Sequence record: SRR20825006_1074
Length of the DNA stretch: 64,000 bases
Reading direction: 5' to 3' (one strand)
A program made the translations under genes and the position numbers. Numbering within the stretch: the first letter of the stretch is position 1; every line of letters begins with the position of its first letter. Below, in pieces: positions 1 to 64,000 of this stretch. The notes beneath the pieces are model-generated. The model saw only the letters and a list, made by a program, of their open reading frames with translations, was not told the origin of the DNA and searched no databases.

Positions 1-366
1 CTGCGCCCAGGGGTGATCGTCGGTCAGCGTGACATGGATGATCGCCTCATGCCCTGGCGGGGTCATTGCCTCCAACCGCTCTTTGGCCCATCCGGTGACC
101 TCCATCACCGGCTGGCCGGAGGCGAGGTTTTTGACCGCCATGTCTTTCCACGAAATTCCCATGGCAAGCCCCGTCCCCAAGGCTTTGGAACAGGCTTCTT
201 TGGCGGCCCAGCGTTTGGCATAGGTGCCCGCAACGTCGCGACGACGTTCGGCTTTGTGTTGCTCCGCCTCCGTAAACACACGCTGTTTGAAACGATCTCC
301 AAAGCGCGCCAAAGTGCCGGAAATACGATCAATATTGGCAAGGTCCGTACCGATGCCAAGGATCAT
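1..366 (-). CDS. acpS: holo-[acyl-carrier-protein] synthase (3' end runs off window)
   Basis: Manual translation from ATG 366: [15 protein letters not shown]...[15 protein letters not shown], the AcpS motifs. ATG overlaps the stop of the upstream ORF. Not in the ORF track in this frame. Confidence 0.93.
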
Positions 367-827
367 TTGGGAGCCTCAAACAATGTCGCGATCTCGCCCG
401 TGGCCTGATTCAGCGCAAAACTCAGGCGACCCATTTTGGCCGGGCCGTCCTTGGGATCATACAGGCGCGCGGGCATCATGAACAACAGCCCCGTTGAAGG
501 CTCATAATCGGCCTCAAGGGCCGCAAAATCTAATGCTTCAAACCCGGAGCCTGCCGCATCTGCGGAAATGATCCGGCACTGCCGCCCGCCGACCTCGTCA
601 AAGGGCGGCGACAGGACCAAAACGTGAAAGGCCGCAGCGGCGGGTTCAATCGTATCCAAAAGCGCCAGCCGCACCACACCATTGGCAAAGGTCCGGGTGT
701 TTTCATCCCATGGCTCGACCACAGACGCCGCCGAGGCACGCCAGTCACAGGGCGTGACCTCCTGTGCCTGAGCCGTGAGCGGTAAGGTGGCGATGAAAAG
801 CGCGAAGACCCCTCGAAGACCCATCAT
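363..827 (-). CDS. hypothetical exported protein
   Basis: 154 aa ORF with signal-peptide-like N-terminus ([12 protein letters not shown]), tightly packed between the LysE gene and acpS. Confidence 0.75.
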
Positions 828-828
828 A

Positions 829-1452
829 TCATACCACTTTCGCTGTCAAAACTTTGAGGGCGGCAAAGCCGAAAAGAGCCGCAAACGCCCCCTCAAACAC
901 ACGATGAAGGCGCAAATAGCCCCGCGCGATGAAGCGGGTCGAAAACGCAAAGGCCATCGTGGACATGACCGTGAACGACACCGCCAGACAGGATGCGCCG
1001 ACTTGCAAAAGCGCGATGGGTTCTGCGCCTTCGGGGATCACCACCGCGAACAACGCGCCCCAAAACAGGATCGCTTTCGGGTTCATGACGTGGATGGTCA
1101 GGCCTTTGAGAAAGGACACGCGCAGTGGCTCGTTGACGGCGCGCACCTTGGCTTCTCCCTTTGCCATCGCGGCCCGCGCCGATTTGATGGCAAGCACCAA
1201 AAGATATCCGGCTCCAATATAGCGCAGCGCGTCGAGCACCCAGGCATGGGCCATCATCGCGGCGCCAAGGCCAAAGCCCGCAAGCAGGGCCCAAAACACC
1301 GATCCGCACCACACGCCGGTGGACACGGCAAACCCATTGGCGCGCCCACCACCCATGGCGGCCCCGACGATGGCCAAGATCGCCGGACCCGGAGAGCCAA
1401 CGGCAATCGCCCAGCCCAGCAAAATCGGCCAGAGGTCAGAAAACGGGATCAC
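829..1452 (-). CDS. LysE/RhtB family translocator
   Basis: SPGPA N-terminal motif, NPKAILF motif, hydrophobic 207 aa. Confidence 0.88.
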
Positions 1453-2210
1453 GCAGATGCCTCAGCACGCGCCGCATCCATCAGCCGCCGCATCTCGGCA
1501 ATCGCCGGTTTGATACCGCGAAAAATCGCCTCGCCGATAAGGAAATGACCGATGTTCAGTTCAACAATCTGTGGCAAAGCGGCAATCGGAGCAACGGTGT
1601 CATAAGTCAAACCGTGGCCCGCATGGACTTCCAGACCCAAATCCGTCGCAAACGCGGCCATCTCGGTGAGGCGTTTCAGTTCCTCGTCACGCGCCGCAAA
1701 ATCGCCCTCGGCGTGGAAATCGCAATAGGCCCCGGTGTGCAGTTCGACCACGGCGGCCCCGATCCGATGCGCAGCTTCGATTTGGCGTTTGTCCGCCGCG
1801 ATAAAGATCGACACACGACAGCCCGCCTCCCGCAAAGGCGCAATGAAATGCGCCAGTTTGTTCTCTTCGCGCGCGACTTCAAGCCCGCCTTCGGTGGTCC
1901 GTTCTTCACGCTTTTCGGGCACGATACAGACCGCATGTGGTTTATGGCGCAGTGCAATGGATTGCATCTCATCGGTCGCGGCCATTTCGAAATTCAGTGG
2001 CACAGAGAGCGCGGCAACAAGGCGTTCGATGTCATCGTCTGTGATATGACGGCGGTCTTCGCGCAGATGCGCCGTGATCCCGTCGGCGCCCGCCTCTTCG
2101 GCCAATTTAGCCGCTCGGATCGGGTCCGGGTAAGCCGAGCCACGCGCATTGCGCACGGTGGCAACGTGGTCGATGTTCATCCCAAGACGCAGCACGCTTG
2201 TCGCAGTCAT
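1449..2210 (-). CDS. pdxJ: pyridoxine 5'-phosphate synthase
   Basis: [43 protein letters not shown] motifs. Confidence 0.97.
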
Positions 2211-2309
2211 ATTCAGTGTCCTTGACGCTTTATTCGGTTTGCGGCCGACAATACCGCGCCTGCGTCGAAAGAAAACCGCGAATTCTTGATCCGACCGATC
2301 ACATCCTGT

Positions 2310-2966
2310 TCACACCTGATTGGGCGGAACCTTTTTGGCGGCGGCTTTTTTGCGACGGAGTTCCTCAAGCTTGGCTTTCAAGCGCCCGCGGCGGCTTTTC
2401 TGATACGCGGCAATCATTGGCAAAGTGACGTAATAGGCCGCCAAGCCCGCGACGATCCCCGGCAAAATCCCCCCGACCAGATAGGGCAGGAAAATCTCGT
2501 GAAAAAACCGGATGAGCGCATCCCAATTGGTGTCACGCTCTGTGAACAATGCCAAAAAGTTTTGCCAGAAATCATCAGCAGCATCAAAGAACTTGCCCAC
2601 CAATGAGCGCTCTGCCTCATGATTAAACCGCGTGCCCAAAATGAAATGCCCCATCTTCATCGAGATCACGCCAATCGGAACATAGGTCAACGGATTGCCG
2701 ACAAAAGTGGCAAGCAAGGCAGCAATCACATTGCCACGGGTGAGTTTGGCAATGGCGTAGGCAATGAAAAAGTGAAATCCAAACAAAGGGGTGAACACGG
2801 TAAACACCCCCGCAAACACGCCACGCGCGATTTTATGCGGCGTGTCTGGCAGGCGGTGCAGACGATGTTGAAGATAGCGCGCCGCGCGCGACCAACCACC
2901 TTTCGGCCAGATCACCTGCGACAGCCATTTCAATGGCGTCAGTTTTTCCCGGCGCTTGAAGACCAC
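2310..2966 (-). CDS. DUF2062-type membrane protein
   Basis: RLPDTPHKIARG...GNPLT pattern; usual neighbour of rsh in alphaproteobacteria. Confidence 0.8.
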   Translation of the reverse strand: MVFKRREKLTPLKWLSQVIWPKGGWSRAARYLQHRLHRLPDTPHKIARGVFAGVFTVFTPLFGFHFFIAYAIAKLTRGNVIAALLATFVGNPLTYVPIGVISMKMGHFILGTRFNHEAERSLVGKFFDAADDFWQNFLALFTERDTNWDALIRFFHEIFLPYLVGGILPGIVAGLAAYYVTLPMIAAYQKSRRGRLKAKLEELRRKKAAAKKVPPNQV

Positions 2967-2990
2967 ATCATCCCCCGTGGATCTCGTGTT

Positions 2991-5108
2991 TTAGGGCTTT
3001 CTGGTCAAATCCCTGTACCGCCGAACGCGCGCAACGTCGCTTTCGGCCTCAAGTGCAAGCATAACAGCATGAAGATGTTCTACATCTCGCAGATCGACAT
3101 CTACAATCAAACGGTAAAAGTCCGGTTTGCGATCAACAAATTGCAAATCAGAGATATTGGCCTTTTGTTCGGCGATTAAGGTACAAATTCTGCCCAAAAC
3201 GCCCGTGTCATTCGAAATCGTGATGTCGAGCGACACTGTATGTTCGGCGGCGTGAGGACCAGCGTGCCATTGCAAATCCACCCAACGCCCGGTTTCCGCC
3301 TCAAGCTCCTCAAGAGCCGGACAATCAATCGCGTGAATCACCACGCCCTTGCCGCGATAGGTGATGCCAACAATGCGCTCACCGGGCACCGGTTGGCAGC
3401 ATCGCGCACGATTGTAGCTTTCGCCCTCGGACAAGCCCAGAACCGCGCGTTTGGAATCAATCGCGCCGCTGGTGCGCACCAATTCCGGATAAACAGCGCG
3501 AACCACATCGGAGGCGGCCAATTCGGCCGAGCCCAGCCGCGCCAATAGTTCTTGGGCGCTCACCAGAGACATTTGTTTGGCCGCCGTCGCCAATGCCTTT
3601 TCCGAGGATTTTTTGCCGACATGATCGAAAGCGACGCGCGCCAATTCCCGGCCCAGTTTGATAAACCGCTCGCGATCCTCTTCGCGCAGGGATTTGCGGA
3701 TCGCGGCCTTGGCGCGTCCGGTCACAACGATGTCGATCCACGTCGCTTGTGGGCGCTGCCCTTCGGCAGTGAGAATTTCGACCGACTGGCCGTTTTTCAA
3801 CCGGGTCCAAAGCGGCACACGGATGCCGTCCACTTTAGCGCCAACGCAGCTGTTCCCGATCCGGGTGTGGATCGCATAGGCATAATCCAAAGGCGTTGCG
3901 CCTTTCGGCAAGGACACAACCTCGCCTTTGGGCGTAAAGGTGAACACCTTGTCCGAGTACATTTCGAGTTTGACGTGTTCGAGAAACTCGGAATGATCCT
4001 CAGCGTTTTCAAACCGTTCGGTGAGCTGCGCCAGCCATTTGGCCGGATCAACCGCAAACGGGTTCTTGGCGCGCACACCGTCGCGATATGACCAATGCGC
4101 CGCCACGCCAGACTCAGCCACTTCGTGCATTTGCCGGGTGCGAATTTGCACCTCGACCCGCTTGCCATCGCGGCCCGACACGGTGGTGTGGATCGACCGA
4201 TAACCGTTGGATTTCGGCTGCGAGATATAGTCTTTGAATCGGGTCGGCACGGCGCGCCAGCGTTGGTGGATCACCCCCAAAACGCGGTAGCAATCGCCCT
4301 CGGAGCGGGTGATGACACGAAAGCCGTAAATGTCTGACAGACGGGAGAAACTTTGTTGTTTCTCCTCCATTTTGCGCCAGATCGAATAGGGTTTTTTGGC
4401 GCGACCAAACACATCCGCCTCAATGCCCTCTTTTTCAAGTTCGGCGCGAATGTCGTTGGTGATCTTATGGATCACATCACCGGTCTCGCGTTGCAACGTG
4501 ATAAAGCGACGGATGATCGAATTGCGCGCCTCGGGATTGATCACCCGAAAACTGAGATCTTCCAATTCTTCGCGCATCCATTGCATGCCCATCCGACCGG
4601 CAAGCGGCGCAAAGATGTCCATGGTTTCGCGCGCTTTTTGCAGCTGCTTTTCCGGGCGCATGGACTTGATCGTACGCATGTTGTGCAGACGGTCGGCGAG
4701 TTTGACCAAAATGACGCGCAAGTCTTTCGACATCGCCATAAACAGTTTACGAAAGTTTTCCGCCTGTTTGGTCTCGGAACTCGACAGTTGCAGATTGGTG
4801 AGCTTCGTCACCCCATCGACCAGCTCGGCCACATCGGTGCCGAATTTGCGCTCGACCTCGCTATAGGTCGATTTCGTGTCCTCGATCGTGTCATGCAACA
4901 GGGCGGTGATGATAGTGGCATCATCAAGCGCCTGTTCGGTCAGGATCGCGGCAACGGCAACGGGATGAGTGAAATACGGCTCGCCCGAGCGGCGAAACTG
5001 CCCCTCGTGCATCTCCCGCCCGTAGGCATAAGCCTCGCGGATGAGATTGGCGTTTGTCTTTGGGTTGTAGTTGCGGACCAGGGCGATCAGGTCTTCGACG
5101 TCGATCAT
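2991..5108 (-). CDS. spoT: bifunctional (p)ppGpp synthetase/hydrolase (RelA/SpoT homolog)
   Basis: HEGQFRRSGEPYFTHP, LHDTIED (HD), KLADRLHNMRT, EVQIRT, TGS and ACT domains. ATG 5108 preferred over TTG 5120. Confidence 0.97.
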   Translation of the reverse strand: MIDVEDLIALVRNYNPKTNANLIREAYAYGREMHEGQFRRSGEPYFTHPVAVAAILTEQALDDATIITALLHDTIEDTKSTYSEVERKFGTDVAELVDGVTKLTNLQLSSSETKQAENFRKLFMAMSKDLRVILVKLADRLHNMRTIKSMRPEKQLQKARETMDIFAPLAGRMGMQWMREELEDLSFRVINPEARNSIIRRFITLQRETGDVIHKITNDIRAELEKEGIEADVFGRAKKPYSIWRKMEEKQQSFSRLSDIYGFRVITRSEGDCYRVLGVIHQRWRAVPTRFKDYISQPKSNGYRSIHTTVSGRDGKRVEVQIRTRQMHEVAESGVAAHWSYRDGVRAKNPFAVDPAKWLAQLTERFENAEDHSEFLEHVKLEMYSDKVFTFTPKGEVVSLPKGATPLDYAYAIHTRIGNSCVGAKVDGIRVPLWTRLKNGQSVEILTAEGQRPQATWIDIVVTGRAKAAIRKSLREEDRERFIKLGRELARVAFDHVGKKSSEKALATAAKQMSLVSAQELLARLGSAELAASDVVRAVYPELVRTSGAIDSKRAVLGLSEGESYNRARCCQPVPGERIVGITYRGKGVVIHAIDCPALEELEAETGRWVDLQWHAGPHAAEHTVSLDITISNDTGVLGRICTLIAEQKANISDLQFVDRKPDFYRLIVDVDLRDVEHLHAVMLALEAESDVARVRRYRDLTRKP

Positions 5109-5147
5109 TTCGGTCCGCAAACTCCTTTGAGGGGCGCCATGGCGCCC

Positions 5148-5501
5148 TTAGTTTTGGCCCTGAGCTTCCATCAAGGCGCGCAGGAGTTTCTCTTCGGACA
5201 TGTCGTCTTCGACCGGTTTGTCCTGTTCCTGGCCCATGAGCAGAGCCATTTGATCGTCTTCCGGCTCGTCGACCTCGATCTGGGTCTGTTGGCTTTCGAT
5301 CATCCGCTCGCGCAGCGCGTCGGCGGACTGAGTTTCCTCAGCAATCTCACGCAAAGCCACAACCGGATTCTTGTCGTTGTCACGATCCACGGTCAGTGCA
5401 GAGCCCGCCGCAACCTCACGCGCACGGTGAGCCGCAAGCATCACAAGCTCGAAACGGTTCGGGACTTTGTCGACGCAATCTTCAACTGTGACGCGGGCCA
5501 T
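5148..5501 (-). CDS. rpoZ: RNA polymerase omega subunit
   Basis: [30 protein letters not shown]...[11 protein letters not shown]. Confidence 0.97.
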
Positions 5502-5583
5502 GTGGATCTCCAATCGTTGGACGGATGGGGTACAAAGGCCCTATTTAGGCGCAAGGCGTCCCATTGACAAGCGCCCTCTCCCC

Positions 5584-6207
5584 TTAATTCACGGGGATTT
5601 CAAGACCCGATTGCGCTTTTATCTCGGATTTATCCACATCAGGCAGGGCGTCGACCATCTCTTGTACGGTTTTGCCAAGCAACGGATGAACCCAATCAGG
5701 TGCCAGATCGGCAAAGGGAATCAGCATAAATGCCCGATCTTGGATACGCGGGTGCGGCAGGATCAATGTCTCAGGCGCTTGTGTGGTCTGCGCGCTCATC
5801 GGCAAATCCATCCAGGCCTGGACAGTTTTTGCATTGGGGCGCACTTCGCCCTCCATCGCCATCAGATCAAGATCAATCGACCGCCCCGCCCAGCGCGTTT
5901 TGCGCACCCGGCCATGCCGGGCCTCGATATCATGCAACAGGCTCAATACCGCTTCGGGGGTTAGCTCAGTCTCGACTTCAACCGCGAAATTGATATAGGC
6001 TGGACCAGCACCAACAGGAAAACACGGCGTTTCAAAAACACGACTCGCCCTCCTGACAGTCACCCCCATGTCGCGCAGGTCCTGCACCGCCGCGAACAGC
6101 GTTTCGACCGGTTCGCCCGTTTCCGTGGGCAAATTGGCCCCAAATGCAACCCATGCGCGCATTTTCGCGCATTTTTCATCAACGCCTCGCGACACGATCG
6201 CCTCCAC
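5584..6207 (-). CDS. folK: 2-amino-4-hydroxy-6-hydroxymethyldihydropteridine diphosphokinase
   Basis: AFGANL, RWAGRSIDLDL, LPHPRIQDRAF motifs. Start may be ATG 6162. Confidence 0.93.
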   Translation of the reverse strand: MEAIVSRGVDEKCAKMRAWVAFGANLPTETGEPVETLFAAVQDLRDMGVTVRRASRVFETPCFPVGAGPAYINFAVEVETELTPEAVLSLLHDIEARHGRVRKTRWAGRSIDLDLMAMEGEVRPNAKTVQAWMDLPMSAQTTQAPETLILPHPRIQDRAFMLIPFADLAPDWVHPLLGKTVQEMVDALPDVDKSEIKAQSGLEIPVN

Positions 6208-6330
6208 CCTATATTTTTAGACAAGTTCATATTTGATGCGTTTCGTACTACTGACAGCTCCAGAAAGCCACGAACACTTGGTCACCCATTCGGGAAGGCC
6301 CAACAAAAAACAACCCAAAAGGACCTTTTG

Positions 6331-6891
6331 ATGTTTTACAAAGATGAACGGCTTGCCTTGTTCATCGATGGATCGAACCTCTATGCGGCCGCCAAGTCGC
6401 TGGGTTTCGATATCGATTACAAACTTCTCCGACAGGAATTCATGCGCCGCGGCAAACTTTTGCGTGCGTTTTATTACACCGCCCTGCTCGAAAACGATGA
6501 ATATTCTCCGATCCGCCCGCTGGTTGATTGGCTGAATTACAACGGCTTCACGATGGTGACCAAACCCGCCAAGGAATTCACCGATTCCATGGGTCGCCGC
6601 AAGATCAAGGGCAATATGGACATCGAATTGACCGTTGATGCCATGGAACTTGCGCCCCGGATTGATCACATTGTGATTTTCTCCGGCGATGGCGATTTCC
6701 GCCCGCTGGTCGAAAGCCTGCAACGTCAAGGCGTGCGCGTCTCCGTGGTCTCGACCATTCGCTCGCAACCACCGATGATTGCCGACGAACTGCGCCGTCA
6801 GGCCGATAATTTCATCGAACTTGAAGAGCTGCGCAATGTGATCGGTCGCCCCGCACGCGAGCCGCGCGAAGACGATGCCTTCGACGAATAA
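6331..6891 (+). CDS. NYN domain (LabA/DUF88) protein
   Basis: FIDGSNL, KGNMDIELTVD, SGDGDF acidic PIN-like motifs; AAGGA SD. Confidence 0.92.
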   Translation: MFYKDERLALFIDGSNLYAAAKSLGFDIDYKLLRQEFMRRGKLLRAFYYTALLENDEYSPIRPLVDWLNYNGFTMVTKPAKEFTDSMGRRKIKGNMDIELTVDAMELAPRIDHIVIFSGDGDFRPLVESLQRQGVRVSVVSTIRSQPPMIADELRRQADNFIELEELRNVIGRPAREPREDDAFDE

Positions 6892-6919
6892 GCCTGCTGA
6901 TTACAGCATCACACGGATC

Positions 6920-6949
6920 ATGGCCCGGACAGATGTTCGGGCCATTTTT
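6920..6949 (+). terminator. intrinsic terminator after the NYN gene
   Basis: ATGGCCCGGACA-GA-TGTTCGGGCCAT followed by TTTT. Confidence 0.7.
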
Positions 6950-7033
6950 GTTGAGACAATCGGCAACTGAGCGCCCCGAAACATTGCACCCGCACCCATT
7001 TCGCCCTACCTCTTGTGACAACAGGAGCGCGCC

Positions 7034-7984
7034 ATGACCAAACCCTCTTTGACCCTTTACCTTGCAGCCCCCCGCGGCTTTTGCGCCGGTGTAGATCGCG
7101 CCATCAAGATCGTTGAACTGGCGATTGAAAAATGGGGCGCGCCCGTCTATGTGCGCCACGAGATCGTTCACAACAAATTCGTCGTGGATAGCCTGCGCGA
7201 CAAAGGAGCCGTGTTTGTCGAAGAGTTGGACGATTGCCCCGATGATCGCCCGGTGATTTTTTCGGCCCATGGTGTGCCGAAAGCCGTGCCCGCCGAGGCC
7301 GCCAAACGCGAGATGGTCTATGTCGATGCCACCTGTCCGCTGGTGTCCAAAGTGCATATCGAGGCCGAGCGTCATTTCGAGGCCGGACTTCAGATGGTGA
7401 TGATTGGCCACGCGGGTCATCCGGAAACCATCGGCACCATGGGGCAATTGCCCGTGGGCGAGGTGCTTTTGGTCGAAACGCCGGGGGATGTCGCCGGGCT
7501 TTCTGTGCGTGATCCTGAAAAACTGGCCTTTATCACCCAGACCACATTGTCGGTCGATGACACTGTGGATGTGATCGCCGCCCTGCGCGCGCGGTTTCCG
7601 AACATCATCGGCCCGCACAAAGAAGACATCTGCTACGCCACAACCAACCGGCAAGCGGCGGTCAAAGCCATCTCATCACATATAGACGCTCTTTTGGTCA
7701 TTGGTGCGCCTAATAGTTCAAATAGCAAACGTTTGGTCGAAGTCGGATCGGCCAATGGCTGTGCCTATTCTCAGCTTGTCCAACGTGCCACCGAGATTGA
7801 TTGGCGCGCCTTGGCAGGTATCCAATCCGTCGGCATCACCGCCGGTGCCTCCGCGCCTGAGCTATTGGTCAATGAGGTGATCGACGCCTTCAAAGCCCGC
7901 TATGATGTCACCGTCGAATTGGTCGAAACCGCGCAGGAAAACGTCGAATTCAAAGTGCCGCGTATTTTAAGGGAACCCGCATGA
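7034..7984 (+). CDS. ispH: 4-hydroxy-3-methylbut-2-enyl diphosphate reductase
   Basis: [45 protein letters not shown]. Confidence 0.97.
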
Positions 7985-8592
7985 GCCTCGAATTTCTTCT
8001 GACCGCATGTATCGTCTGTCTGGCTCCGGGGATTGGGGTCATCTTTACCCTGTCCACCACATTGGGGCGCGGTCTCATCGCTGGGCTTTGGGCCATTGTC
8101 GGGTGCACCCTTGCCACCGTGTTACATCTTGGCTTTGCAATGGCCGGACTCGCGGCGGTGTTGCAAACTTCCGCTGTGTTGTTTGCGGCGATCAAATACG
8201 CTGGTGTGGCCTATCTGCTCTACATGGCTTGGGGCACATTGAAAGGCAGTGGCTCCCTTGCTATCTCGCCCGAACACCGGGTCCAATCGCCTTTTGCCCT
8301 GATCAAACGTGGGATTTTTCTGAACCTGCTCAACCCGAAACTGCCGATGTTTTTCGTCGCCTTTCTGCCGCAGTTTATTCCGGCAAACGCCGCTCATCCG
8401 ACGGCGCTTTTGGTCCAACTGGGTCTCGGCTTTGTCGCGATGACATTTTCCGTATTCGTTTTATACGCACTCGCCGCAGGCTGGCTGCGTGCGCGCGTGG
8501 TTGAAAGCGAACCCGCCATGACATGGATGCGCCGAGCCTTTGCCGCCTCTTTCGCAGGGCTTGGGCTTAAACTGGCGCTTGAGCGAGCATGA
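7981..8592 (+). CDS. LysE/RhtB family translocator
   Basis: APGIG N-terminal motif, [10 protein letters not shown] motif; start overlaps ispH stop. Confidence 0.87.
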
Positions 8593-8667
8593 TCCCACCT
8601 CGCTGCGCGTGTGGTGTCGAACAAAAGCTTGACGCCAGCCCCTTACTCTTTATCAGGCGCTCCTATC

Positions 8668-9129
8668 ATGGCTAGATTTTATGCATATACTGACGGGGCC
8701 TGCTCCGGAAATCCCGGTCCAGGCGGCTGGGGTGCTTTGCTTTTGGCGAAAGAGGGCGACACCGTTCTCAAGGAGCGCGCATTGTGCGGCGGCGAAGCGG
8801 ATACAACCAACAACCGGATGGAGCTTTTGGCCGCCATCACCGCTTTGGAAACACTCGAACGCCCTTCCGAGATCACCGTCATCACCGATTCTGCCTATGT
8901 CAAAAATGGCGTAACGGGTTGGATTCATGGCTGGAAGCGCAACGGTTGGAAAACCGCAAACAAAAAGCCGGTGAAAAACGTCGATCTGTGGCAGCGCATT
9001 GATGAGGCGCAAAAGCGGCACAACGTGATCTGGGAATGGGTCAAAGGCCACGCGGGCCATCCCGAAAATGAACGCGCGGACGAATTGGCCCGCACCGGGA
9101 TGGCCCCGTTTAAGAAAGCCGCGACATGA
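8668..9129 (+). CDS. rnhA: ribonuclease HI
   Basis: [39 protein letters not shown]. Confidence 0.97.
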
Positions 9130-9749
9130 GCGTGCTCTCGGCGCTCGATTATACTGCTGTGATCGTTTTTGCGATTTCTGGCGCTTTGGCCGCCTCTCGC
9201 GCCCAGCTCGACATCGTCGGCTTTGCCTTTGTCGCCTGTTTGACGGCGGTCGGCGGCGGCACAATCCGCGATGTGCTGCTCAATCGCGATGCGGTCTTTT
9301 GGATCTCCGATCCAACCTACATCCTGATCGCGACATTGATCGCCACCATTGTGTTTTTCACCGCGCATCTGTTTGAAAGCCGTCTCAAAGCCCTGATGTG
9401 GGCGGATGCGATTGCCCTTGGCGTCGCCGTCGCGGCGGGGGCGGGTGTGGCGCTCAAACTGGGCCAACCGCCGGTGATCATTGCGCTGATGGGCGTGGCA
9501 ACCGGGTGTTTTGGCGGTTTGATGCGCGATGTGGTCTGTAACGAAGTGCCGTTGATTTTGACCCAAGGCGAACTTTACGCCTCAGCGGCTTTGGCTGGGG
9601 CGATCGCGATGATCACCGCATCTTATTTGGATTTTACGCCAATTTATTCCTATATTTCATGTGCCGTTTTGACGTTCGGCCTGCGCGCCGGGAGTCTGAT
9701 CTTTGGCTGGTCTCTGCCCGTTTACAAGTCGCGCCCGCCGCGTTTCTAA
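9126..9749 (+). CDS. UPF0126 / trimeric intracellular cation channel family membrane protein
   Basis: Duplicated [10 protein letters not shown] / FGGLMRDVV motifs. Confidence 0.9.
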
Positions 9750-9883
9750 ACCTTGATGTACCACGTTGCCGCAATGCCGATGCAGCAGACGACAAACCAC
9801 CCGCCGGGGCGGAACATCAGCCAAAGACAGAGGCCAAACAACAGCCGAACCACCATTCCCGGAAGTGCCAAAAGCCCAAACAT
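9746..9883 (-). CDS. small hydrophobic protein, 45 aa (not in ORF track)
   Basis: AGGAGG 5 nt before ATG 9883; [45 protein letters not shown]; fills the gap between two genes. Confidence 0.6.
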   Translation of the reverse strand: MFGLLALPGMVVRLLFGLCLWLMFRPGGWFVVCCIGIAATWYIKV

Positions 9884-9892
9884 GCAACCCTC

Positions 9893-10135
9893 CTAACGTC
9901 GCTTGCGCCAATGGGTCGGCACAATGATCAGCGCGCCGAGTGAGGAGACGATGGCATTCACACCAGGCGGGTTCAACCCGATGCCGAACATCAGTTTGAG
10001 GAAATAGGCCAAAAACGCGCCACCAATGCAGATGATGATCGAAGGCAAATAGCCATTACTGGTAAATCCTGTTTTTTCAACGGCATAACCAACGATACCG
10101 GCGATAAACACTGTGCCGATCAGAACTGGAAACAT
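9893..10135 (-). CDS. small membrane protein (GlsB/YeaQ/YmgE-like)
   Basis: 80 aa with three hydrophobic segments, directly downstream of fmt. Confidence 0.7.
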   Translation of the reverse strand: MFPVLIGTVFIAGIVGYAVEKTGFTSNGYLPSIIICIGGAFLAYFLKLMFGIGLNPPGVNAIVSSLGALIIVPTHWRKRR

Positions 10136-10144
10136 CGGGTGACC

Positions 10145-11050
10145 TCACGCAAAACGGCTGCCTTTGGGGACATCCATCCCCTTTAGAATTTCGCTGACAG
10201 CCATAGCACGTTTTCCCTCGCGCTGCGCGGTGAGAATTTCGACGCTGCCGTCACCACAGGCAATGGTAAACGTGCCCATCACCTCACCGGGTTGACCCGC
10301 CCCATCGACCAGACGCGAGGAAAGAAATTTGATCCGCTCGCCTTGGTAGTCCGCCCAAGCGCCGGGAAAGGGCGACAGCCCGCGAATTTGGCGGTCAATC
10401 TCGGTGGCCGAACGAGTCCAGTCTATTTTAGCCTCGGATTTGTCGATCTTTTTGGCGTAGGTCACGCCCTCTTCTGGCTGCGGCACTGCGGTCAAATCGG
10501 CCAGCGTTGACAGCGCCTCAACAATCGCAGCCGCGCCCATTTTCGAGAGACGATCATGCAAACTCGCCGTGGTATCCTCCGCCGAGATCAAAGTTTCACG
10601 GCGCAAGAGCACGGGGCCGGTGTCGAGTCCTGCCTCCATCTGCATGATGCACACGCCAGTCTCGGCATCGCCTTCCAAAATTGCGCGGTGGATCGGCGCG
10701 GCCCCGCGCCACCGCGGCAGGAGCGAGGCGTGGATATTCAGGCAGCCCAGTTTCGGCGCGTCCAAAATGCTCTGCGGCAGCAACAGCCCATAAGCCACGA
10801 CCACGGCAACCTCGGCATTGAGCGCGACAAATTCGGCGACGTCTTCGGGGTTTTTGAAATTAACCGGATGACGGACCGGCAGGCCCATCGCTTCGGCGCG
10901 GGCCTGAACCGGGGTTGGCCGATCCTTCTTGCCCCGCCCCGCCGGACGCGGAGGCTGGCAATAGACGCACGCAATCTCATGACCTGCGTCCACAAGCGCC
11001 TCAAGCACTGGCACCGAAAACTCCGGCGACCCCATAAAGATCACCCTCAT
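10145..11050 (-). CDS. fmt: methionyl-tRNA formyltransferase
   Basis: [40 protein letters not shown]. Confidence 0.97.
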
Positions 11051-11550
11051 TTCATCGCCCCCGCTTTTTTCGCCTTTTTCAAAAACATCTGACGTTTCAC
11101 CGGTTTGAGATGATCGAAATACATTTTGCCGTTCAGGTGGTCGATCTGATGCTGCACCGAGGTGGCCCAAAGATGCACAAAATCGCGCTCCTCGATCTCT
11201 CCCGCCTCATTAAGAAACTGCACTGTAACCGCCCGCGGGCGAGTGATGACAGCAGACATGCCCGGCAGGTTGGGCGAGGCTTCTTCGTGATCACGCGGCT
11301 GTACCGAGGCATGGAGCACCTTGGGGTTGGCCATGCGCACAGCCTTGCCGCGCTCATCCGAACAATCGACCACAGCGAGTTGCATCATCACACCGATTTG
11401 CGGTCCGGCAAGCCCGTATCCCGGCATCGCATCCATGGTCTCAATCATGTCGTCCCAGATCGCGCGGATCTCGTCGGTGATTTCGGTCACAGACGGCACC
11501 ACGGTTTTCAGGCGCTTGTCGGGATAGGGGATAAACGGGCGCTGAGTCAT
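11047..11550 (-). CDS. def: peptide deformylase-like protein (degenerate active site)
   Basis: PDF motif [10 protein letters not shown] present, but EASPN replaces EGCLS and HQIDH replaces HExxH. Confidence 0.85.
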
Positions 11551-12038
11551 TGATATGCGGCCTCCAAATGGGCGCGGGCTTTGGCATCGAGGCGGTCAAA
11601 ATGCACGCGGCCATTGAGGTGATCGAATTCGTGTTGGGCGATGCGGGCCTCTGCCCCGTCCATCTCGCGGACATGTGTCTCGCCGTCCAAATCCACCCAA
11701 CGGATCGTGATTCGAGTGGGTCGGGTCACGGGCGCTTCCACACCGGGAATGGACAGGCAGACCTCATCCATTTCGACGCGCTCATCAGAGTGAGACAGGA
11801 TTTCGGGATTGATCATCACGAGGGGCGATTTGACCCCCTCTTTCCACGTCGCATCCATGACAAACAACCGCAGCATCGCGCCGACTTGCGGCCCCGCCAA
11901 ACCGCGTCCCGGAGCGGCATACATGGTGTCAAACATATCCGCGACCAGCTTGCGAATCGTATCCGTGATCTGATCCACCGGGGCACAGAGCGTACTCAGC
12001 CGCGCATCCGGCCAAAGCAAAATCTCCAAAACGGCCAT
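11547..12038 (-). CDS. def: peptide deformylase
   Basis: GRGLAGPQVG, EVCLS, QHEFDHL. Confidence 0.92.
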   Translation of the reverse strand: MAVLEILLWPDARLSTLCAPVDQITDTIRKLVADMFDTMYAAPGRGLAGPQVGAMLRLFVMDATWKEGVKSPLVMINPEILSHSDERVEMDEVCLSIPGVEAPVTRPTRITIRWVDLDGETHVREMDGAEARIAQHEFDHLNGRVHFDRLDAKARAHLEAAYQ

Positions 12039-12559
12039 CAGGCCCGCGTCCGATCACGTTTGAGTTTTTGCATTTTGCGGGTGATCATCTGGCGTTTGAG
12101 CGGCTTGAGATAATCAATGAACAAAATGCCGTCGAGGTGGTCGATTTCATGCTGAACACAGGTGGCCCACAGCGCATCGAATTCCTCTTCATGCGCTTTG
12201 CCTTCGACATCAAGCCAACTCACCCGCACGCTTTTCGGCCGTTCCACATCGGCATATTGACCGGGGATCGACAGGCAGCCCTCTTCGTAGACGTTCTTTT
12301 CCTCGCTCGACCAGGTCACCGCCGGGTTCACCAAGACCATCGGTTCTGGCGTGCCATTGGCCTCCTTGGCGCAATCCATCACCAACATGCGTTTGGTCAA
12401 ACCAACCTGCGGCGCGGCAAGGCCAATACCCGGCGCCTCATACATGGTTTGTAACATATCGTCGGCAAACCGGGCCAAGTCGCGGTCGAACTCGGTCACA
12501 GGGTCACAAACCTTTTTCAGGCGCGGGTCGGGGTGGATGAGGATCGGTTTCAGGGTCAT
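12038..12559 (-). CDS. def: peptide deformylase
   Basis: GIGLAAPQVG, EGCLS, QHEIDHL. Start ATG 12559 (MTLKPILIHPDPRL); the ORF-track extension is antisense to the neighbouring gene. Confidence 0.96.
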   Translation of the reverse strand: MTLKPILIHPDPRLKKVCDPVTEFDRDLARFADDMLQTMYEAPGIGLAAPQVGLTKRMLVMDCAKEANGTPEPMVLVNPAVTWSSEEKNVYEEGCLSIPGQYADVERPKSVRVSWLDVEGKAHEEEFDALWATCVQHEIDHLDGILFIDYLKPLKRQMITRKMQKLKRDRTRA

Positions 12560-12694
12560 GAATATGCATTTAGTCAAACCGCGCCGCCCGCGCAACTCCC
12601 CGCCATCAAAGAGCGCAACGCCCTTGATCAAGAATTGTGGTTTCCCTTCCCCACTCGTGCTGATTACCCTGACCGCAACAAATGAGGAGCCCCC

Positions 12695-13873
12695 ATGACC
12701 CAGCCATTTTTTGATGACGTGATCCCCCGTTTTGGCACCCATTGTTCGAAATGGGACATGATGGAGCCGCTCTACGGTGTGCCGAAAGAAGACGGGATTG
12801 CGATGTGGGTGGCCGACATGGATTTCCGCCCGCCCGCCTGTGTACAAAAGGCGGTGGAAAAAATGGCCGCCCATGGCATTTACGGCTATTTCGGTGATGA
12901 CAGCGACTACCGGGCCGCCATTGGGTGGTGGATGAAAAACCGCCATGGCTGGGACATTGAGCCCAATTGGATTTTTACCACCCATGGTTTGGTCAATGGC
13001 ACCGGGCTTTGCGTTGATACCTTCACCCAACCCGGCGATGGTGTGGTCTTGATGACGCCCGTGTATCACGCCTTTGCCCGCGTGATCAAAGCCGCCGGGC
13101 GCGAGGTTGTTGAATGTGAATTGGCGCTGAATGAGGGCCGCTATACCCTCGATTTCGACGCTTGGGATGCGCAGATGACGGGTCGCGAGACCATGTTGGT
13201 GTTGTGCTCACCGCACAATCCGGGCGGTCGTGTTTGGACCCGCGCCGAATTGGAAGGAGTCGCAGAGTTTTGCAAACGCCATGATTTGATCCTTGTCTCA
13301 GACGAGATTCACCACGATCTGGTGATGCCCGGCCAGACGCATACGCCGATGGCGTTGATTAACGGGATTTCGGATCGTTTGGTGATGATGACGGCGACGA
13401 CCAAGACGTTTAACATCGCGGGCACGCATTCGGGCAATGTGATCATCCCCGATCCCACCTTGCGCGCGCGCTTTGCGGCCCGCATGACCGGGCTTGGCAT
13501 TTCACCCAACTCTTTTGGCTTGGAAATGGCCACCGCCGCCTATTCGCCCGAAGGGGCGGCGTGGGTTGACGCGCTGGTGGATTATTTGGACGGCAACCGT
13601 GCGATCTTCGATGCAGCTCTCGCCACGATCCCCGGTCTGGCCTCGATGCCACTCGAAGCAACCTATCTGGCTTGGGTGGATTTTTCCGGCACCGGCATGA
13701 GCCGCGAAGAGTTCACCGCGCGGGTCGAAAAATCCGCCCGCATTGCGCCCAACCATGGCCCAACCTTTGGCAAAGGCGGTGAAACCTTTCTACGCTTCAA
13801 TTTGGCCACGCCGCGCAGCATTGTCGAAACCGCCTGTGCCCGTTTGACCGAGGCCTTCAGCGATCTTCAGTGA
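12695..13873 (+). CDS. MalY/PatB family PLP-dependent C-S lyase (cystathionine beta-lyase-like)
   Basis: MWVADMDF, CSPHNPGG, SDEIHHDL, TKTFNIAG, ATYLAW. Confidence 0.92.
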   Translation: MTQPFFDDVIPRFGTHCSKWDMMEPLYGVPKEDGIAMWVADMDFRPPACVQKAVEKMAAHGIYGYFGDDSDYRAAIGWWMKNRHGWDIEPNWIFTTHGLVNGTGLCVDTFTQPGDGVVLMTPVYHAFARVIKAAGREVVECELALNEGRYTLDFDAWDAQMTGRETMLVLCSPHNPGGRVWTRAELEGVAEFCKRHDLILVSDEIHHDLVMPGQTHTPMALINGISDRLVMMTATTKTFNIAGTHSGNVIIPDPTLRARFAARMTGLGISPNSFGLEMATAAYSPEGAAWVDALVDYLDGNRAIFDAALATIPGLASMPLEATYLAWVDFSGTGMSREEFTARVEKSARIAPNHGPTFGKGGETFLRFNLATPRSIVETACARLTEAFSDLQ

Positions 13874-14220
13874 AAATTCGGCAAAAGCGCGACCGGGGCG
13901 TCATCGGCCCGGTCGTAATCCAAAGGCGGCTTGTCGGTCGCAGGTGTCGCGCGTTTAAAATCAAAACTCATCTCTTGACCGTCTTCCTGTGCGGCCACGA
14001 TCAGTGCCTGATAGAGGTGCTTTGTACCGTCATACACGTCCACAAGCCCCCGCAAATGCGTGGAATTTTCACGGTCCAGCGCAAACCCCGTTTCCCAAGA
14101 GCGCAGGATCGGATAACTCGCGTCCCCCACGCGCACGCGCAAACGAGAGCGGCGTTTCAGCTTGGCCTTGCGCGCCTGCTCTAAGCCTTCAAGGACTTCT
14201 TTGGGCAGAAAATCAGACAT
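13867..14220 (-). CDS. hypothetical protein
   Basis: MSDFLPKEVLEGLEQARK... 117 aa, GGAGG upstream of ATG 14220. Confidence 0.75.
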   Translation of the reverse strand: MSDFLPKEVLEGLEQARKAKLKRRSRLRVRVGDASYPILRSWETGFALDRENSTHLRGLVDVYDGTKHLYQALIVAAQEDGQEMSFDFKRATPATDKPPLDYDRADDAPVALLPNFH

Positions 14221-14346
14221 CTCGGGCCCTCCCAGGCATTTCACCGATTGAGTGATATGCCAATGATGGCCCAAGTTTGGTTTCGGTCAAGTTAACCGTA
14301 ACGACAGGTTTCACCCCGTCCCCAAGAGTCACCCGATTGCCGCAGT

Positions 14347-15114
14347 TTACCCCGTCACCTTCGGGCGCAGCACATGCGGCATTTTCGGATCATAGAGCGC
14401 ACTGTCTTTGAAATCCGCGACCTCGCCCAAGGCGGGCCCAACAAGGATCAAGGCGGTTCGGGTGATTTTCGCGTCGCGCGCTTTTTCTCGAATGTCGCTC
14501 AACGTGCCACGGATCAACATCTGATCCGGCCAGCCGACACGATACGCTACGGCAACGGGGCAATCCGCGCCGTAATAGGGCACCAATTGCCGTTCGATTT
14601 CACGCAGGTTGCGAATGCCCAGATGGATCGCCAAGGTTGCCCCGGTTTTGGCGAAATTCTCAAGCGTTTCACCCTTAGGCATTGACGTGGATTTCATCGA
14701 CACGCGGGTCAGGATGATGCTTTGCGCGATCTCCGGTATGGTCAATTCCTGCCCCAAAGCGGCGGCGGCGGCGGCATAGGCGGGCACGCCGGGGATGATC
14801 TCATAGTCAATCCCATCGGCGCGCAGACGTCGAATTTGCTCGGCAATTGCACCGTACAAAGATGGGTCTCCACTGTGCACACGGGCAACATTAAATCCAT
14901 TTTCATGTGCCATTTTGATTTCGGCATGGGTGTCATCCAGCGTCATCGGTGCCGTATCCAAAACCCGCGCGCCCTTGGGGGCACAGGCCACCACCTCTGC
15001 GGGGACCAAAGAGCCCGCATACAAACAAACCGGACATTCACCGATGATCCGCTCGGCCTTTTTGGTCAAAAGCTCTGGGTCACCCGGCCCCGCGCCAATA
15101 AAGAAAACAGTCAT
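14347..15114 (-). CDS. cobM: precorrin-4 C11-methyltransferase
   Basis: FIGAGPGDPELLT, YAGSLV, RVHSGDPSLYGAIAEQ. Confidence 0.95.
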   Translation of the reverse strand: MTVFFIGAGPGDPELLTKKAERIIGECPVCLYAGSLVPAEVVACAPKGARVLDTAPMTLDDTHAEIKMAHENGFNVARVHSGDPSLYGAIAEQIRRLRADGIDYEIIPGVPAYAAAAAALGQELTIPEIAQSIILTRVSMKSTSMPKGETLENFAKTGATLAIHLGIRNLREIERQLVPYYGADCPVAVAYRVGWPDQMLIRGTLSDIREKARDAKITRTALILVGPALGEVADFKDSALYDPKMPHVLRPKVTG

Positions 15115-16925
15115 GCGAGGTCTCCATCAATTTTGCGCGCATAGCCACGCGACGTATACATCCGCGGGCCTTCGCCAAGCTGGGCAAGGCGGGAATTGGA
15201 CGAGCCAATGAGTACGACGGTCAGCATATCGACCTCATCCACCTTCAAGTCCTCCAAACGACGATAACGGACATATTCCGTCGGCCGCCCAAGGTTCGAC
15301 GCCAACATCACCGGCGTGTCTGCCGGGCGATGCTGGAGCAAAATATCCCGCGCCTCGGCCAAAAGCGTGCGGCGTTTTTTCGATACCGGATTGTAGAAGG
15401 CGATGACAAAATCGCCCTCTGCCGCCGCCTTGAGGCGGCGAACAATATCCGCCCGTGGGGTCAAAAGATCCGACAGAGAGATGGCGCAGAAATCATGCCC
15501 CAAAGGCGCACCCGCGCGCGCTGCGGCCCCTTGCAGCGCCGAAACACCCGGCGAACAAATCACCTCAACGCGGTGAGCCGCGTCCGATACGCCATGGTCT
15601 TCCGGGTCGCGATCCAGCAGCTCAAACACCAGTGCGCCCATGGCATAAATGCCCGCATCTCCCGAACACACCAGCGCAACATTTTTGCCCTTGGCGGCCT
15701 GTTCCAACGCATAGCGACACCGATCCTCTTCGCCACCCAACGGGAAATCGGAACGGATCTTGCCAACCGCCAACGGCCCCAAAAGATCAATATAGAGGCC
15801 ATATCCAACGAGTTCTTCAGCCTCTGCGACAAGTTTGGACACTTCCGGCGTGCGCCATGCCGCCTGCCCCGGACCGATCCCAACCACGGACAAACGTCCA
15901 CGCGGACGGCCATTGAGCGCGGTGATCACGTCCGTCGAGACCGCCAAGGACGCAGTGGCCATCGCGCTTTTGATCTTCGGCTCGGCCAAACTAACTTTCG
16001 CGCCACCACAGGCCAGAGCGGCGTTTTCGGCCACGCCATGGGTGCCAATTTCCGCAAACACCACCTCAGAACTGGTGGCGCATCGCGGCGTCTCGGCCTC
16101 AAGCTCAAGCGCCGTGAACAGGCGCAGCGGAACATCATAGGATGCAGCCAAGGCCAAGATCGCCGGTTCGTCCGCCTTCAAATCCACGGTCGCAATCGCC
16201 GCCAATGCCTTCGGCGAGATATTGGCCTTTTGCAACAGCGCGCCAACCAGATCGGCAAGCTCCTCAGGTGGGCAATTGCGCGAACAACCAACGCCCAAAA
16301 CGTAGCGCTGCGGGTGATACACAAGCGTTGTATTGCCGGGCGCAGATACATCCTGCACGGTACAGATCAACTCGGCCCCCTCAGCCTGCGAAACATCCGC
16401 CAGCCATATAGCTGTCTCCGCCTCATCGCCCGTCACCGTCGCCCCCCCATGGGCCAACATTGCGGCCATGGTCGATTTGGCATTTTCTGGATTGCCCAAG
16501 CGCCACCCAAGCGGCGGTTCGTCCAAAGCGATGCCCATCGACACGTCGCCCGCCGTCGTGATCGCCGCTTTGGCACCCAGCACCTGCGCGATCTCCAAGG
16601 CCAGCCGATTGGCCCCGCGATGCCCACCCAAAAGCGGCACAACGACTGATCCGTCATCGGAGACCGAAATCACCGGTGGTTCGGTCTTTTTATTTGAGAG
16701 CAGGGGGGCCACGGCGCGGATCAGGATGCCCGAGGCACACACACCAATCACCGGAACGCCTGCCGCAAACAAGGTGCGCACATGGTCTAACGCATTGGCA
16801 AATCTGATCTTTGCCTCTGTGCGCCCCTCGCGTCCGTGGAGTTCAAAACCAAAGGCAACGGCAATGCGGGCGGCGGTCTTTTCGCCGGATGCGTTGAGTG
16901 CGATGACAACCGGGCTCACAGCCAT
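15111..16925 (-). CDS. cobJ: CbiG-CobJ fusion (precorrin-3B C17-methyltransferase with N-terminal CbiG domains)
   Basis: N-terminal LLGGHRGAN/ITTA and GVGC...GVAENAAL (CbiG); C-terminal VVGIGPG, SGDAGIY, HDFCAISLSDLLTP, FYNPVS. Confidence 0.93.
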   Translation of the reverse strand: MAVSPVVIALNASGEKTAARIAVAFGFELHGREGRTEAKIRFANALDHVRTLFAAGVPVIGVCASGILIRAVAPLLSNKKTEPPVISVSDDGSVVVPLLGGHRGANRLALEIAQVLGAKAAITTAGDVSMGIALDEPPLGWRLGNPENAKSTMAAMLAHGGATVTGDEAETAIWLADVSQAEGAELICTVQDVSAPGNTTLVYHPQRYVLGVGCSRNCPPEELADLVGALLQKANISPKALAAIATVDLKADEPAILALAASYDVPLRLFTALELEAETPRCATSSEVVFAEIGTHGVAENAALACGGAKVSLAEPKIKSAMATASLAVSTDVITALNGRPRGRLSVVGIGPGQAAWRTPEVSKLVAEAEELVGYGLYIDLLGPLAVGKIRSDFPLGGEEDRCRYALEQAAKGKNVALVCSGDAGIYAMGALVFELLDRDPEDHGVSDAAHRVEVICSPGVSALQGAAARAGAPLGHDFCAISLSDLLTPRADIVRRLKAAAEGDFVIAFYNPVSKKRRTLLAEARDILLQHRPADTPVMLASNLGRPTEYVRYRRLEDLKVDEVDMLTVVLIGSSNSRLAQLGEGPRMYTSRGYARKIDGDLA

Positions 16926-17632
16926 GGATCGGCCCCTTTCACGATGAGGATCATAGAAAAATACGGCGCCTTTTCAGGCGCTTGTGACAGTGGCAGAACC
17001 ACCTCATGAGGCGTTGAGGCCCGTTCGATATAGACAGCTTCCTCAGTCAGGCCCGCCGTCTCAATCGCCGCGCGCACGCGGGCAAAATGGCGGCCGAGTT
17101 TCATCACCACAAGAGTGTCAGCGCCGTGCAGCACATCCATCGGATGTCCGCCCTCCATGCGTGCGACAAGTTCCGGCGCAGGCAGGATGGTGACCACCTC
17201 ATTGCGCGCCGCCATCGGCACTCCCGCCACTGCGGCACAGGTGGTCACAGAGGTCACGCCAGGCACCACCTCAACCGCATAGTCGCGTTTGAGGCGGGCG
17301 AAAAGATACATGAACGAACCGTAGAAAAACGGATCCCCCTCACACAAAACAACCACATCCTCGCCCGCATCCAATGCAGATCGGATCGCATTCGCGCCGA
17401 TGTCATAAGCGGCCTGTGCGGGGGCGCGGTCCACCGTCATCGGCACATCCATGACAATCTCGCGTGTGCCCTTGGGAATATATGCCGCCGCAATCGAGCG
17501 GGCAAAAGACTCACCACCTGCTAGGGTCGGATAGGCGATCACTTTGGCCTCGCCAATCAGGCGGGCGGCTTTGAGCGTCATCAACTCCGGGTCGCCGGGG
17601 CCAAGGCCGATGCCATAAACTGTCCCGCTCAT
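16916..17632 (-). CDS. cobI: precorrin-2 C20-methyltransferase
   Basis: YGIGLGPGDPELMTLKA, EGDPFFYGSF, PYFS. Confidence 0.95.
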   Translation of the reverse strand: MSGTVYGIGLGPGDPELMTLKAARLIGEAKVIAYPTLAGGESFARSIAAAYIPKGTREIVMDVPMTVDRAPAQAAYDIGANAIRSALDAGEDVVVLCEGDPFFYGSFMYLFARLKRDYAVEVVPGVTSVTTCAAVAGVPMAARNEVVTILPAPELVARMEGGHPMDVLHGADTLVVMKLGRHFARVRAAIETAGLTEEAVYIERASTPHEVVLPLSQAPEKAPYFSMILIVKGADPWL

Positions 17633-18843
17633 GGGGCGCACCCTCCTTTGGTAAGGCTCCATTGGGTGACCGGCATGAACGGCTTCCAGCCCGAAAGAGA
17701 ACCCACAGGTTTAGCGCGCGCCACCGCCATGCGGGTCAGATCACCACCAAATTCGCTGCGCAGCGCAATCAACAGGGCCTCACCTTCCAGCGTCACCGCA
17801 TTGGCAACCAGTCGTCCAAATGGGGCGAGAGCATTCCATGCAGCCTCAAACACAGCGCGCGTCAAACCGCCGCCGATGAACACCGCATCGGGCGGTGGCA
17901 GATCGGCAAGGCCTTCGGGCGCTGTGGCGTCAATCAGTTTGAGACCCGGCGTGCCTAGGGCCAGCGCGTTTTGCACCGCCAAGGCGCGGCGATCGGCGCG
18001 GCATTCGATCCCGATGGCACGGGCATCCCGCGCCGCGCGCATCCACTCAATCGCGACCGAGCCAGAGCCACATCCGATGTCCCATAGCAACGCACCGCGT
18101 CTTGGCGCGAGTTTGGCCAGAGTGACGACACGGACCTCTTGCTTGGTCATATTTCCGTCAGAGACAAAGGCGCTGTCAGGCAAGCCGAAGCGCGGCAAAG
18201 GCGCTGCAGTCTCCTCGGCGATGCACTCGACCGCAAGTGTGTGAAAGTCAGGCACATCATGGGGCCAGCTTGAGGCCATGCCATCAAAGCGGACCTCGTC
18301 TGTGCCTCCCATATGCGCCAAAACACTCAAACGCGAAGGGCCAAATCCACGATCCCTCAAAATAGAAGATATTTCTCGCGGTGAATCGTGGCCTTGTGTC
18401 AAAATAAGCATTTTTTGACCGGGCCTTAGAAAGGGGATGATTTGCTCTGCCGGGCGTCCGTGCACGGTCAATGTTTCCACATTCGCAAGCGACCAGCCCA
18501 TACGCGCCGCAGCGAGTTGAAAGGCCGAAAGTTGTGGGTGGTACAAGATTTCAGCCGGGTCAATGTCTCGCCCGATGCGCGCACCGACCGAATACCAAAG
18601 CGGATCGCCCGTCGCGAACACCACCACGCGACGCCCCCGTAGATCGCGCAACTCGTCAATCAGGGCGTTGAACGGTGAAGGCCACGCCCGGCGTTCACCT
18701 TTGAGTGAAGGGGTGAGCGCATGGTGACGCGCCGCGCCAAAAATCACCTCGGCATCCGCAAGTACGCTACGCGTGGCGGCGCTCAGGCTCTCCAATCCAT
18801 CGTCGCCGATACCGATGATGTGAAGCCATTTCGACATGCTCAT
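17629..18843 (-). CDS. cobL: precorrin-6Y C5,15-methyltransferase (decarboxylating), CbiE/CbiT
   Basis: ATGDPLWY, MTKQEVR, WDIGCGSGSV, DAVFIGGG, NAVTLE. Confidence 0.94.
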   Translation of the reverse strand: MSMSKWLHIIGIGDDGLESLSAATRSVLADAEVIFGAARHHALTPSLKGERRAWPSPFNALIDELRDLRGRRVVVFATGDPLWYSVGARIGRDIDPAEILYHPQLSAFQLAAARMGWSLANVETLTVHGRPAEQIIPFLRPGQKMLILTQGHDSPREISSILRDRGFGPSRLSVLAHMGGTDEVRFDGMASSWPHDVPDFHTLAVECIAEETAAPLPRFGLPDSAFVSDGNMTKQEVRVVTLAKLAPRRGALLWDIGCGSGSVAIEWMRAARDARAIGIECRADRRALAVQNALALGTPGLKLIDATAPEGLADLPPPDAVFIGGGLTRAVFEAAWNALAPFGRLVANAVTLEGEALLIALRSEFGGDLTRMAVARAKPVGSLSGWKPFMPVTQWSLTKGGCAP

Positions 18844-19478
18844 TCGCCGATCTCCGGCAATCCCACAGCCAGTGCATTCACCGCCGCCGAAGCGATAGCC
18901 GAACCACCGCGACGCCCCCGCAACGCGACAAAATCGCACCCCCTCGGGTTACCCGCCAATTCGGCTTTAGATTCCGCCGCACCGACAAACCCCACCGGAA
19001 ATCCAAGGATGACGGCGGGTTTGGGCGCGCCTTGGTCGATCAGCTCCAATAAGTGAAACAGCGCGGTCGGGGCATTGCCAATGGCAACAACGGCCCCGTC
19101 CAAATACGGTTCCCACAGCTCAACAGCAGCGGCAGAGCGGGTGTTGCCGATCTCTTTGGCACGTTCTGGCGTGCGTGGATCATTGAGGGTGACGATCACC
19201 TGATTGCCGGCGGGAAGGTAGCGACGGATGATGCCCGCGCCGACCATTTCGCAATCGCACAGGATCGGCGCACCCGCTTTCAGTGCCGCATGGCCAACCG
19301 CATAGGCATCGGGTGAAAAAGCCAAGCGATCCGCCACCTCAACCATGCCGCAGGCGTGGATCAGGCGGATCGCAAGGCGTTCCATTCCGGCGTCAAACCG
19401 ATCCAACCGCGCCTCTTTGCGCACGGTGGCAAAGCTTTGCGCATAGATCGACTGCGGGTCTTTGTCATAGGGGCGCAC
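18840..19478 (-). CDS. cobH: precorrin-8X methylmutase
   Basis: IYAQSF, TRSAAA, IGNAPTAL, PVGFVGAAESK, GRRGGSA. Confidence 0.96.
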   Translation of the reverse strand: MRPYDKDPQSIYAQSFATVRKEARLDRFDAGMERLAIRLIHACGMVEVADRLAFSPDAYAVGHAALKAGAPILCDCEMVGAGIIRRYLPAGNQVIVTLNDPRTPERAKEIGNTRSAAAVELWEPYLDGAVVAIGNAPTALFHLLELIDQGAPKPAVILGFPVGFVGAAESKAELAGNPRGCDFVALRGRRGGSAIASAAVNALAVGLPEIGE

Positions 19479-19483
19479 CGGGA

Positions 19484-20791
19484 TCAGACCTTAGACTTGC
19501 GCGCGGATTCGGGTCCGTGCGGGTGCTTGGCGTGGGGGTATTCCGGGTGGACGTGATCATGGGAGTGGCCATGGTCATGATGGTCATGATGATGATCGTG
19601 GTCATGGCCGTGGATATGGCTGTGTGCATGACCGTGGCTATGGTCATGATCATGGGTGTGGCCATGAGTGTGATTGTGATGATGGTGCACATGCGCGGTT
19701 TTTTCCAACCGACAAAGCCCCGTACAGAACGTATCGCAAAGCGCACAATCGGCCACGTTTGAACCGGGGGCAGAGGCGCCTTGGCCTTCGACATGGTGGT
19801 GGTGGCTTTCTTGCACCGTACCGACCTCGGCCTCAAACCCAAGCACCTGTGTGCGGTATTTGCACAGCACACAAGTCGGCGGCGGCACATCGCCAAAAGC
19901 CGGATGGCCCTTGCCGTTTTCACGCGCCGCGGCGCGCTCTTTTGGGGTGATTTGACGGGCCTGTTGACCTTCGATCGCAAGCACTTGGGTGCGATAGGCA
20001 CAGATGCCACAGTTCGGGATCGGCACGTCGCCGTCCTGTTCCAATACCCGTTCCGCAAAGGTTTGCAGCACTTTCGGGTGATCATTCAGATAGCCGGCTT
20101 TAACGAATTGAATGTCGGCATGCTCAGCCGCAACTTGGTCGGTGAAACCGTAAATCCGGTCGATCAGGATACCGGTGAAGAGGAAATACGGAAACACGAT
20201 GACGCGTTTGTAGCCGAGTTTCGACACATGTTGCAGGCAGGGTTCGACAAGCGGAAACGTAACACCGGAATAGCCGACCTCGCACCAGCCAAAACCCATG
20301 CCCTCCCACAACATCCGCGCGATTTTCGAGACGTTGCCATTGGCGTCTGGATCAGACGCGCCGCGCCCGATGACGACCAAGGCGGTCTCATGCAGCGGCA
20401 ATTCACCCAACTCTGCATTGGCCCGGTCCACTGCTTCGCGTACCCGCGCACCGGCGGCGGCGATCATCTTGGGATCAACGCCCAATTCGCGACCATAGCT
20501 GACGGTGATGCCATGTTTGGCGGCATAGGTGTTGAGCACGGTCGGGATGTCATTTTTCGCATGCATCGCGGCAAACAACATGCCCGGAACGGCCAAAATA
20601 CGCTCGCAGCCAGCCTCACGCAGACGGTCCAAACCATCACGGATCACCGGATTGGCGAACTCAAGATAGCCGTAATCCACCATCCAATCCGCGGGCAACA
20701 GGGCGGGAAGTTTCTCTGCCAAAACGGCAAATTCGTCCACGGCGGCCTGGCTGCGCGAGCCATGGCCACAAATCATCACACCAGTTTTCAT
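19484..20791 (-). CDS. cbiX: sirohydrochlorin cobaltochelatase, long form with Cys/His-rich tail
   Basis: CGHGSR, GYLEFANP, HAKNDIP, GRGASDPDAN, PYFLFTG; C-terminal CxxC motifs and poly-His. Confidence 0.92.
   Translation of the reverse strand: MKTGVMICGHGSRSQAAVDEFAVLAEKLPALLPADWMVDYGYLEFANPVIRDGLDRLREAGCERILAVPGMLFAAMHAKNDIPTVLNTYAAKHGITVSYGRELGVDPKMIAAAGARVREAVDRANAELGELPLHETALVVIGRGASDPDANGNVSKIARMLWEGMGFGWCEVGYSGVTFPLVEPCLQHVSKLGYKRVIVFPYFLFTGILIDRIYGFTDQVAAEHADIQFVKAGYLNDHPKVLQTFAERVLEQDGDVPIPNCGICAYRTQVLAIEGQQARQITPKERAAARENGKGHPAFGDVPPPTCVLCKYRTQVLGFEAEVGTVQESHHHHVEGQGASAPGSNVADCALCDTFCTGLCRLEKTAHVHHHHNHTHGHTHDHDHSHGHAHSHIHGHDHDHHHDHHDHGHSHDHVHPEYPHAKHPHGPESARKSKV
19553..19692 (-). 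repeat. low-complexity His-codon repeat encoding the CbiX His-rich tail
   Basis: Runs of CAT/CAC/GAC/GAT giving HVHHHHNHTHGHTHDHDHSHGHAHSHIHGHDHDHHHDHHDHGHSHDH. Confidence 0.85.
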
Positions 20792-20797
20792 CTTAAA

Positions 20798-21013
20798 TTA
20801 TGCCTCCTGCGGCTCAGCCTCATGGTCGGGGTCTGCCGCCTCTGGCTCTTGTTTTTTGCCTTTGATAGCCCCCCAAATGGCGGTCGCAATCGCGCCGCCA
20901 ATCAAAACACCCGCAAGCCAATGGTTGTGACCTGCGGCCTCGGCGATATGGCCTGGATGGGCCAGCGCAGGGGCGGCAAAAAATGTAAGCGTGAGCGTCA
21001 TAGCGCGAAACAT
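20798..21013 (-). CDS. small membrane protein with signal peptide and HPGH N-terminus (DUF6732-like)
   Basis: 71 aa; PALA-HPGH...GHNH, one TM helix; AAGGA SD; stop 6 nt before cbiX. Confidence 0.8.
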   Translation of the reverse strand: MFRAMTLTLTFFAAPALAHPGHIAEAAGHNHWLAGVLIGGAIATAIWGAIKGKKQEPEAADPDHEAEPQEA

Positions 21014-21029
21014 GTCATATCCTTGTCGT

Positions 21030-21157
21030 TATGCCCGAATGGGGCGGTCGTGGTTCAAGGAGGCTGGGACACTTGACGATGCTGCGCGCAATCCCCGGTT
21101 TGGGTCGATCCGCCACTGCCAACCTCTCTGGCCCCGTATCGGGGCGTCGTCATAGGT
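21030..21157 (-). ncRNA. candidate structured cis-regulatory leader RNA of the cbiX-cob operon
   Basis: Several stems including a pseudoknot-like pairing (see findings); lies between a putative TTGCGC-N17-TATAGA promoter and the SD. Confidence 0.45.
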
Positions 21158-21310
21158 CTCATCTATAGGCCGAGGGCACAGAGCGCGCAAATGCTTTAGC
21201 GCCAACGGGTTGGGACAAATGTGCACAATCGCACCATTCCTGCGCTCTCACACCTGTTTGCGCGCGAACCTGGAGTGTTTAGGGTGCACAGGGAACATGA
21301 GGAGGCCCCT

Positions 21311-22285
21311 ATGGGACATTTAAAAGACGGTATCTGGCATGACGAATGGTACGACACATCGAAGTCAGGCGGCCGGTTTGAACGCAGCTCAGCGGGCTTT
21401 CGCAACTGGATCACGCCCGATGGCGCGGCGGGACCCTCCGGCAAGGGTGGGTTTGAGGCCGAGGCCGGGCGCTATCACCTCTATGTCTCTTATGCTTGTC
21501 CGTGGGCCCATCGCACTCTGATTTTTCGGGCGTTAAAAGGCCTCGAAGAGCTGATTTCCGTCTCCGTTGTTCACCCCGATATGCTGAGCGATGGCTGGAC
21601 CTTTGCGCAGGATTTCCCCGGCACCACGGGGGACGCCCTCTTTGGCAAGCCTTTCCTGCGCGATATTTATACCGAAGCCGACCCCGGCCTGTCGGGGCGC
21701 GTTACTGTGCCGATTCTCTGGGACAAAAAACGGGACACGATTGTCTCAAACGAATCCTCTGAAATCATCCGCATGTTCAATTCGGCCTTTGATGCGATCA
21801 CTGGAAACACCCATGATTTCTGGCCCCTCGCCCTGCGTGACGAGATCGAAACGGTAAATGCCCGCATCTATGACACGATCAACAATGGCGTCTATAAGGC
21901 CGGGTTTGCCACCACGCAAAAGGCCTATGACGCCGCCATTGCGCCGCTGTTCGACAGTCTCGATTGGCTCGAAACCCATCTCTCGGAGAATCGCTATCTC
22001 ATGGGAGAGCAGGTGACCGAAGCGGATTGGCGATTGTTCACCACCCTCATCCGGTTTGACAAGGTCTACCACGGCCACTTCAAATGCAACAAACGCATGG
22101 TAAAAGACTACCCCGCCGTTTGGGCCTACACACGCGCGCTTTATCAATGGCCGGGGGTGCGCGAGACGGTGAATTTCGATCATATCGTGCGTCACTATTA
22201 CTATAGCCACGATACGATCAACCCGCATCGGATTGTGCCGGTCACACCGGATTTGGATTTTGATGCGCCGCATGGGCGGGGCTGA
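21311..22285 (+). CDS. glutathionyl-hydroquinone reductase (YqjG/omega-type GST)
   Basis: RYHLYVSYACPWAHR, RVTVPILWD, NESSEI, INNGVYKAGFA; GGAGG SD. Confidence 0.93.
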   Translation: MGHLKDGIWHDEWYDTSKSGGRFERSSAGFRNWITPDGAAGPSGKGGFEAEAGRYHLYVSYACPWAHRTLIFRALKGLEELISVSVVHPDMLSDGWTFAQDFPGTTGDALFGKPFLRDIYTEADPGLSGRVTVPILWDKKRDTIVSNESSEIIRMFNSAFDAITGNTHDFWPLALRDEIETVNARIYDTINNGVYKAGFATTQKAYDAAIAPLFDSLDWLETHLSENRYLMGEQVTEADWRLFTTLIRFDKVYHGHFKCNKRMVKDYPAVWAYTRALYQWPGVRETVNFDHIVRHYYYSHDTINPHRIVPVTPDLDFDAPHGRG

Positions 22286-22306
22286 GACGTCGTTGAAAAC
22301 CGCGCC

Positions 22307-22672
22307 TTACGAGGCCGCTTTGCCGTAATGCTCGACCATGGCCGACAGATCCTCTGGGTCCACCTGTTTGGTGACAAAGGCACAAGCGTTGGCCGCGTGT
22401 TGAAAGATGGAACCGTCCGAGAAAAAACTGGCGTTGGTGGTAAATATCACCCGCGCGCTGGGGCAACGATAATTGGCATAATCTGCGATGGCAAAAGCGG
22501 AGCCATTCTCCAGAACCAAATCCAGAACAATCAGATCCGGGGCCTCTTGTTGCATGTGCGCAATCGCTGCGTCCTGCCCCGACACCAAAACCACCTTCAT
22601 GCCCTGACGCTCAAGATGGCGCATCCAGATCCGCCCTAGGTCCGGGTTACTTTCAACAATCAATACCCGCAT
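22307..22672 (-). CDS. single-domain response regulator (atypical receiver)
   Basis: MRVLIVES...PDLIVLDL...VIFTT...FVTK receiver pattern. Confidence 0.85.
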   Translation of the reverse strand: MRVLIVESNPDLGRIWMRHLERQGMKVVLVSGQDAAIAHMQQEAPDLIVLDLVLENGSAFAIADYANYRCPSARVIFTTNASFFSDGSIFQHAANACAFVTKQVDPEDLSAMVEHYGKAAS

Positions 22673-22856
22673 ACTCTTCCTAAATCGTGACCACCAACTG
22701 AGCGCGTTTCGCACTGGCTACCCGACGTTAAACCTTGTGTAAGACACCCTTACGAACCCTTAAGATCAGGGTCAATCAAAGCCGCCGAAATAAGGGCGTG
22801 GGAAAAAGCTAAGATTTTAACTTGCACTCCGCCCGCGCTAAGGCAAAACAGAGCAC

Positions 22857-23252
22857 ATGACACATAAAGCCCCCACCTGGATCACCATCTGCGAAACCTG
22901 CAAATTGCCCGATTGGGCAGAGCGTGGGATGGATAAGACCGATGGCGAAATTCTGGCCGAAGCGATTGAACAGCGCGCCGCGGCCACCGGGATCAAAACC
23001 CGCCGCGTGGCCTGTACGATGGGCTGTGAACGCGCCTGTAACATCATCGTTCAGGGCGCGGGAAAAATCGGCTATTCCCTTGGAAAGTTTGACGGAAATG
23101 ACGCGGACGCGGAGGCTATCGTAAGCTACGCCACACAACATGCCGCCTCTCCGTCTGGGCAGGTCCCGTTCCGCGACTGGCCGCAAGGCGTCAAGGGTCA
23201 TTTCGTCTCCCGCCACTTGCCACCCCCCACCGATCCCGCCGAGGGCGCATGA
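22857..23252 (+). CDS. DUF1636-type Cys-rich metal-binding protein
   Basis: ITICETC...VACTMGCERAC...GQVP...P pattern; coupled to cobC. Confidence 0.82.
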   Translation: MTHKAPTWITICETCKLPDWAERGMDKTDGEILAEAIEQRAAATGIKTRRVACTMGCERACNIIVQGAGKIGYSLGKFDGNDADAEAIVSYATQHAASPSGQVPFRDWPQGVKGHFVSRHLPPPTDPAEGA

Positions 23253-24184
23253 GCCGGCACCGGGATCATGGTGGCGGTCTAGATGCCGCCGTGGCGCGGT
23301 TCGGCGGCGAGAAATCCGACTGGATCGACCTCTCCACCGGCATCAACCCAACTGCCTATTTGATAGGCGAAATGCCACCCAGTGCTTGGGAAACCTTGCC
23401 CGATGCCGCAGCCCAGGATTCGTTGATCCAAGCGGCGCGTGCCTATTGGAACGTCCCGCGCGGGGCCTCCATTTTGGCCGCACCCGGCGCCTCCGCCCTC
23501 ATCGCCCGCTTGCCTGCGCTCTGGCCCAAAGCCCGCGTCGAGATCAGAACGCCAACCTATAACGAACATGCCGCCGCCTTTGAGGCACATGGCTGGACGT
23601 TGGACGGCACTGACCCGTCTGTTCAGGTCGCCGTTCATCCCAACAACCCGGACGGGCGGCTTTGGCGTGCGGATGAATTGACCGCGCCAATCACGATCAT
23701 CGACGAAAGTTTTTGCGATGTGATGCCAGAGAAGAGCCATATTGAGCGCGTCACCGATGGGCGCACGATTGTACTCAAAAGTTTTGGCAAATTCTGGGGG
23801 CTGGCCGGTCTGCGGCTTGGCTTTGCCATTGGTGCGCCGGAGTGGATCAATCGCCTTTCGACCCTCACCGGCCCTTGGGCGGTTTCCGGCCCGGCGCTTG
23901 CGATTGGCACAAGGGCACTGAATGACCCGGATTGGGCGTTGCAGACACGGATCAATTTGGCACAGTCTTCGGCAAGAATGGACGATCTCATGCAAAATAA
24001 AGGCGCTAAATTGATTGGTGGGACAGATCTATTCCGTCTCTATGAGGTCGACAATGCCCGTGCCTTTCAGGATCATTTGGCCAAAGGTCGGGTTTGGTCG
24101 CGCATCTTTCCCTATTCCGACACTTGGGTCCGCCTCGGTCTGCCCGCCCCGGACCGTTGGGATCAATTTGAGGCCGCACTGTGA
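23249..24184 (+). CDS. cobC: threonine-phosphate decarboxylase (CobC in aerobic-pathway naming, CobD in Salmonella)
   Basis: DHGGGL, WIDLSTGINP, HPNNPDG, IDESF, KSFGKFWGLAGLRLG. Confidence 0.92.
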   Translation: MSRHRDHGGGLDAAVARFGGEKSDWIDLSTGINPTAYLIGEMPPSAWETLPDAAAQDSLIQAARAYWNVPRGASILAAPGASALIARLPALWPKARVEIRTPTYNEHAAAFEAHGWTLDGTDPSVQVAVHPNNPDGRLWRADELTAPITIIDESFCDVMPEKSHIERVTDGRTIVLKSFGKFWGLAGLRLGFAIGAPEWINRLSTLTGPWAVSGPALAIGTRALNDPDWALQTRINLAQSSARMDDLMQNKGAKLIGGTDLFRLYEVDNARAFQDHLAKGRVWSRIFPYSDTWVRLGLPAPDRWDQFEAAL

Positions 24185-25086
24185 CCACGGCTTTTGCGCT
24201 GTCTCTGGCTATGATCCTTGATGCGCTTATGGGCGAACCGAAATGGCTTTGGGACCGCCTGCCCCATCCTGCGGTGTTGATTGGCCGCCTCATTGGTTGG
24301 GCAGATCGGCGGATGAACCATGGGGATCGACGCAAGGCCAAAGGCGTGGCTTTGCTTCTTTCTTTGGTGGTGGGCAGTGGGGTTCTTGGTCTCATTCTGG
24401 ACCAAATCCCCTTTGTAGACATCCTCTTGGGCGCAATTCTTTTGGCCCATAAATCATTAATCCAACATGTCAAAGCGGTGGCGCGCGCGCTTGACACCTC
24501 ACTTGAGGCTGGTCGCGCGTCTGTGGCGATGATCGTTGGGCGCGACACAACCGACATGGACACACCCGCCGTGTCCCGCGCCGCCATCGAATCCGCCGCT
24601 GAAAATTTCTCAGACGGTGTGATCGCCCCCGCGTTTTGGTTTTTGCTGCTCGGCCTACCCGGCATCCTGATCTACAAAGCCGTCAACACCGCCGACAGCA
24701 TGATCGGCTATCGCACCGATCGGCATCGCGATTTCGGCTGGGCCTCGGCCCGGTGTGACGATCTTCTAAACCTGATCCCAGCGCGGCTCACCGCTGTGTT
24801 GCTGTTCCCATGGGGCAAGCCTTTGTCGCTTTGGCGGAGCATTACCACGGAGGCGCGTCGCCATCGCTCGCCCAATGCCGGTTGGCCCGAAGCCGCCCTG
24901 TCGCGCAGTCTGGGCGTGGCGCTTTCCGGTCCGCGCGCCTATCACGGCGAGATGCGTGACTACCCGTGGGTCAATCCAGACGGGCGCCCCAACGCCACTC
25001 CGCGCGACATCGACATGGCCTACGCCCGTCTTTGGACCGCTTGGGCCTTTACTCTCGTCTGCGTCATCACGCTGTCATTTGCGTAA
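24181..25086 (+). CDS. cobD: adenosylcobinamide-phosphate synthase (CobD/CbiB)
   Basis: HPAV, VGRDT, IESAAENFSDG, YKAVNTADSMIGY, SPNAGWPEAA. Confidence 0.95.
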   Translation: MTTAFALSLAMILDALMGEPKWLWDRLPHPAVLIGRLIGWADRRMNHGDRRKAKGVALLLSLVVGSGVLGLILDQIPFVDILLGAILLAHKSLIQHVKAVARALDTSLEAGRASVAMIVGRDTTDMDTPAVSRAAIESAAENFSDGVIAPAFWFLLLGLPGILIYKAVNTADSMIGYRTDRHRDFGWASARCDDLLNLIPARLTAVLLFPWGKPLSLWRSITTEARRHRSPNAGWPEAALSRSLGVALSGPRAYHGEMRDYPWVNPDGRPNATPRDIDMAYARLWTAWAFTLVCVITLSFA

Positions 25087-25137
25087 CTTGCGCCTGATCG
25101 CTATCGTGGCGCACAACTCAATGTAAAAGGTAAACCC

Positions 25138-26310
25138 ATGCGTTTTCTGAGCCTTGCTCTTGCCCTGACCTTCACCGCCCCTGCCGTCGCTGACGTCCCC
25201 TGCGGCGGGTCATTTCCCTCCTTTGTCGGTAAAATAAAATCCGAAGCCCTGTCCAAAGGCTATGACAAAGCCACGGTGGATCGGTTTTTCGCCTCCGCCC
25301 AGCAGACCCAATCGGTGCTCAAAGCCGACCGCGCTCAGGGGTTTTTCCAAAAGCCGTTCATCGACTTTTCCCGCGCCGTGATCAGCCAAAACCGCATCGA
25401 CAATGGCCGCAAATATTCGCAGCAATACAATGCCACCTTTGACCGCATCGCCCGCGACTACGGCGTCTCACGCGGCGTACTTTTGGCATTTTGGGCGCTG
25501 GAAACCGACTTTGGCCAGGTGCAGGGCGATTTTAACACGCTGAATGCGCTGATGACTTTGGGGCACGATTGTCGTCGTCCCGAATTGTTCCAACCGCAAA
25601 TTCTGGCCGCACTTGAGCTTTACAAACATGGCGATTTCGACCCGACCACGACCAAAGGTGCCTGGGCCGGCGAAATCGGCATGGTGCAAATGTTGCCGAA
25701 AGACATCCTGCAAAACGGTGTAGATGGCGATGGTGACGGCCATGTCCGCCTGAAAACCTCGGCTCCTGATGCGTTGATGTCGGGTGCGAAAATGCTCAAA
25801 CATTTGGGCTGGCGGGCGAATGAGCCGTGGCTGCAAGAGATTATTGTACCTGCCGATCTCGATTGGTCCAAAACCGGGCTCAACCACAAAATGACCGTGG
25901 CACAATGGGCAAAGCTCGGCGTCAAACCCCGCGCTGGATCGCTTGGGGCCTCGTCGCTTCAGGCCTCTGTTCTGCTCCCGATGGGGCGCAAAGGCCCGGC
26001 ATTTCTCGCCTATCCGAATTTCGAGGTCTATTTTGAGTGGAACAAGAGCTTTGTCTATGTGACCACTGCGGCCTATTTTGCCGCCCGCCTCGAAGGCGCA
26101 CCAGTCTACAATGCGGGATCGCCTGAGACCGGATTATCCGATGGGCAAATGAAGCAGCTGCAACAAAAACTGCAAAGCCGGGGCCATGACGTGGGCGGCG
26201 TCGATGGCATTTTGGGTGAAAAGACCCGCGAGGCCGTACAGAAGGAGCAAGTGCGCCTTGGGATGCCCGCCGATGCCTGGCCGACGCCCGCGCTGCTGGG
26301 CAAGCTCTGA
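25138..26310 (+). CDS. lytic murein transglycosylase (MltB/SltB family) with C-terminal PG-binding domain
   Basis: FWALETDFG, GAWAGEIGMVQMLP, DGDGDG, DGILGEKTREAV. Confidence 0.92.
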   Translation: MRFLSLALALTFTAPAVADVPCGGSFPSFVGKIKSEALSKGYDKATVDRFFASAQQTQSVLKADRAQGFFQKPFIDFSRAVISQNRIDNGRKYSQQYNATFDRIARDYGVSRGVLLAFWALETDFGQVQGDFNTLNALMTLGHDCRRPELFQPQILAALELYKHGDFDPTTTKGAWAGEIGMVQMLPKDILQNGVDGDGDGHVRLKTSAPDALMSGAKMLKHLGWRANEPWLQEIIVPADLDWSKTGLNHKMTVAQWAKLGVKPRAGSLGASSLQASVLLPMGRKGPAFLAYPNFEVYFEWNKSFVYVTTAAYFAARLEGAPVYNAGSPETGLSDGQMKQLQQKLQSRGHDVGGVDGILGEKTREAVQKEQVRLGMPADAWPTPALLGKL

Positions 26311-26358
26311 TCCTATAAATATTAAATATCTAAAAATCGGCTTTGGTCGCCATAAGCA

Positions 26359-29300
26359 TCAAGCGACCAAAGCTTCTGCCTTTTTCAAATCCACCGACAC
26401 AAGCTGGCTCACACCCTGTTCTTGCATGGTCACACCAAACAGACGATCCATCCGCGCCATTGTGACGGCGTGGTGGGTGATGACCAAAAACCGCGTGTCG
26501 GTGCGTTGGGTCATCTCGTCCAACATATCGCAAAACCGCGTGACGTTCGCATCGTCCAAAGGCGCATCGACCTCGTCCAACACACAGATCGGGGCCGGGT
26601 TGGCCATGAACACCGCAAAGATCAGCGCGAGGGCCGTAAGCGTCTGTTCCCCACCTGACAGAAGCGACAAGGTCGACAATTTCTTGCCCGGCGGCTGGCA
26701 CATGATCTCAAGCCCGGCCTCCAGCGGATCGTCGCTTTCCACCATCATCAACTTGGCCTCGCCGCCGCCAAACAGATGGGTGAACAGCATCGAAAAATTC
26801 TCGTTCACCTGTTCAAACGCAGTCAAAAGACGTTCGCGCCCTTCGCGATTCAGCGAGGCAATCCCCGCGCGCAGGGTCTTGATCGCTTCTTCCAAGTCTT
26901 GCTTTTCGCTCACCAAACTGTCGTGCTCTTCGCGGACCTCCAAAGCGTCTTCTTCGGCCCGAAGGTTCACCGCCCCAAGGCTTTCGCGCAGGCGTTTGAG
27001 GCGGTTCACATCGACCTCAATCGCTTCATGCGGCGGGATCGTGTCGGGATCAACGTCCAGCTCCTCAAGCAGCGCAACGGGTGTGCTGTCCAACTCCTCG
27101 CGGATGCGTTCGACCGCCGCATCAACCATCTCGCGCGCGGCATCCCGACGCGCCTCGGAGGCCGCGCGGATTTCTCGCGCTTCCGAGGCCACACGTTCCG
27201 CATCGCGTTCGGTTGTCACCGCATCGCGCAGCGCGGTTTCGCCGGACGCCAGAGCATCAGAAGCCTGCTGCCGACGGCTCTCGGCCTCGGCAATTTGTTC
27301 CAAAAGCGCCTCGCGTTTCTCAGCGATGTCCTCGGGTTGCGCCGATGCCTCAAACAGTTCCTCCTCAGAGGTCTCCTTGCGCGCCTGAAGCTCCGCCACC
27401 CGTTTCCCCGCGGTTTCAAGACGGTGCCGCCAACCAGACAACTCCTTGGTCACCTCTTGCGAGCGCCGGGTGCGCGCCTCGCCTTCGCGGCGGATCTCGT
27501 CATGTGACGAGCGTTTCGTCATCATGGTGATCCGCGCCGCTTCAACCGCGAGTTTGACCTCTTCGATATCTGAGCGCGCCGCACTCAGGTCCGGCAATTC
27601 CGACACGGTTTTTTCCGCCTCGCGCAACCGGACCTCTGCGCCGCGCGCATCCTCTTCGTGGCGGGACACGGCCAACCCGAGGTTCTCGACCTTGCCCTCG
27701 GCCAAGGTGCGGTCATTCTCGGCACGAGACAACGCCCGCGCCGCCTCGGACAGGGCGCGGTCTGCGGCACGGCGGGCTTCACGGGCGGCGTGGTCGGCCT
27801 CGCTCAACCGTGTCAATTCCGCCTTCAAATGCTCATGCGCCTGCCGCGCACCTGCCGCCTTGGCTTCGGCCGCCACGAGGTCCTGTTTGAACCCTTCCAA
27901 ACGATTGAGTTGTTGCAGACGCAAAGCCGCGGTTGAGGGCGCATCCTCGGCCCCGGCACGATAGCCATCCCAGCGCCACAGGTCGCCCTCGACCGACACC
28001 AAGCGTTGTCCCGGCTCCAAATCGGCCTGAAGACGCGGGCCATCTTCGGCGCGCACAAGACCGATCTGCGACAAGCGCCGCGACAGAACCCCAGGAGCAG
28101 TGACATAATCGCTGAGGGGTTCCACACCGTAAGGCAGGTCCTGTTCATCCGCATAGTCCGGCAAGGTGACCCAACCGGAAGCTTGATAAGCCTCAATCGC
28201 GGGTTGGCGCAAATCATCCGACAGGGCGGCACCCAGCGCCTTTTCATAGCCAGAAGTCACGCGAATCAGATCAAGCACCTGCGTCCCCGCAGTCTGATCA
28301 CGATCGAGCATCCGTCCCAAAGCCAGAACTTCGGCCTTGAGGGCACCCACCTCGCCTTCCGCCTCGGACCGCGCCGCACGCGCCGAGGATTCGCGGGTCT
28401 GCGCTTCGGTCCGCGCCTCATCCGCCTCAATCAACGCCGCCTCGGTGTATTCCGCCCGCTCGCTGGCCTCGGCTTGTGCCTCCTCAGCCGTAGCCAACGC
28501 ATCCGCTGAACGAAACAGCGTCGATTTCGCGTCTTCAACAGCCGCTTTGGCCCGGTCCGCATCGCCACGCGCCCGTTCCAAGGTCTTGCGATTGTCCTCG
28601 ACCAAACGGTTTGCGGATTGATGACGCGCGGCCAGCCGGGCGACATCTTCGGTCATTTCGGTCAGCGTGGTTTCACGATCCGCCAGGATTTGACTGGCCT
28701 CGGACGCCTCCGCACTCGATTGTGTCAGACGAGGACCATGCCCCTCGGAGGCCTTGATCAGTTCCTTTTGCTCCCATTCAAGCCGCGCAATGGTTTCAAC
28801 CGCATCGCGGTTGAGTTGCTCTTCGCGGGCCATGTCGGCGACCAATTGATCAATCCGGCGGGCCAGAGTTTCGATCATATCGCGGGCGCGTTTTTCCTCA
28901 TCGGCCAGTTGATCGCGCGACACGGTGAGCCGCTGCAATACGGCACTGGCGATAGCCTCTTCTTCGCGAAGCGGCGGCAGGGCCAACTCTCTGGATTCGC
29001 GCTGTTTTCCGGCATCACGCGCGAGGCGTTCGGCCTCAGACGCCTGTTTGAGACGGATGCGCAACACATCCTCGGCCTCAACGCGGGCGTGGTCGGCATC
29101 GCGCCACCGGCGATAGTACAAAAGCCCCTCGGCCTGACGCAACTCAATACCGATCTCACGATAGCGCGCCGCCTGTCGCGCCTGACGCGCCAGTGAGGCC
29201 AATTGCGCCGCAAGCTGTTCAATCACATCATCGACGCGGGCCAAATTGGTTTCCGCGCCTTTGAGCTTCAACTCGGCCTCATGGCGCCGCTGATAGAGGC

Positions 29301-29814
29301 CGGAAATCCCCGCCGCTTCCTCAAGGATGCGCCGTCGCGAGGTTGGTTTGGCGTTGATCAATTCGGAAATCTGACCCTGACGCACCAGCGCCGGAGAATG
29401 CGCGCCGGTGGAGGCATCGGCGAACAACATCGACACATCGCGCGCCCGCACGTCCTTGGTGTTGACCTTATAGGCGGACCCTGCGTCGCGGGTGATCCGG
29501 CGAATGATTTCAACCGTGTCGCTCTCATTAAATCCAGAGGGGGCGAGGCGATCCGAGTTGTCGATCATCAACATGACTTCGGCGAAATTGCGCGCCGGGC
29601 GAGAGGCCGCGCCGGCAAAAATCACGTCTTCCATCCCCGCCCCGCGCATCGCCTTGGGACGGGTTTCCCCCATGACCCAGCGCAGCGCCTCAAGCAGATT
29701 GGATTTGCCACAACCATTCGGCCCGACAACCCCCGTCAGCCCATCCGCGATCACAAGATCGGTGGGGTCAACAAAACTTTTAAAGCCGTTGAGACGCAGG
29801 CGGGTGAAACGCAA
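26359..29814 (-). CDS. smc: chromosome segregation protein SMC
   Basis: GFKSF, GPNGCGKSN (Walker A), coiled coils with hinge, LSGGEQ, LDEVDAPLD. TTG 29814 with GAGG SD. Confidence 0.97.
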   Translation of the reverse strand: MRFTRLRLNGFKSFVDPTDLVIADGLTGVVGPNGCGKSNLLEALRWVMGETRPKAMRGAGMEDVIFAGAASRPARNFAEVMLMIDNSDRLAPSGFNESDTVEIIRRITRDAGSAYKVNTKDVRARDVSMLFADASTGAHSPALVRQGQISELINAKPTSRRRILEEAAGISGLYQRRHEAELKLKGAETNLARVDDVIEQLAAQLASLARQARQAARYREIGIELRQAEGLLYYRRWRDADHARVEAEDVLRIRLKQASEAERLARDAGKQRESRELALPPLREEEAIASAVLQRLTVSRDQLADEEKRARDMIETLARRIDQLVADMAREEQLNRDAVETIARLEWEQKELIKASEGHGPRLTQSSAEASEASQILADRETTLTEMTEDVARLAARHQSANRLVEDNRKTLERARGDADRAKAAVEDAKSTLFRSADALATAEEAQAEASERAEYTEAALIEADEARTEAQTRESSARAARSEAEGEVGALKAEVLALGRMLDRDQTAGTQVLDLIRVTSGYEKALGAALSDDLRQPAIEAYQASGWVTLPDYADEQDLPYGVEPLSDYVTAPGVLSRRLSQIGLVRAEDGPRLQADLEPGQRLVSVEGDLWRWDGYRAGAEDAPSTAALRLQQLNRLEGFKQDLVAAEAKAAGARQAHEHLKAELTRLSEADHAAREARRAADRALSEAARALSRAENDRTLAEGKVENLGLAVSRHEEDARGAEVRLREAEKTVSELPDLSAARSDIEEVKLAVEAARITMMTKRSSHDEIRREGEARTRRSQEVTKELSGWRHRLETAGKRVAELQARKETSEEELFEASAQPEDIAEKREALLEQIAEAESRRQQASDALASGETALRDAVTTERDAERVASEAREIRAASEARRDAAREMVDAAVERIREELDSTPVALLEELDVDPDTIPPHEAIEVDVNRLKRLRESLGAVNLRAEEDALEVREEHDSLVSEKQDLEEAIKTLRAGIASLNREGRERLLTAFEQVNENFSMLFTHLFGGGEAKLMMVESDDPLEAGLEIMCQPPGKKLSTLSLLSGGEQTLTALALIFAVFMANPAPICVLDEVDAPLDDANVTRFCDMLDEMTQRTDTRFLVITHHAVTMARMDRLFGVTMQEQGVSQLVSVDLKKAEALVA

Positions 29815-29838
29815 ATGGGGCCTCGGAGTTGATTCCTT

Positions 29839-29847
29839 TGTGGATAA
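29839..29847 (-). promoter_or_regulatory. DnaA box (perfect TTATCCACA on minus strand)
   Basis: TGTGGATAA on +, just downstream of a TTGACA-N17-AACAGT minus-strand promoter for smc. Confidence 0.75.
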
Positions 29848-29885
29848 AACTGTTTGGGACTGCGACGGATGTGTCAACCGGGTGA

Positions 29886-29932
29886 CACCGACATCTGGGC
29901 GAAACACCCAAGTTATCCACAAAATATTGCGG
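29886..29932. promoter_or_regulatory. tandem NrdR-like boxes
   Basis: Cores CgAcATcTgG (29889) and CaAaATaTtG (29920) match C-N-A-N-A-T-N-T-N-G and are 31 bp apart. Confidence 0.55.
29913..29921 (+). promoter_or_regulatory. DnaA box (perfect TTATCCACA)
   Basis: Exact 9-mer, inverted relative to the box at 29839. Confidence 0.72.
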
Positions 29933-30024
29933 TTTGGTGCTCACCTTCTCTGCGCATAGCCATAGAAAGTCTATGCAGAAGGTTAAAGCACTTGACCCAA
30001 CACAAGCCAATGCGCCAAATAGGG

Positions 30025-30226
30025 GCGTTATGGTTCCCCATCACGACGCCAAGCGTTTAGGGGAGAAATGGGAATGTGGTGCGCGAGACCCAAATCGGGG
30101 CGCAAAACCACAGCCGCCCCCGCGACTGTAAGCGGTGAGTGCCCGTCGACATGCCACTGGAACACCCTGTTCTGGGAAGGTGACGAAGGCGCTTTGACCC
30201 GCGAGCCAGGAAACCTGCCGTGACCT
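30025..30226 (+). ncRNA. cobalamin (AdoCbl) riboswitch
   Basis: GGGAATGTGGTG...AAAACCACAGCCGCCCCCGCGACTGTAAGCGG...GCCACTG...GGGAAGG...GAGCCAGGAAACCTGCC (B12 box); P1 GTTATGG/CCGTGAC; upstream of a cobalt transporter. Confidence 0.95.
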
Positions 30227-30271
30227 CATACCAACCCGCCGTCGGGGATGACGGCCTAGGAGGACTTGTCG

Positions 30272-30946
30272 ATGCATATCGAACCCGGAATCGTCACTGG
30301 CGCAAAAATTGCGCTGTCTTATGCCACTGCCGCTGGTGCTGGCCTCTACACTCTCAAACAATCCATCACCGCATTGAGCGAAAAAGGCGTGGCCTCTTTT
30401 GCGGCCCGCGCAGCGCTCTCAACAGCGGCTGTATTTACCTTTTTCCAAGTGCTGCCGCATCACGCGGTTGGCGTGTCTGAGGTCCATTTGATCCTCGGCT
30501 CCACGCTGTTCTTGCTGTTCGGTGCGGCCCCTGCCGCGCTTGGTTTGGCCCTTGGCCTTTTGGCGCAGGGCCTGTTCTTTGCCCCCTTCGATCTGCCGCA
30601 ATACGGCATGAATGTCACCACCCTGCTCGTACCGCTCTTTGGCATCAAAGCCGTCGCAGAGCGCATTATCGCACCGGGCACCGCCTATGCCGATATCAGC
30701 TACAAGCAAGCCCTCGCACTCTCAACCACCTATCAAGCCGGGATCGTGGCATGGGTTGGTTTCTGGGCATTTTACGGCCAAGGGGTCTCCGCCACCACAC
30801 TGGCCTCCGTCGGCACATTCGGTGCGGCTTACATGACCGTCATCTTGATCGAACCGTTGGTGGATTTGGCCGTTTTGGCCGGGGCAAAAACGATCAAAGG
30901 TCTGGGTAACTCCGGCCTCGTGTCGCCGCGCACCTTGGCCGCCTGA
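30272..30946 (+). CDS. CbiM/NikM-like ECF S-component cobalt transporter
   Basis: MHIEPG N-terminus, VSEVHLILG, about 7 TM segments; AGGAGG SD; under the B12 riboswitch. Confidence 0.85.
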   Translation: MHIEPGIVTGAKIALSYATAAGAGLYTLKQSITALSEKGVASFAARAALSTAAVFTFFQVLPHHAVGVSEVHLILGSTLFLLFGAAPAALGLALGLLAQGLFFAPFDLPQYGMNVTTLLVPLFGIKAVAERIIAPGTAYADISYKQALALSTTYQAGIVAWVGFWAFYGQGVSATTLASVGTFGAAYMTVILIEPLVDLAVLAGAKTIKGLGNSGLVSPRTLAA

Positions 30947-30969
30947 GACCGCTCATTTCAATGATTTCG

Positions 30970-31006
30970 CGCCGGGGCTCGGGACATCCTGTGGCCCCGG
31001 CGTTTT
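30970..31006 (+). terminator. hairpin / possible weak terminator between cbiM-like gene and cobW
   Basis: CGCCGGGGC...GCCCCGGCG followed by TTTT. Confidence 0.5.
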
Positions 31007-31023
31007 CATAAAGGACATCTAAA

Positions 31024-32073
31024 ATGGCTGCGAAAATTCCAGCAACGGTTGTGACCGGCTTTCTTGGCGCGGGCAAAACCACTCTCATTCGTCACATGTT
31101 GGCCAACGCGGGTGGCAAACGCATCGCTTTGATTATCAACGAATTTGGTGATCTGGGCGTCGACGGTGACATCCTCAAAGGCTGTGGCGACGAGACCTGC
31201 ACCGAGGACGACATCATGGAGCTTTCGAATGGCTGCATCTGCTGCACGGTCGCGGAGGATTTCATCCCGACGATGCAAAAACTATTGGAACGGGACAATA
31301 AACCCGACCATATCGTGATTGAAACATCCGGCCTCGCCCTGCCGCAACCTTTGGTGCGCGCGTTCAATTGGCCGGAGATTTCGACCAAAGTCACCGTCGA
31401 TGGTGTGATCACCGTGGTGGATGGCAAGGCGGTTGATGAGGGCCGGTTCGCCCATAATGTCGCCGCCGTTGATGCCCAGCGCAAACTCGACGAAAACCTA
31501 GATCACGAAACCCCGCTCTCTGAGCTGTTCGAAGATCAAATCGCCTGTGCCGATATGATCGTAGTGAACAAAGCCGACCTTTTGGGCGAAGATCACGCCG
31601 ACGCTTTGGTTGCCAAACTCAAAGGCGAGGCACGCGGCGGTGTTCAGGTTGTGCGCGCAAGCATGGGCGTGTTGCCGATTGATGTTTTGCTGGGTCAGGG
31701 AATCGGATCAGAGGGCGATATGGACGCACGCGGCGAGGTGCATCATCATCACCACGATGATGAGGACGACGATCACCACCATCATGATCATGACGAGTTT
31801 GAAAGCTTTGTCGTCACGCGCGGCGAGATCAAAGACCCCAAGGCCTTTGCCCGTCAAATCGCCGAGGTGATCCGCGCCCATGACATCCTGCGCCTCAAGG
31901 GATTCGTGGCGGTCGAGGGCAAACCGATGCGCCTCACCGTTCAGGCCGTTGGCCCCCGCGTCGATCACTATTTCGACCAACCCTTTGGCACCGCGCCGCG
32001 GGATACGCGGCTGGTCGTCATTGGCGAAGCGGGCCTTGATCGCCTGTCAATCGAGACCGCGCTGAGTGCCTAA
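31024..32073 (+). CDS. cobW: cobalamin biosynthesis GTPase / cobalt chaperone CobW
   Basis: TGFLGAGKTT, NEFG, GCICC, IETSGLALPQPL, NKAD, His-rich insert. Confidence 0.96.
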   Translation: MAAKIPATVVTGFLGAGKTTLIRHMLANAGGKRIALIINEFGDLGVDGDILKGCGDETCTEDDIMELSNGCICCTVAEDFIPTMQKLLERDNKPDHIVIETSGLALPQPLVRAFNWPEISTKVTVDGVITVVDGKAVDEGRFAHNVAAVDAQRKLDENLDHETPLSELFEDQIACADMIVVNKADLLGEDHADALVAKLKGEARGGVQVVRASMGVLPIDVLLGQGIGSEGDMDARGEVHHHHHDDEDDDHHHHDHDEFESFVVTRGEIKDPKAFARQIAEVIRAHDILRLKGFVAVEGKPMRLTVQAVGPRVDHYFDQPFGTAPRDTRLVVIGEAGLDRLSIETALSA

Positions 32074-32092
32074 ATGATAAGAGAAAAGCGGC

Positions 32093-32260
32093 TTACTTGT
32101 CGCTTTTCTTTGCCTCAGCCGCCGCTTTCATCCGGGCCAAAAGCTCCGCCTTGGGCGTCTTTGTCCCATAGGGGTTTTTCGATGTCCCCTTGGCGTTATG
32201 TTCATCATGCTTCGGTGCGTTCTTGCCACGTTTTGGGGCGCCCATTTTACCATAATCCAT
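32093..32260 (-). CDS. small basic protein, 55 aa (not in ORF track)
   Basis: AGGAG SD then ATG 32260: MDYGKMGAPKRGKNAPKHDEHNAKGTSKNPYGTKTPKAELLARMKAAAEAKKSDK; occupies the cobW-cobN gap. Confidence 0.7.
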   Translation of the reverse strand: MDYGKMGAPKRGKNAPKHDEHNAKGTSKNPYGTKTPKAELLARMKAAAEAKKSDK

Positions 32261-32329
32261 TGAGGGGTCTCCTGAGAGTTTCCCCGCTCATGACGCAAGA
32301 CGCGCGGTAAGACAAGGAAAGAGAAAGCG

Positions 32330-35300
32330 ATGCACCTGCTCGCGGCCACCCCCGGCTCCATTGATGATGGCAAAGACGCGGTCGATCTGGGGCAAACCCC
32401 CGCCGATCTGGTGGTGATTTCCGCCGCAGATACCGAGCTTGCCCTGCTCTCAGAGGCACGCAGTACAATGGCTGCGCCCCCCGCGATGCGCTTGGCTTCG
32501 ATGTTACATTTGCGTCACCCGATGTCGGTCGACATGCATCTGGATGACTGCGCCACCAAATCCAAACTGGTGATTGCACGGGTGCTCGGCGGATCGGGTT
32601 ATTGGAAATACGGCTTGGAGCAATATGCCGCGCGGCTCTATGAGGCGGGCGTGCCTTTCGTCGCCCTGCCCGGTGATGACAAACCCGACGCGGAACTGGC
32701 CGCCTTGTCGACGATCCCGACAGAGGATTACCACCAACTTTGGGCCTATCTGACCGAAGGTGGCGCGGAAAATGCGGTGGCGTTCTTGACCTACGCGCGT
32801 GCCTTGATCGACGGTGGCGACAGGCCCGGCCCCGCCAAACCGCTGTTGCGGGCAGGACTCTATTGGCCTGGCAATGGGATAGCTGACCTAGATCAGATAA
32901 AGTCGCAGTGGCAAGAGGGTGCGCCCGTGGTACCGCTGATCTTTTATCGTGCTCTGGTACAGGGAGCGGGGCTTGCGCCGATAAACCGCTTGGTGAAGTC
33001 GCTGTTGCGCCAGGGGTTGAACCCGATGCCGATCTTTGTCGCCTCACTGAAAGATCCAATTTCTGCCGCCACATTAGAAGCGCTGTTTTTAGACGCCCCG
33101 CCGGACGTGATCCTCAACTGCACCGCCTTCGCGGTCGGCACGCCCGATGGCGGCGGCCCGGACAATCCCCTCGCCGCCCCTTCGGCCAATCAGGCACCGG
33201 TGTTCCAAGTCGTGCTTGCGGGCTCGTCGCATGAGGCATGGGAGGCGGGCACCACGGGACTTTCCGCCCGCGATATTGCGATGAACGTCGCCCTGCCCGA
33301 AATTGATGGTCGCATTCTGTCGCGTGCTGTCTCATTCAAAGGCGAGGCTTATTTTGACGCCGCCACCGAATGCACCATCGCCACCTATCATGCGGACGGA
33401 TCGCGCATTGCTTTTGTTGCGGAACTGGCCGCCCGCTGGGCCCATCTGCGCCGCGCCGACAAGGCAGACCGCAAACTGGCGCTGATCCTCGCCAACTATC
33501 CAAATAAGGATGGGCGTTTGGCCAATGGTGTTGGCCTCGACACACCCGCCGCCACGGTGAACACCCTCAAAGCGCTCTCCAGTCAGGGCTACTCAGTCGA
33601 GGGCGTACCGGATGACAGCGATGCCTTGATGCAGGCGATTTTGTCAGGTCCAACCAATTGGCTGACAGATCGCTCCATACGTGAGGGCGGTGTGCGCTTG
33701 TCACTCGATGCGTATAAAAGCGCATATAATTCTATCCCTTACGAGGCCCGGCAAGAGATTGAAGCGCGTTGGGGTCCCCCCGAAGACGATCCGTTTGTGG
33801 GGCAAGATGGCTTTGCGCTTTCTGTGCTACGTTATGGCAACGCGGTCGTCGGAATCCAGCCCGCGCGCGGGTATAACATTGACCCGACCGAGACCTATCA
33901 CGCCCCTGACCTTGTGCCGCCACACAATTATCTGGCCTTCTACTTTTGGCTCCGTTTTGAATTTGGCGCCGACGCGTTGGTCCATATGGGCAAACATGGC
34001 AATCTCGAATGGCTGCCCGGCAAGGCGCTTGCGCTCTCGGAGACCTGTTATCCCGAGGTCATCATGGGACCGATGCCGCATCTTTATCCGTTTATCGTCA
34101 ACGATCCGGGCGAGGGCACACAGGCCAAACGCCGCGCCCAAGCGGTGATCTTGGATCACCTCACCCCGCCTTTGACCCGTGCCGAAACCTACGGCCCACT
34201 GCGTGATCTTGAGGCTCTGGTGGACGAGTATTTCGAAGCCGCGGGCGTCGATCCGCGCCGCATCGCCAGCCTACGAAAAGAAATTTTGAGCCTCTCCTCC
34301 GTAACCGGACTGGACCACGACGTCGGCATGACCGGACGCGATGAGGACGGCGATCTGGCGAAACTTGATGCCTACCTGTGTGAACTGAAAGAAGCGCAAA
34401 TCCGCGATGGGTTGCACATCTTTGGCACCGCTCCCGAAGGCCGTTTGGCGCGGGATTTGGGTCTGGCTTTGGTGCGTGTGCCTCGGGGCAACGGCACGGG
34501 GGCTGATGCCTCCTTTGTGCGGGCTTTGGCTCTGGATTTGGGCCTTAACTTTGATCCGCTCGACTGTGACATGGCCGCACCATGGGAGGGGCCGAAACCC
34601 AATTGCCTGACTAAAGTCAGCAATTCAAATTGGCGCAGTCATGGCGACACCGTTGAGCGATTGGAGCTGTTGTGTGCAACCCTTTTAGATGAGCAAGCTG
34701 ACGCCCCCGGCCCTGCCTCAGCTTTGGTGTTGGCGCATCTGCGCGATACCGTTTTGCCCACGGTGACGGCCTGTGGCCCCGCCGAGATGTCCGCGCTTTT
34801 AACCGGTCTTGACGGTCGGTTTATTCCCCCCGGCCCCTCAGGTGCCCCCACACGCGGGCGGTTGGATGTTCTGCCCACCGGGCGCAACTTTTTCTCTGTC
34901 GATGCCCGCGCCGTGCCAACACAGACCGCATGGCAACTCGGGTGGAAATCGGCCAATCTTTTGATTGAACGGCATTTGCAGGACCAAGGCGACTGGCCGC
35001 GCGCGATGTTGGTCACTGCTTGGGGCACCGCCAATATGCGCACGGGCGGAGACGACATTGCGCAGGCTTTGGCGCTGATGGGGGTCAAGCCGACATGGGA
35101 TGCGATGTCGCGCCGCGTCACCGGGTTTGAAATCCTACCGGCTTCGGTTTTGGGCCGTCCGCGCGTGGATGTGACGCTCAGGGTTTCCGGCTTTTTCCGC
35201 GATGCCTTTCCGCAACTGATCGCGCTGGTCGATAGTGCTGCGCGCGCGGTTCAGGCCTTGGACGAATCTGATGCGGACAATCCCGCCGCAGCGCGGGCGC

Positions 35301-36007
35301 GCAGGGGCGCAAGCACGGCGCGGGTGTTTGGATCAAAACCCGGTGCTTACGGCGCAGGACTTCAGGCAATGATCGACGAGAGGATTTGGGACAACCGATC
35401 CGATCTGGCCGATGCCTATTTGGAATGGGGCGGCTATACCTATGGCGCGGGACAAGAGGGCGTGAAGGATCGCGCCGGATTTGCCGCACGCCTGTCCGAA
35501 GTCGAAGCCATCGTGCAAAACCAAGACAACCGCGAGCACGACCTGTTGGACAGTGACGATTACTACCAATTTGAGGGTGGTGCAGCGGCAGCGGTCGCGA
35601 CATTACAGGGGCAAGATCGACCGATCTATCACAACGACCATTCCCGCCCCGAACGCCCGGTGATCCGCACATTGGACGAAGAAATCGGCCGGGTGATCCG
35701 CTCGCGCGTGGTCAATCCGAAATGGATCGACGGGGTCAAACGCCATGGCTACAAGGGCGCCTTTGAAATCGCCGCCACGGTCGATTACCTCTTTGCCTTT
35801 TCGGCCACGACCCATGCGGTCAAGGACCACCATTTCGATCACGTATACGGCGCCTTCATTGAGGATAACGTGACCCGCACATTTATTGCGGATCACAACG
35901 CGCCTGCGCTCAAAGAGATCGCAGAGCGGCTTTTGGAGGCCATAGAACGTGGGCTTTGGCAGCCTCGATCCAATTCAGCCCGCGCACTGTTGGAGGGACT
36001 CGCATGA
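32330..36007 (+). CDS. cobN: cobaltochelatase large subunit
   Basis: MHLLAATPG, ALPEIDG, HMGKHGNLEWLPGK, DGLH, LPTGRNF, NPKWIDGVKRHGYKGA; 1225 aa. Confidence 0.97.
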   Translation: MHLLAATPGSIDDGKDAVDLGQTPADLVVISAADTELALLSEARSTMAAPPAMRLASMLHLRHPMSVDMHLDDCATKSKLVIARVLGGSGYWKYGLEQYAARLYEAGVPFVALPGDDKPDAELAALSTIPTEDYHQLWAYLTEGGAENAVAFLTYARALIDGGDRPGPAKPLLRAGLYWPGNGIADLDQIKSQWQEGAPVVPLIFYRALVQGAGLAPINRLVKSLLRQGLNPMPIFVASLKDPISAATLEALFLDAPPDVILNCTAFAVGTPDGGGPDNPLAAPSANQAPVFQVVLAGSSHEAWEAGTTGLSARDIAMNVALPEIDGRILSRAVSFKGEAYFDAATECTIATYHADGSRIAFVAELAARWAHLRRADKADRKLALILANYPNKDGRLANGVGLDTPAATVNTLKALSSQGYSVEGVPDDSDALMQAILSGPTNWLTDRSIREGGVRLSLDAYKSAYNSIPYEARQEIEARWGPPEDDPFVGQDGFALSVLRYGNAVVGIQPARGYNIDPTETYHAPDLVPPHNYLAFYFWLRFEFGADALVHMGKHGNLEWLPGKALALSETCYPEVIMGPMPHLYPFIVNDPGEGTQAKRRAQAVILDHLTPPLTRAETYGPLRDLEALVDEYFEAAGVDPRRIASLRKEILSLSSVTGLDHDVGMTGRDEDGDLAKLDAYLCELKEAQIRDGLHIFGTAPEGRLARDLGLALVRVPRGNGTGADASFVRALALDLGLNFDPLDCDMAAPWEGPKPNCLTKVSNSNWRSHGDTVERLELLCATLLDEQADAPGPASALVLAHLRDTVLPTVTACGPAEMSALLTGLDGRFIPPGPSGAPTRGRLDVLPTGRNFFSVDARAVPTQTAWQLGWKSANLLIERHLQDQGDWPRAMLVTAWGTANMRTGGDDIAQALALMGVKPTWDAMSRRVTGFEILPASVLGRPRVDVTLRVSGFFRDAFPQLIALVDSAARAVQALDESDADNPAAARARRGASTARVFGSKPGAYGAGLQAMIDERIWDNRSDLADAYLEWGGYTYGAGQEGVKDRAGFAARLSEVEAIVQNQDNREHDLLDSDDYYQFEGGAAAAVATLQGQDRPIYHNDHSRPERPVIRTLDEEIGRVIRSRVVNPKWIDGVKRHGYKGAFEIAATVDYLFAFSATTHAVKDHHFDHVYGAFIEDNVTRTFIADHNAPALKEIAERLLEAIERGLWQPRSNSARALLEGLA

Positions 36008-36483
36008 TCCCGGAACGGATTTTGGCACATGATCCCCGACTTCCGGAGGTTTTGCGGCTGATCCAAACGGAATTTGCCGATATGGATGGGCGGGTTGATC
36101 CCCCGTCCTCGATGCATCGCCTCACGTTGGGCTCGATTGCGCAAGAGGCCGAGATGCATGAAATCTGGGCCATGGGCTCGCCGCCCGTTGCCTGTGTGAT
36201 CCTGACGCCAAAGCCCGGGCGGCTGTATATCGGCAAGCTTGCGGTGGCAAAGTCTCAGCGTGGACAGGGGCTTGCCCGTGATCTCATGCATCATGCCGAA
36301 GTGCGGGCTTTGGACTTGGGGTTTGCGGTTTTGGAGCTTCAGACGCGGGTGGAATTGGTCGAAAACCACGCCACCTTCCGCGCCTTGGGCTTTGAGGAGT
36401 GTGGGCGTACGGCACATGTCGGATATGATCGACCCACCTCGATCACGTTCCAAAAACGCCTCAGCGCCACCGCCAAGGTTTGA
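36004..36483 (+). CDS. GNAT family N-acetyltransferase
   Basis: LYIGKLAV...QRGQGLA acetyl-CoA motif; ATGA overlap with cobN. Confidence 0.87.
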   Translation: MIPERILAHDPRLPEVLRLIQTEFADMDGRVDPPSSMHRLTLGSIAQEAEMHEIWAMGSPPVACVILTPKPGRLYIGKLAVAKSQRGQGLARDLMHHAEVRALDLGFAVLELQTRVELVENHATFRALGFEECGRTAHVGYDRPTSITFQKRLSATAKV

Positions 36484-36835
36484 TGTTACAGGTCCCCGCG
36501 ACCCACTCTTTGGCCGCAGTCCCTGTGCTACACTCCAACTGCCCCTTGGACATGGCCTGATCCCCCACAAACGTTCCCTTTTTGAGGGCACAGCCCGTCA
36601 CCAGAACCGCAGCTTCTTCCATTTCCAACAGAATTTGCAGGCGTGAAGGCGGCGGGAACACCATGTTCACCCGATGTACCTCGACACAATTTCGGGTCTC
36701 TTCGGTGTAGACGCGGTAGGTATTTCCGCCCAGTTCGACGGAGGAAAACCCTGCGCGGGAGTAGCCCAAGGCTGGGCTGTCGGCGACACATGCGGGGAAG
36801 ATCAAAAACGGCAGAAGGGTGAGGACGTGTTTCAT
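36461..36835 (-). CDS. hypothetical lipoprotein-like protein
   Basis: MKHVLTLLPFLIFPAC signal ending in Cys; 124 aa. Confidence 0.65.
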   Translation of the reverse strand: MKHVLTLLPFLIFPACVADSPALGYSRAGFSSVELGGNTYRVYTEETRNCVEVHRVNMVFPPPSRLQILLEMEEAAVLVTGCALKKGTFVGDQAMSKGQLECSTGTAAKEWVAGTCNIKPWRWR

Positions 36836-36857
36836 CCGCCCAGATTGGCCGGACATG

Positions 36858-36873
36858 GTTAACAGAGCGTTAA
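36858..36873 (-). promoter_or_regulatory. CtrA-type binding site TTAA-N7-TTAAC
   Basis: Minus strand TTAA CGCTCTG TTAAC, about 22 nt upstream of ATG 36835. Confidence 0.6.
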
Positions 36874-36909
36874 ACGTCCCTATCAAACGCAATCACACAG
36901 CATAGAGAG

Positions 36910-37758
36910 CTAAAACGACTGCGTGTCGCCTCGTTTGGGGTCCAAAAGGTTCGAGGGGCCAGATTCCAGCACTTCAACCTCATCCCCAAGCACAATGCTG
37001 CCCGGCTCTTCGACCACAAGATTTTGACCAAAGATAATTTTTCCGGTCACTGCCCGGTGAATACGGCGCAGCGTTGCCAACGGTTCGTTGCGATGGGTCT
37101 GCTCGCCGGTGCTTGGGTCCTGCGTGACCATGACACACCGCTCACAGGGCTTGACCACACGGAAAATCGTCGACCCGATGCGGATCACTTTCCATGTGTC
37201 TTCGGACCACGGTTCAATATCGCCACCGACAACAACATTTGGGCGAAAACGGCGCATTTCGACGGGGGTTTCAAGCTCCGCATTGAGTTCGGCCAGCGAG
37301 GCTTGCGTGGTCAAAAGCACGGGAAACCCGTCAGACAGTGCCGTGAAATGATCACCCGGCGCATAGGCGCGATCCACGACACGCTGTGCCGTGTCAGGAA
37401 AATAGACCAGCCTCACTTCGCGTTCGAGCGCGGAGGAGAGGAAATGCGAAGCGTAGTTGCCAGCATCCTCAACCCCATCAATCCCGGTCGAAAACACTTT
37501 GACCTTACAGGGCGCGCCGGACGGAATCGGAATATCAAAACGGTCACTTTCAAAGGAGATCGAAATTCCATGTGGCGTGGTCACCGCGCTCAAATGCGCC
37601 AACCGTGGCAACTCCCGGCGGGTCGCAACCACGCCATTGGCATAAACCACAGCCCAGCGCCGGTCGCCTTCAACCCCCAAACCACGCACCTCAGCCGCGG
37701 CCATATCTGTGCCGCTGACGCTTTTGACAGGGTAGGTTGTGATGCGTGCAAGTTTCAT
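36910..37758 (-). CDS. MOSC domain-containing protein (YcbX/mARC-like)
   Basis: YPVKS, GDRRW, DGFP, RFRPN, KPCERC, FGQN. Confidence 0.92.
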   Translation of the reverse strand: MKLARITTYPVKSVSGTDMAAAEVRGLGVEGDRRWAVVYANGVVATRRELPRLAHLSAVTTPHGISISFESDRFDIPIPSGAPCKVKVFSTGIDGVEDAGNYASHFLSSALEREVRLVYFPDTAQRVVDRAYAPGDHFTALSDGFPVLLTTQASLAELNAELETPVEMRRFRPNVVVGGDIEPWSEDTWKVIRIGSTIFRVVKPCERCVMVTQDPSTGEQTHRNEPLATLRRIHRAVTGKIIFGQNLVVEEPGSIVLGDEVEVLESGPSNLLDPKRGDTQSF

Positions 37759-38103
37759 TGGCTCCTCGGTCGCCGGTTCAAGATTGGCCCACTCATAAGT
37801 GATTCGTCCACGAAAGAGCAGTTGGCTCAAAAGACAGGCGCGCGCATGCTATTTGGCTGCGCCATGCGCCCCCGACTCAACTGTAAATCGCTCCCCTTAA
37901 CCCTACGCCAATTTGGCTGCGCACAAAACGCTCCGCGACCAAAACCTGCGCAATTCGTATTCCCCGCCCTCCTAAAGTACACGTTCTTAGGGAGCGGCCT
38001 TTTTCTTGCGTCCGGCGTCTTGCATCCGGCCATCCCCGCTTGCAGCCCTTAGCCCGCGCTGCGATGATGCCCTTTGACGCGAAAGCAAAACAAAGGGCGC
38101 GAC

Positions 38104-38466
38104 ATGATCCTACATTTCGGACTGTTTTTGGGCTTTCAGCTTGTCGGAGAAACAATCGCACGGATTTTTGCATTGCGCTTACCCGGCCCAGTGATTGGCA
38201 TGATCCTTTTGGCGGTTCTGCTTTTGACGCGCCCCAAAATCGGCACAGCCATTGAGAAAACCGCGACCGGATTTTTATCGCATCTGTCCTTGCTTTATGT
38301 GCCTGCGGGCGTCGGCATCGTGCAATATCTTGATCAAGTGTCTGAAATCGGCCTGCCTTTGGCCGTGGCTCTTGTCGGCTCGACTGTTCTGGCCATTGCT
38401 GCGGGTGCTCTGACATTCAAATACGTCAACCGCCTGCTGGGTGTCGCCGATGAGACGCCGCTATGA
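38104..38466 (+). CDS. CidA/LrgA family membrane protein
   Basis: FQLVGE, LPGPVIGM, LLYVPAGVG. Confidence 0.9.
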   Translation: MILHFGLFLGFQLVGETIARIFALRLPGPVIGMILLAVLLLTRPKIGTAIEKTATGFLSHLSLLYVPAGVGIVQYLDQVSEIGLPLAVALVGSTVLAIAAGALTFKYVNRLLGVADETPL

Positions 38467-39179
38467 CCGACATTCTCGACATTTGGAGCTATCTGGCCGA
38501 GGGGCAATTGCTTTGGCTCACGCTGACGCTTATGGCCTATTTGGTGGGTGATGGCTGTTTTCGCCTTGCCGGGCGCAAACCCTTTGTGAACCCGGTGTTG
38601 ATCGCGATGATCCTGTTAACCGTGCTGTTGAAGGTCACCGGCACCTCGTATGCGATCTATTTTGAAGGCGCGCAATTCGTCCATTTCATGCTCGGCCCGG
38701 CCACCGTCGCCCTTGCCGTGCCGCTGTGGTCCAATTGGCAAAAGGTCAAAAACGCTGCCGTGCCGATGATCGCAGCCCTTCTCGTGGGAGCCTTTGTCGC
38801 CATGGGGTCGGCTGTGGCAATCGGCGCCGCCTGTGGGCTACGCGGCGATGTGCTTTTGTCGCTGGTGCCCAAATCCGCCACCTCCCCGGTCGCCATTGGC
38901 GTGGCCGAGGCCATCGGCGGCTTGCCAACCCTCACCGTCGCCTTGGTGCTGATCACTGGGGTGATCGGCGCGGTGGTGACAACACCTTTGCTCAACACCA
39001 TCGGCGTACGCGACTACCGCGCGCGCGGGTTTGCCACAGGGGTAGCCGCCCATGGCATCGGCACTGCGCGGGCCTTTCAGGTCCACGGCACCGCTGGGGC
39101 GTTTGCCGGGATCGGCATGGTCCTGAACGCCATTCTCACAGCGCTCCTTGCGCCGCTTTTCGTCCAACTCTTTATGTAA
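38463..39179 (+). CDS. LrgB/CidB family membrane protein
   Basis: LGPATVALAVPL, PKSATSPVA, AAHGIGTARA. Confidence 0.92.
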   Translation: MTDILDIWSYLAEGQLLWLTLTLMAYLVGDGCFRLAGRKPFVNPVLIAMILLTVLLKVTGTSYAIYFEGAQFVHFMLGPATVALAVPLWSNWQKVKNAAVPMIAALLVGAFVAMGSAVAIGAACGLRGDVLLSLVPKSATSPVAIGVAEAIGGLPTLTVALVLITGVIGAVVTTPLLNTIGVRDYRARGFATGVAAHGIGTARAFQVHGTAGAFAGIGMVLNAILTALLAPLFVQLFM

Positions 39180-39191
39180 ATGGAGGTCCCT

Positions 39192-39806
39192 ATGGTTGAC
39201 CAATCCGACAGTGAACGCCACGCCAGCAAAATGGCCAAAAAAAAGGCCGCGCGCGATAAAATCATGGCCACCAAAACAGATCAAAAGGGCCTGATCATCA
39301 TCCACACGGGCAAGGGCAAAGGCAAATCCTCGGCCGCCTTCGGGATGATCTTCCGCTGTATCGCCCATGACATGAAATCCGCCGTGGTACAGTTTATCAA
39401 AGGGGGGATGGACTGCGGCGAACGCGATCTGATCACCGCCAAATTCGCAAATCTGTGTGAATTTTATACGATGGGCGAGGGCTTTACCTGGGAAACCCAA
39501 AACAAAGAGCGCGACATCGAAATGGCGCAGGCCGCTTGGGAAAAGGCCAAAGAATTGATCCGCAATCCCGAGAATAAAATGGTGCTTTTGGATGAGATCA
39601 ACATCGCGCTGCGCTATGATTATATCGACGTCAACGATGTGGTGGCGTTTCTGAGCACCGAAAAACCGCCGCTCACCCATGTCGTTCTGACAGGACGAAA
39701 TGCCAAAGACGAACTCATCGAAATAGCCGATCTGGTGACTGAAATGGAGCTGGTGAAACACCCGTTCCGCTCTGGCATCAAAGCCCAAATTGGCGTGGAA
39801 TATTAA
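39192..39806 (+). CDS. cobO: cob(I)yrinic acid a,c-diamide adenosyltransferase
   Basis: HTGKGKGKSSAAFG, QFIKG, GEGFTW, LDEIN, LTGR, KHPF; GGAGG SD before ATG 39192. Confidence 0.96.
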   Translation: MVDQSDSERHASKMAKKKAARDKIMATKTDQKGLIIIHTGKGKGKSSAAFGMIFRCIAHDMKSAVVQFIKGGMDCGERDLITAKFANLCEFYTMGEGFTWETQNKERDIEMAQAAWEKAKELIRNPENKMVLLDEINIALRYDYIDVNDVVAFLSTEKPPLTHVVLTGRNAKDELIEIADLVTEMELVKHPFRSGIKAQIGVEY

Positions 39807-39861
39807 ACTCGATGGCCCTCACGTTTCTCGGCATCTGATGCACGACCAGAGGGCCGTGGCG

Positions 39862-40902
39862 TCAAAGTGAGGCTTCGACCTTAAACTCATCTGGGATCGT
39901 ATCGCGCCCCTCCAGCACCAGATCCATCAGCACTTTGGCCGCCATTGGCGCCATGCCAAAGCCGATTTTAAAGCCGCCATTGGCGATGAAATGGCCGGGG
40001 CGATCGGGCCAGGCCCCCAACATCGGCGCGCGCGATTTGGCACGGGGCCGCACCCCGGCCCACCGTCGGAGTTCACGCCCCTCGCGCAGGGCCGGGATCA
40101 ACGCTCGCGCCCGCTCTAACACTGCATCCGCCTGTTCATCGGTCTGGTCAGGACTGTCAAAAATCCGTTCCGAGGTCGATCCAATCGCCGTCGTGCCGTC
40201 TGCGTGCGGGATCACATGCAGGCTTTCCCCATAAAGCTGCGGCGCATCGTTCAGAGCCAAATCCAGCAGGATCGCCTGTCCTTTGACCCCATTGCCAACC
40301 TCACGCCCAAAGGCCGCGTTCAAATCCTTCAGCCCCCACCAGCCGCTGGCATGGATCACAGCGCCCTCAGCCGCGCCCTCGCGCACAACCTCTCCGCCCA
40401 GCGCCGTGATCGCCGCCGCCAGCGCTGCGCAAGCGCGCCATGGGTTCAGCCGCGCGGAGAGGGTGTCGTGGATCAGATAGCCAGTGGGGCTGATTGGAGC
40501 CCAATATCCGGTCTCGCCTTGGCTGATGACCTGCCACAGGGCCTTGCCTTGCCACAGCGTTTTTGCCTGTTCCGCGCGCTCATGGGCGAGGCCCAATTGA
40601 CGTGCATCCGCGATGGCCTGAACCCGCCCCATCGAACCATACCCCGACGAGACACCGCCAATGTCTTCGACCTCCGGCCAATGGGTCCGCGCCATGATCA
40701 GACTTTGAAATTGAAACTCTTTTTTCGCATTCCAGCGCTCCGGCGTATGCGGGGCCAAAGCGCCGACAACACCACCGGAGGAGCCAAACCCAACGCCGTT
40801 GGGATCAATCACCCGCACCTTTGCGCCACGCTTCGCCGCTTCATAGCCGCAGGACAGGCCAAAGGCCCCGGCCCCGTAAATGGTGATCTCTGCTGTGCCC
40901 AT
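39862..40902 (-). CDS. FAD-dependent oxidoreductase (DAO family; probable MnmC oxidase half)
   Basis: GAGAFG Rossmann motif, VKGQ, WAGVRP, GFKIGFG; divergent from mnmD. Confidence 0.85.
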   Translation of the reverse strand: MGTAEITIYGAGAFGLSCGYEAAKRGAKVRVIDPNGVGFGSSGGVVGALAPHTPERWNAKKEFQFQSLIMARTHWPEVEDIGGVSSGYGSMGRVQAIADARQLGLAHERAEQAKTLWQGKALWQVISQGETGYWAPISPTGYLIHDTLSARLNPWRACAALAAAITALGGEVVREGAAEGAVIHASGWWGLKDLNAAFGREVGNGVKGQAILLDLALNDAPQLYGESLHVIPHADGTTAIGSTSERIFDSPDQTDEQADAVLERARALIPALREGRELRRWAGVRPRAKSRAPMLGAWPDRPGHFIANGGFKIGFGMAPMAAKVLMDLVLEGRDTIPDEFKVEASL

Positions 40903-40978
40903 GTGCGCAATTATCCATTGTACTCGCGCGCGCCGATCTTCATGGTCGCGCGTAATCAATCCTTTCATAAGCCATCCC

Positions 40979-41644
40979 ATGACTGACCACCAGACAGCCC
41001 AAATCGAATGGCGCGACGGAACCATTCCCGTCTCGACCCGCTTTGACGATCCGTATTTCTCGCTCGCTTCCGGGCTTGAGGAAACGCGGCATGTGTTCCT
41101 GGCGGGCAATGACTTGCCAGCACGACTGTGCGATGGGTTTCATGTGGCGGAACTGGGCTTTGGCACCGGGCTGAACATGCTCGCCTTGGCCTTGATTTGG
41201 AACGGGCCGGGCGTGGTGCGGTTTACCTCCTTTGAAGCCTTTCCGATGGACAGAGCCGACATTGCCACGGCACTCGATGCCTTTCCCGAAGCCCGCGCCA
41301 TTGCCGATCCGTTCCTGACGGCATGGCACACAGGCGCGCGGCAATTTCGGCTGGGTCAGATCGAGGTGGACGTCAAAATCGGTGATGCCCGCGACACGCT
41401 GCGCGCATGGGACGGATGGGCCGACGCGTGGTTTTTGGACGGGTTTTCACCCGCGAAAAACCCCGAACTTTGGGGCGAAGACATCATGACCGACGTCGGT
41501 CGTCACACCGCGCCAAACGGCACATTCGCGACCTATACGGCGGCCGGGCATGTGCGGCAAAAACTCACCGATGCCGGGTTCACCGTATCGCGTGTTCCCG
41601 GCCATGGCCGCAAACGTCATATGAGCATCGGGGTAAAATCATGA
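40979..41644 (+). CDS. mnmD: tRNA mnm5s2U34 methyltransferase (MnmC methyltransferase domain)
   Basis: FDDPYFS, ETRHVFL, ELGFGTGLN, AWFLDGFSPAKNPELW, ATYTAAG. Confidence 0.92.
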   Translation: MTDHQTAQIEWRDGTIPVSTRFDDPYFSLASGLEETRHVFLAGNDLPARLCDGFHVAELGFGTGLNMLALALIWNGPGVVRFTSFEAFPMDRADIATALDAFPEARAIADPFLTAWHTGARQFRLGQIEVDVKIGDARDTLRAWDGWADAWFLDGFSPAKNPELWGEDIMTDVGRHTAPNGTFATYTAAGHVRQKLTDAGFTVSRVPGHGRKRHMSIGVKS

Positions 41645-42531
41645 GCATCACCAAATCAGAGACCAACCCCCGCCTTGGCGTCTTGCTCATGGTGCTCACC
41701 ATGTTCATTTTCGCTATGCAGGACGGTATTTCCCGTCACCTCGCTGGCGAATACAATGTCTATATGGTCCTGATGATCCGCTACTGGGTCTTCGCGGGCT
41801 TTGTGATCTTGTGGTCGATGCGTGCGCAGGGCGGCTTGCGCCGGGCCATGCGCAGCGCCCAGCCCAAATTGCAATTCTTTCGCGGCGCGATCTTGGCCTT
41901 TGAGGTCATCATCATGGTGATCGGCTTTGTCAAACTTGGCCTGGTGGAAAGCCATGCAATGTTTGCCTCTTACCCGCTGATCATCACCGCCCTGTCTGCT
42001 CCGATCCTGGGCGAAAAGGTCGGTTGGCGGCGTTGGCTTTTGGTGCTGATCGGCTTTGTCGGCGTGTTGATCATCCTCAATCCCGGCGGCGGCGTCATGT
42101 CCCCCGCTGCAATCTTCCCACTTGCCTCTGCGGTCTTGTTTGCGCTCTACGGCCTGCTCAACCGCTATGTCGCGCGCAAAGACCCCTCGTCGGTGACCTT
42201 CTTTTACACCGGGATCGCAGGGGCGGTGGTCACGACCTTGATCGGCATGTGGCATTGGGAGGCGATGACCTTGACCGATTGGGCGTGGATGGGATTGCTC
42301 TGCGCGACCTCGACCACGGGGCATTATTTGTTGATCCGCGCCTATGAGCTGTCCGAGGCCTCAGCGATCCAACCGCTGGCCTATTTCCAACTGGCGTTTG
42401 CGTCCATTTTGGGAGTGGTGGTGTTTGGCGACGCGGTGCGGATCAATGTCGCGGTGGGGGCCAGCCTTGTGGTCGCCGCCGGGATATTCACCTTTTTGCG
42501 CAGTCAAATGAAGAGCCGCAACCGCGCTTGA
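41641..42531 (+). CDS. DMT/EamA family transporter
   Basis: About 10 TM segments, LGEKVGWRRW; starts MSITKSETN at 41641. Confidence 0.9.
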   Translation: MSITKSETNPRLGVLLMVLTMFIFAMQDGISRHLAGEYNVYMVLMIRYWVFAGFVILWSMRAQGGLRRAMRSAQPKLQFFRGAILAFEVIIMVIGFVKLGLVESHAMFASYPLIITALSAPILGEKVGWRRWLLVLIGFVGVLIILNPGGGVMSPAAIFPLASAVLFALYGLLNRYVARKDPSSVTFFYTGIAGAVVTTLIGMWHWEAMTLTDWAWMGLLCATSTTGHYLLIRAYELSEASAIQPLAYFQLAFASILGVVVFGDAVRINVAVGASLVVAAGIFTFLRSQMKSRNRA

Positions 42532-42537
42532 GTCGCT

Positions 42538-44478
42538 TTACCTTGACGCCAAATCTTTGGACAGGGTGATTGGCCCGGTCTCACCATGCAAACGCGCCCG
42601 GTAAACAGGCAGGCTTTCCGCCACCCGCATCACGTAATTCTGCGTCTCTCGAAAGGGGAGATGTTCGATCCAATCCACCGGATCGACCTTGCCCCCACGC
42701 GGATCACCAAACCGCGTGATCCAATCGCGCGCGCGCGACGGACCGGCGTTATATCCAACCGCGATGAGTGGAATGTTATGGCCGAATTCCTCTTCGAGCT
42801 GTGCCAGATAGGCCGAGCCAAGCCGCGCATTGAGGATCGGATCATCAAGCTGGGCTTCTTCAAAGCCCGTAATGCCCAATTTCTCCGCCATAGCCGCCCC
42901 GGTACGCGGCATCAATTGCATCAGCCCACGCGCGCCCACACCGGAGCGCGCTTTCGGATAAAATTCGCTTTCACGCCGGGCAATTGCCATGGCCAGCTCC
43001 GGCTCCACCGGTAAATCTGCCTGTGCCATGGCATGAAGCGGATAATAGGCCCGGTTCAACACAATGCCCTGATCGGCGGCAAATTTCGCCACCAACACCG
43101 CCAAGTAAGGATCAAGATCCAGCGCCATGTCGCCCAGCTGGCCCAATTCCTGCGGAGAAAGGCTTTCGCCCAAATGGCGCAGAAATCGCGCGGCCAAGGG
43201 CGCATCCCCGGCCTCATCCAACAACACGGCGGCTTTGAGCACCGAAGAGCCCATAAACGCCGCCTGTTTGTAATCGGCAAAACGCAGCTCCCCGGTCAGG
43301 GCCGGATCAAGGCTTCGGCCAATTTTCTCCGCCGACAACAGGCCGTAAAACGCGGTCTGAAACTGCGCACCAAAGGCATAGGCAGCGGCGGCATCATCTG
43401 CGGCCCCCATCGCCTCCAAGGCGCGGCCTTCCCAATAGCCCGCCCGCCCCAAAGAGATCGGCGTGCTCACAGACACCCGGAAACGGTTGAAATGATCGAG
43501 CGCCAGCGCCGGGTCATCCAGATAGCGCAGAGCGATATAGCCCGACAGCCATTCGAGATCGGCGTAATGGTCCTCCTCTGCGCTCAGCCCATGGCGGGAG
43601 GCGGCAGCATAGGCGATTTGCGCCTTGCCGTCGCGCATCATTTGCCGCGCCAAAGTGCGGCGACGATTGCCCCAGTCTTCGGGATTGCCCAAACCTTCGC
43701 GCCCGGTGGAACGTTGTAGCAAAAGCGTCATCGCATCCTCATTACGACCACGCCGCACGCGCCATTCAAACCGCGCATGGGCCAAAACCGGATGGTCAGC
43801 CAGCGCGCCGGGCACCTCGGCCAGCGCTGCATCCACACCCGCCTCATCGCGCATCAATTTGCGGGTGGCGGCGATCAATTTGTCCCATCCGGTGGGCAAA
43901 CGCGGGATCATCCGCGCGGCATCGTCAAACCGCTCGGCCCAAAGAAGCATTTCGGCGCGCGCAACATGGTGCGGCGCTAAAATGGAGGCGTAGCGCGCCG
44001 CCAACCCCTCTTCGGATTTGGCATCCATTGGCAATGTGTTCCACACCAGAACCGTTTGCGCCTGTGCATCGGCATTCATGCCACGGGCCTCATAGGCCGA
44101 AATCATCCGCACCGCGCCCACGCCTGTTTGCGGCGGATAAGCATTAAGATAATCTAAAACCGCACTTGGCTCGGCATCTGCCGGGATCGTCGCCTCGCCT
44201 TTTTCGGCCAAAAGCGGCAGACCCGGCCAATCGGGGTTGCGCTTTAAAAAACTCTGATACTCGGCGAAACTCCCCCGCCCTGCGCGCAACCGGTTCCATT
44301 CAATGATGTCTACCCCAACGCCCTGCGCCTCGCTTTTGGCCAGATTCCAATCGCCGGACCACTGCGCCTCATAGGCGCGCACCAACGCGTCCGATTGCGG
44401 TGACGCATCGGCGGGAAGGGCAAAAAATAAAGATATTCCAAAGGCGTAAACAGCCTTTGCCGGGAGGAAACGGTGCAT
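42538..44478 (-). CDS. soluble lytic murein transglycosylase (Slt70-like)
   Basis: IARRESEF, GARGLMQLMP, YNAGP, PFRETQNYV. Confidence 0.92.
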   Translation of the reverse strand: MHRFLPAKAVYAFGISLFFALPADASPQSDALVRAYEAQWSGDWNLAKSEAQGVGVDIIEWNRLRAGRGSFAEYQSFLKRNPDWPGLPLLAEKGEATIPADAEPSAVLDYLNAYPPQTGVGAVRMISAYEARGMNADAQAQTVLVWNTLPMDAKSEEGLAARYASILAPHHVARAEMLLWAERFDDAARMIPRLPTGWDKLIAATRKLMRDEAGVDAALAEVPGALADHPVLAHARFEWRVRRGRNEDAMTLLLQRSTGREGLGNPEDWGNRRRTLARQMMRDGKAQIAYAAASRHGLSAEEDHYADLEWLSGYIALRYLDDPALALDHFNRFRVSVSTPISLGRAGYWEGRALEAMGAADDAAAAYAFGAQFQTAFYGLLSAEKIGRSLDPALTGELRFADYKQAAFMGSSVLKAAVLLDEAGDAPLAARFLRHLGESLSPQELGQLGDMALDLDPYLAVLVAKFAADQGIVLNRAYYPLHAMAQADLPVEPELAMAIARRESEFYPKARSGVGARGLMQLMPRTGAAMAEKLGITGFEEAQLDDPILNARLGSAYLAQLEEEFGHNIPLIAVGYNAGPSRARDWITRFGDPRGGKVDPVDWIEHLPFRETQNYVMRVAESLPVYRARLHGETGPITLSKDLASR

Positions 44479-44648
44479 GATATGGTCTAAGTCTTTTGAG
44501 GCTGCTCGGGCTTTTGCCTATAGCTTAACAACCGCACAATCCGCAGCAATACTGATTCTTGGCATTGGCTGCGAACACGGCTAGTTTCCGCCGGACAATT
44601 CACGGGCGACTCACGCCCAATTTATCCAAAGACGAAAAGGAGCGTTCG

Positions 44649-45521
44649 ATGTTCAAAGGATCCATTCCTGCACTGGTGACGCCGTTTAAAGACGGCAAAC
44701 TGGATGTCGAGACGCTCAAGACCCTCGTTGAGTGGCATATCGAACAGGGGTCAAACGGGCTTGTTCCGGTGGGCACCACGGGCGAATCCCCGACGCTGAG
44801 CCATGACGAACACAAACGCGTGATCGAGATCGTGGTGGAAACCGCTGCGGGCCGCATTCCGGTGATTGCGGGCGCGGGGTCGAACAACACAGTCGAGGGC
44901 ATCGGTTTTATCGAACATGCCGCCAAAGTGGGGGCCGACGCCGCCCTCGTGGTCACGCCCTATTACAACAAGCCGACGCAAAGAGGCCTGATCGCGCATT
45001 TCACCGCCATGCATGACGCCGCCGAATTGCCGATCGTGATTTACAACATTCCGGGTCGTTCAGTGATCGACATGACGCCTGCGACCATGGGCGAATTGGC
45101 GAAATTGCCGCGTATCATCGGCGTCAAGGATGCCACCGGCGATTTGTCACGCGTGCCAAAAACCCGTCTGGCCTGTGGCACCGATTTTGTTCAGCTCTCG
45201 GGCGAAGATGCCACCGCACTTGGCTTTAACGCCCATGGTGGGGTTGGCTGTATTTCCGTGACCGCCAACGTCGCGCCGAAACTCTGCGCTCAGATGCAGG
45301 CGGCCACGTTGGCCGGTGATTACGCCACGGCTTTGGAGATCACCGACAAGTTGATGCCGCTGCACATCGCGATCTTTGCCGAACCCGGTGTGGTCGGCGC
45401 AAAATACGCCCTGTCGCTTTTGGGCCTGTGCTCTGACGAGGTCCGTTTGCCTCTGACCCCGCTTTACGAGGACACAAAGGACCTGATCAAAGAGGCGATG
45501 GAACACGCTGGTTTGCTCTAA
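44649..45521 (+). CDS. dapA: 4-hydroxy-tetrahydrodipicolinate synthase
   Basis: ALVTPF, GTTGES, PYYNKP, YNIPGRS, GVKDA. Confidence 0.96.
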
Positions 45522-45543
45522 GCCATCCTCACATTCTCACAAC

Positions 45544-45570
45544 AAAAGGGGCCTTTCGAGGCCCCTTTTT
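45544..45570. terminator. bidirectional intrinsic terminator
   Basis: AAAAGGGGCCT-TTCG-AGGCCCCTTTTT between convergent genes. Confidence 0.88.
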
Positions 45571-45573
45571 ACA

Positions 45574-46014
45574 TCACATCCGATGACGGCTCTCCAATTG
45601 GTTGCGCCGCACATGGCGCAGCACTTCCATCAACAGCGCCGTCATCATCCCGATGTTCAACAACCCGTTGGTCGCCGCCATTCCGGACAAAAGCCGCCAT
45701 TCCTCCGGCAACAAAAGATCGCCAAAGCCCAGCGTGGTGAAGGCCACGAGCGAGAAATACAGCGCCTCTTCGAAATGGGCAAACAGGCCGATCATGCGAA
45801 AGGCAATCGCCCAAATCCACACGCCCGCCGTAATCATCCACAACACCGCGACCACCGCCGCCATCAGCACCAGCGCCAATTTCGGTCCATGCGGTTCGCG
45901 GGTCAGCCAATTATGCGCCCGTTGTAGTACCAGTTCGAGCAGCAAGAACCCCAAGGCGGCAACAAAAACCGACAGGACGATCAGGCCCGTGCCTACGAAA
46001 ATCTGAAGAAACAT
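45574..46014 (-). CDS. potassium-channel pore domain protein (Ion_trans_2)
   Basis: ALYFSLVAFTTLGFGD selectivity-filter-like motif. Confidence 0.87.
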   Translation of the reverse strand: MFLQIFVGTGLIVLSVFVAALGFLLLELVLQRAHNWLTREPHGPKLALVLMAAVVAVLWMITAGVWIWAIAFRMIGLFAHFEEALYFSLVAFTTLGFGDLLLPEEWRLLSGMAATNGLLNIGMMTALLMEVLRHVRRNQLESRHRM

Positions 46015-46119
46015 CTGTGCTCCAAGCCGAATTCATACCGAATTTCGGCGAACTTGGCAGAATTGAGCCACGCAGGCCAGTGGACAGATCGCCTCTGAGT
46101 GCTTATCTGACGCTCTACC

Positions 46120-46602
46120 ATGGCCAATAAAAAACAAACACCCGAAGAAAAGAACTACAAGGTCATCGCCGAAAATCGGCGGGCCCGCTATGACTATGCC
46201 ATCGAGAATGACATAGAATGCGGCATTGTATTGACTGGTTCCGAGGTCAAATCCATGCGGACCGGCCAAACCAACATCGCCGAAAGCTATGCCTCGGTCG
46301 ATGATGGCGAGCTTTGGCTGACCAATTCCTACATCGCGCCCTACCAACAGGCGATGTTCCCGCATGAAGAACGCCGCAAGCGCAAACTTTTGGTTTCGAA
46401 ACGCGAATTGGCACGCCTTTGGCAGGCCACAGGGCGGCAGGGCATGACGCTTGTCCCTTTGGTGATGTATTTCAACCATAAGGGCCGTGTTAAAATCAAA
46501 CTCGGCATCGCCAAGGGCAAAAAGAACCACGACAAACGCGCCACCGAAGCGGAGCGCGATTGGGGTCGGCAAAAACAGCGGTTGCTGCGTCACGGCGATT
46601 GA
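46120..46602 (+). CDS. smpB: SsrA-binding protein
   Basis: [31 protein letters not shown]. Confidence 0.97.
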
Positions 46603-46752
46603 TCCACCGACCTGCCTGCGCGCGCTGACGTAGCGTTCTGGCGGGAAAATCTCCGAAAATCTCCCCTGAAAGGCCCCGCCTCGGCCTGCCATATTATCGT
46701 CCACAACGAACAGATTTGCGCGGTGCCGGTCTGACAAAAGGACGTTTTGAAT

Positions 46753-47043
46753 ATGGAACAGCTCATTATGTCGCTCGTGGCAGGGGCCGTTGGCGGCAAC
46801 GTCGGGGGCGCTGCTCTTAAAAACCTGAGCTTGGGCACTTTGGGCAATTCCTTGGCTGGGATCGTCGGCGGTGGCCTTGGCGGTCAACTCCTTGCCATGC
46901 TTGGCGCAGGTGGCATGGGGGACGTGGTTGCAGGGGCTTCCGGCCTTGATATCGGCGCGCTGGTGCAACAAGCCGCAGGCGGTGGTGTCGGTGGCGTCAT
47001 CGTGATGGCCATCGTGGGGCTGATCAAAAACAAGATGGCCTAA
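46753..47043 (+). CDS. Gly-rich small membrane protein
   Basis: GAVGGNVGG...GIVGGGLGG glycine-zipper helices; AAGGA SD. Confidence 0.8.
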
Positions 47044-47152
47044 AACGAGGTCGCGTTGGCACGAGTCATCCAGTGTTACGGGTTTTCTATCGGTACGAGT
47101 GTCTCTGGTTTCAAGTGTCGTGCAGTTATGAGTATCAGGTCAAACTGACCTT

Positions 47153-47176
47153 GGGGGCCTTGTGCCCCCTTTTTTT
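47153..47176 (+). terminator. intrinsic terminator
   Basis: GGGGGC-CTTGT-GCCCCC followed by T7. Confidence 0.8.
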
Positions 47177-47266
47177 ATGTCCACATGCGGACCAGCCGGG
47201 TACATCGCTTGCATGGTCCCAACTGGGCCTGTATGGCAGAAGACGTCACCCCAAAAAGGTCGCACC

Positions 47267-48121
47267 ATGCCCGACAGTGATCCAAAAACCCTAGTTTCCA
47301 CAGAGTGGCTTGCCGAGCATCTTAAGGCGCCCGAACTTCGTCTTATTGACGCAAGCTGGTACATGCCCGCCGATAATCGCGATTGCCGGTCCGAATATGA
47401 GGCCGAGCACATCCCCGGCGCCCGGTTTGTCGATGTCGATGAGGTCGCGGACCTGCGCTCTGATCTGCCGCATATGCTACCGCCCGTTGAAAAATTCATG
47501 TCCCGGATGCGCGAGCTTGGCATCGGTGATGGTCATCAGGTTGTGGTTTATGACACCGCAGGCGTGTTTTCCGCGCCGCGCGTGTGGTGGATGTTCAAAT
47601 ATTTCGGCCAAGACAATGTGGCCGTGCTTGATGGCGGGTTGCCGAAATGGAAGGCCGAGGGCCATCCCGTGACGGCCGAGCCGCCGACCATCCGCGACCG
47701 CCATATGATCACCGAGATTCGACCCGAACTGCTGCGCGACGTGACACAGGTCGCGGCCTCCTCGAAGCTGGGCGATTACACGATCATTGATGCGCGCTCG
47801 GCCGCACGGTTCAAAGGCGAGGCCCCTGAGCCCCGGCCCGGTCTGCGCTCCGGCCATATTCCGAATTCCCGCAACGTGCCCTTTCAGGAGCTTTTGACCC
47901 CGCAGGGCACGTTGAAATCCACGGACGATCTTCGTGCGGTGTTCATGGGCGCGGGGGTCGATCTTGCTAAACCGGCGATCACCACCTGTGGGTCGGGGAT
48001 AACCGCCGCCATTTTGGGCCTCGCGCTCACCCGTCTTGGGGCGACTTTCTCGCTTTATGACGGCTCTTGGGCAGAATGGGGCATGTACGGCGACCTGCGT
48101 GTCGCAACTGGAGAAGCGTAA
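47267..48121 (+). CDS. sseA: 3-mercaptopyruvate sulfurtransferase
   Basis: Two rhodanese domains; HIPGA, DGGLPKW, CGSGITA active loop, YDGSWAEW. Confidence 0.94.
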   Translation: MPDSDPKTLVSTEWLAEHLKAPELRLIDASWYMPADNRDCRSEYEAEHIPGARFVDVDEVADLRSDLPHMLPPVEKFMSRMRELGIGDGHQVVVYDTAGVFSAPRVWWMFKYFGQDNVAVLDGGLPKWKAEGHPVTAEPPTIRDRHMITEIRPELLRDVTQVAASSKLGDYTIIDARSAARFKGEAPEPRPGLRSGHIPNSRNVPFQELLTPQGTLKSTDDLRAVFMGAGVDLAKPAITTCGSGITAAILGLALTRLGATFSLYDGSWAEWGMYGDLRVATGEA

Positions 48122-49305
48122 TGCTGAGCACTCTGAAACCGCAACCTGCGGATAAAATCCTCGAACTGATGGCGCTGTATCGCGACGATCCGCGCGACAC
48201 TAAAATCGACCTTGGCGTTGGCATTTATAAAAACGCCGATGGCGAAACCCCGGTGATGCGGGCGATCAAAGCCGCCGAAAAGCAGCTTTGGGAGGTCGAG
48301 ACCACCAAAAAATACACCGCCCTGTCTGGCGATCCGGCCTTTGGTGCGGCGATGAAAACGCTGGTTTTGGCGGACAGCGTCGATCACGCCCGCGTTGGCG
48401 CGATTGCGACGCCGGGCGGCACAGGTGCGATTCGCCAAGCGTTTGAATTGGCGAAGTTGGTGAACCCGGGTGTGACCATCTGGACGTCAAACCCGACCTG
48501 GCCGAACCATGTGTCGATCATCAAATTCATGGGGCTGACCAACAAGTCCTACGCCTATTTCGACGAGGCCAATTGCACCGTCGATTTCGACGCGATGATG
48601 GAGAGCCTCAAAGAGGTGAAATCCGGCGACGTGGTGTTGTTGCATGGCTGCTGTCACAACCCAACCGGCGCCAATTTGACGCTCGAACAATTCGATCTAG
48701 TGGCCGACTTGATCCTTGAGAAAGGCGCGATGGCGCTGGTCGATATTGCTTACCAAGGCTTTGGCGACGGTCTTGAAGAAGACGCCGCAGCGACCCGTCT
48801 TTTGGCCGCAAAACTGCCGGAAATGCTGATCGCGTCGAGCTGTTCGAAAAACTTCGGGATTTACCGCGAGCGCACCGGCTGTCTCATGGCAGTCTCCGAG
48901 AAGGCCGAACAGACCGCCGTGACCCAAGGCACGTTGAACTTTCTCAACCGTCAAAACTATTCCTTCCCGCCCGATCACGGCGCGCGGTTGGTGACGATGA
49001 TCTTGAACGATGCGGCGTTGAAAGCCGATTGGATGGCGGAACTTGAAGAGGTCCGTTTGGGAATGTTGGGGCTGCGCACGCAACTCGCCGATGAACTGCG
49101 CCGTCTGACCAATTCGGATCGGTTCGACTTCATCGCCAAACACCGCGGCATGTTCTCCCGCATCGGGGCGACACCCGAAGAGGTTTTGAAACTGCGCGAA
49201 GACTACGGCATCTACATGGTCGGGGATTCGCGTTTGAACATCGCCGGGTTGAACGCCGAAACGGTGCCGATTCTGGCGGCGGCTGTAGCGAAGATCTGCA
49301 AATAA
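48121..49305 (+). CDS. aspartate/aromatic amino acid aminotransferase (AspC/TyrB family)
   Basis: KIDLGVGIY, PGGTGA, HGCCHNPTG, DIAYQGF, SCSKNFGIY-ERTG. Confidence 0.93.
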   Translation: MLSTLKPQPADKILELMALYRDDPRDTKIDLGVGIYKNADGETPVMRAIKAAEKQLWEVETTKKYTALSGDPAFGAAMKTLVLADSVDHARVGAIATPGGTGAIRQAFELAKLVNPGVTIWTSNPTWPNHVSIIKFMGLTNKSYAYFDEANCTVDFDAMMESLKEVKSGDVVLLHGCCHNPTGANLTLEQFDLVADLILEKGAMALVDIAYQGFGDGLEEDAAATRLLAAKLPEMLIASSCSKNFGIYRERTGCLMAVSEKAEQTAVTQGTLNFLNRQNYSFPPDHGARLVTMILNDAALKADWMAELEEVRLGMLGLRTQLADELRRLTNSDRFDFIAKHRGMFSRIGATPEEVLKLREDYGIYMVGDSRLNIAGLNAETVPILAAAVAKICK

Positions 49306-49334
49306 TCCGCGGGCCTGATCGCGATACGACATCC

Positions 49335-49366
49335 AAGAGCGCGCCTGCGGGGGCGCTCTTTTTTTT
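49335..49366 (+). terminator. intrinsic terminator
   Basis: AAGAGCGC...GCGCTCTT followed by a T run. Confidence 0.8.
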
Positions 49367-49481
49367 GTGGGTCGGCCCCGCAGAGCCGATTGCGATCTGT
49401 CACACTGGACACACTTTCAAAGATCATAATCACACCTATCTATATATCAGACTTTCAATTCTCCCCTCCAAAGGACTCAGC

Positions 49482-49862
49482 ATGAAAACCGAAACCGTAG
49501 ACGGCGTGGCTTTTGAAACTTGGACCGTGGACGAGGTGCAAAAGGCCTTTGACGCCAATGACATCGTCCTGATCGACGTGCGCACGCCACAAGAATATAT
49601 GTTTGAGCATATCGAAGGCGCGCTGTTGTTTCCGATGTCGTTTTTCGCCGCCGACAAACTCCCGAGCCAAGACGGCAAACGGATCGTGTTCCATTGTGGC
49701 TCCGGCGTGCGCTCGGCGCGTGTCGCTACGGCCTGCGCCAAGGCGGGGATCACGCCGATCGCACATATGGAAGGTGGCTTTGGCGGCTGGAAGGCTGCGG
49801 GCAAGGCCTATATGGGCACCGACATGGCCTCTGGCGCACCAATGAGAGTTGCGGCGAAGTAA
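49482..49862 (+). CDS. single-domain rhodanese
   Basis: LIDVRTPQEY, HIEGA, HCGSGVRS, MEGG; AAGGA SD. Confidence 0.9.
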   Translation: MKTETVDGVAFETWTVDEVQKAFDANDIVLIDVRTPQEYMFEHIEGALLFPMSFFAADKLPSQDGKRIVFHCGSGVRSARVATACAKAGITPIAHMEGGFGGWKAAGKAYMGTDMASGAPMRVAAK

Positions 49863-49884
49863 CTGCACCTTTGAACGAGTGCAT

Positions 49885-49909
49885 GGGGCATCCTGCGGGG
49901 TGCCCTTTT
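49885..49909 (+). terminator. intrinsic terminator
   Basis: GGGCATCC-TGCG-GGGTGCCC followed by TTTT. Confidence 0.65.
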
Positions 49910-49913
49910 GTGT

Positions 49914-50675
49914 TTAACCGGCGAAAATGCGCGCCATTTCGCGGTCAAATTCGGCCCAGCTCATCGTCGCCTTATTGCCCGCATAGCCATGGTAATGAGA
50001 TTTTCCCGTCGAGGTCGGCAGCCCGGCCCAGATTTTGGCCAGGTTGTTCATAAATTCGCGTCGTGGGATTTGCCCCCGCCTCGCCTCATAAAGCCCCGCC
50101 TCCCTCAACAACATGTCGGACAAACGATCCTGAACGGCGGGGGTAAAGACCACCTCCGGCCCCAAATCCAATTCGGTGACGAGGCGGGCCAGTGTTTTTG
50201 GAATAAATTGATAGCGACCAATGGCATGGGGCTGACTCGGCGTGGCGTCGATCCATGCGAAAATCTCACCCAGAGTCATTTGCGTCGGCCGCTTGCGCGG
50301 CAGGACCTTGGCCGCATGTTGAATCGCATCATAGCCATCCCGGCGCGACTCGGCGCGGCCAATGACGTTGCGGATCACCGCAAGATACCCAGATTCATCG
50401 TTGGGCACAGAGATCGTCGGCGTAGACGGAAGGCGGGGCGGAGCGGGATCAAACAAGCTTCCAGACACACGCCCGACAAAGAGGCTCGGCCCAAAGGCAG
50501 ATTCTTGGCCAAGGGAGACCGGCACAAGCGATTGAGGGATCACTCCGATCAAAGGCGCACGGTCCGCAAACAGGGATTGAGGCTCCGCATCACCACGCGA
50601 CCCGACGCTCACGAGCATCACCACAGACATCACAAAACGGGGCGCACACCGCCAAACGCAATTCTTGCGAAACAT
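49914..50675 (-). CDS. lysozyme-like protein (lambda-R/GH104-like)
   Basis: AES...GYD, AIGRYQFIPKTL, QDRL, KIWAGLP pattern of lambda-type muralytic enzymes. Confidence 0.7.
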   Translation of the reverse strand: MFRKNCVWRCAPRFVMSVVMLVSVGSRGDAEPQSLFADRAPLIGVIPQSLVPVSLGQESAFGPSLFVGRVSGSLFDPAPPRLPSTPTISVPNDESGYLAVIRNVIGRAESRRDGYDAIQHAAKVLPRKRPTQMTLGEIFAWIDATPSQPHAIGRYQFIPKTLARLVTELDLGPEVVFTPAVQDRLSDMLLREAGLYEARRGQIPRREFMNNLAKIWAGLPTSTGKSHYHGYAGNKATMSWAEFDREMARIFAG

Positions 50676-50768
50676 ATCATCCTCATCGGCTGGCCTCCTT
50701 TGAGAAGGCCCGACAAGGGATAAGGAAAACTGGTTTAGATTCGGTTTAGACGCACCAAAGCGAACGCC

Positions 50769-50806
50769 AAAACAAGAAAAGGCCCCGGCACTTTCGCGCC
50801 GGGGCC
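50769..50806 (-). terminator. amtB terminator
   Basis: Minus strand GGCCCCGGCGC-GAAA-GTGCCGGGGCC followed by TTTTCTTGTTTT. Confidence 0.85.
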
Positions 50807-50831
50807 AATCTGTTTGATCTGTTAAAGGCGA

Positions 50832-52160
50832 TTAGCCTTTGTAGAACTCGGGGTAGGCTTCCATGCCAAGCTCAGCTTTGTCGAGGCCAGTGATCTCGGC
50901 TTCTTCGGAGACGCGGATGCCGCCGAAAGCCTTGAGAACGAGCCAGAGCACCAGGGAGACCACGAAGGTGAAGGCGCCGATGGACACGATACCGACAAGC
51001 TGAGTGCCAAAGGAGGTGTCAGCGTTGGTCAACGGAACCGCGATGGTGCCCCAGATACCGCAGAGCAGGTGAACCGGGATGGCGCCAACAACGTCATCGA
51101 TTTTCAGCTTGTCGAGGAACGGCACAGCGAAGACCACGATGATACCGCCGATGCCACCGATGATCAGGGACATGAAAAGCGACGGAGCAAGCGGTTCAGC
51201 GGTGATGGACACAAGGCCAGCCAGCGCACCGTTGAGCACCATGGTGAGGTCGATTTTGCCGTAGATGATTTGCGTCAAGATCAGTGCCGCGATGGAACCC
51301 GCAGCAGCGGCCATGTTGGTGTTCACAAAGATACGGCCAACGTCGGTGATGTCGCCAACAGTACCAGCAGCAAGCTGCGAGCCACCGTTAAAGCCGAACC
51401 AACCGAGCCACAGGATGAACGTACCCAAGGTGGCGAGTGCCAGATTGGACCCCGGGAACGCAGTGACTTTGCCGTCTTTGTATTTGCCGATACGCGGGCC
51501 AAGGACCAACGCGCCAGCCAAAGCAGCCCAGCCACCAGCAGAGTGTACCAAGGTGGACCCAGCGAAGTCGGAGAAACCCATTTCGGAGAGGAACCCGCCG
51601 CCCCACTGCCAGGAAGCTTCGATCGGGTAGAAGAAACCGGTCAGAACGACAACAAAGATAAAGAACGGCCAGATTTTGATGCGCTCAGCCAAAGTACCGG
51701 ACACGATGGACGCGGTGGTCGCACAGAACATCAACTGAAAGAAAAAGTCAGATGCGACAGAGGCATAGCCCAAATCGGCATCTGCCACAGCCAAGCCAAC
51801 CGGCTCCATTGTGGCGCTGCCAACAGCACCGAGGAAACCCGGAATGATCCAGGCGTCGCCCGGATACATCAGCGAATAGCCGATGAGCCAGTACATGACG
51901 GCCGCGATGGAAAACAACACAACGTTTTTCAACAACTGCGTGGTCACGTTTTTGGAGCGCACGAGGCCCGCCTCCAACATCGCAAAACCCGCAGCCATCC
52001 ACATGACGAGGAAACCGCCAATGAGGAACAGCAGCGTGGTCATGATGTACGGGCCGATTTCGTCAAAGCCAGGTACCGCCACTTCGGCATCCTGCGCAAA
52101 AGCCACAAGCGGAAGCAAAGTCGCCACCGCAGAGGCCGGAATGAGTTTGGTGAGTTTCAT
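50832..52160 (-). CDS. amtB: ammonium transporter
   Basis: FFQLMF, DFAGSTLVHSAGG, WLGWFGFNGGS, DDVVGAIPVH. Confidence 0.96.
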   Translation of the reverse strand: MKLTKLIPASAVATLLPLVAFAQDAEVAVPGFDEIGPYIMTTLLFLIGGFLVMWMAAGFAMLEAGLVRSKNVTTQLLKNVVLFSIAAVMYWLIGYSLMYPGDAWIIPGFLGAVGSATMEPVGLAVADADLGYASVASDFFFQLMFCATTASIVSGTLAERIKIWPFFIFVVVLTGFFYPIEASWQWGGGFLSEMGFSDFAGSTLVHSAGGWAALAGALVLGPRIGKYKDGKVTAFPGSNLALATLGTFILWLGWFGFNGGSQLAAGTVGDITDVGRIFVNTNMAAAAGSIAALILTQIIYGKIDLTMVLNGALAGLVSITAEPLAPSLFMSLIIGGIGGIIVVFAVPFLDKLKIDDVVGAIPVHLLCGIWGTIAVPLTNADTSFGTQLVGIVSIGAFTFVVSLVLWLVLKAFGGIRVSEEAEITGLDKAELGMEAYPEFYKG

Positions 52161-52195
52161 GTGTTTCAAGTCCCTTTCGTCTCGGGTAGCGCGAC

Positions 52196-52706
<511 letters not shown>

Positions 52707-52806
52707 GAAAATAAAGCCATCGCAGCGACTCGTTTCCCCTCAACATTCCGGCAAGCTCTCTGTAAGCTGTCCCATAATCAAAAACGGCAATGATCGAGCA
52801 AAGCCC

Positions 52807-55002
52807 ATGACCGAACCCAGACGGGGCAAGAGTAAACTTGTCGCGGAGCGCCGCTATCCTGCGAAAAAGCAGGCTCCAAAGGCACAGGCAAAAAAGACTG
52901 CGCCTCAAAAGGCCAAAGCGTCTAAATCCGCAAGATCGCGCAGACCGGCCCGAAAGCCCCCCTCCTCTTTGTTCATGCGCCTGTTTGGTGGGCTGTTCGG
53001 ATGGGTGTTCCGTCTGATTTGGATCGTGACATCGCGGGTGGCGCTGATCGGCGCGCTCGTGCTTGGGATCGCGGTGTTTTACATCTACACAACCCTGCCG
53101 CCATTTTCTGATCTTTTGGACGGGCGCGCGCGCGGCTCGGTCACGCTTTTGGACCGCAATGGCTCGGTCTTTGCCTGGCGCGGCGAACAATTCGGCGGCC
53201 AGATCACCACCGACACGGTGTCGCCCTATCTCAAAGAGGCCATCGTCGCCACTGAGGACCGCAGATTCTACAAACACTTCGGCGTCTCCCCGCGCGGGGT
53301 TGCCTCGGCGATCAAGATCAACCTGTCCGAAGGCCGCAGCGCCTTGTCCGGTCACGGCGGCTCGACGTTGACGCAACAGACAGCCAAGCTTTTGTGCCTT
53401 GGGGTGCCTTATGATCCCAAAACGTGGAAAAATCAGACGGAATACGAAGCCGATTGCCGTCAGGGGTCTTTGACGCGCAAGATCAAAGAGGCTGTCTATG
53501 CGCTTGCGATGGAAGTGCGCTATTCCAAGGATGAAATCCTTTCTATCTACATGAACCGTGCTTATTTGGGCGCCGGTGCCAACGGGTTCGAAGCCGCTGC
53601 ACAGCGCTACTTTGGCAAATCCGCAGCCGAGGTGAACATTGCAGAATCCGCCATGCTGGCGGGGCTTTTGACGGCACCGTCCCGCTATGCACCCACCAGC
53701 AATTTAGAACGGTCTCAGGATCGCGCGGGCATCGTGTTGTTGCTGATGAACCAACAGGGCTACATCACCGATGACGAACGCGCCTATGCCAAGGCCCATC
53801 CAGCCGAGCTGTCTGACACCGCCGAAAAACGCGCGGGCGGATATTTTGCCGATTGGGTGATGGGGGCGGGCCCGGACTTTTTGACCCGCGACACCACAGA
53901 AGACGTGGTGATCGACACCACGCTCGACCAACGCATCCAAACAGCGGCGGAAGACGCGCTGACATGGGTGTTTGAAAACAAGGTGCGCGAAGGCTCCAAA
54001 GCCCAGGCCGCGATTGTCGTCATGTCCGCAGACGGAGCCGTGCGCGCCATGGTGGGCGGACGCAAGCTCAAGGTCTCGGGTGCGTTCAACCGCGCGACTC
54101 AGGCCAAACGCCAACCCGGCTCCTCGTTCAAACCCTTTGTCTATGCCACGGCGCTGGACATGGGGTGGTCCTACGACAGCCCAATCGTCGACGAGCCTCT
54201 CACACTCAACATCCCCGGTTCCGGGCCATGGTCGCCGCAGAACTATGACCGCAAATTCCACGGCACCGTGACGCTGACCGACGCGCTGCGCCACAGCTAC
54301 AACATCCCGGCGGTAAAACTCGCGATGGATGCGGGATTGGAAAACGTGCGCACCGTGGCCGAAATGTTCGGCATCGAAAGCGATCTGGCGCAAGGCCCCG
54401 CTTTGGCGCTTGGCGTGTCAGAAACCACGCTTTTGGAAATGACGGGGGCCTATGCCGGGATTCTCAACGGCGGCTCGTCTGTGTCACCCTATGGCCTCAA
54501 ATCCCTGCGCCTGAAAGGCGACAACACGCCGTTGATGGGACAGGATGGCGGTCTTGGCGAGCGGGTGATCACGCCCGAATCGGCACAGGAGTTGATCTAC
54601 ATGATGTATAACGCGGTCCAATCCGGCACCGGCGCGCGGGCGCAAATCCCCGGCGTCGAAGTGGCGGGCAAAACCGGCACAACACAGGCCGCACGCGACG
54701 CATGGTTCATGGGCTTTACCGCCGATTATGTCGCGGGGGTCTGGATGGGCTATGATGACAACGCGCCTTTAACCGGGGTCACAGGCGGCGGTCTTCCGGC
54801 CGAAATTTGGCAAAAGACGATGGAAAAGGTGCAGGAGGGGCTTGAACCGAAACCCCTGCCGATGATCCGCCCCGCCGCCCCACCCAGGGTCAATCCACAG
54901 TTCCCGGGCAACACGACGTCGTCCAACAGCCGCTCTGGCGACAAGGCCGACAATGTGTTGCTTGATCTGCTGGGGGCGATCTTTGGGGGTGGGAATAACT
55001 AA
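52807..55002 (+). CDS. class A penicillin-binding protein (PBP1A family)
   Basis: EDRRFY, GGSTLTQQ, RKIKE, SSFK (SxxK), SYN, KTGT. Confidence 0.93.
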   Translation: MTEPRRGKSKLVAERRYPAKKQAPKAQAKKTAPQKAKASKSARSRRPARKPPSSLFMRLFGGLFGWVFRLIWIVTSRVALIGALVLGIAVFYIYTTLPPFSDLLDGRARGSVTLLDRNGSVFAWRGEQFGGQITTDTVSPYLKEAIVATEDRRFYKHFGVSPRGVASAIKINLSEGRSALSGHGGSTLTQQTAKLLCLGVPYDPKTWKNQTEYEADCRQGSLTRKIKEAVYALAMEVRYSKDEILSIYMNRAYLGAGANGFEAAAQRYFGKSAAEVNIAESAMLAGLLTAPSRYAPTSNLERSQDRAGIVLLLMNQQGYITDDERAYAKAHPAELSDTAEKRAGGYFADWVMGAGPDFLTRDTTEDVVIDTTLDQRIQTAAEDALTWVFENKVREGSKAQAAIVVMSADGAVRAMVGGRKLKVSGAFNRATQAKRQPGSSFKPFVYATALDMGWSYDSPIVDEPLTLNIPGSGPWSPQNYDRKFHGTVTLTDALRHSYNIPAVKLAMDAGLENVRTVAEMFGIESDLAQGPALALGVSETTLLEMTGAYAGILNGGSSVSPYGLKSLRLKGDNTPLMGQDGGLGERVITPESAQELIYMMYNAVQSGTGARAQIPGVEVAGKTGTTQAARDAWFMGFTADYVAGVWMGYDDNAPLTGVTGGGLPAEIWQKTMEKVQEGLEPKPLPMIRPAAPPRVNPQFPGNTTSSNSRSGDKADNVLLDLLGAIFGGGNN

Positions 55003-55018
55003 AGCGTTTCGAAATAAG

Positions 55019-55046
55019 AAAAGCGCGCCAAACAGGGCGCGCTTTT
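55019..55046. terminator. bidirectional terminator
   Basis: AAAAGCGCGCC-AAACAG-GGCGCGCTTTT between convergent genes. Confidence 0.8.
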
Positions 55047-55065
55047 CAGGGTGAGTTGAGGCGCT

Positions 55066-55662
55066 TTAGGCCAAAGAGGCCGTCAGCTTGTCAATATTGC
55101 CTCCGACCTTATCAAGCATCGCCCCAATTTCCGCGCGTTCGGATTTCAACAAAGAAATCCCCTCGATGGTCAGATCGATGAATTTGCCGGATTTATCGGC
55201 CACAATAAAGGAAATCGCAAAGGGCGGCTCGCCTTTCAAAATCGCGGTGCAGCGCACATCATAGATCGAATTGATCTTTTGCGTGGTGTTGACCTCGATC
55301 TTGCCACCAATGAATTCACGGAAGCGCGAGCCATATTTGCGGGCGATATAGGTTTGAAACGCTTTGGTGAACGCCGCCATTTGCGCCGCAGAGGCCGAGC
55401 GCGCCGGCGGGCCGACCACCGAGCGCGAGATGTTTGGCATATCGGCATAGCGCACCAAAGTGCGTTCGAAATCAACATACATCGCCGCCTCGGATTTGCC
55501 CGAGTTGATAATGGCGTTGATGTCGCTCACGACCTTGTCGATCAGCGCCTCTGCCTGACTTTCTGAAAAAGCAAACCCGGCCGTTGGAAAAGCGACAACG
55601 GCCGCCATAGAGGTTATAAGCGCCCGGCGGGACAGCCCAAAGTTACGCGCGAAGTTACTCAT
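55066..55662 (-). CDS. MlaC/Ttg2D family phospholipid-binding protein
   Basis: FIDLTIEGISL...ER-E C-terminal motif; downstream of the VacJ-like gene. Confidence 0.82.
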   Translation of the reverse strand: MSNFARNFGLSRRALITSMAAVVAFPTAGFAFSESQAEALIDKVVSDINAIINSGKSEAAMYVDFERTLVRYADMPNISRSVVGPPARSASAAQMAAFTKAFQTYIARKYGSRFREFIGGKIEVNTTQKINSIYDVRCTAILKGEPPFAISFIVADKSGKFIDLTIEGISLLKSERAEIGAMLDKVGGNIDKLTASLA

Positions 55663-56416
55663 AGAAATCCTCATAAATGTCGTAGGGTGTGGCCTGACCT
55701 TCGGCACTGTCGCTTGCTCCGATCGGAGTCCCAAGCGCGTAGTGGCGATTGTCGAGATAGGTCAGGCGCATCTGTGCATAGCCATCGGCGCTGTCATACA
55801 CGAGGGACTCGTAAAGGTCCGAATAACGATAGCGTGTATCGGCCAGTTTCGCGACTTTCAGCCCGGTTTTATAGCTGCTTTCAGGTGTGCCAAACACATG
55901 CCCAATTGGGTCCAGCGCGATATCGACAACCAAACCCAAAGCATCGCGTTCGGTCGACGGACCATAGACCGGGAGCACAACATAAGCCCCCTCGCCCACG
56001 CCCCAGCGATGCAGGGTTTCGCCAAAATCACTGTCGCGCGGTTCAAGCCCCATACTGGTCGCCGGATCAAACAGACCCGCGATCCCTACGGTTGCGTTGA
56101 CCAAAAAGCGCGCCGTATTGTGAACGGCATCGCCCAATTGCACCTGCAACACGTCGTTGACCACCGTGCCCGGAATTGACAGCGTGTCAGACACATTCGC
56201 CAAGCCTTTGCGCAACGGGTCTGGCACCACTGTGCCATAGGCCGTTGAAACCGGTTTGATCACCGCACGGTCCAGCGCCACGTTGGTGTCATGCCAACTG
56301 CGGTTGGTTTCCTCATAGGGATCATTGATCCCGCCCGTGCTGTTTGGGGCGGCACACCCGGCCAAAAAGGCAACAATCAAAACGGGTGACAGACGGAATA
56401 AGTTGAATTTTATCAT
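55655..56416 (-). CDS. VacJ/MlaA family lipoprotein
   Basis: Lipobox LAGC, DPYEETNR, DFGETL, YVVLPVYGPSTERD. Confidence 0.92.
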   Translation of the reverse strand: MIKFNLFRLSPVLIVAFLAGCAAPNSTGGINDPYEETNRSWHDTNVALDRAVIKPVSTAYGTVVPDPLRKGLANVSDTLSIPGTVVNDVLQVQLGDAVHNTARFLVNATVGIAGLFDPATSMGLEPRDSDFGETLHRWGVGEGAYVVLPVYGPSTERDALGLVVDIALDPIGHVFGTPESSYKTGLKVAKLADTRYRYSDLYESLVYDSADGYAQMRLTYLDNRHYALGTPIGASDSAEGQATPYDIYEDFYE

Positions 56417-56605
56417 GGATTGATCTGGTGACAGCCCCAAATGAGAACGCTATACCCGCCACATAATCGTCTTGCGGCGAAAGCCCAATGTTAACACTGT
56501 TTGTGTTATCGAGATGTGACAAAGATTCAACAGGTGGTGGCGCCAGACCGGCGATAAAGCACTCAAAATCGGCAGATTGACGTAAATTGAGCAAATGACT
56601 CCCCT

Positions 56606-58345
56606 ATGACGCAAGACCAAACCCGCCAAGGCCAACATGAACTCGCCTCGGTCCGCCGCCGCTCCCGGGGTCTCTTTTGGGCCACGGGGGTGTTTTCCGT
56701 CTGCGTCAACCTGTTGATGCTCACCGGCCCGTTGTTCATGCTCCAAGTCTATGACCGCGTTTTGGGTTCGGGCTCTGAGGCCACGTTGGTCGCGCTTTTC
56801 GTCATTGTCGCCTTTCTCTATCTGATGATGGGCCTGCTTGATGGCATTCGCGGCCGCGTCCTGTCGCGGATTGCCGCGCGGTTCCAATCTGACCTCGAAA
56901 CGCGGGTGTTTCATGCTGCCATGTCGCGGGCCGCACGCAGGCCGCGCGACAAAAGCCAGTCTCGCGCCATGGACAATCTCGCGGCCCTGCGCCGCTTTTT
57001 CGGCTCGCCCGCGTTTTCTGCCCTCTACGATCTGCCATTCACGCCGGTGTTTCTTTTTGGCATCGGGTTGTTTCACCCCTACCTCGGCATGTTGGCCGTC
57101 GGCGGCGGCGCGGTTTTGGTCGCTCTCGCCTTACTGCATCGCGCCATTGCCAAACCGGCACAGGGCGCTGCCCTTCAGTCCGAAACAGAGGCCGCACAAA
57201 TGGCCAGCCGGATGACCACCGCCGCCGAAGCCCTTCAGGCACTGGGGATGCAAGAGGCCGCCTATCGCCGCTGGATGCGGGCGCGTGGTGCCGCTCTGGC
57301 CCGCTCTGTGATCAGCGAAGATACCACCCATGGGTTTACCGCCGCCTCCCGCGCGCTACGGCTGTTTTTACAATCGGCCATGCTGGCGCTTGGCGCGTGG
57401 CTTGTGCTGCAAAAAGACGTGTCTTCGGGCGCGATGATCGCCAGTTCGATCTTGTTGGGACGCGCGTTGCAACCGATCGACATTTTGATCGGCCAATGGA
57501 ATCTCGTGCAACATGCCCAACGTGCTTGGGCTGATCTCTCTGAACTGTTGGGCGCCTACCCGCCCCTGCCCGAGCGCACAGAATTGCCCCGCCCCATGGC
57601 CGCGTTGACGGTGCAAAACCTCACCATCGTACCGCCGGGCCAAACCCAAGCCTCGCTGCGGAGCATCAGTTTTGGCCTTTTGCCCGGCGAAGCCCTTGGC
57701 GTGATTGGGCCTTCGGGGGCAGGCAAATCGACCCTTGCGCGCGCGTTGACGGGGGTCTGGCCCCCCAACACCGGATCGCTGCGTCTGGATGGCGCGAAAC
57801 TGTCGCATTATGCGCCTGAGGTTCTCGGCTCCTACATCGGCTACTTGCCGCAACAGGTGCAATTGTTCGACGGCACCATCGCGGAAAACATCGCCAAACT
57901 CGCCCTCAGCCCGGATGCGGAGGCCGTGGTGCTCGCCGCCCAAAAAGCCGACGCGCATAATTTGATCCTATCGCTGCCTGAGGGTTATGACACGCAAGTC
58001 GCCTCTGCTGGCGGGCTGTTGTCGGGTGGCCAGTTGCAACGCATCGGCTTGGCACGGGCCTTTTACGGCAATCCGGTGATCGTGATCCTGGATGAACCCA
58101 ACTCGAACCTCGACAATGATGGCTCTTTGGCGCTCAACGCAGCAATCCGCCGCCACAAGGCCGAAGGCGGAGCCGTGTTGATCATGGCCCACCGCCCCTC
58201 GGCCATTCAGGAATGTGAAAAGCTTTTGGTGCTCGATGGCGGGTTGCGCCGCGCCTTTGGACCGCGTGACGCGGTGCTCACCGAAATGGTCAAAAACTCC
58301 AAAGACATCCTGCGCAAAAACGCTGGCCAAGGGGGCATTCAATGA
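56606..58345 (+). CDS. type I secretion system permease/ATPase (PrtD family)
   Basis: LFMLQVYDRV, GPSGAGKST, LSGGQ, LDEPNSNLD, AHRP. Confidence 0.93.
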   Translation: MTQDQTRQGQHELASVRRRSRGLFWATGVFSVCVNLLMLTGPLFMLQVYDRVLGSGSEATLVALFVIVAFLYLMMGLLDGIRGRVLSRIAARFQSDLETRVFHAAMSRAARRPRDKSQSRAMDNLAALRRFFGSPAFSALYDLPFTPVFLFGIGLFHPYLGMLAVGGGAVLVALALLHRAIAKPAQGAALQSETEAAQMASRMTTAAEALQALGMQEAAYRRWMRARGAALARSVISEDTTHGFTAASRALRLFLQSAMLALGAWLVLQKDVSSGAMIASSILLGRALQPIDILIGQWNLVQHAQRAWADLSELLGAYPPLPERTELPRPMAALTVQNLTIVPPGQTQASLRSISFGLLPGEALGVIGPSGAGKSTLARALTGVWPPNTGSLRLDGAKLSHYAPEVLGSYIGYLPQQVQLFDGTIAENIAKLALSPDAEAVVLAAQKADAHNLILSLPEGYDTQVASAGGLLSGGQLQRIGLARAFYGNPVIVILDEPNSNLDNDGSLALNAAIRRHKAEGGAVLIMAHRPSAIQECEKLLVLDGGLRRAFGPRDAVLTEMVKNSKDILRKNAGQGGIQ

Positions 58346-59649
58346 CACCGCCCGATCAAAAATGGTCTGCCCGCCGCGCGGTCTGGATCGGTCTGTTTTT
58401 TGTTGCCCTGCTGATCGGCGGCTTTGGCGGGTGGACGTTTCTGGCGCGGATTGATGGGGCGGTGGTCGCCGCCGGTCAGGTTCAGGTCGAACAAAACCGT
58501 CAAGCTGTGGCGCACCGCGATGGCGGCGAAGTGGCCGCCGTGCATGTTACAGAAGGCACGCAAGTAGCGGCGGGCGATCTATTGCTCGAACTGTCCTCCG
58601 ATGAATATGTCAACGAAATCGCCGTGCTCGAAACCCAACTTTTTGAATTGTTGACCCGCAACGCCCGCCTCGAAGCGGAGCGCGACGGGGCCACTGAGAT
58701 CGCCCTCTCTAAGGCGCTCATCGCCCGTATGGAAACCGACCCACAGGTCGCGCGCGCCGTGGAAGGTCAACGGGATTTGTTCGCCGCGCGCCAACTCACG
58801 GCGCGGGCCGAGGTCAGTCAGCTTGACAAAAAGCGCAGCCTGATCGAGGTCCAAATCCGCGGCTTGGAGGCGCAAAAATCGGCCCTCTCCGAAGAGGCCG
58901 CGTTGCTGCAAGAGGACCTGACCGCACAGGCCGATTTGCTCACCCGCGGTCTGACCCAACAAAGCCGGGTGATCGCCCTGCGCCGCGACACGGTGCAATT
59001 GGCCGCCGACATCGGCGAACTGGAAACCGCACAGGCGCAAGCGCAGGTCCAAATCACCGAAATTGACCTGCAAATTCTCAAGGCGGGTTCCGATCGGCGG
59101 GAGGCCGCCATCACCGAGTTGCGCGACATTCAGGCCTCTGTTGGGCGGTTGCGCGAACAGGTGCGCGGCCTGACGTCCAAGCTTGACCGGCTTGACCTGC
59201 GCGCGCCCGTCTCTGGTGTGGTCTATGGGCTCAAAGTCTTTGGTCCCGGCGCCGTGGTGTCGCCCGCGACCCCCGTGCTTTATATCGTGCCGCAAGACCG
59301 CCCACTCATCATCACCGCCAAAATCAGCCCGATGCATGTGGATCGGGTCTATCCCGGCCAACCCGTGCGCCTGCGGTTTTCAACCTTTGATCGCCGTACC
59401 ACGCCCGAACTACTGGGCACGGTCACACGCGTGTCACCCGATGCCTTTATCGACGAGGCGACCCGCGCCAGCTACTACAGCGTCGACATCAATATCACGG
59501 AGGAGGAGCGCGCCCGACTGCCGAAAGGCTCGGTCCTTATTCCCGGCATGCCGGTGGAAGCCTATATGTCCACTGGCGAACGGTCGCCTTTGGCCTATCT
59601 GACCAAACCACTGGCCGATTATTTCATCCGTGCGTTCCGCGAAGATTGA
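58342..59649 (+). CDS. HlyD/PrtE family type I secretion adaptor
   Basis: N-terminal TM, coiled coil, APVSG, IPGMPVE, GERS. Confidence 0.92.
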   Translation: MTPPDQKWSARRAVWIGLFFVALLIGGFGGWTFLARIDGAVVAAGQVQVEQNRQAVAHRDGGEVAAVHVTEGTQVAAGDLLLELSSDEYVNEIAVLETQLFELLTRNARLEAERDGATEIALSKALIARMETDPQVARAVEGQRDLFAARQLTARAEVSQLDKKRSLIEVQIRGLEAQKSALSEEAALLQEDLTAQADLLTRGLTQQSRVIALRRDTVQLAADIGELETAQAQAQVQITEIDLQILKAGSDRREAAITELRDIQASVGRLREQVRGLTSKLDRLDLRAPVSGVVYGLKVFGPGAVVSPATPVLYIVPQDRPLIITAKISPMHVDRVYPGQPVRLRFSTFDRRTTPELLGTVTRVSPDAFIDEATRASYYSVDINITEEERARLPKGSVLIPGMPVEAYMSTGERSPLAYLTKPLADYFIRAFRED

Positions 59650-59735
59650 GCGTACCAAGACCAAAATTCGACCTCCCCAAGTCGACCCAAACATGTCGCC
59701 TCTAAAATGCGACACTGACACAAAGGAAGCCTTCT

Positions 59736-60200
59736 ATGTCCATCGACCTCATGGCCAAACTTGCCGACCTCGACCTGACTCTGCCCGATGCCCCTGCACC
59801 TGCTGCCAACTACGTGCCCTATGTGCAAAGCGGTGCACAGTTGTTTATCTCCGGCCAGATTTCCAATGGGCCGGACGGGTTGATCCTTGGAAAATTGGGC
59901 GCGGACATGACCACGGCGGAGGGCGCGGCCGCGGCTCAGACCTGTGCTTTGGCGCTTTTGGCCCAAGCCAATGCCGCCGTCGGCGGGGATTTTTCCAAAA
60001 TCAAACGGCTGGTGAAACTCGTGGGCTTCGTCAATTCGACACCTGAGTTCACCGAGCAACCTAAAGTCGTCAACGGTGCCTCCGATCTTATGGTCGCTGT
60101 CTTGGGCGAGGCGGGTCGCCATGCCCGCTCCGCCGTCTCCGCCGCCAGTCTGCCTTTGGGCGTCGCGGTTGAGATCGAGGCCATTTTCGAGCTGAATTGA
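59736..60200 (+). CDS. RidA/YjgF family protein
   Basis: PAANYVPY, ISGQ, NGASDL, HARSAV, VEIE. Confidence 0.92.
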   Translation: MSIDLMAKLADLDLTLPDAPAPAANYVPYVQSGAQLFISGQISNGPDGLILGKLGADMTTAEGAAAAQTCALALLAQANAAVGGDFSKIKRLVKLVGFVNSTPEFTEQPKVVNGASDLMVAVLGEAGRHARSAVSAASLPLGVAVEIEAIFELN

Positions 60201-60958
60201 TGCCAGACCTGCCAGCCGCCTTTTTGGGCGCTCCGATCGCTCACCGCGCCCTGCATGATGGCAACATCACCCGCGCCGAAAACAATTTTGCCGCGATTGA
60301 CGCCGCCATCGCGGGCGGGTTTGCCATAGAGATTGACCTGCAACTGTCCGCCGACGGGGTGGCCATGGTGTTTCACGACTATGCCTTGAGCCGGTTGACG
60401 CTGGACGCGGGGGCTTTTGCGCTACGCAAGGCGGATGACCTGGCGAATGTGCGGTTCAAGACCGGGGAAATTGGCATTCCGCCTCTGGCCCGCGTTTTGG
60501 AACATGTCGCCGGGCGGGTGCCGCTTTTGATTGAGGTAAAGGATCAGGACGGGGCGATGGGGCCGAACGTTGGCGCGCTTGAACGCGCCGCCACCGCCGC
60601 CCTATCCACCTATGACGGCCCGGTCGCCTTGATGTCCTTTAACCCGCATTCCGTGGCCGCATTGGCCGAAGTCTGCCCGCATCTGCCGCGCGGCCTGACC
60701 ACCTGTGACTGGACCAATGGTGAAGCCGGTATGATCCCATCGGCGTTGCGTCCAGCCCTGCGCGGAATTGTTGATTTTGACCGGGTGGGGGCGTCTTTCA
60801 TATCGCATCAATGGTCCGACCTGACCGCACCGCGCGTACGTGAACTGAAAACAGCGGGCGCGCATATCCTGTGCTGGACGATCAAATCGCCCGAAGAAGA
60901 GGCGCAAGCCCGGCAGATCGCAGATAATATCACCTTTGAAGGCTATGTTCCGACTTGA
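60200..60958 (+). CDS. glycerophosphodiester phosphodiesterase family protein
   Basis: IAHRALH, EN, IEIDLQ, VFHD, LIEVK. Confidence 0.9.
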   Translation: MPDLPAAFLGAPIAHRALHDGNITRAENNFAAIDAAIAGGFAIEIDLQLSADGVAMVFHDYALSRLTLDAGAFALRKADDLANVRFKTGEIGIPPLARVLEHVAGRVPLLIEVKDQDGAMGPNVGALERAATAALSTYDGPVALMSFNPHSVAALAEVCPHLPRGLTTCDWTNGEAGMIPSALRPALRGIVDFDRVGASFISHQWSDLTAPRVRELKTAGAHILCWTIKSPEEEAQARQIADNITFEGYVPT

Positions 60959-61006
60959 CGCATCGCGGCTAAGCCCCAGTTCTATAGCGATGTTGGAGAG
61001 CCGGGC

Positions 61007-62185
61007 GTGACAGATCAGATCGAGATCAACGTGAGCACGACGATCACTGAGATCGCACGTGAAGATTGGGATGCCTGTGCCAATCCATCGGACGAGCGAC
61101 CCGATGATCCTTTTGTCACCCATCGGTTTCTTTTGGCCCTGGAACGCTCCGGCTCTGTTGGTCCGGGCACGGGGTGGTTTCCGCGTTATCTGATTGCCAA
61201 AGCGGCAGGTGACGTGATCGCCGTGGCACCGATCTATGCCAAGACTCACAGTCAGGGCGAATATGTGTTTGATCACGCCTGGGCGCAGGCCTATGAGCGC
61301 GCCGGTGGCGACTATTATCCCAAACTGCAAATCGCGGTGCCCTTTACCCCGGTCACTGGCCGGCGGCTTTTGACCCGTCCGGGGTTTGAGGAGATCGGCC
61401 AAGCGGCGCTGGTCCAAGGCGCTGTCGAAGTCGCGGCGCAAAACCAACTCTCGTCAGTGCACATCACCTTTTGTACCGAAGGCGAGGTTGAAGCGGGCAA
61501 AGCCATGGGCCTGATGCATCGCACCGGGCAACAGTTTCATTGGGACAATGCCGGATATACCGATTTTGACGCCTTCTTGGACGCGCTGTCCTCGCGCAAG
61601 CGCAAAAACATCCGCAAGGAACGGGCGCAGGCGCAGGGCTTTGGCGGCGAGATTGTGCAACTGACCGGCGACCAGATTGAGCCACACCATTGGGACGCGT
61701 TTTGGACCTTTTATCAGGACACGGGCGCGCGCAAATGGGGCTCACCCTATCTGACCCGCGCCTTTTTTGACCATATACACACCACCATGCGTGACGATGT
61801 TTTGATGGTTTTGGCTCTGGCTCAGGGGCGGCCCATCGCAGGCGCGCTGAATTTCATTGGCAAAGATCGCCTCTATGGTCGCTACTGGGGCTGCACAGAA
61901 CATCACCCCTGCCTGCATTTCGAGATTTGCTATTATCAGGCCATCGACTACGCCATCGCCCATGGCCTGTCGCGGGTCGAGGCGGGGGCGCAGGGCGAAC
62001 ATAAGCTGGCGCGCGGGTATCTCCCCAACACCACCCATTCGCTGCATTGGATAGCTGATCCGGGCTTTGCCCGCGCGGTTGACGATTACCTTGTAGCCGA
62101 ACGAGCCGCGGTAGACGAGGAAACCGAATTTCTCACCTCATACGGTCCATTTAAACGCACAGACAGAGAGGACGATCATGACTGA
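61007..62185 (+). CDS. FemAB-like GNAT protein (DUF482 type)
   Basis: [49 protein letters not shown]. Confidence 0.9.
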
Positions 62186-62480
62186 ACTGCTCTCAGACGC
62201 ATCCCGCACCGAGGCCCTTGCGCCGCTTTTGGCCACAGGATGGGCCGAGACCGAAGGCGGCACTGCGATTTCAAAACGCTTCACCTTCGTCAATTTCATC
62301 GAAGCGTTCGGTTTTATGACCCGCGTCGCGTTGATTGCGGAAAAAATGGATCACCACCCGGAATGGACCAATGTCTATCGCTCGGTCGAGGTGATCCTGT
62401 CCACCCATGACGCAGGTGGATTGACCGAGAAAGACATCAAACTCGCAAGAAAAATGGACAAGGTGGCCGCAGATGATTGA
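62178..62480 (+). CDS. phhB: pterin-4-alpha-carbinolamine dehydratase
   Basis: [20 protein letters not shown]. Confidence 0.92.
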
Positions 62481-63321
62481 ACAGATTTTGAACTATCCAA
62501 TTTATAATGGACAGACGGTCGGGGACTATCTGTCGCTTGAGTTTCTGCTTGGGGTTGGCGGGTCCATCCTTGGTGCGTTGTTTCTTTTGGCCATTGGTAT
62601 GCTCATTGCCGGATGGGTCGCGCGGCGCATTCGCGGTATCGGGTCCAAGTATCAGAAACTCGACAACACTCTGTTCAATTTCCTCGGAAATATCGCCCGC
62701 TACGTCATTCTGGCCTTTACCGCGCTGATCGTTCTCAACACCTTTGGCGTCCAAACCACCTCCATCGTCGCCGTCATCGGTGCCGCGGGTCTGGCCATTG
62801 GTTTGGCGTTGCAGGGCACCCTGTCGAATGTTGCCGCCGGTGTGATGATCATCCTGTTTCGCCCGTTTAAAATCGGCGATTTTGTTGATGTTGCGGGCAA
62901 AATGGGCACTGTCAAAGACATCTCGCTGAACTTTACTGAACTGGCCGATCTGTCCAACGTTCAGGTCATCGTCCCCAACTCTCAGGTCTGGGGCAACATC
63001 ATCACCAACTTTTCCACCAACCAAACCCGGCGCGCCGAATGGACGTTTGGGGTGGGTTACGGCGCCAATCTCAAAACCGCCGAAGAGGTCATTCGCAAAG
63101 TGATCATGTCCGATCCGCGCTCAATGCCCGAGCCTGAGCCGTTTATTCAGGTCAACAATCTGGGCGATTTCTCGGTCGATTTTCTGGTCCGTGTGTGGGT
63201 GAAATCCAGTGATTTCTTTCAATATCAGGCCGACATGAAACGTCAGGTGAAAGAAGCGCTGGATGAGGCGGGCGTGGACATTCCTTTCCCGACGCGCACT
63301 TTGGTCAACGCCGCCGAATAA
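62473..63321 (+). CDS. mscS: small-conductance mechanosensitive channel
   Basis: [32 protein letters not shown]. Confidence 0.92.
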
Positions 63322-63324
63322 ATA

Positions 63325-63359
63325 AAACGCCCGGGGAAATGCATCCCCGGGCGTCTTTT
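63325..63359. terminator. bidirectional terminator
   Basis: ACGCCCGGGGA...TCCCCGGGCGT between convergent mscS and peroxiredoxin genes. Confidence 0.78.
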
Positions 63360-63360
63360 G

Positions 63361-63849
63361 TTAGATCGCTTCCAAAAGCGATTCACCGGCCGAAATCGTG
63401 CAATTCCCCGGGCTTTCCTCGACTTGCAGCACTTTCACCACACCGTCTTCTGCATACAGCGCAAAGCGTTTCGAACGTCCGAACAGGCCCGCAGGCGGAG
63501 CGGTGAAATCAAGACCCAATGCCTTGATAAACGTACCCTCTGCATCCCCCAACATTGACAACCCGGCCTCATCCGCGCCGGTGTCCTTGGCCCATGCGCC
63601 CATCACAAACGGGTCGTTCACGGACACACAGATCACCTCATCCACACCCTTGGCCGCGAAGGCGTCTTTGGTGCGGATGAAACTTGGGACATGAGCGGTG
63701 GTGCACACACCCGTATAAGCGCCCGGCAGGCCGAAAAGCACCACGTTGCGGCCTTTGAATTTGGCGGCCAGATCGACGGAGGCCGGTCCTTCTGCCCCCA
63801 ACTCAAGCACGGTTCCGTCTGGAAGCGTGTCTCCAACAGAAATTGTCAT
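63361..63849 (-). CDS. peroxiredoxin (Prx5/Redoxin type)
   Basis: PGAYTGVCTTAH, VNDPFVM, RSKRFA. Confidence 0.93.
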   Translation of the reverse strand: MTISVGDTLPDGTVLELGAEGPASVDLAAKFKGRNVVLFGLPGAYTGVCTTAHVPSFIRTKDAFAAKGVDEVICVSVNDPFVMGAWAKDTGADEAGLSMLGDAEGTFIKALGLDFTAPPAGLFGRSKRFALYAEDGVVKVLQVEESPGNCTISAGESLLEAI

Positions 63850-63938
63850 TCTTGATCCTCTTCGCGTTGTCATTTGATCTCTTCACGATATAGGGTCAGG
63901 GCGTTTTCAGACCAGTCGAAAGCGCAAAAGGAGCACGC

Positions 63939-64000
63939 ATGAGCCATTTTATCGTCGTCGGCGCCGGACAGGCCGGGCAAAGCATCGTCACCACCCTACG
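63939..64000 (+). CDS. FAD-dependent oxidoreductase N-terminus (partial)
   Basis: AAGGAG SD; MSHFIVVGAGQAGQS Rossmann motif; runs off the window. Confidence 0.75.
   Translation, partial: MSHFIVVGAGQAGQSIVTTL

Follow-up and report, generated by a model that had tools for sequence, protein, structure and literature searches.

The RNA leader of a cob operon on the minus strand of the window, the term used here for the whole stretch of 64,000 nucleotides analyzed (SRR20825006_1074), is almost certainly a conserved, structured cis-regulatory RNA (about 21155-21014). It represents a family that is absent from Rfam 15 and, so far as found, limited to the Alphaproteobacteria, mainly the Rhodobacteraceae. 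The best overall reading, which we consider probable, is that of a candidate for a new riboswitch class that would control translation through a strand complementary to the Shine-Dalgarno (SD) sequence of the first gene.

Anatomy of the leader and its transcript

The intergenic region between a divergent GST-like gene (plus strand, ORF 21221-22285, with an ATG near 21311) and the cob operon holds the leader on its minus strand. The original prediction, made from the sequence alone, had proposed a promoter of the form TTGCGC-N17-TATAGA, and its elements are seen in the sequence as a -35-like hexamer TTGCGC (21190-21185), a spacer of 17 nt and a -10-like hexamer TATAGA (21167-21162), all on the minus strand. 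The pattern is conserved, as TTGNNN-N16-18-TA[TG][AG]NN ends 6-10 nt before helix P1 in 68 of 89 distinct upstream regions, compared with 0.36 for shuffles, and the spacer is 17 in 60 of the regions that bear it. A generic sigma-70 scan of the leader region returned no promoter because it misses TATAGA, in which the last base is not T. Given a conserved promoter 6-10 nt before P1, the transcript should begin a few bases before this helix, near 21155, and we infer a transcription start at about 21158-21152.

RNA evidence was available as contigs assembled from RNA runs. Those of two studies extend from the operon across the leader to 21136 and to 21142, where the second has a loose, adapter-like end; a third contig of low depth reaches 21216 and a contig of a relative spans everything. 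These contigs, which join the leader to the gene, suggest weakly that the mRNA includes the leader and has its 5' end near the predicted start and not downstream of the stems, in agreement with the earlier placement of the stems within the transcript. The uncovered interval 21158-21312 in runs X2 and X3 is by itself no evidence for a transcript end. Upstream of the promoter, at about 21215-21290, a second genus-conserved block was observed (..GCGCAAACAGG.GTGAGAGCGCAG....GGTGCG....TGCACA.., with the palindrome TGTGCACA), which may be bound by a transcription factor or serve the divergent GST-like gene as its promoter.

The sequence comparisons described below support the folding of minus-strand positions 21152-21056 into a predicted three-way junction of helices P1, P2 and P3 with a pseudoknot (J2/3:tail), the three helices and the pseudoknot making up a core of about 100 nt. 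P1 joins UGACGA (21152-21147) to UCGUCA (21079-21074), the pairing parts being (U)GACGA and UCGUC(A), and P2 is the hairpin GCCCCG-AUA-CGGGGC (21145-21131), recovered by covariation and by RNAalifold; both stems are as originally described. The next segment is J2/3 (CAGAGAGGUUG, 21130-21120), a purine-rich junction strand with the family consensus CCRGAnnGGU that would form the 5' strand of the pseudoknot and act as the anti-anti-SD. It leads into the long hairpin P3 (21119-21081), with a variable base (21119-21116/21084-21081) and a nearly invariant top, GAUC-GA-CCC-AAACC-GGG-GAUU (21110-21090). The original prediction had positioned the top of this hairpin correctly but had drawn the hairpin too short, omitting the base.

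The 3' strand of the pseudoknot would be supplied by the pyrimidine strand CCAGCCUCCUUG (21067-21056), located 3' of P1. An 8-bp pairing of GAGGUUGG (21126-21119) with CCAGCCUC (21067-21060), with one U-G wobble, had been proposed at these positions; the positions stand, but the helix is longer, being extended by CAG (21130-21128) with UUG (21058-21056). The same pyrimidine strand contains the anti-SD sequence UCCUUG (21061-21056), complementary to the SD sequence CAAGGA (21025-21020) that precedes the ATG start codon of the first gene (21013-21011). The loop of an anti-SD:SD pairing would enclose the hairpin GCCC-CAUUC-GGGC (21045-21033), seen in the sequence 5' of the SD where it had been reported. 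The sequence of this hairpin is variable among relatives and, being without a U-tract on its 3' side, it was rejected as a terminator.

Conservation, covariation and the pseudoknot

The thermodynamics of the single sequence are unremarkable, with a minimum free energy of -48 kcal/mol, a z-score of -0.94 and 33 of 200 shuffles that fold equally well, whereas comparison between relatives strongly exceeds chance. Of 61 relatives searched at the DNA level, 25 carried a homologue of the leader, and 24 of these are among the 33 genomes of the same genus. The best-kept part extended exactly from P1 to P1', with less conserved flanks. In a MAFFT alignment of 21 syntenic intergenic regions, invariant blocks were located between stems that vary yet stay paired, and unguided RNAalifold returned P2, the P3 top and the long-range helix CAG.GAGGUUGG with CCAGCCUC.CUUG. 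In the genus-level alignment 95.8% of cells pair, against 31-50% in slid controls, and the covariation score of 0.205 (0.110 when shuffled) was reached by 0 of 500 shuffles.

The family-level test employed 95 sequences (92 distinct) aligned to a covariance model. Pairing was found in 95.6% of cells compared with 82.3% after shuffling and 33-56% with slid partners, both sides had changed in 18 of 22 pairs, and a covariation score of 0.385 versus 0.146 was reached by 0 of 500 shuffles, statistics that overstate significance in that alignment to a covariance model favors the structure built into it and relatedness among the sequences inflates the comparison with shuffles. In P1, four of five pairs had changed on both sides and 99.3% of cells pair among the 92 distinct sequences, with variants that included GACGA/UCGUC, AACGA/UCGUU, GACGG/CCGUC, GCCGA/UCGGC and GAGAG/CUCUC. 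Changes on both sides were also observed in five of the six P2 pairs, all four pairs of the P3 base and five of the seven pairs of the P3 top, where three C-G pairs are essentially invariant. The near-invariant positions are GCC..GGCC at the P2 base, CCRGAnnGGU in J2/3 and YGACCC-loop-GGGGR in P3. The leader has, in other words, the covarying helices and conserved unpaired nucleotides of a riboswitch aptamer, and the core is kept with covarying P1-P3 in the relatives, where a lack of conservation or covariation would have counted against the original prediction. Frequent steps from C-G to U-G and from G-C to G-U identify the minus strand as the RNA strand.

The pseudoknot required a separate analysis. 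Within the window's genus the J2/3:tail helix is compatible with pairing in 99.3% of cells, with changes that are one-sided, and between clades its register differs, CCUCUC-type tails going with GAGAGG and YCUCYGG with CCRGAG. An anchored test was applied to 107 sequences, in which the longest contiguous run of pairing between J2/3 and its own tail was required to cover the variable R of CCRGA. Runs of at least 6, 7 and 8 were found with own tails in 86, 62 and 40 of the 107 sequences, compared with means of 70.0 +/- 3.2, 45.5 +/- 3.4 and 25.5 +/- 3.3 and maxima of 80, 55 and 36 with foreign tails (200 permutations). The variable R was paired as A-U in 40 cases, G-C in 35 and G-U in 11, and compensations could be recognized by eye, as in CAGAAAGG:CCUUUUUG, GGAAAGG:CCUUUCC, CAGAAAGAAG:CUUCUUUUUG and GAGCGGA:UUCGCUC. 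Other measures were less pronounced. An exact 6-mer complement of GAnnGG occurred in 14 of 110 own tails versus 9.3 +/- 2.4 when shuffled, which is unconvincing, and RNAduplex energies differed modestly between own (-13.0 kcal/mol) and foreign tails (-11.7 kcal/mol; z -0.86). By R class, UCUGG stood at 16/53 versus 5/54 (Fisher 0.008) and UCCGG at 6/53 versus 13/54 (0.13), both values being uncorrected for phylogeny. On these observations we take the J2/3:tail pairing to be real and specific to the leader's own tail, with phylogeny as a caveat.

Gene context and distribution

The first gene (20798-21013, minus strand) encodes a 71-aa DUF6732 protein (PF20506, E 2.9e-28) with a signal peptide, the sequence HPGH..GHNHW and one TM helix. 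It is followed on the same strand by the 435-aa chelatase CbiX-long (CbiXL; 19484-20791, PF01903, E 7e-48) and by CobH/CbiC, CobL (CbiE-CbiT), CobI, a CbiG-CobJ fusion and CobM (14347-19478). The operon had been labelled cbiX-cobHLIJM in the original prediction, which is right for cbiX-cobH but not for the first gene, DUF6732. For this protein, no NCBIfam family was found, no second Pfam family listed at E<=10 came up to its own cutoff, the Atlas gave DUF6732 clusters only, and no paper on it was found in open-access PMC/bioRxiv. In CbiXL, Cys motifs are accompanied by a very long tail rich in His, and the same features are described for Bacillus megaterium CbiXL in a review (PMC7689651).

Several further features of the operon and its surroundings were noted. 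The DUF6732 protein resembles a HupE/UreJ N-terminus that stands alone, with a signal peptide, AHxGH and a GHxHW/DHLLA-like first TM helix. At one locus of the same genus (L005, G006), the leader and SD block are intact and no match to the window's DUF6732 protein was found; about 150 nt between leader and cbiX do not match, possibly through decay of the small gene. Within the coding sequence of DUF6732 (20937-20911, minus strand), one terminator-like hairpin with a short run of T was recorded, probably a chance occurrence (1 versus 0.5 expected). The minus-strand genes at 14347-20791 display features of the early route of cobalt insertion, namely the CbiG-CobJ fusion and a CbiXL with an N-terminal catalytic-type His, Cys motifs and a His-rich tail; the late-insertion chelatase CobN is encoded nearby (32330-36007, plus strand), which suggests a hybrid or dual route. 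CobG was not found among the window ORFs scanned.

A covariance model built from the genus alignment (R1) was searched in 151 genera of Rhodobacteraceae and found one copy per genome in 38, or 36 after the removal of two false positives, which lay in coding DNA with the expected genes absent downstream (L081 in G070 and L083 in G144). CbiXL occurs in 55 of the 151 sampled genomes of the family. When the 1.4 kb upstream of cbiXL was searched with filters off in the 19 CbiXL genomes missed by R1, the motif was found in 14 (E<=0.053), correctly oriented in each, and 13 of the 14 were recovered with default filters. The motif is therefore located before the long cbiX in 49-50 of the 55 cbiXL-carrying genera.

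Outside the family, an exact-pattern scan of bacteria and archaea at one genome per species matched at least 120 stretches. Among 80 of these matches, 65 were confirmed by the model, all in Rhodobacteraceae/Paracoccaceae or in alphaproteobacterial/Pseudomonadota MAGs, and the other 15 (Actinomycetota, Nitrosotalea and similar) were not. Orthologues of CbiXL are present in 77 of 301 genomes of the class, one of which (G001) is the family's own nearest genome. A second model (R2) identified clear homologues before 4 of 49 cbiXL loci outside the family, in three other alphaproteobacterial families, and no motif at 23 more distant cbiXL loci. A genome-wide R2 search of 151 class genomes returned nothing beyond those loci, the window's relative and a single false match, which lies inside a TetR-like gene and is without the P3 top (G262).

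All 123 motif instances precede DUF6732 or CbiXL on the same strand, the next gene being DUF6732 in 81 (strict motif) and CbiXL in 42. In one other family, two loci have the motif, DUF6732 and CbiX in this order; at another locus outside the family CbiX follows the motif directly, and at one distant locus the motif is followed by a HupE/UreJ permease (PF04955, E 2e-54) and then CbiXL. This HupE (L208, 491-1465) has weak similarity to DUF6732 (36% over 53 residues, pairwise BLASTP E 0.002), and the aligned part of HupE is its mature N-terminus with the first TM helix. The leader is thus tied exclusively to the DUF6732/HupE-cbiXL-cob operon, and its predicted location in the 5' UTR, its sense orientation and its consistent gene association are those of a riboswitch. 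CobH identities of about 61-99% in cbiXL genomes versus about 46-62% in those without cbiXL were also observed, a grouping that points to two separate forms of the ring-synthesis operon within the family.

Kinship, mechanism and candidate ligands

Searching the leader region (20950-21350) with cmscan under permissive filters (E<=10) against the 4227 models of Rfam 15 matched no family to the leader, the cobalamin clan included. The sole match at this cutoff, to Pab91 on the plus strand (21237-21297, 15.7 bits, E 3.3), is outside the leader and meaningless, far under Pab91's 71-bit threshold. At gathering thresholds nothing was found at the leader in a scan of the whole window, in which the single Rfam 15 match was a cobalamin riboswitch (30014-30236, plus strand, 117 bits). 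That riboswitch heads a CbiM-like gene, cobW and cobN (30266-36007), and two different leader RNAs divide one B12 gene neighborhood in the window. In open-access PMC/bioRxiv, neither a description of the leader element nor one of a cbiX-linked riboswitch candidate was found, and motif-discovery supplements could hold the element under another name. A 26-genome paper presents two other Rhodobacterales motifs and does not use the words cobalamin, cobalt or chelatase (PMC8632094). The original claims of novelty and of an element outside the cobalamin riboswitch family were both supported by the catalogue searches.

Comparison with known RNAs places the leader near several of them in logic or context. 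Like the cobalamin riboswitch (RF00174/CL00101), it is a 5' leader of genes for cobalt transport and B12 biosynthesis, and the cobalamin riboswitch acts on translation in proteobacteria; the RF00174 model spans about 190 positions compared with a leader core of about 100 nt, and the leader is without a B12 box and without the GCCACUG block. The B12 regulon classically includes HupE-type transporters and cob operons. The statement that the leader is not a B12 riboswitch holds as to family membership, and a corrinoid ligand would stay compatible with the sequence. In the Escherichia coli thiM TPP riboswitch, an anti-SD strand is held by an aptamer strand and otherwise covers the SD. The leader would share this three-element logic of aptamer strand, anti-SD and SD, with an unrelated aptamer and ligand and with a junction strand, in a pseudoknot across P1, as its aptamer strand. 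NiCo riboswitches (czcD motif) form a four-way junction before exporters, mostly in Firmicutes, and are ON switches. The leader resembles them as a cis-acting leader for which Co2+/Ni2+ is a candidate ligand class, but it has no match to their covariance model and its genes serve uptake, chelation and biosynthesis. SAM-II, SAM-V and SAM-SAH riboswitches have in common with the leader their alphaproteobacterial hosts, small size and a pseudoknot involving the ribosome-site region; they differ in that no Rfam model of theirs matches, that the leader's context is cob and not met, and that the leader forms a three-way junction.

The mechanism that we infer is translational. The pyrimidine strand 3' of P1 would pair alternately with J2/3, in the pseudoknot, or with the SD of the first gene. 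Without ligand, J2/3 would hold the anti-SD strand, leaving the ribosome site free and expression ON; with ligand, J2/3 would be drawn into the junction core, and the anti-SD strand would be released to cover the SD. Translation of DUF6732 (elsewhere HupE or CbiXL) would then decrease, and expression of cbiX-cobH-cobL-cobI-cbiG/cobJ-cobM may fall with it by coupling or polarity. J2/3 is assigned to the ligand pocket and the tail to the expression platform because J2/3 is far more conserved than its partner strand, which drifts in register and distance and is often located 3' of a variable hairpin. This thiM-like arrangement, in which ligand turns expression off, is slightly favored here, and the opposite sign, in which ligand would lock the pseudoknot and turn expression on, is also credible at somewhat under an even chance.

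Evidence for the link to the SD is strongest at the genus level, where all six pairs of UCCUUG with CAAGGA are kept in 21 of 21 sequences and the SD block is unusually invariant. At one locus (L009) both sides have changed, to UCCUUU:AAAGGA, a single compensatory change. In nested-model energies for the window, the fold with P1, P2 and P3 and the SD sequestered was at -40.2 kcal/mol, the same helices with the SD free were at -35.5 kcal/mol, and the J2/3:tail fold with the SD free was at -39.4 kcal/mol; the duplexes alone gave -15.5 (J2/3:tail) and -8.1 kcal/mol (anti-SD:SD). The near-isoenergetic values of -40.2 and -39.4 kcal/mol imply states close enough to switch. Across the family the signal is weak, with the J2/3-pairing and SD-pairing tail segments overlapping in 81 of 115 sequences versus 71 expected (z -0.73), and some leaders, such as L050, are too short for an obvious anti-SD. 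Ribosome-mediated attenuation through a uORF is disfavored: leader-overlapping ORFs differ in frame and length across loci, the terminator scan found no terminator-like hairpin with a U-tract within the leader, and substitutions track base-pairing and not codons.

The leader is probably a direct sensor of a small molecule or ion. The explanation that it is instead recognized by a protein or a trans-acting RNA, such as an autoregulatory operon product or a metal-responsive RNA-binding factor, is unlikely, although it would suit a small aptamer in which the most invariant part is the small helical P3 element with its GA bulge, three C-G pairs and variable loop. Riboswitches typically show what is seen here, a three-way junction in which the junction strand is conserved and a pseudoknot is coupled to the ribosome site, and no candidate RNA-binding protein is encoded adjacent to the leader in 123 loci. 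We give still less weight to a constitutive 5' UTR structure that stabilizes the mRNA or tunes its translation without switching. The absence of bistability in single-sequence folding beyond the calculated suggestion and the weak family-wide statistics of SD sequestration are consistent with such a structure, but the unpaired J2/3 and P3-bulge nucleotides, invariant in four families, are more than a stability hairpin would require, covariation maintains the complementarity of J2/3 to its own tail, and the leader is strictly linked to a single regulon.

The stems could also be read as palindromic sites of a DNA operator for a transcription factor, given the divergent GST/cob intergenic location and the second conserved block with its TGTGCACA palindrome further upstream. 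This is highly improbable in view of the G-U intermediates, which would read A-C on the opposite strand (one P3 pair goes from C-G to U-G in 26 sequences), and of stem sequences that vary freely while pairing is kept; moreover, the conserved block begins just 3' of the conserved -10 box.

For the ligand of the putative riboswitch, gene context favors a corrinoid end product first, followed by Co2+ or a precursor. The controlled set, a metal-handling membrane protein, a His-rich cobaltochelatase-type enzyme and ring-synthesis enzymes, is a classical B12 regulon, which favors a corrinoid and OFF logic, and by this analogy a corrinoid (of the B12 family or a late intermediate) is the foremost candidate, if a tentative one. 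A ligand outside the groups named here has a lesser, minor share of the probability. Co2+/Ni2+ is somewhat less probable than that; Co2+ suits the His-rich products and would hardly be expected to repress ring synthesis or to induce uptake. An early tetrapyrrole (sirohydrochlorin or precorrin-2), possible as an inducer, is the most doubtful of these options. Nothing in the analysis particularly supports SAM. 

With a cobalamin riboswitch already at 30014-30236, a second B12 sensor would not be required in the window. Rfam searches upstream of cbiXL had no match in 19 family loci and 20 class-level loci, and the 5 kb upstream of cobH yielded no cobalamin riboswitch in 20 genomes that lack cbiXL, a result uninformative on the ligand. 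As no cobalamin riboswitch was found near orthologous cbiXL/cobH, the argument that the same genes elsewhere use another sensor is unsupported here. For the cob cluster of Phaeobacter inhibens, a preprint describes two cobalamin riboswitches, one before cbiM and the other before a large operon that begins with a DUF1636 gene (10.64898/2025.12.19.695462). A riboswitch for an early pathway signal and not for adenosylcobalamin, either a metal-free tetrapyrrole or Co2+ that licenses the branch of early cobalt insertion, is an unlikely but consequential variant: marine Rhodobacteraceae would then run RNA sensors for B12 and for a precursor or metal on the two halves of the pathway, and a sensor of a tetrapyrrole precursor (sirohydrochlorin or precorrin-2) would be the first natural riboswitch of its kind.

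Rhodobacteraceae (roseobacters) rank among the main sources of vitamin B12 for marine algae, and seawater contains little cobalt. The leader heads the corrin-ring operon at its entry genes, which encode the His-rich chelatase CbiXL and either a His-rich membrane protein or a HupE transporter, and is present in the genomes of at least 120 species, yet it is distinct from the B12 riboswitch known so far. Should its ligand be a corrinoid, one of the oldest riboswitch ligands would gain a second structural class; should it be cobalt or a tetrapyrrole precursor, the leader would represent a ligand class that is new and a natural sensor part for engineering of the B12 pathway. In either case, the way in which B12 producers decide to commit cobalt and uroporphyrinogen to the pathway becomes open to testing.
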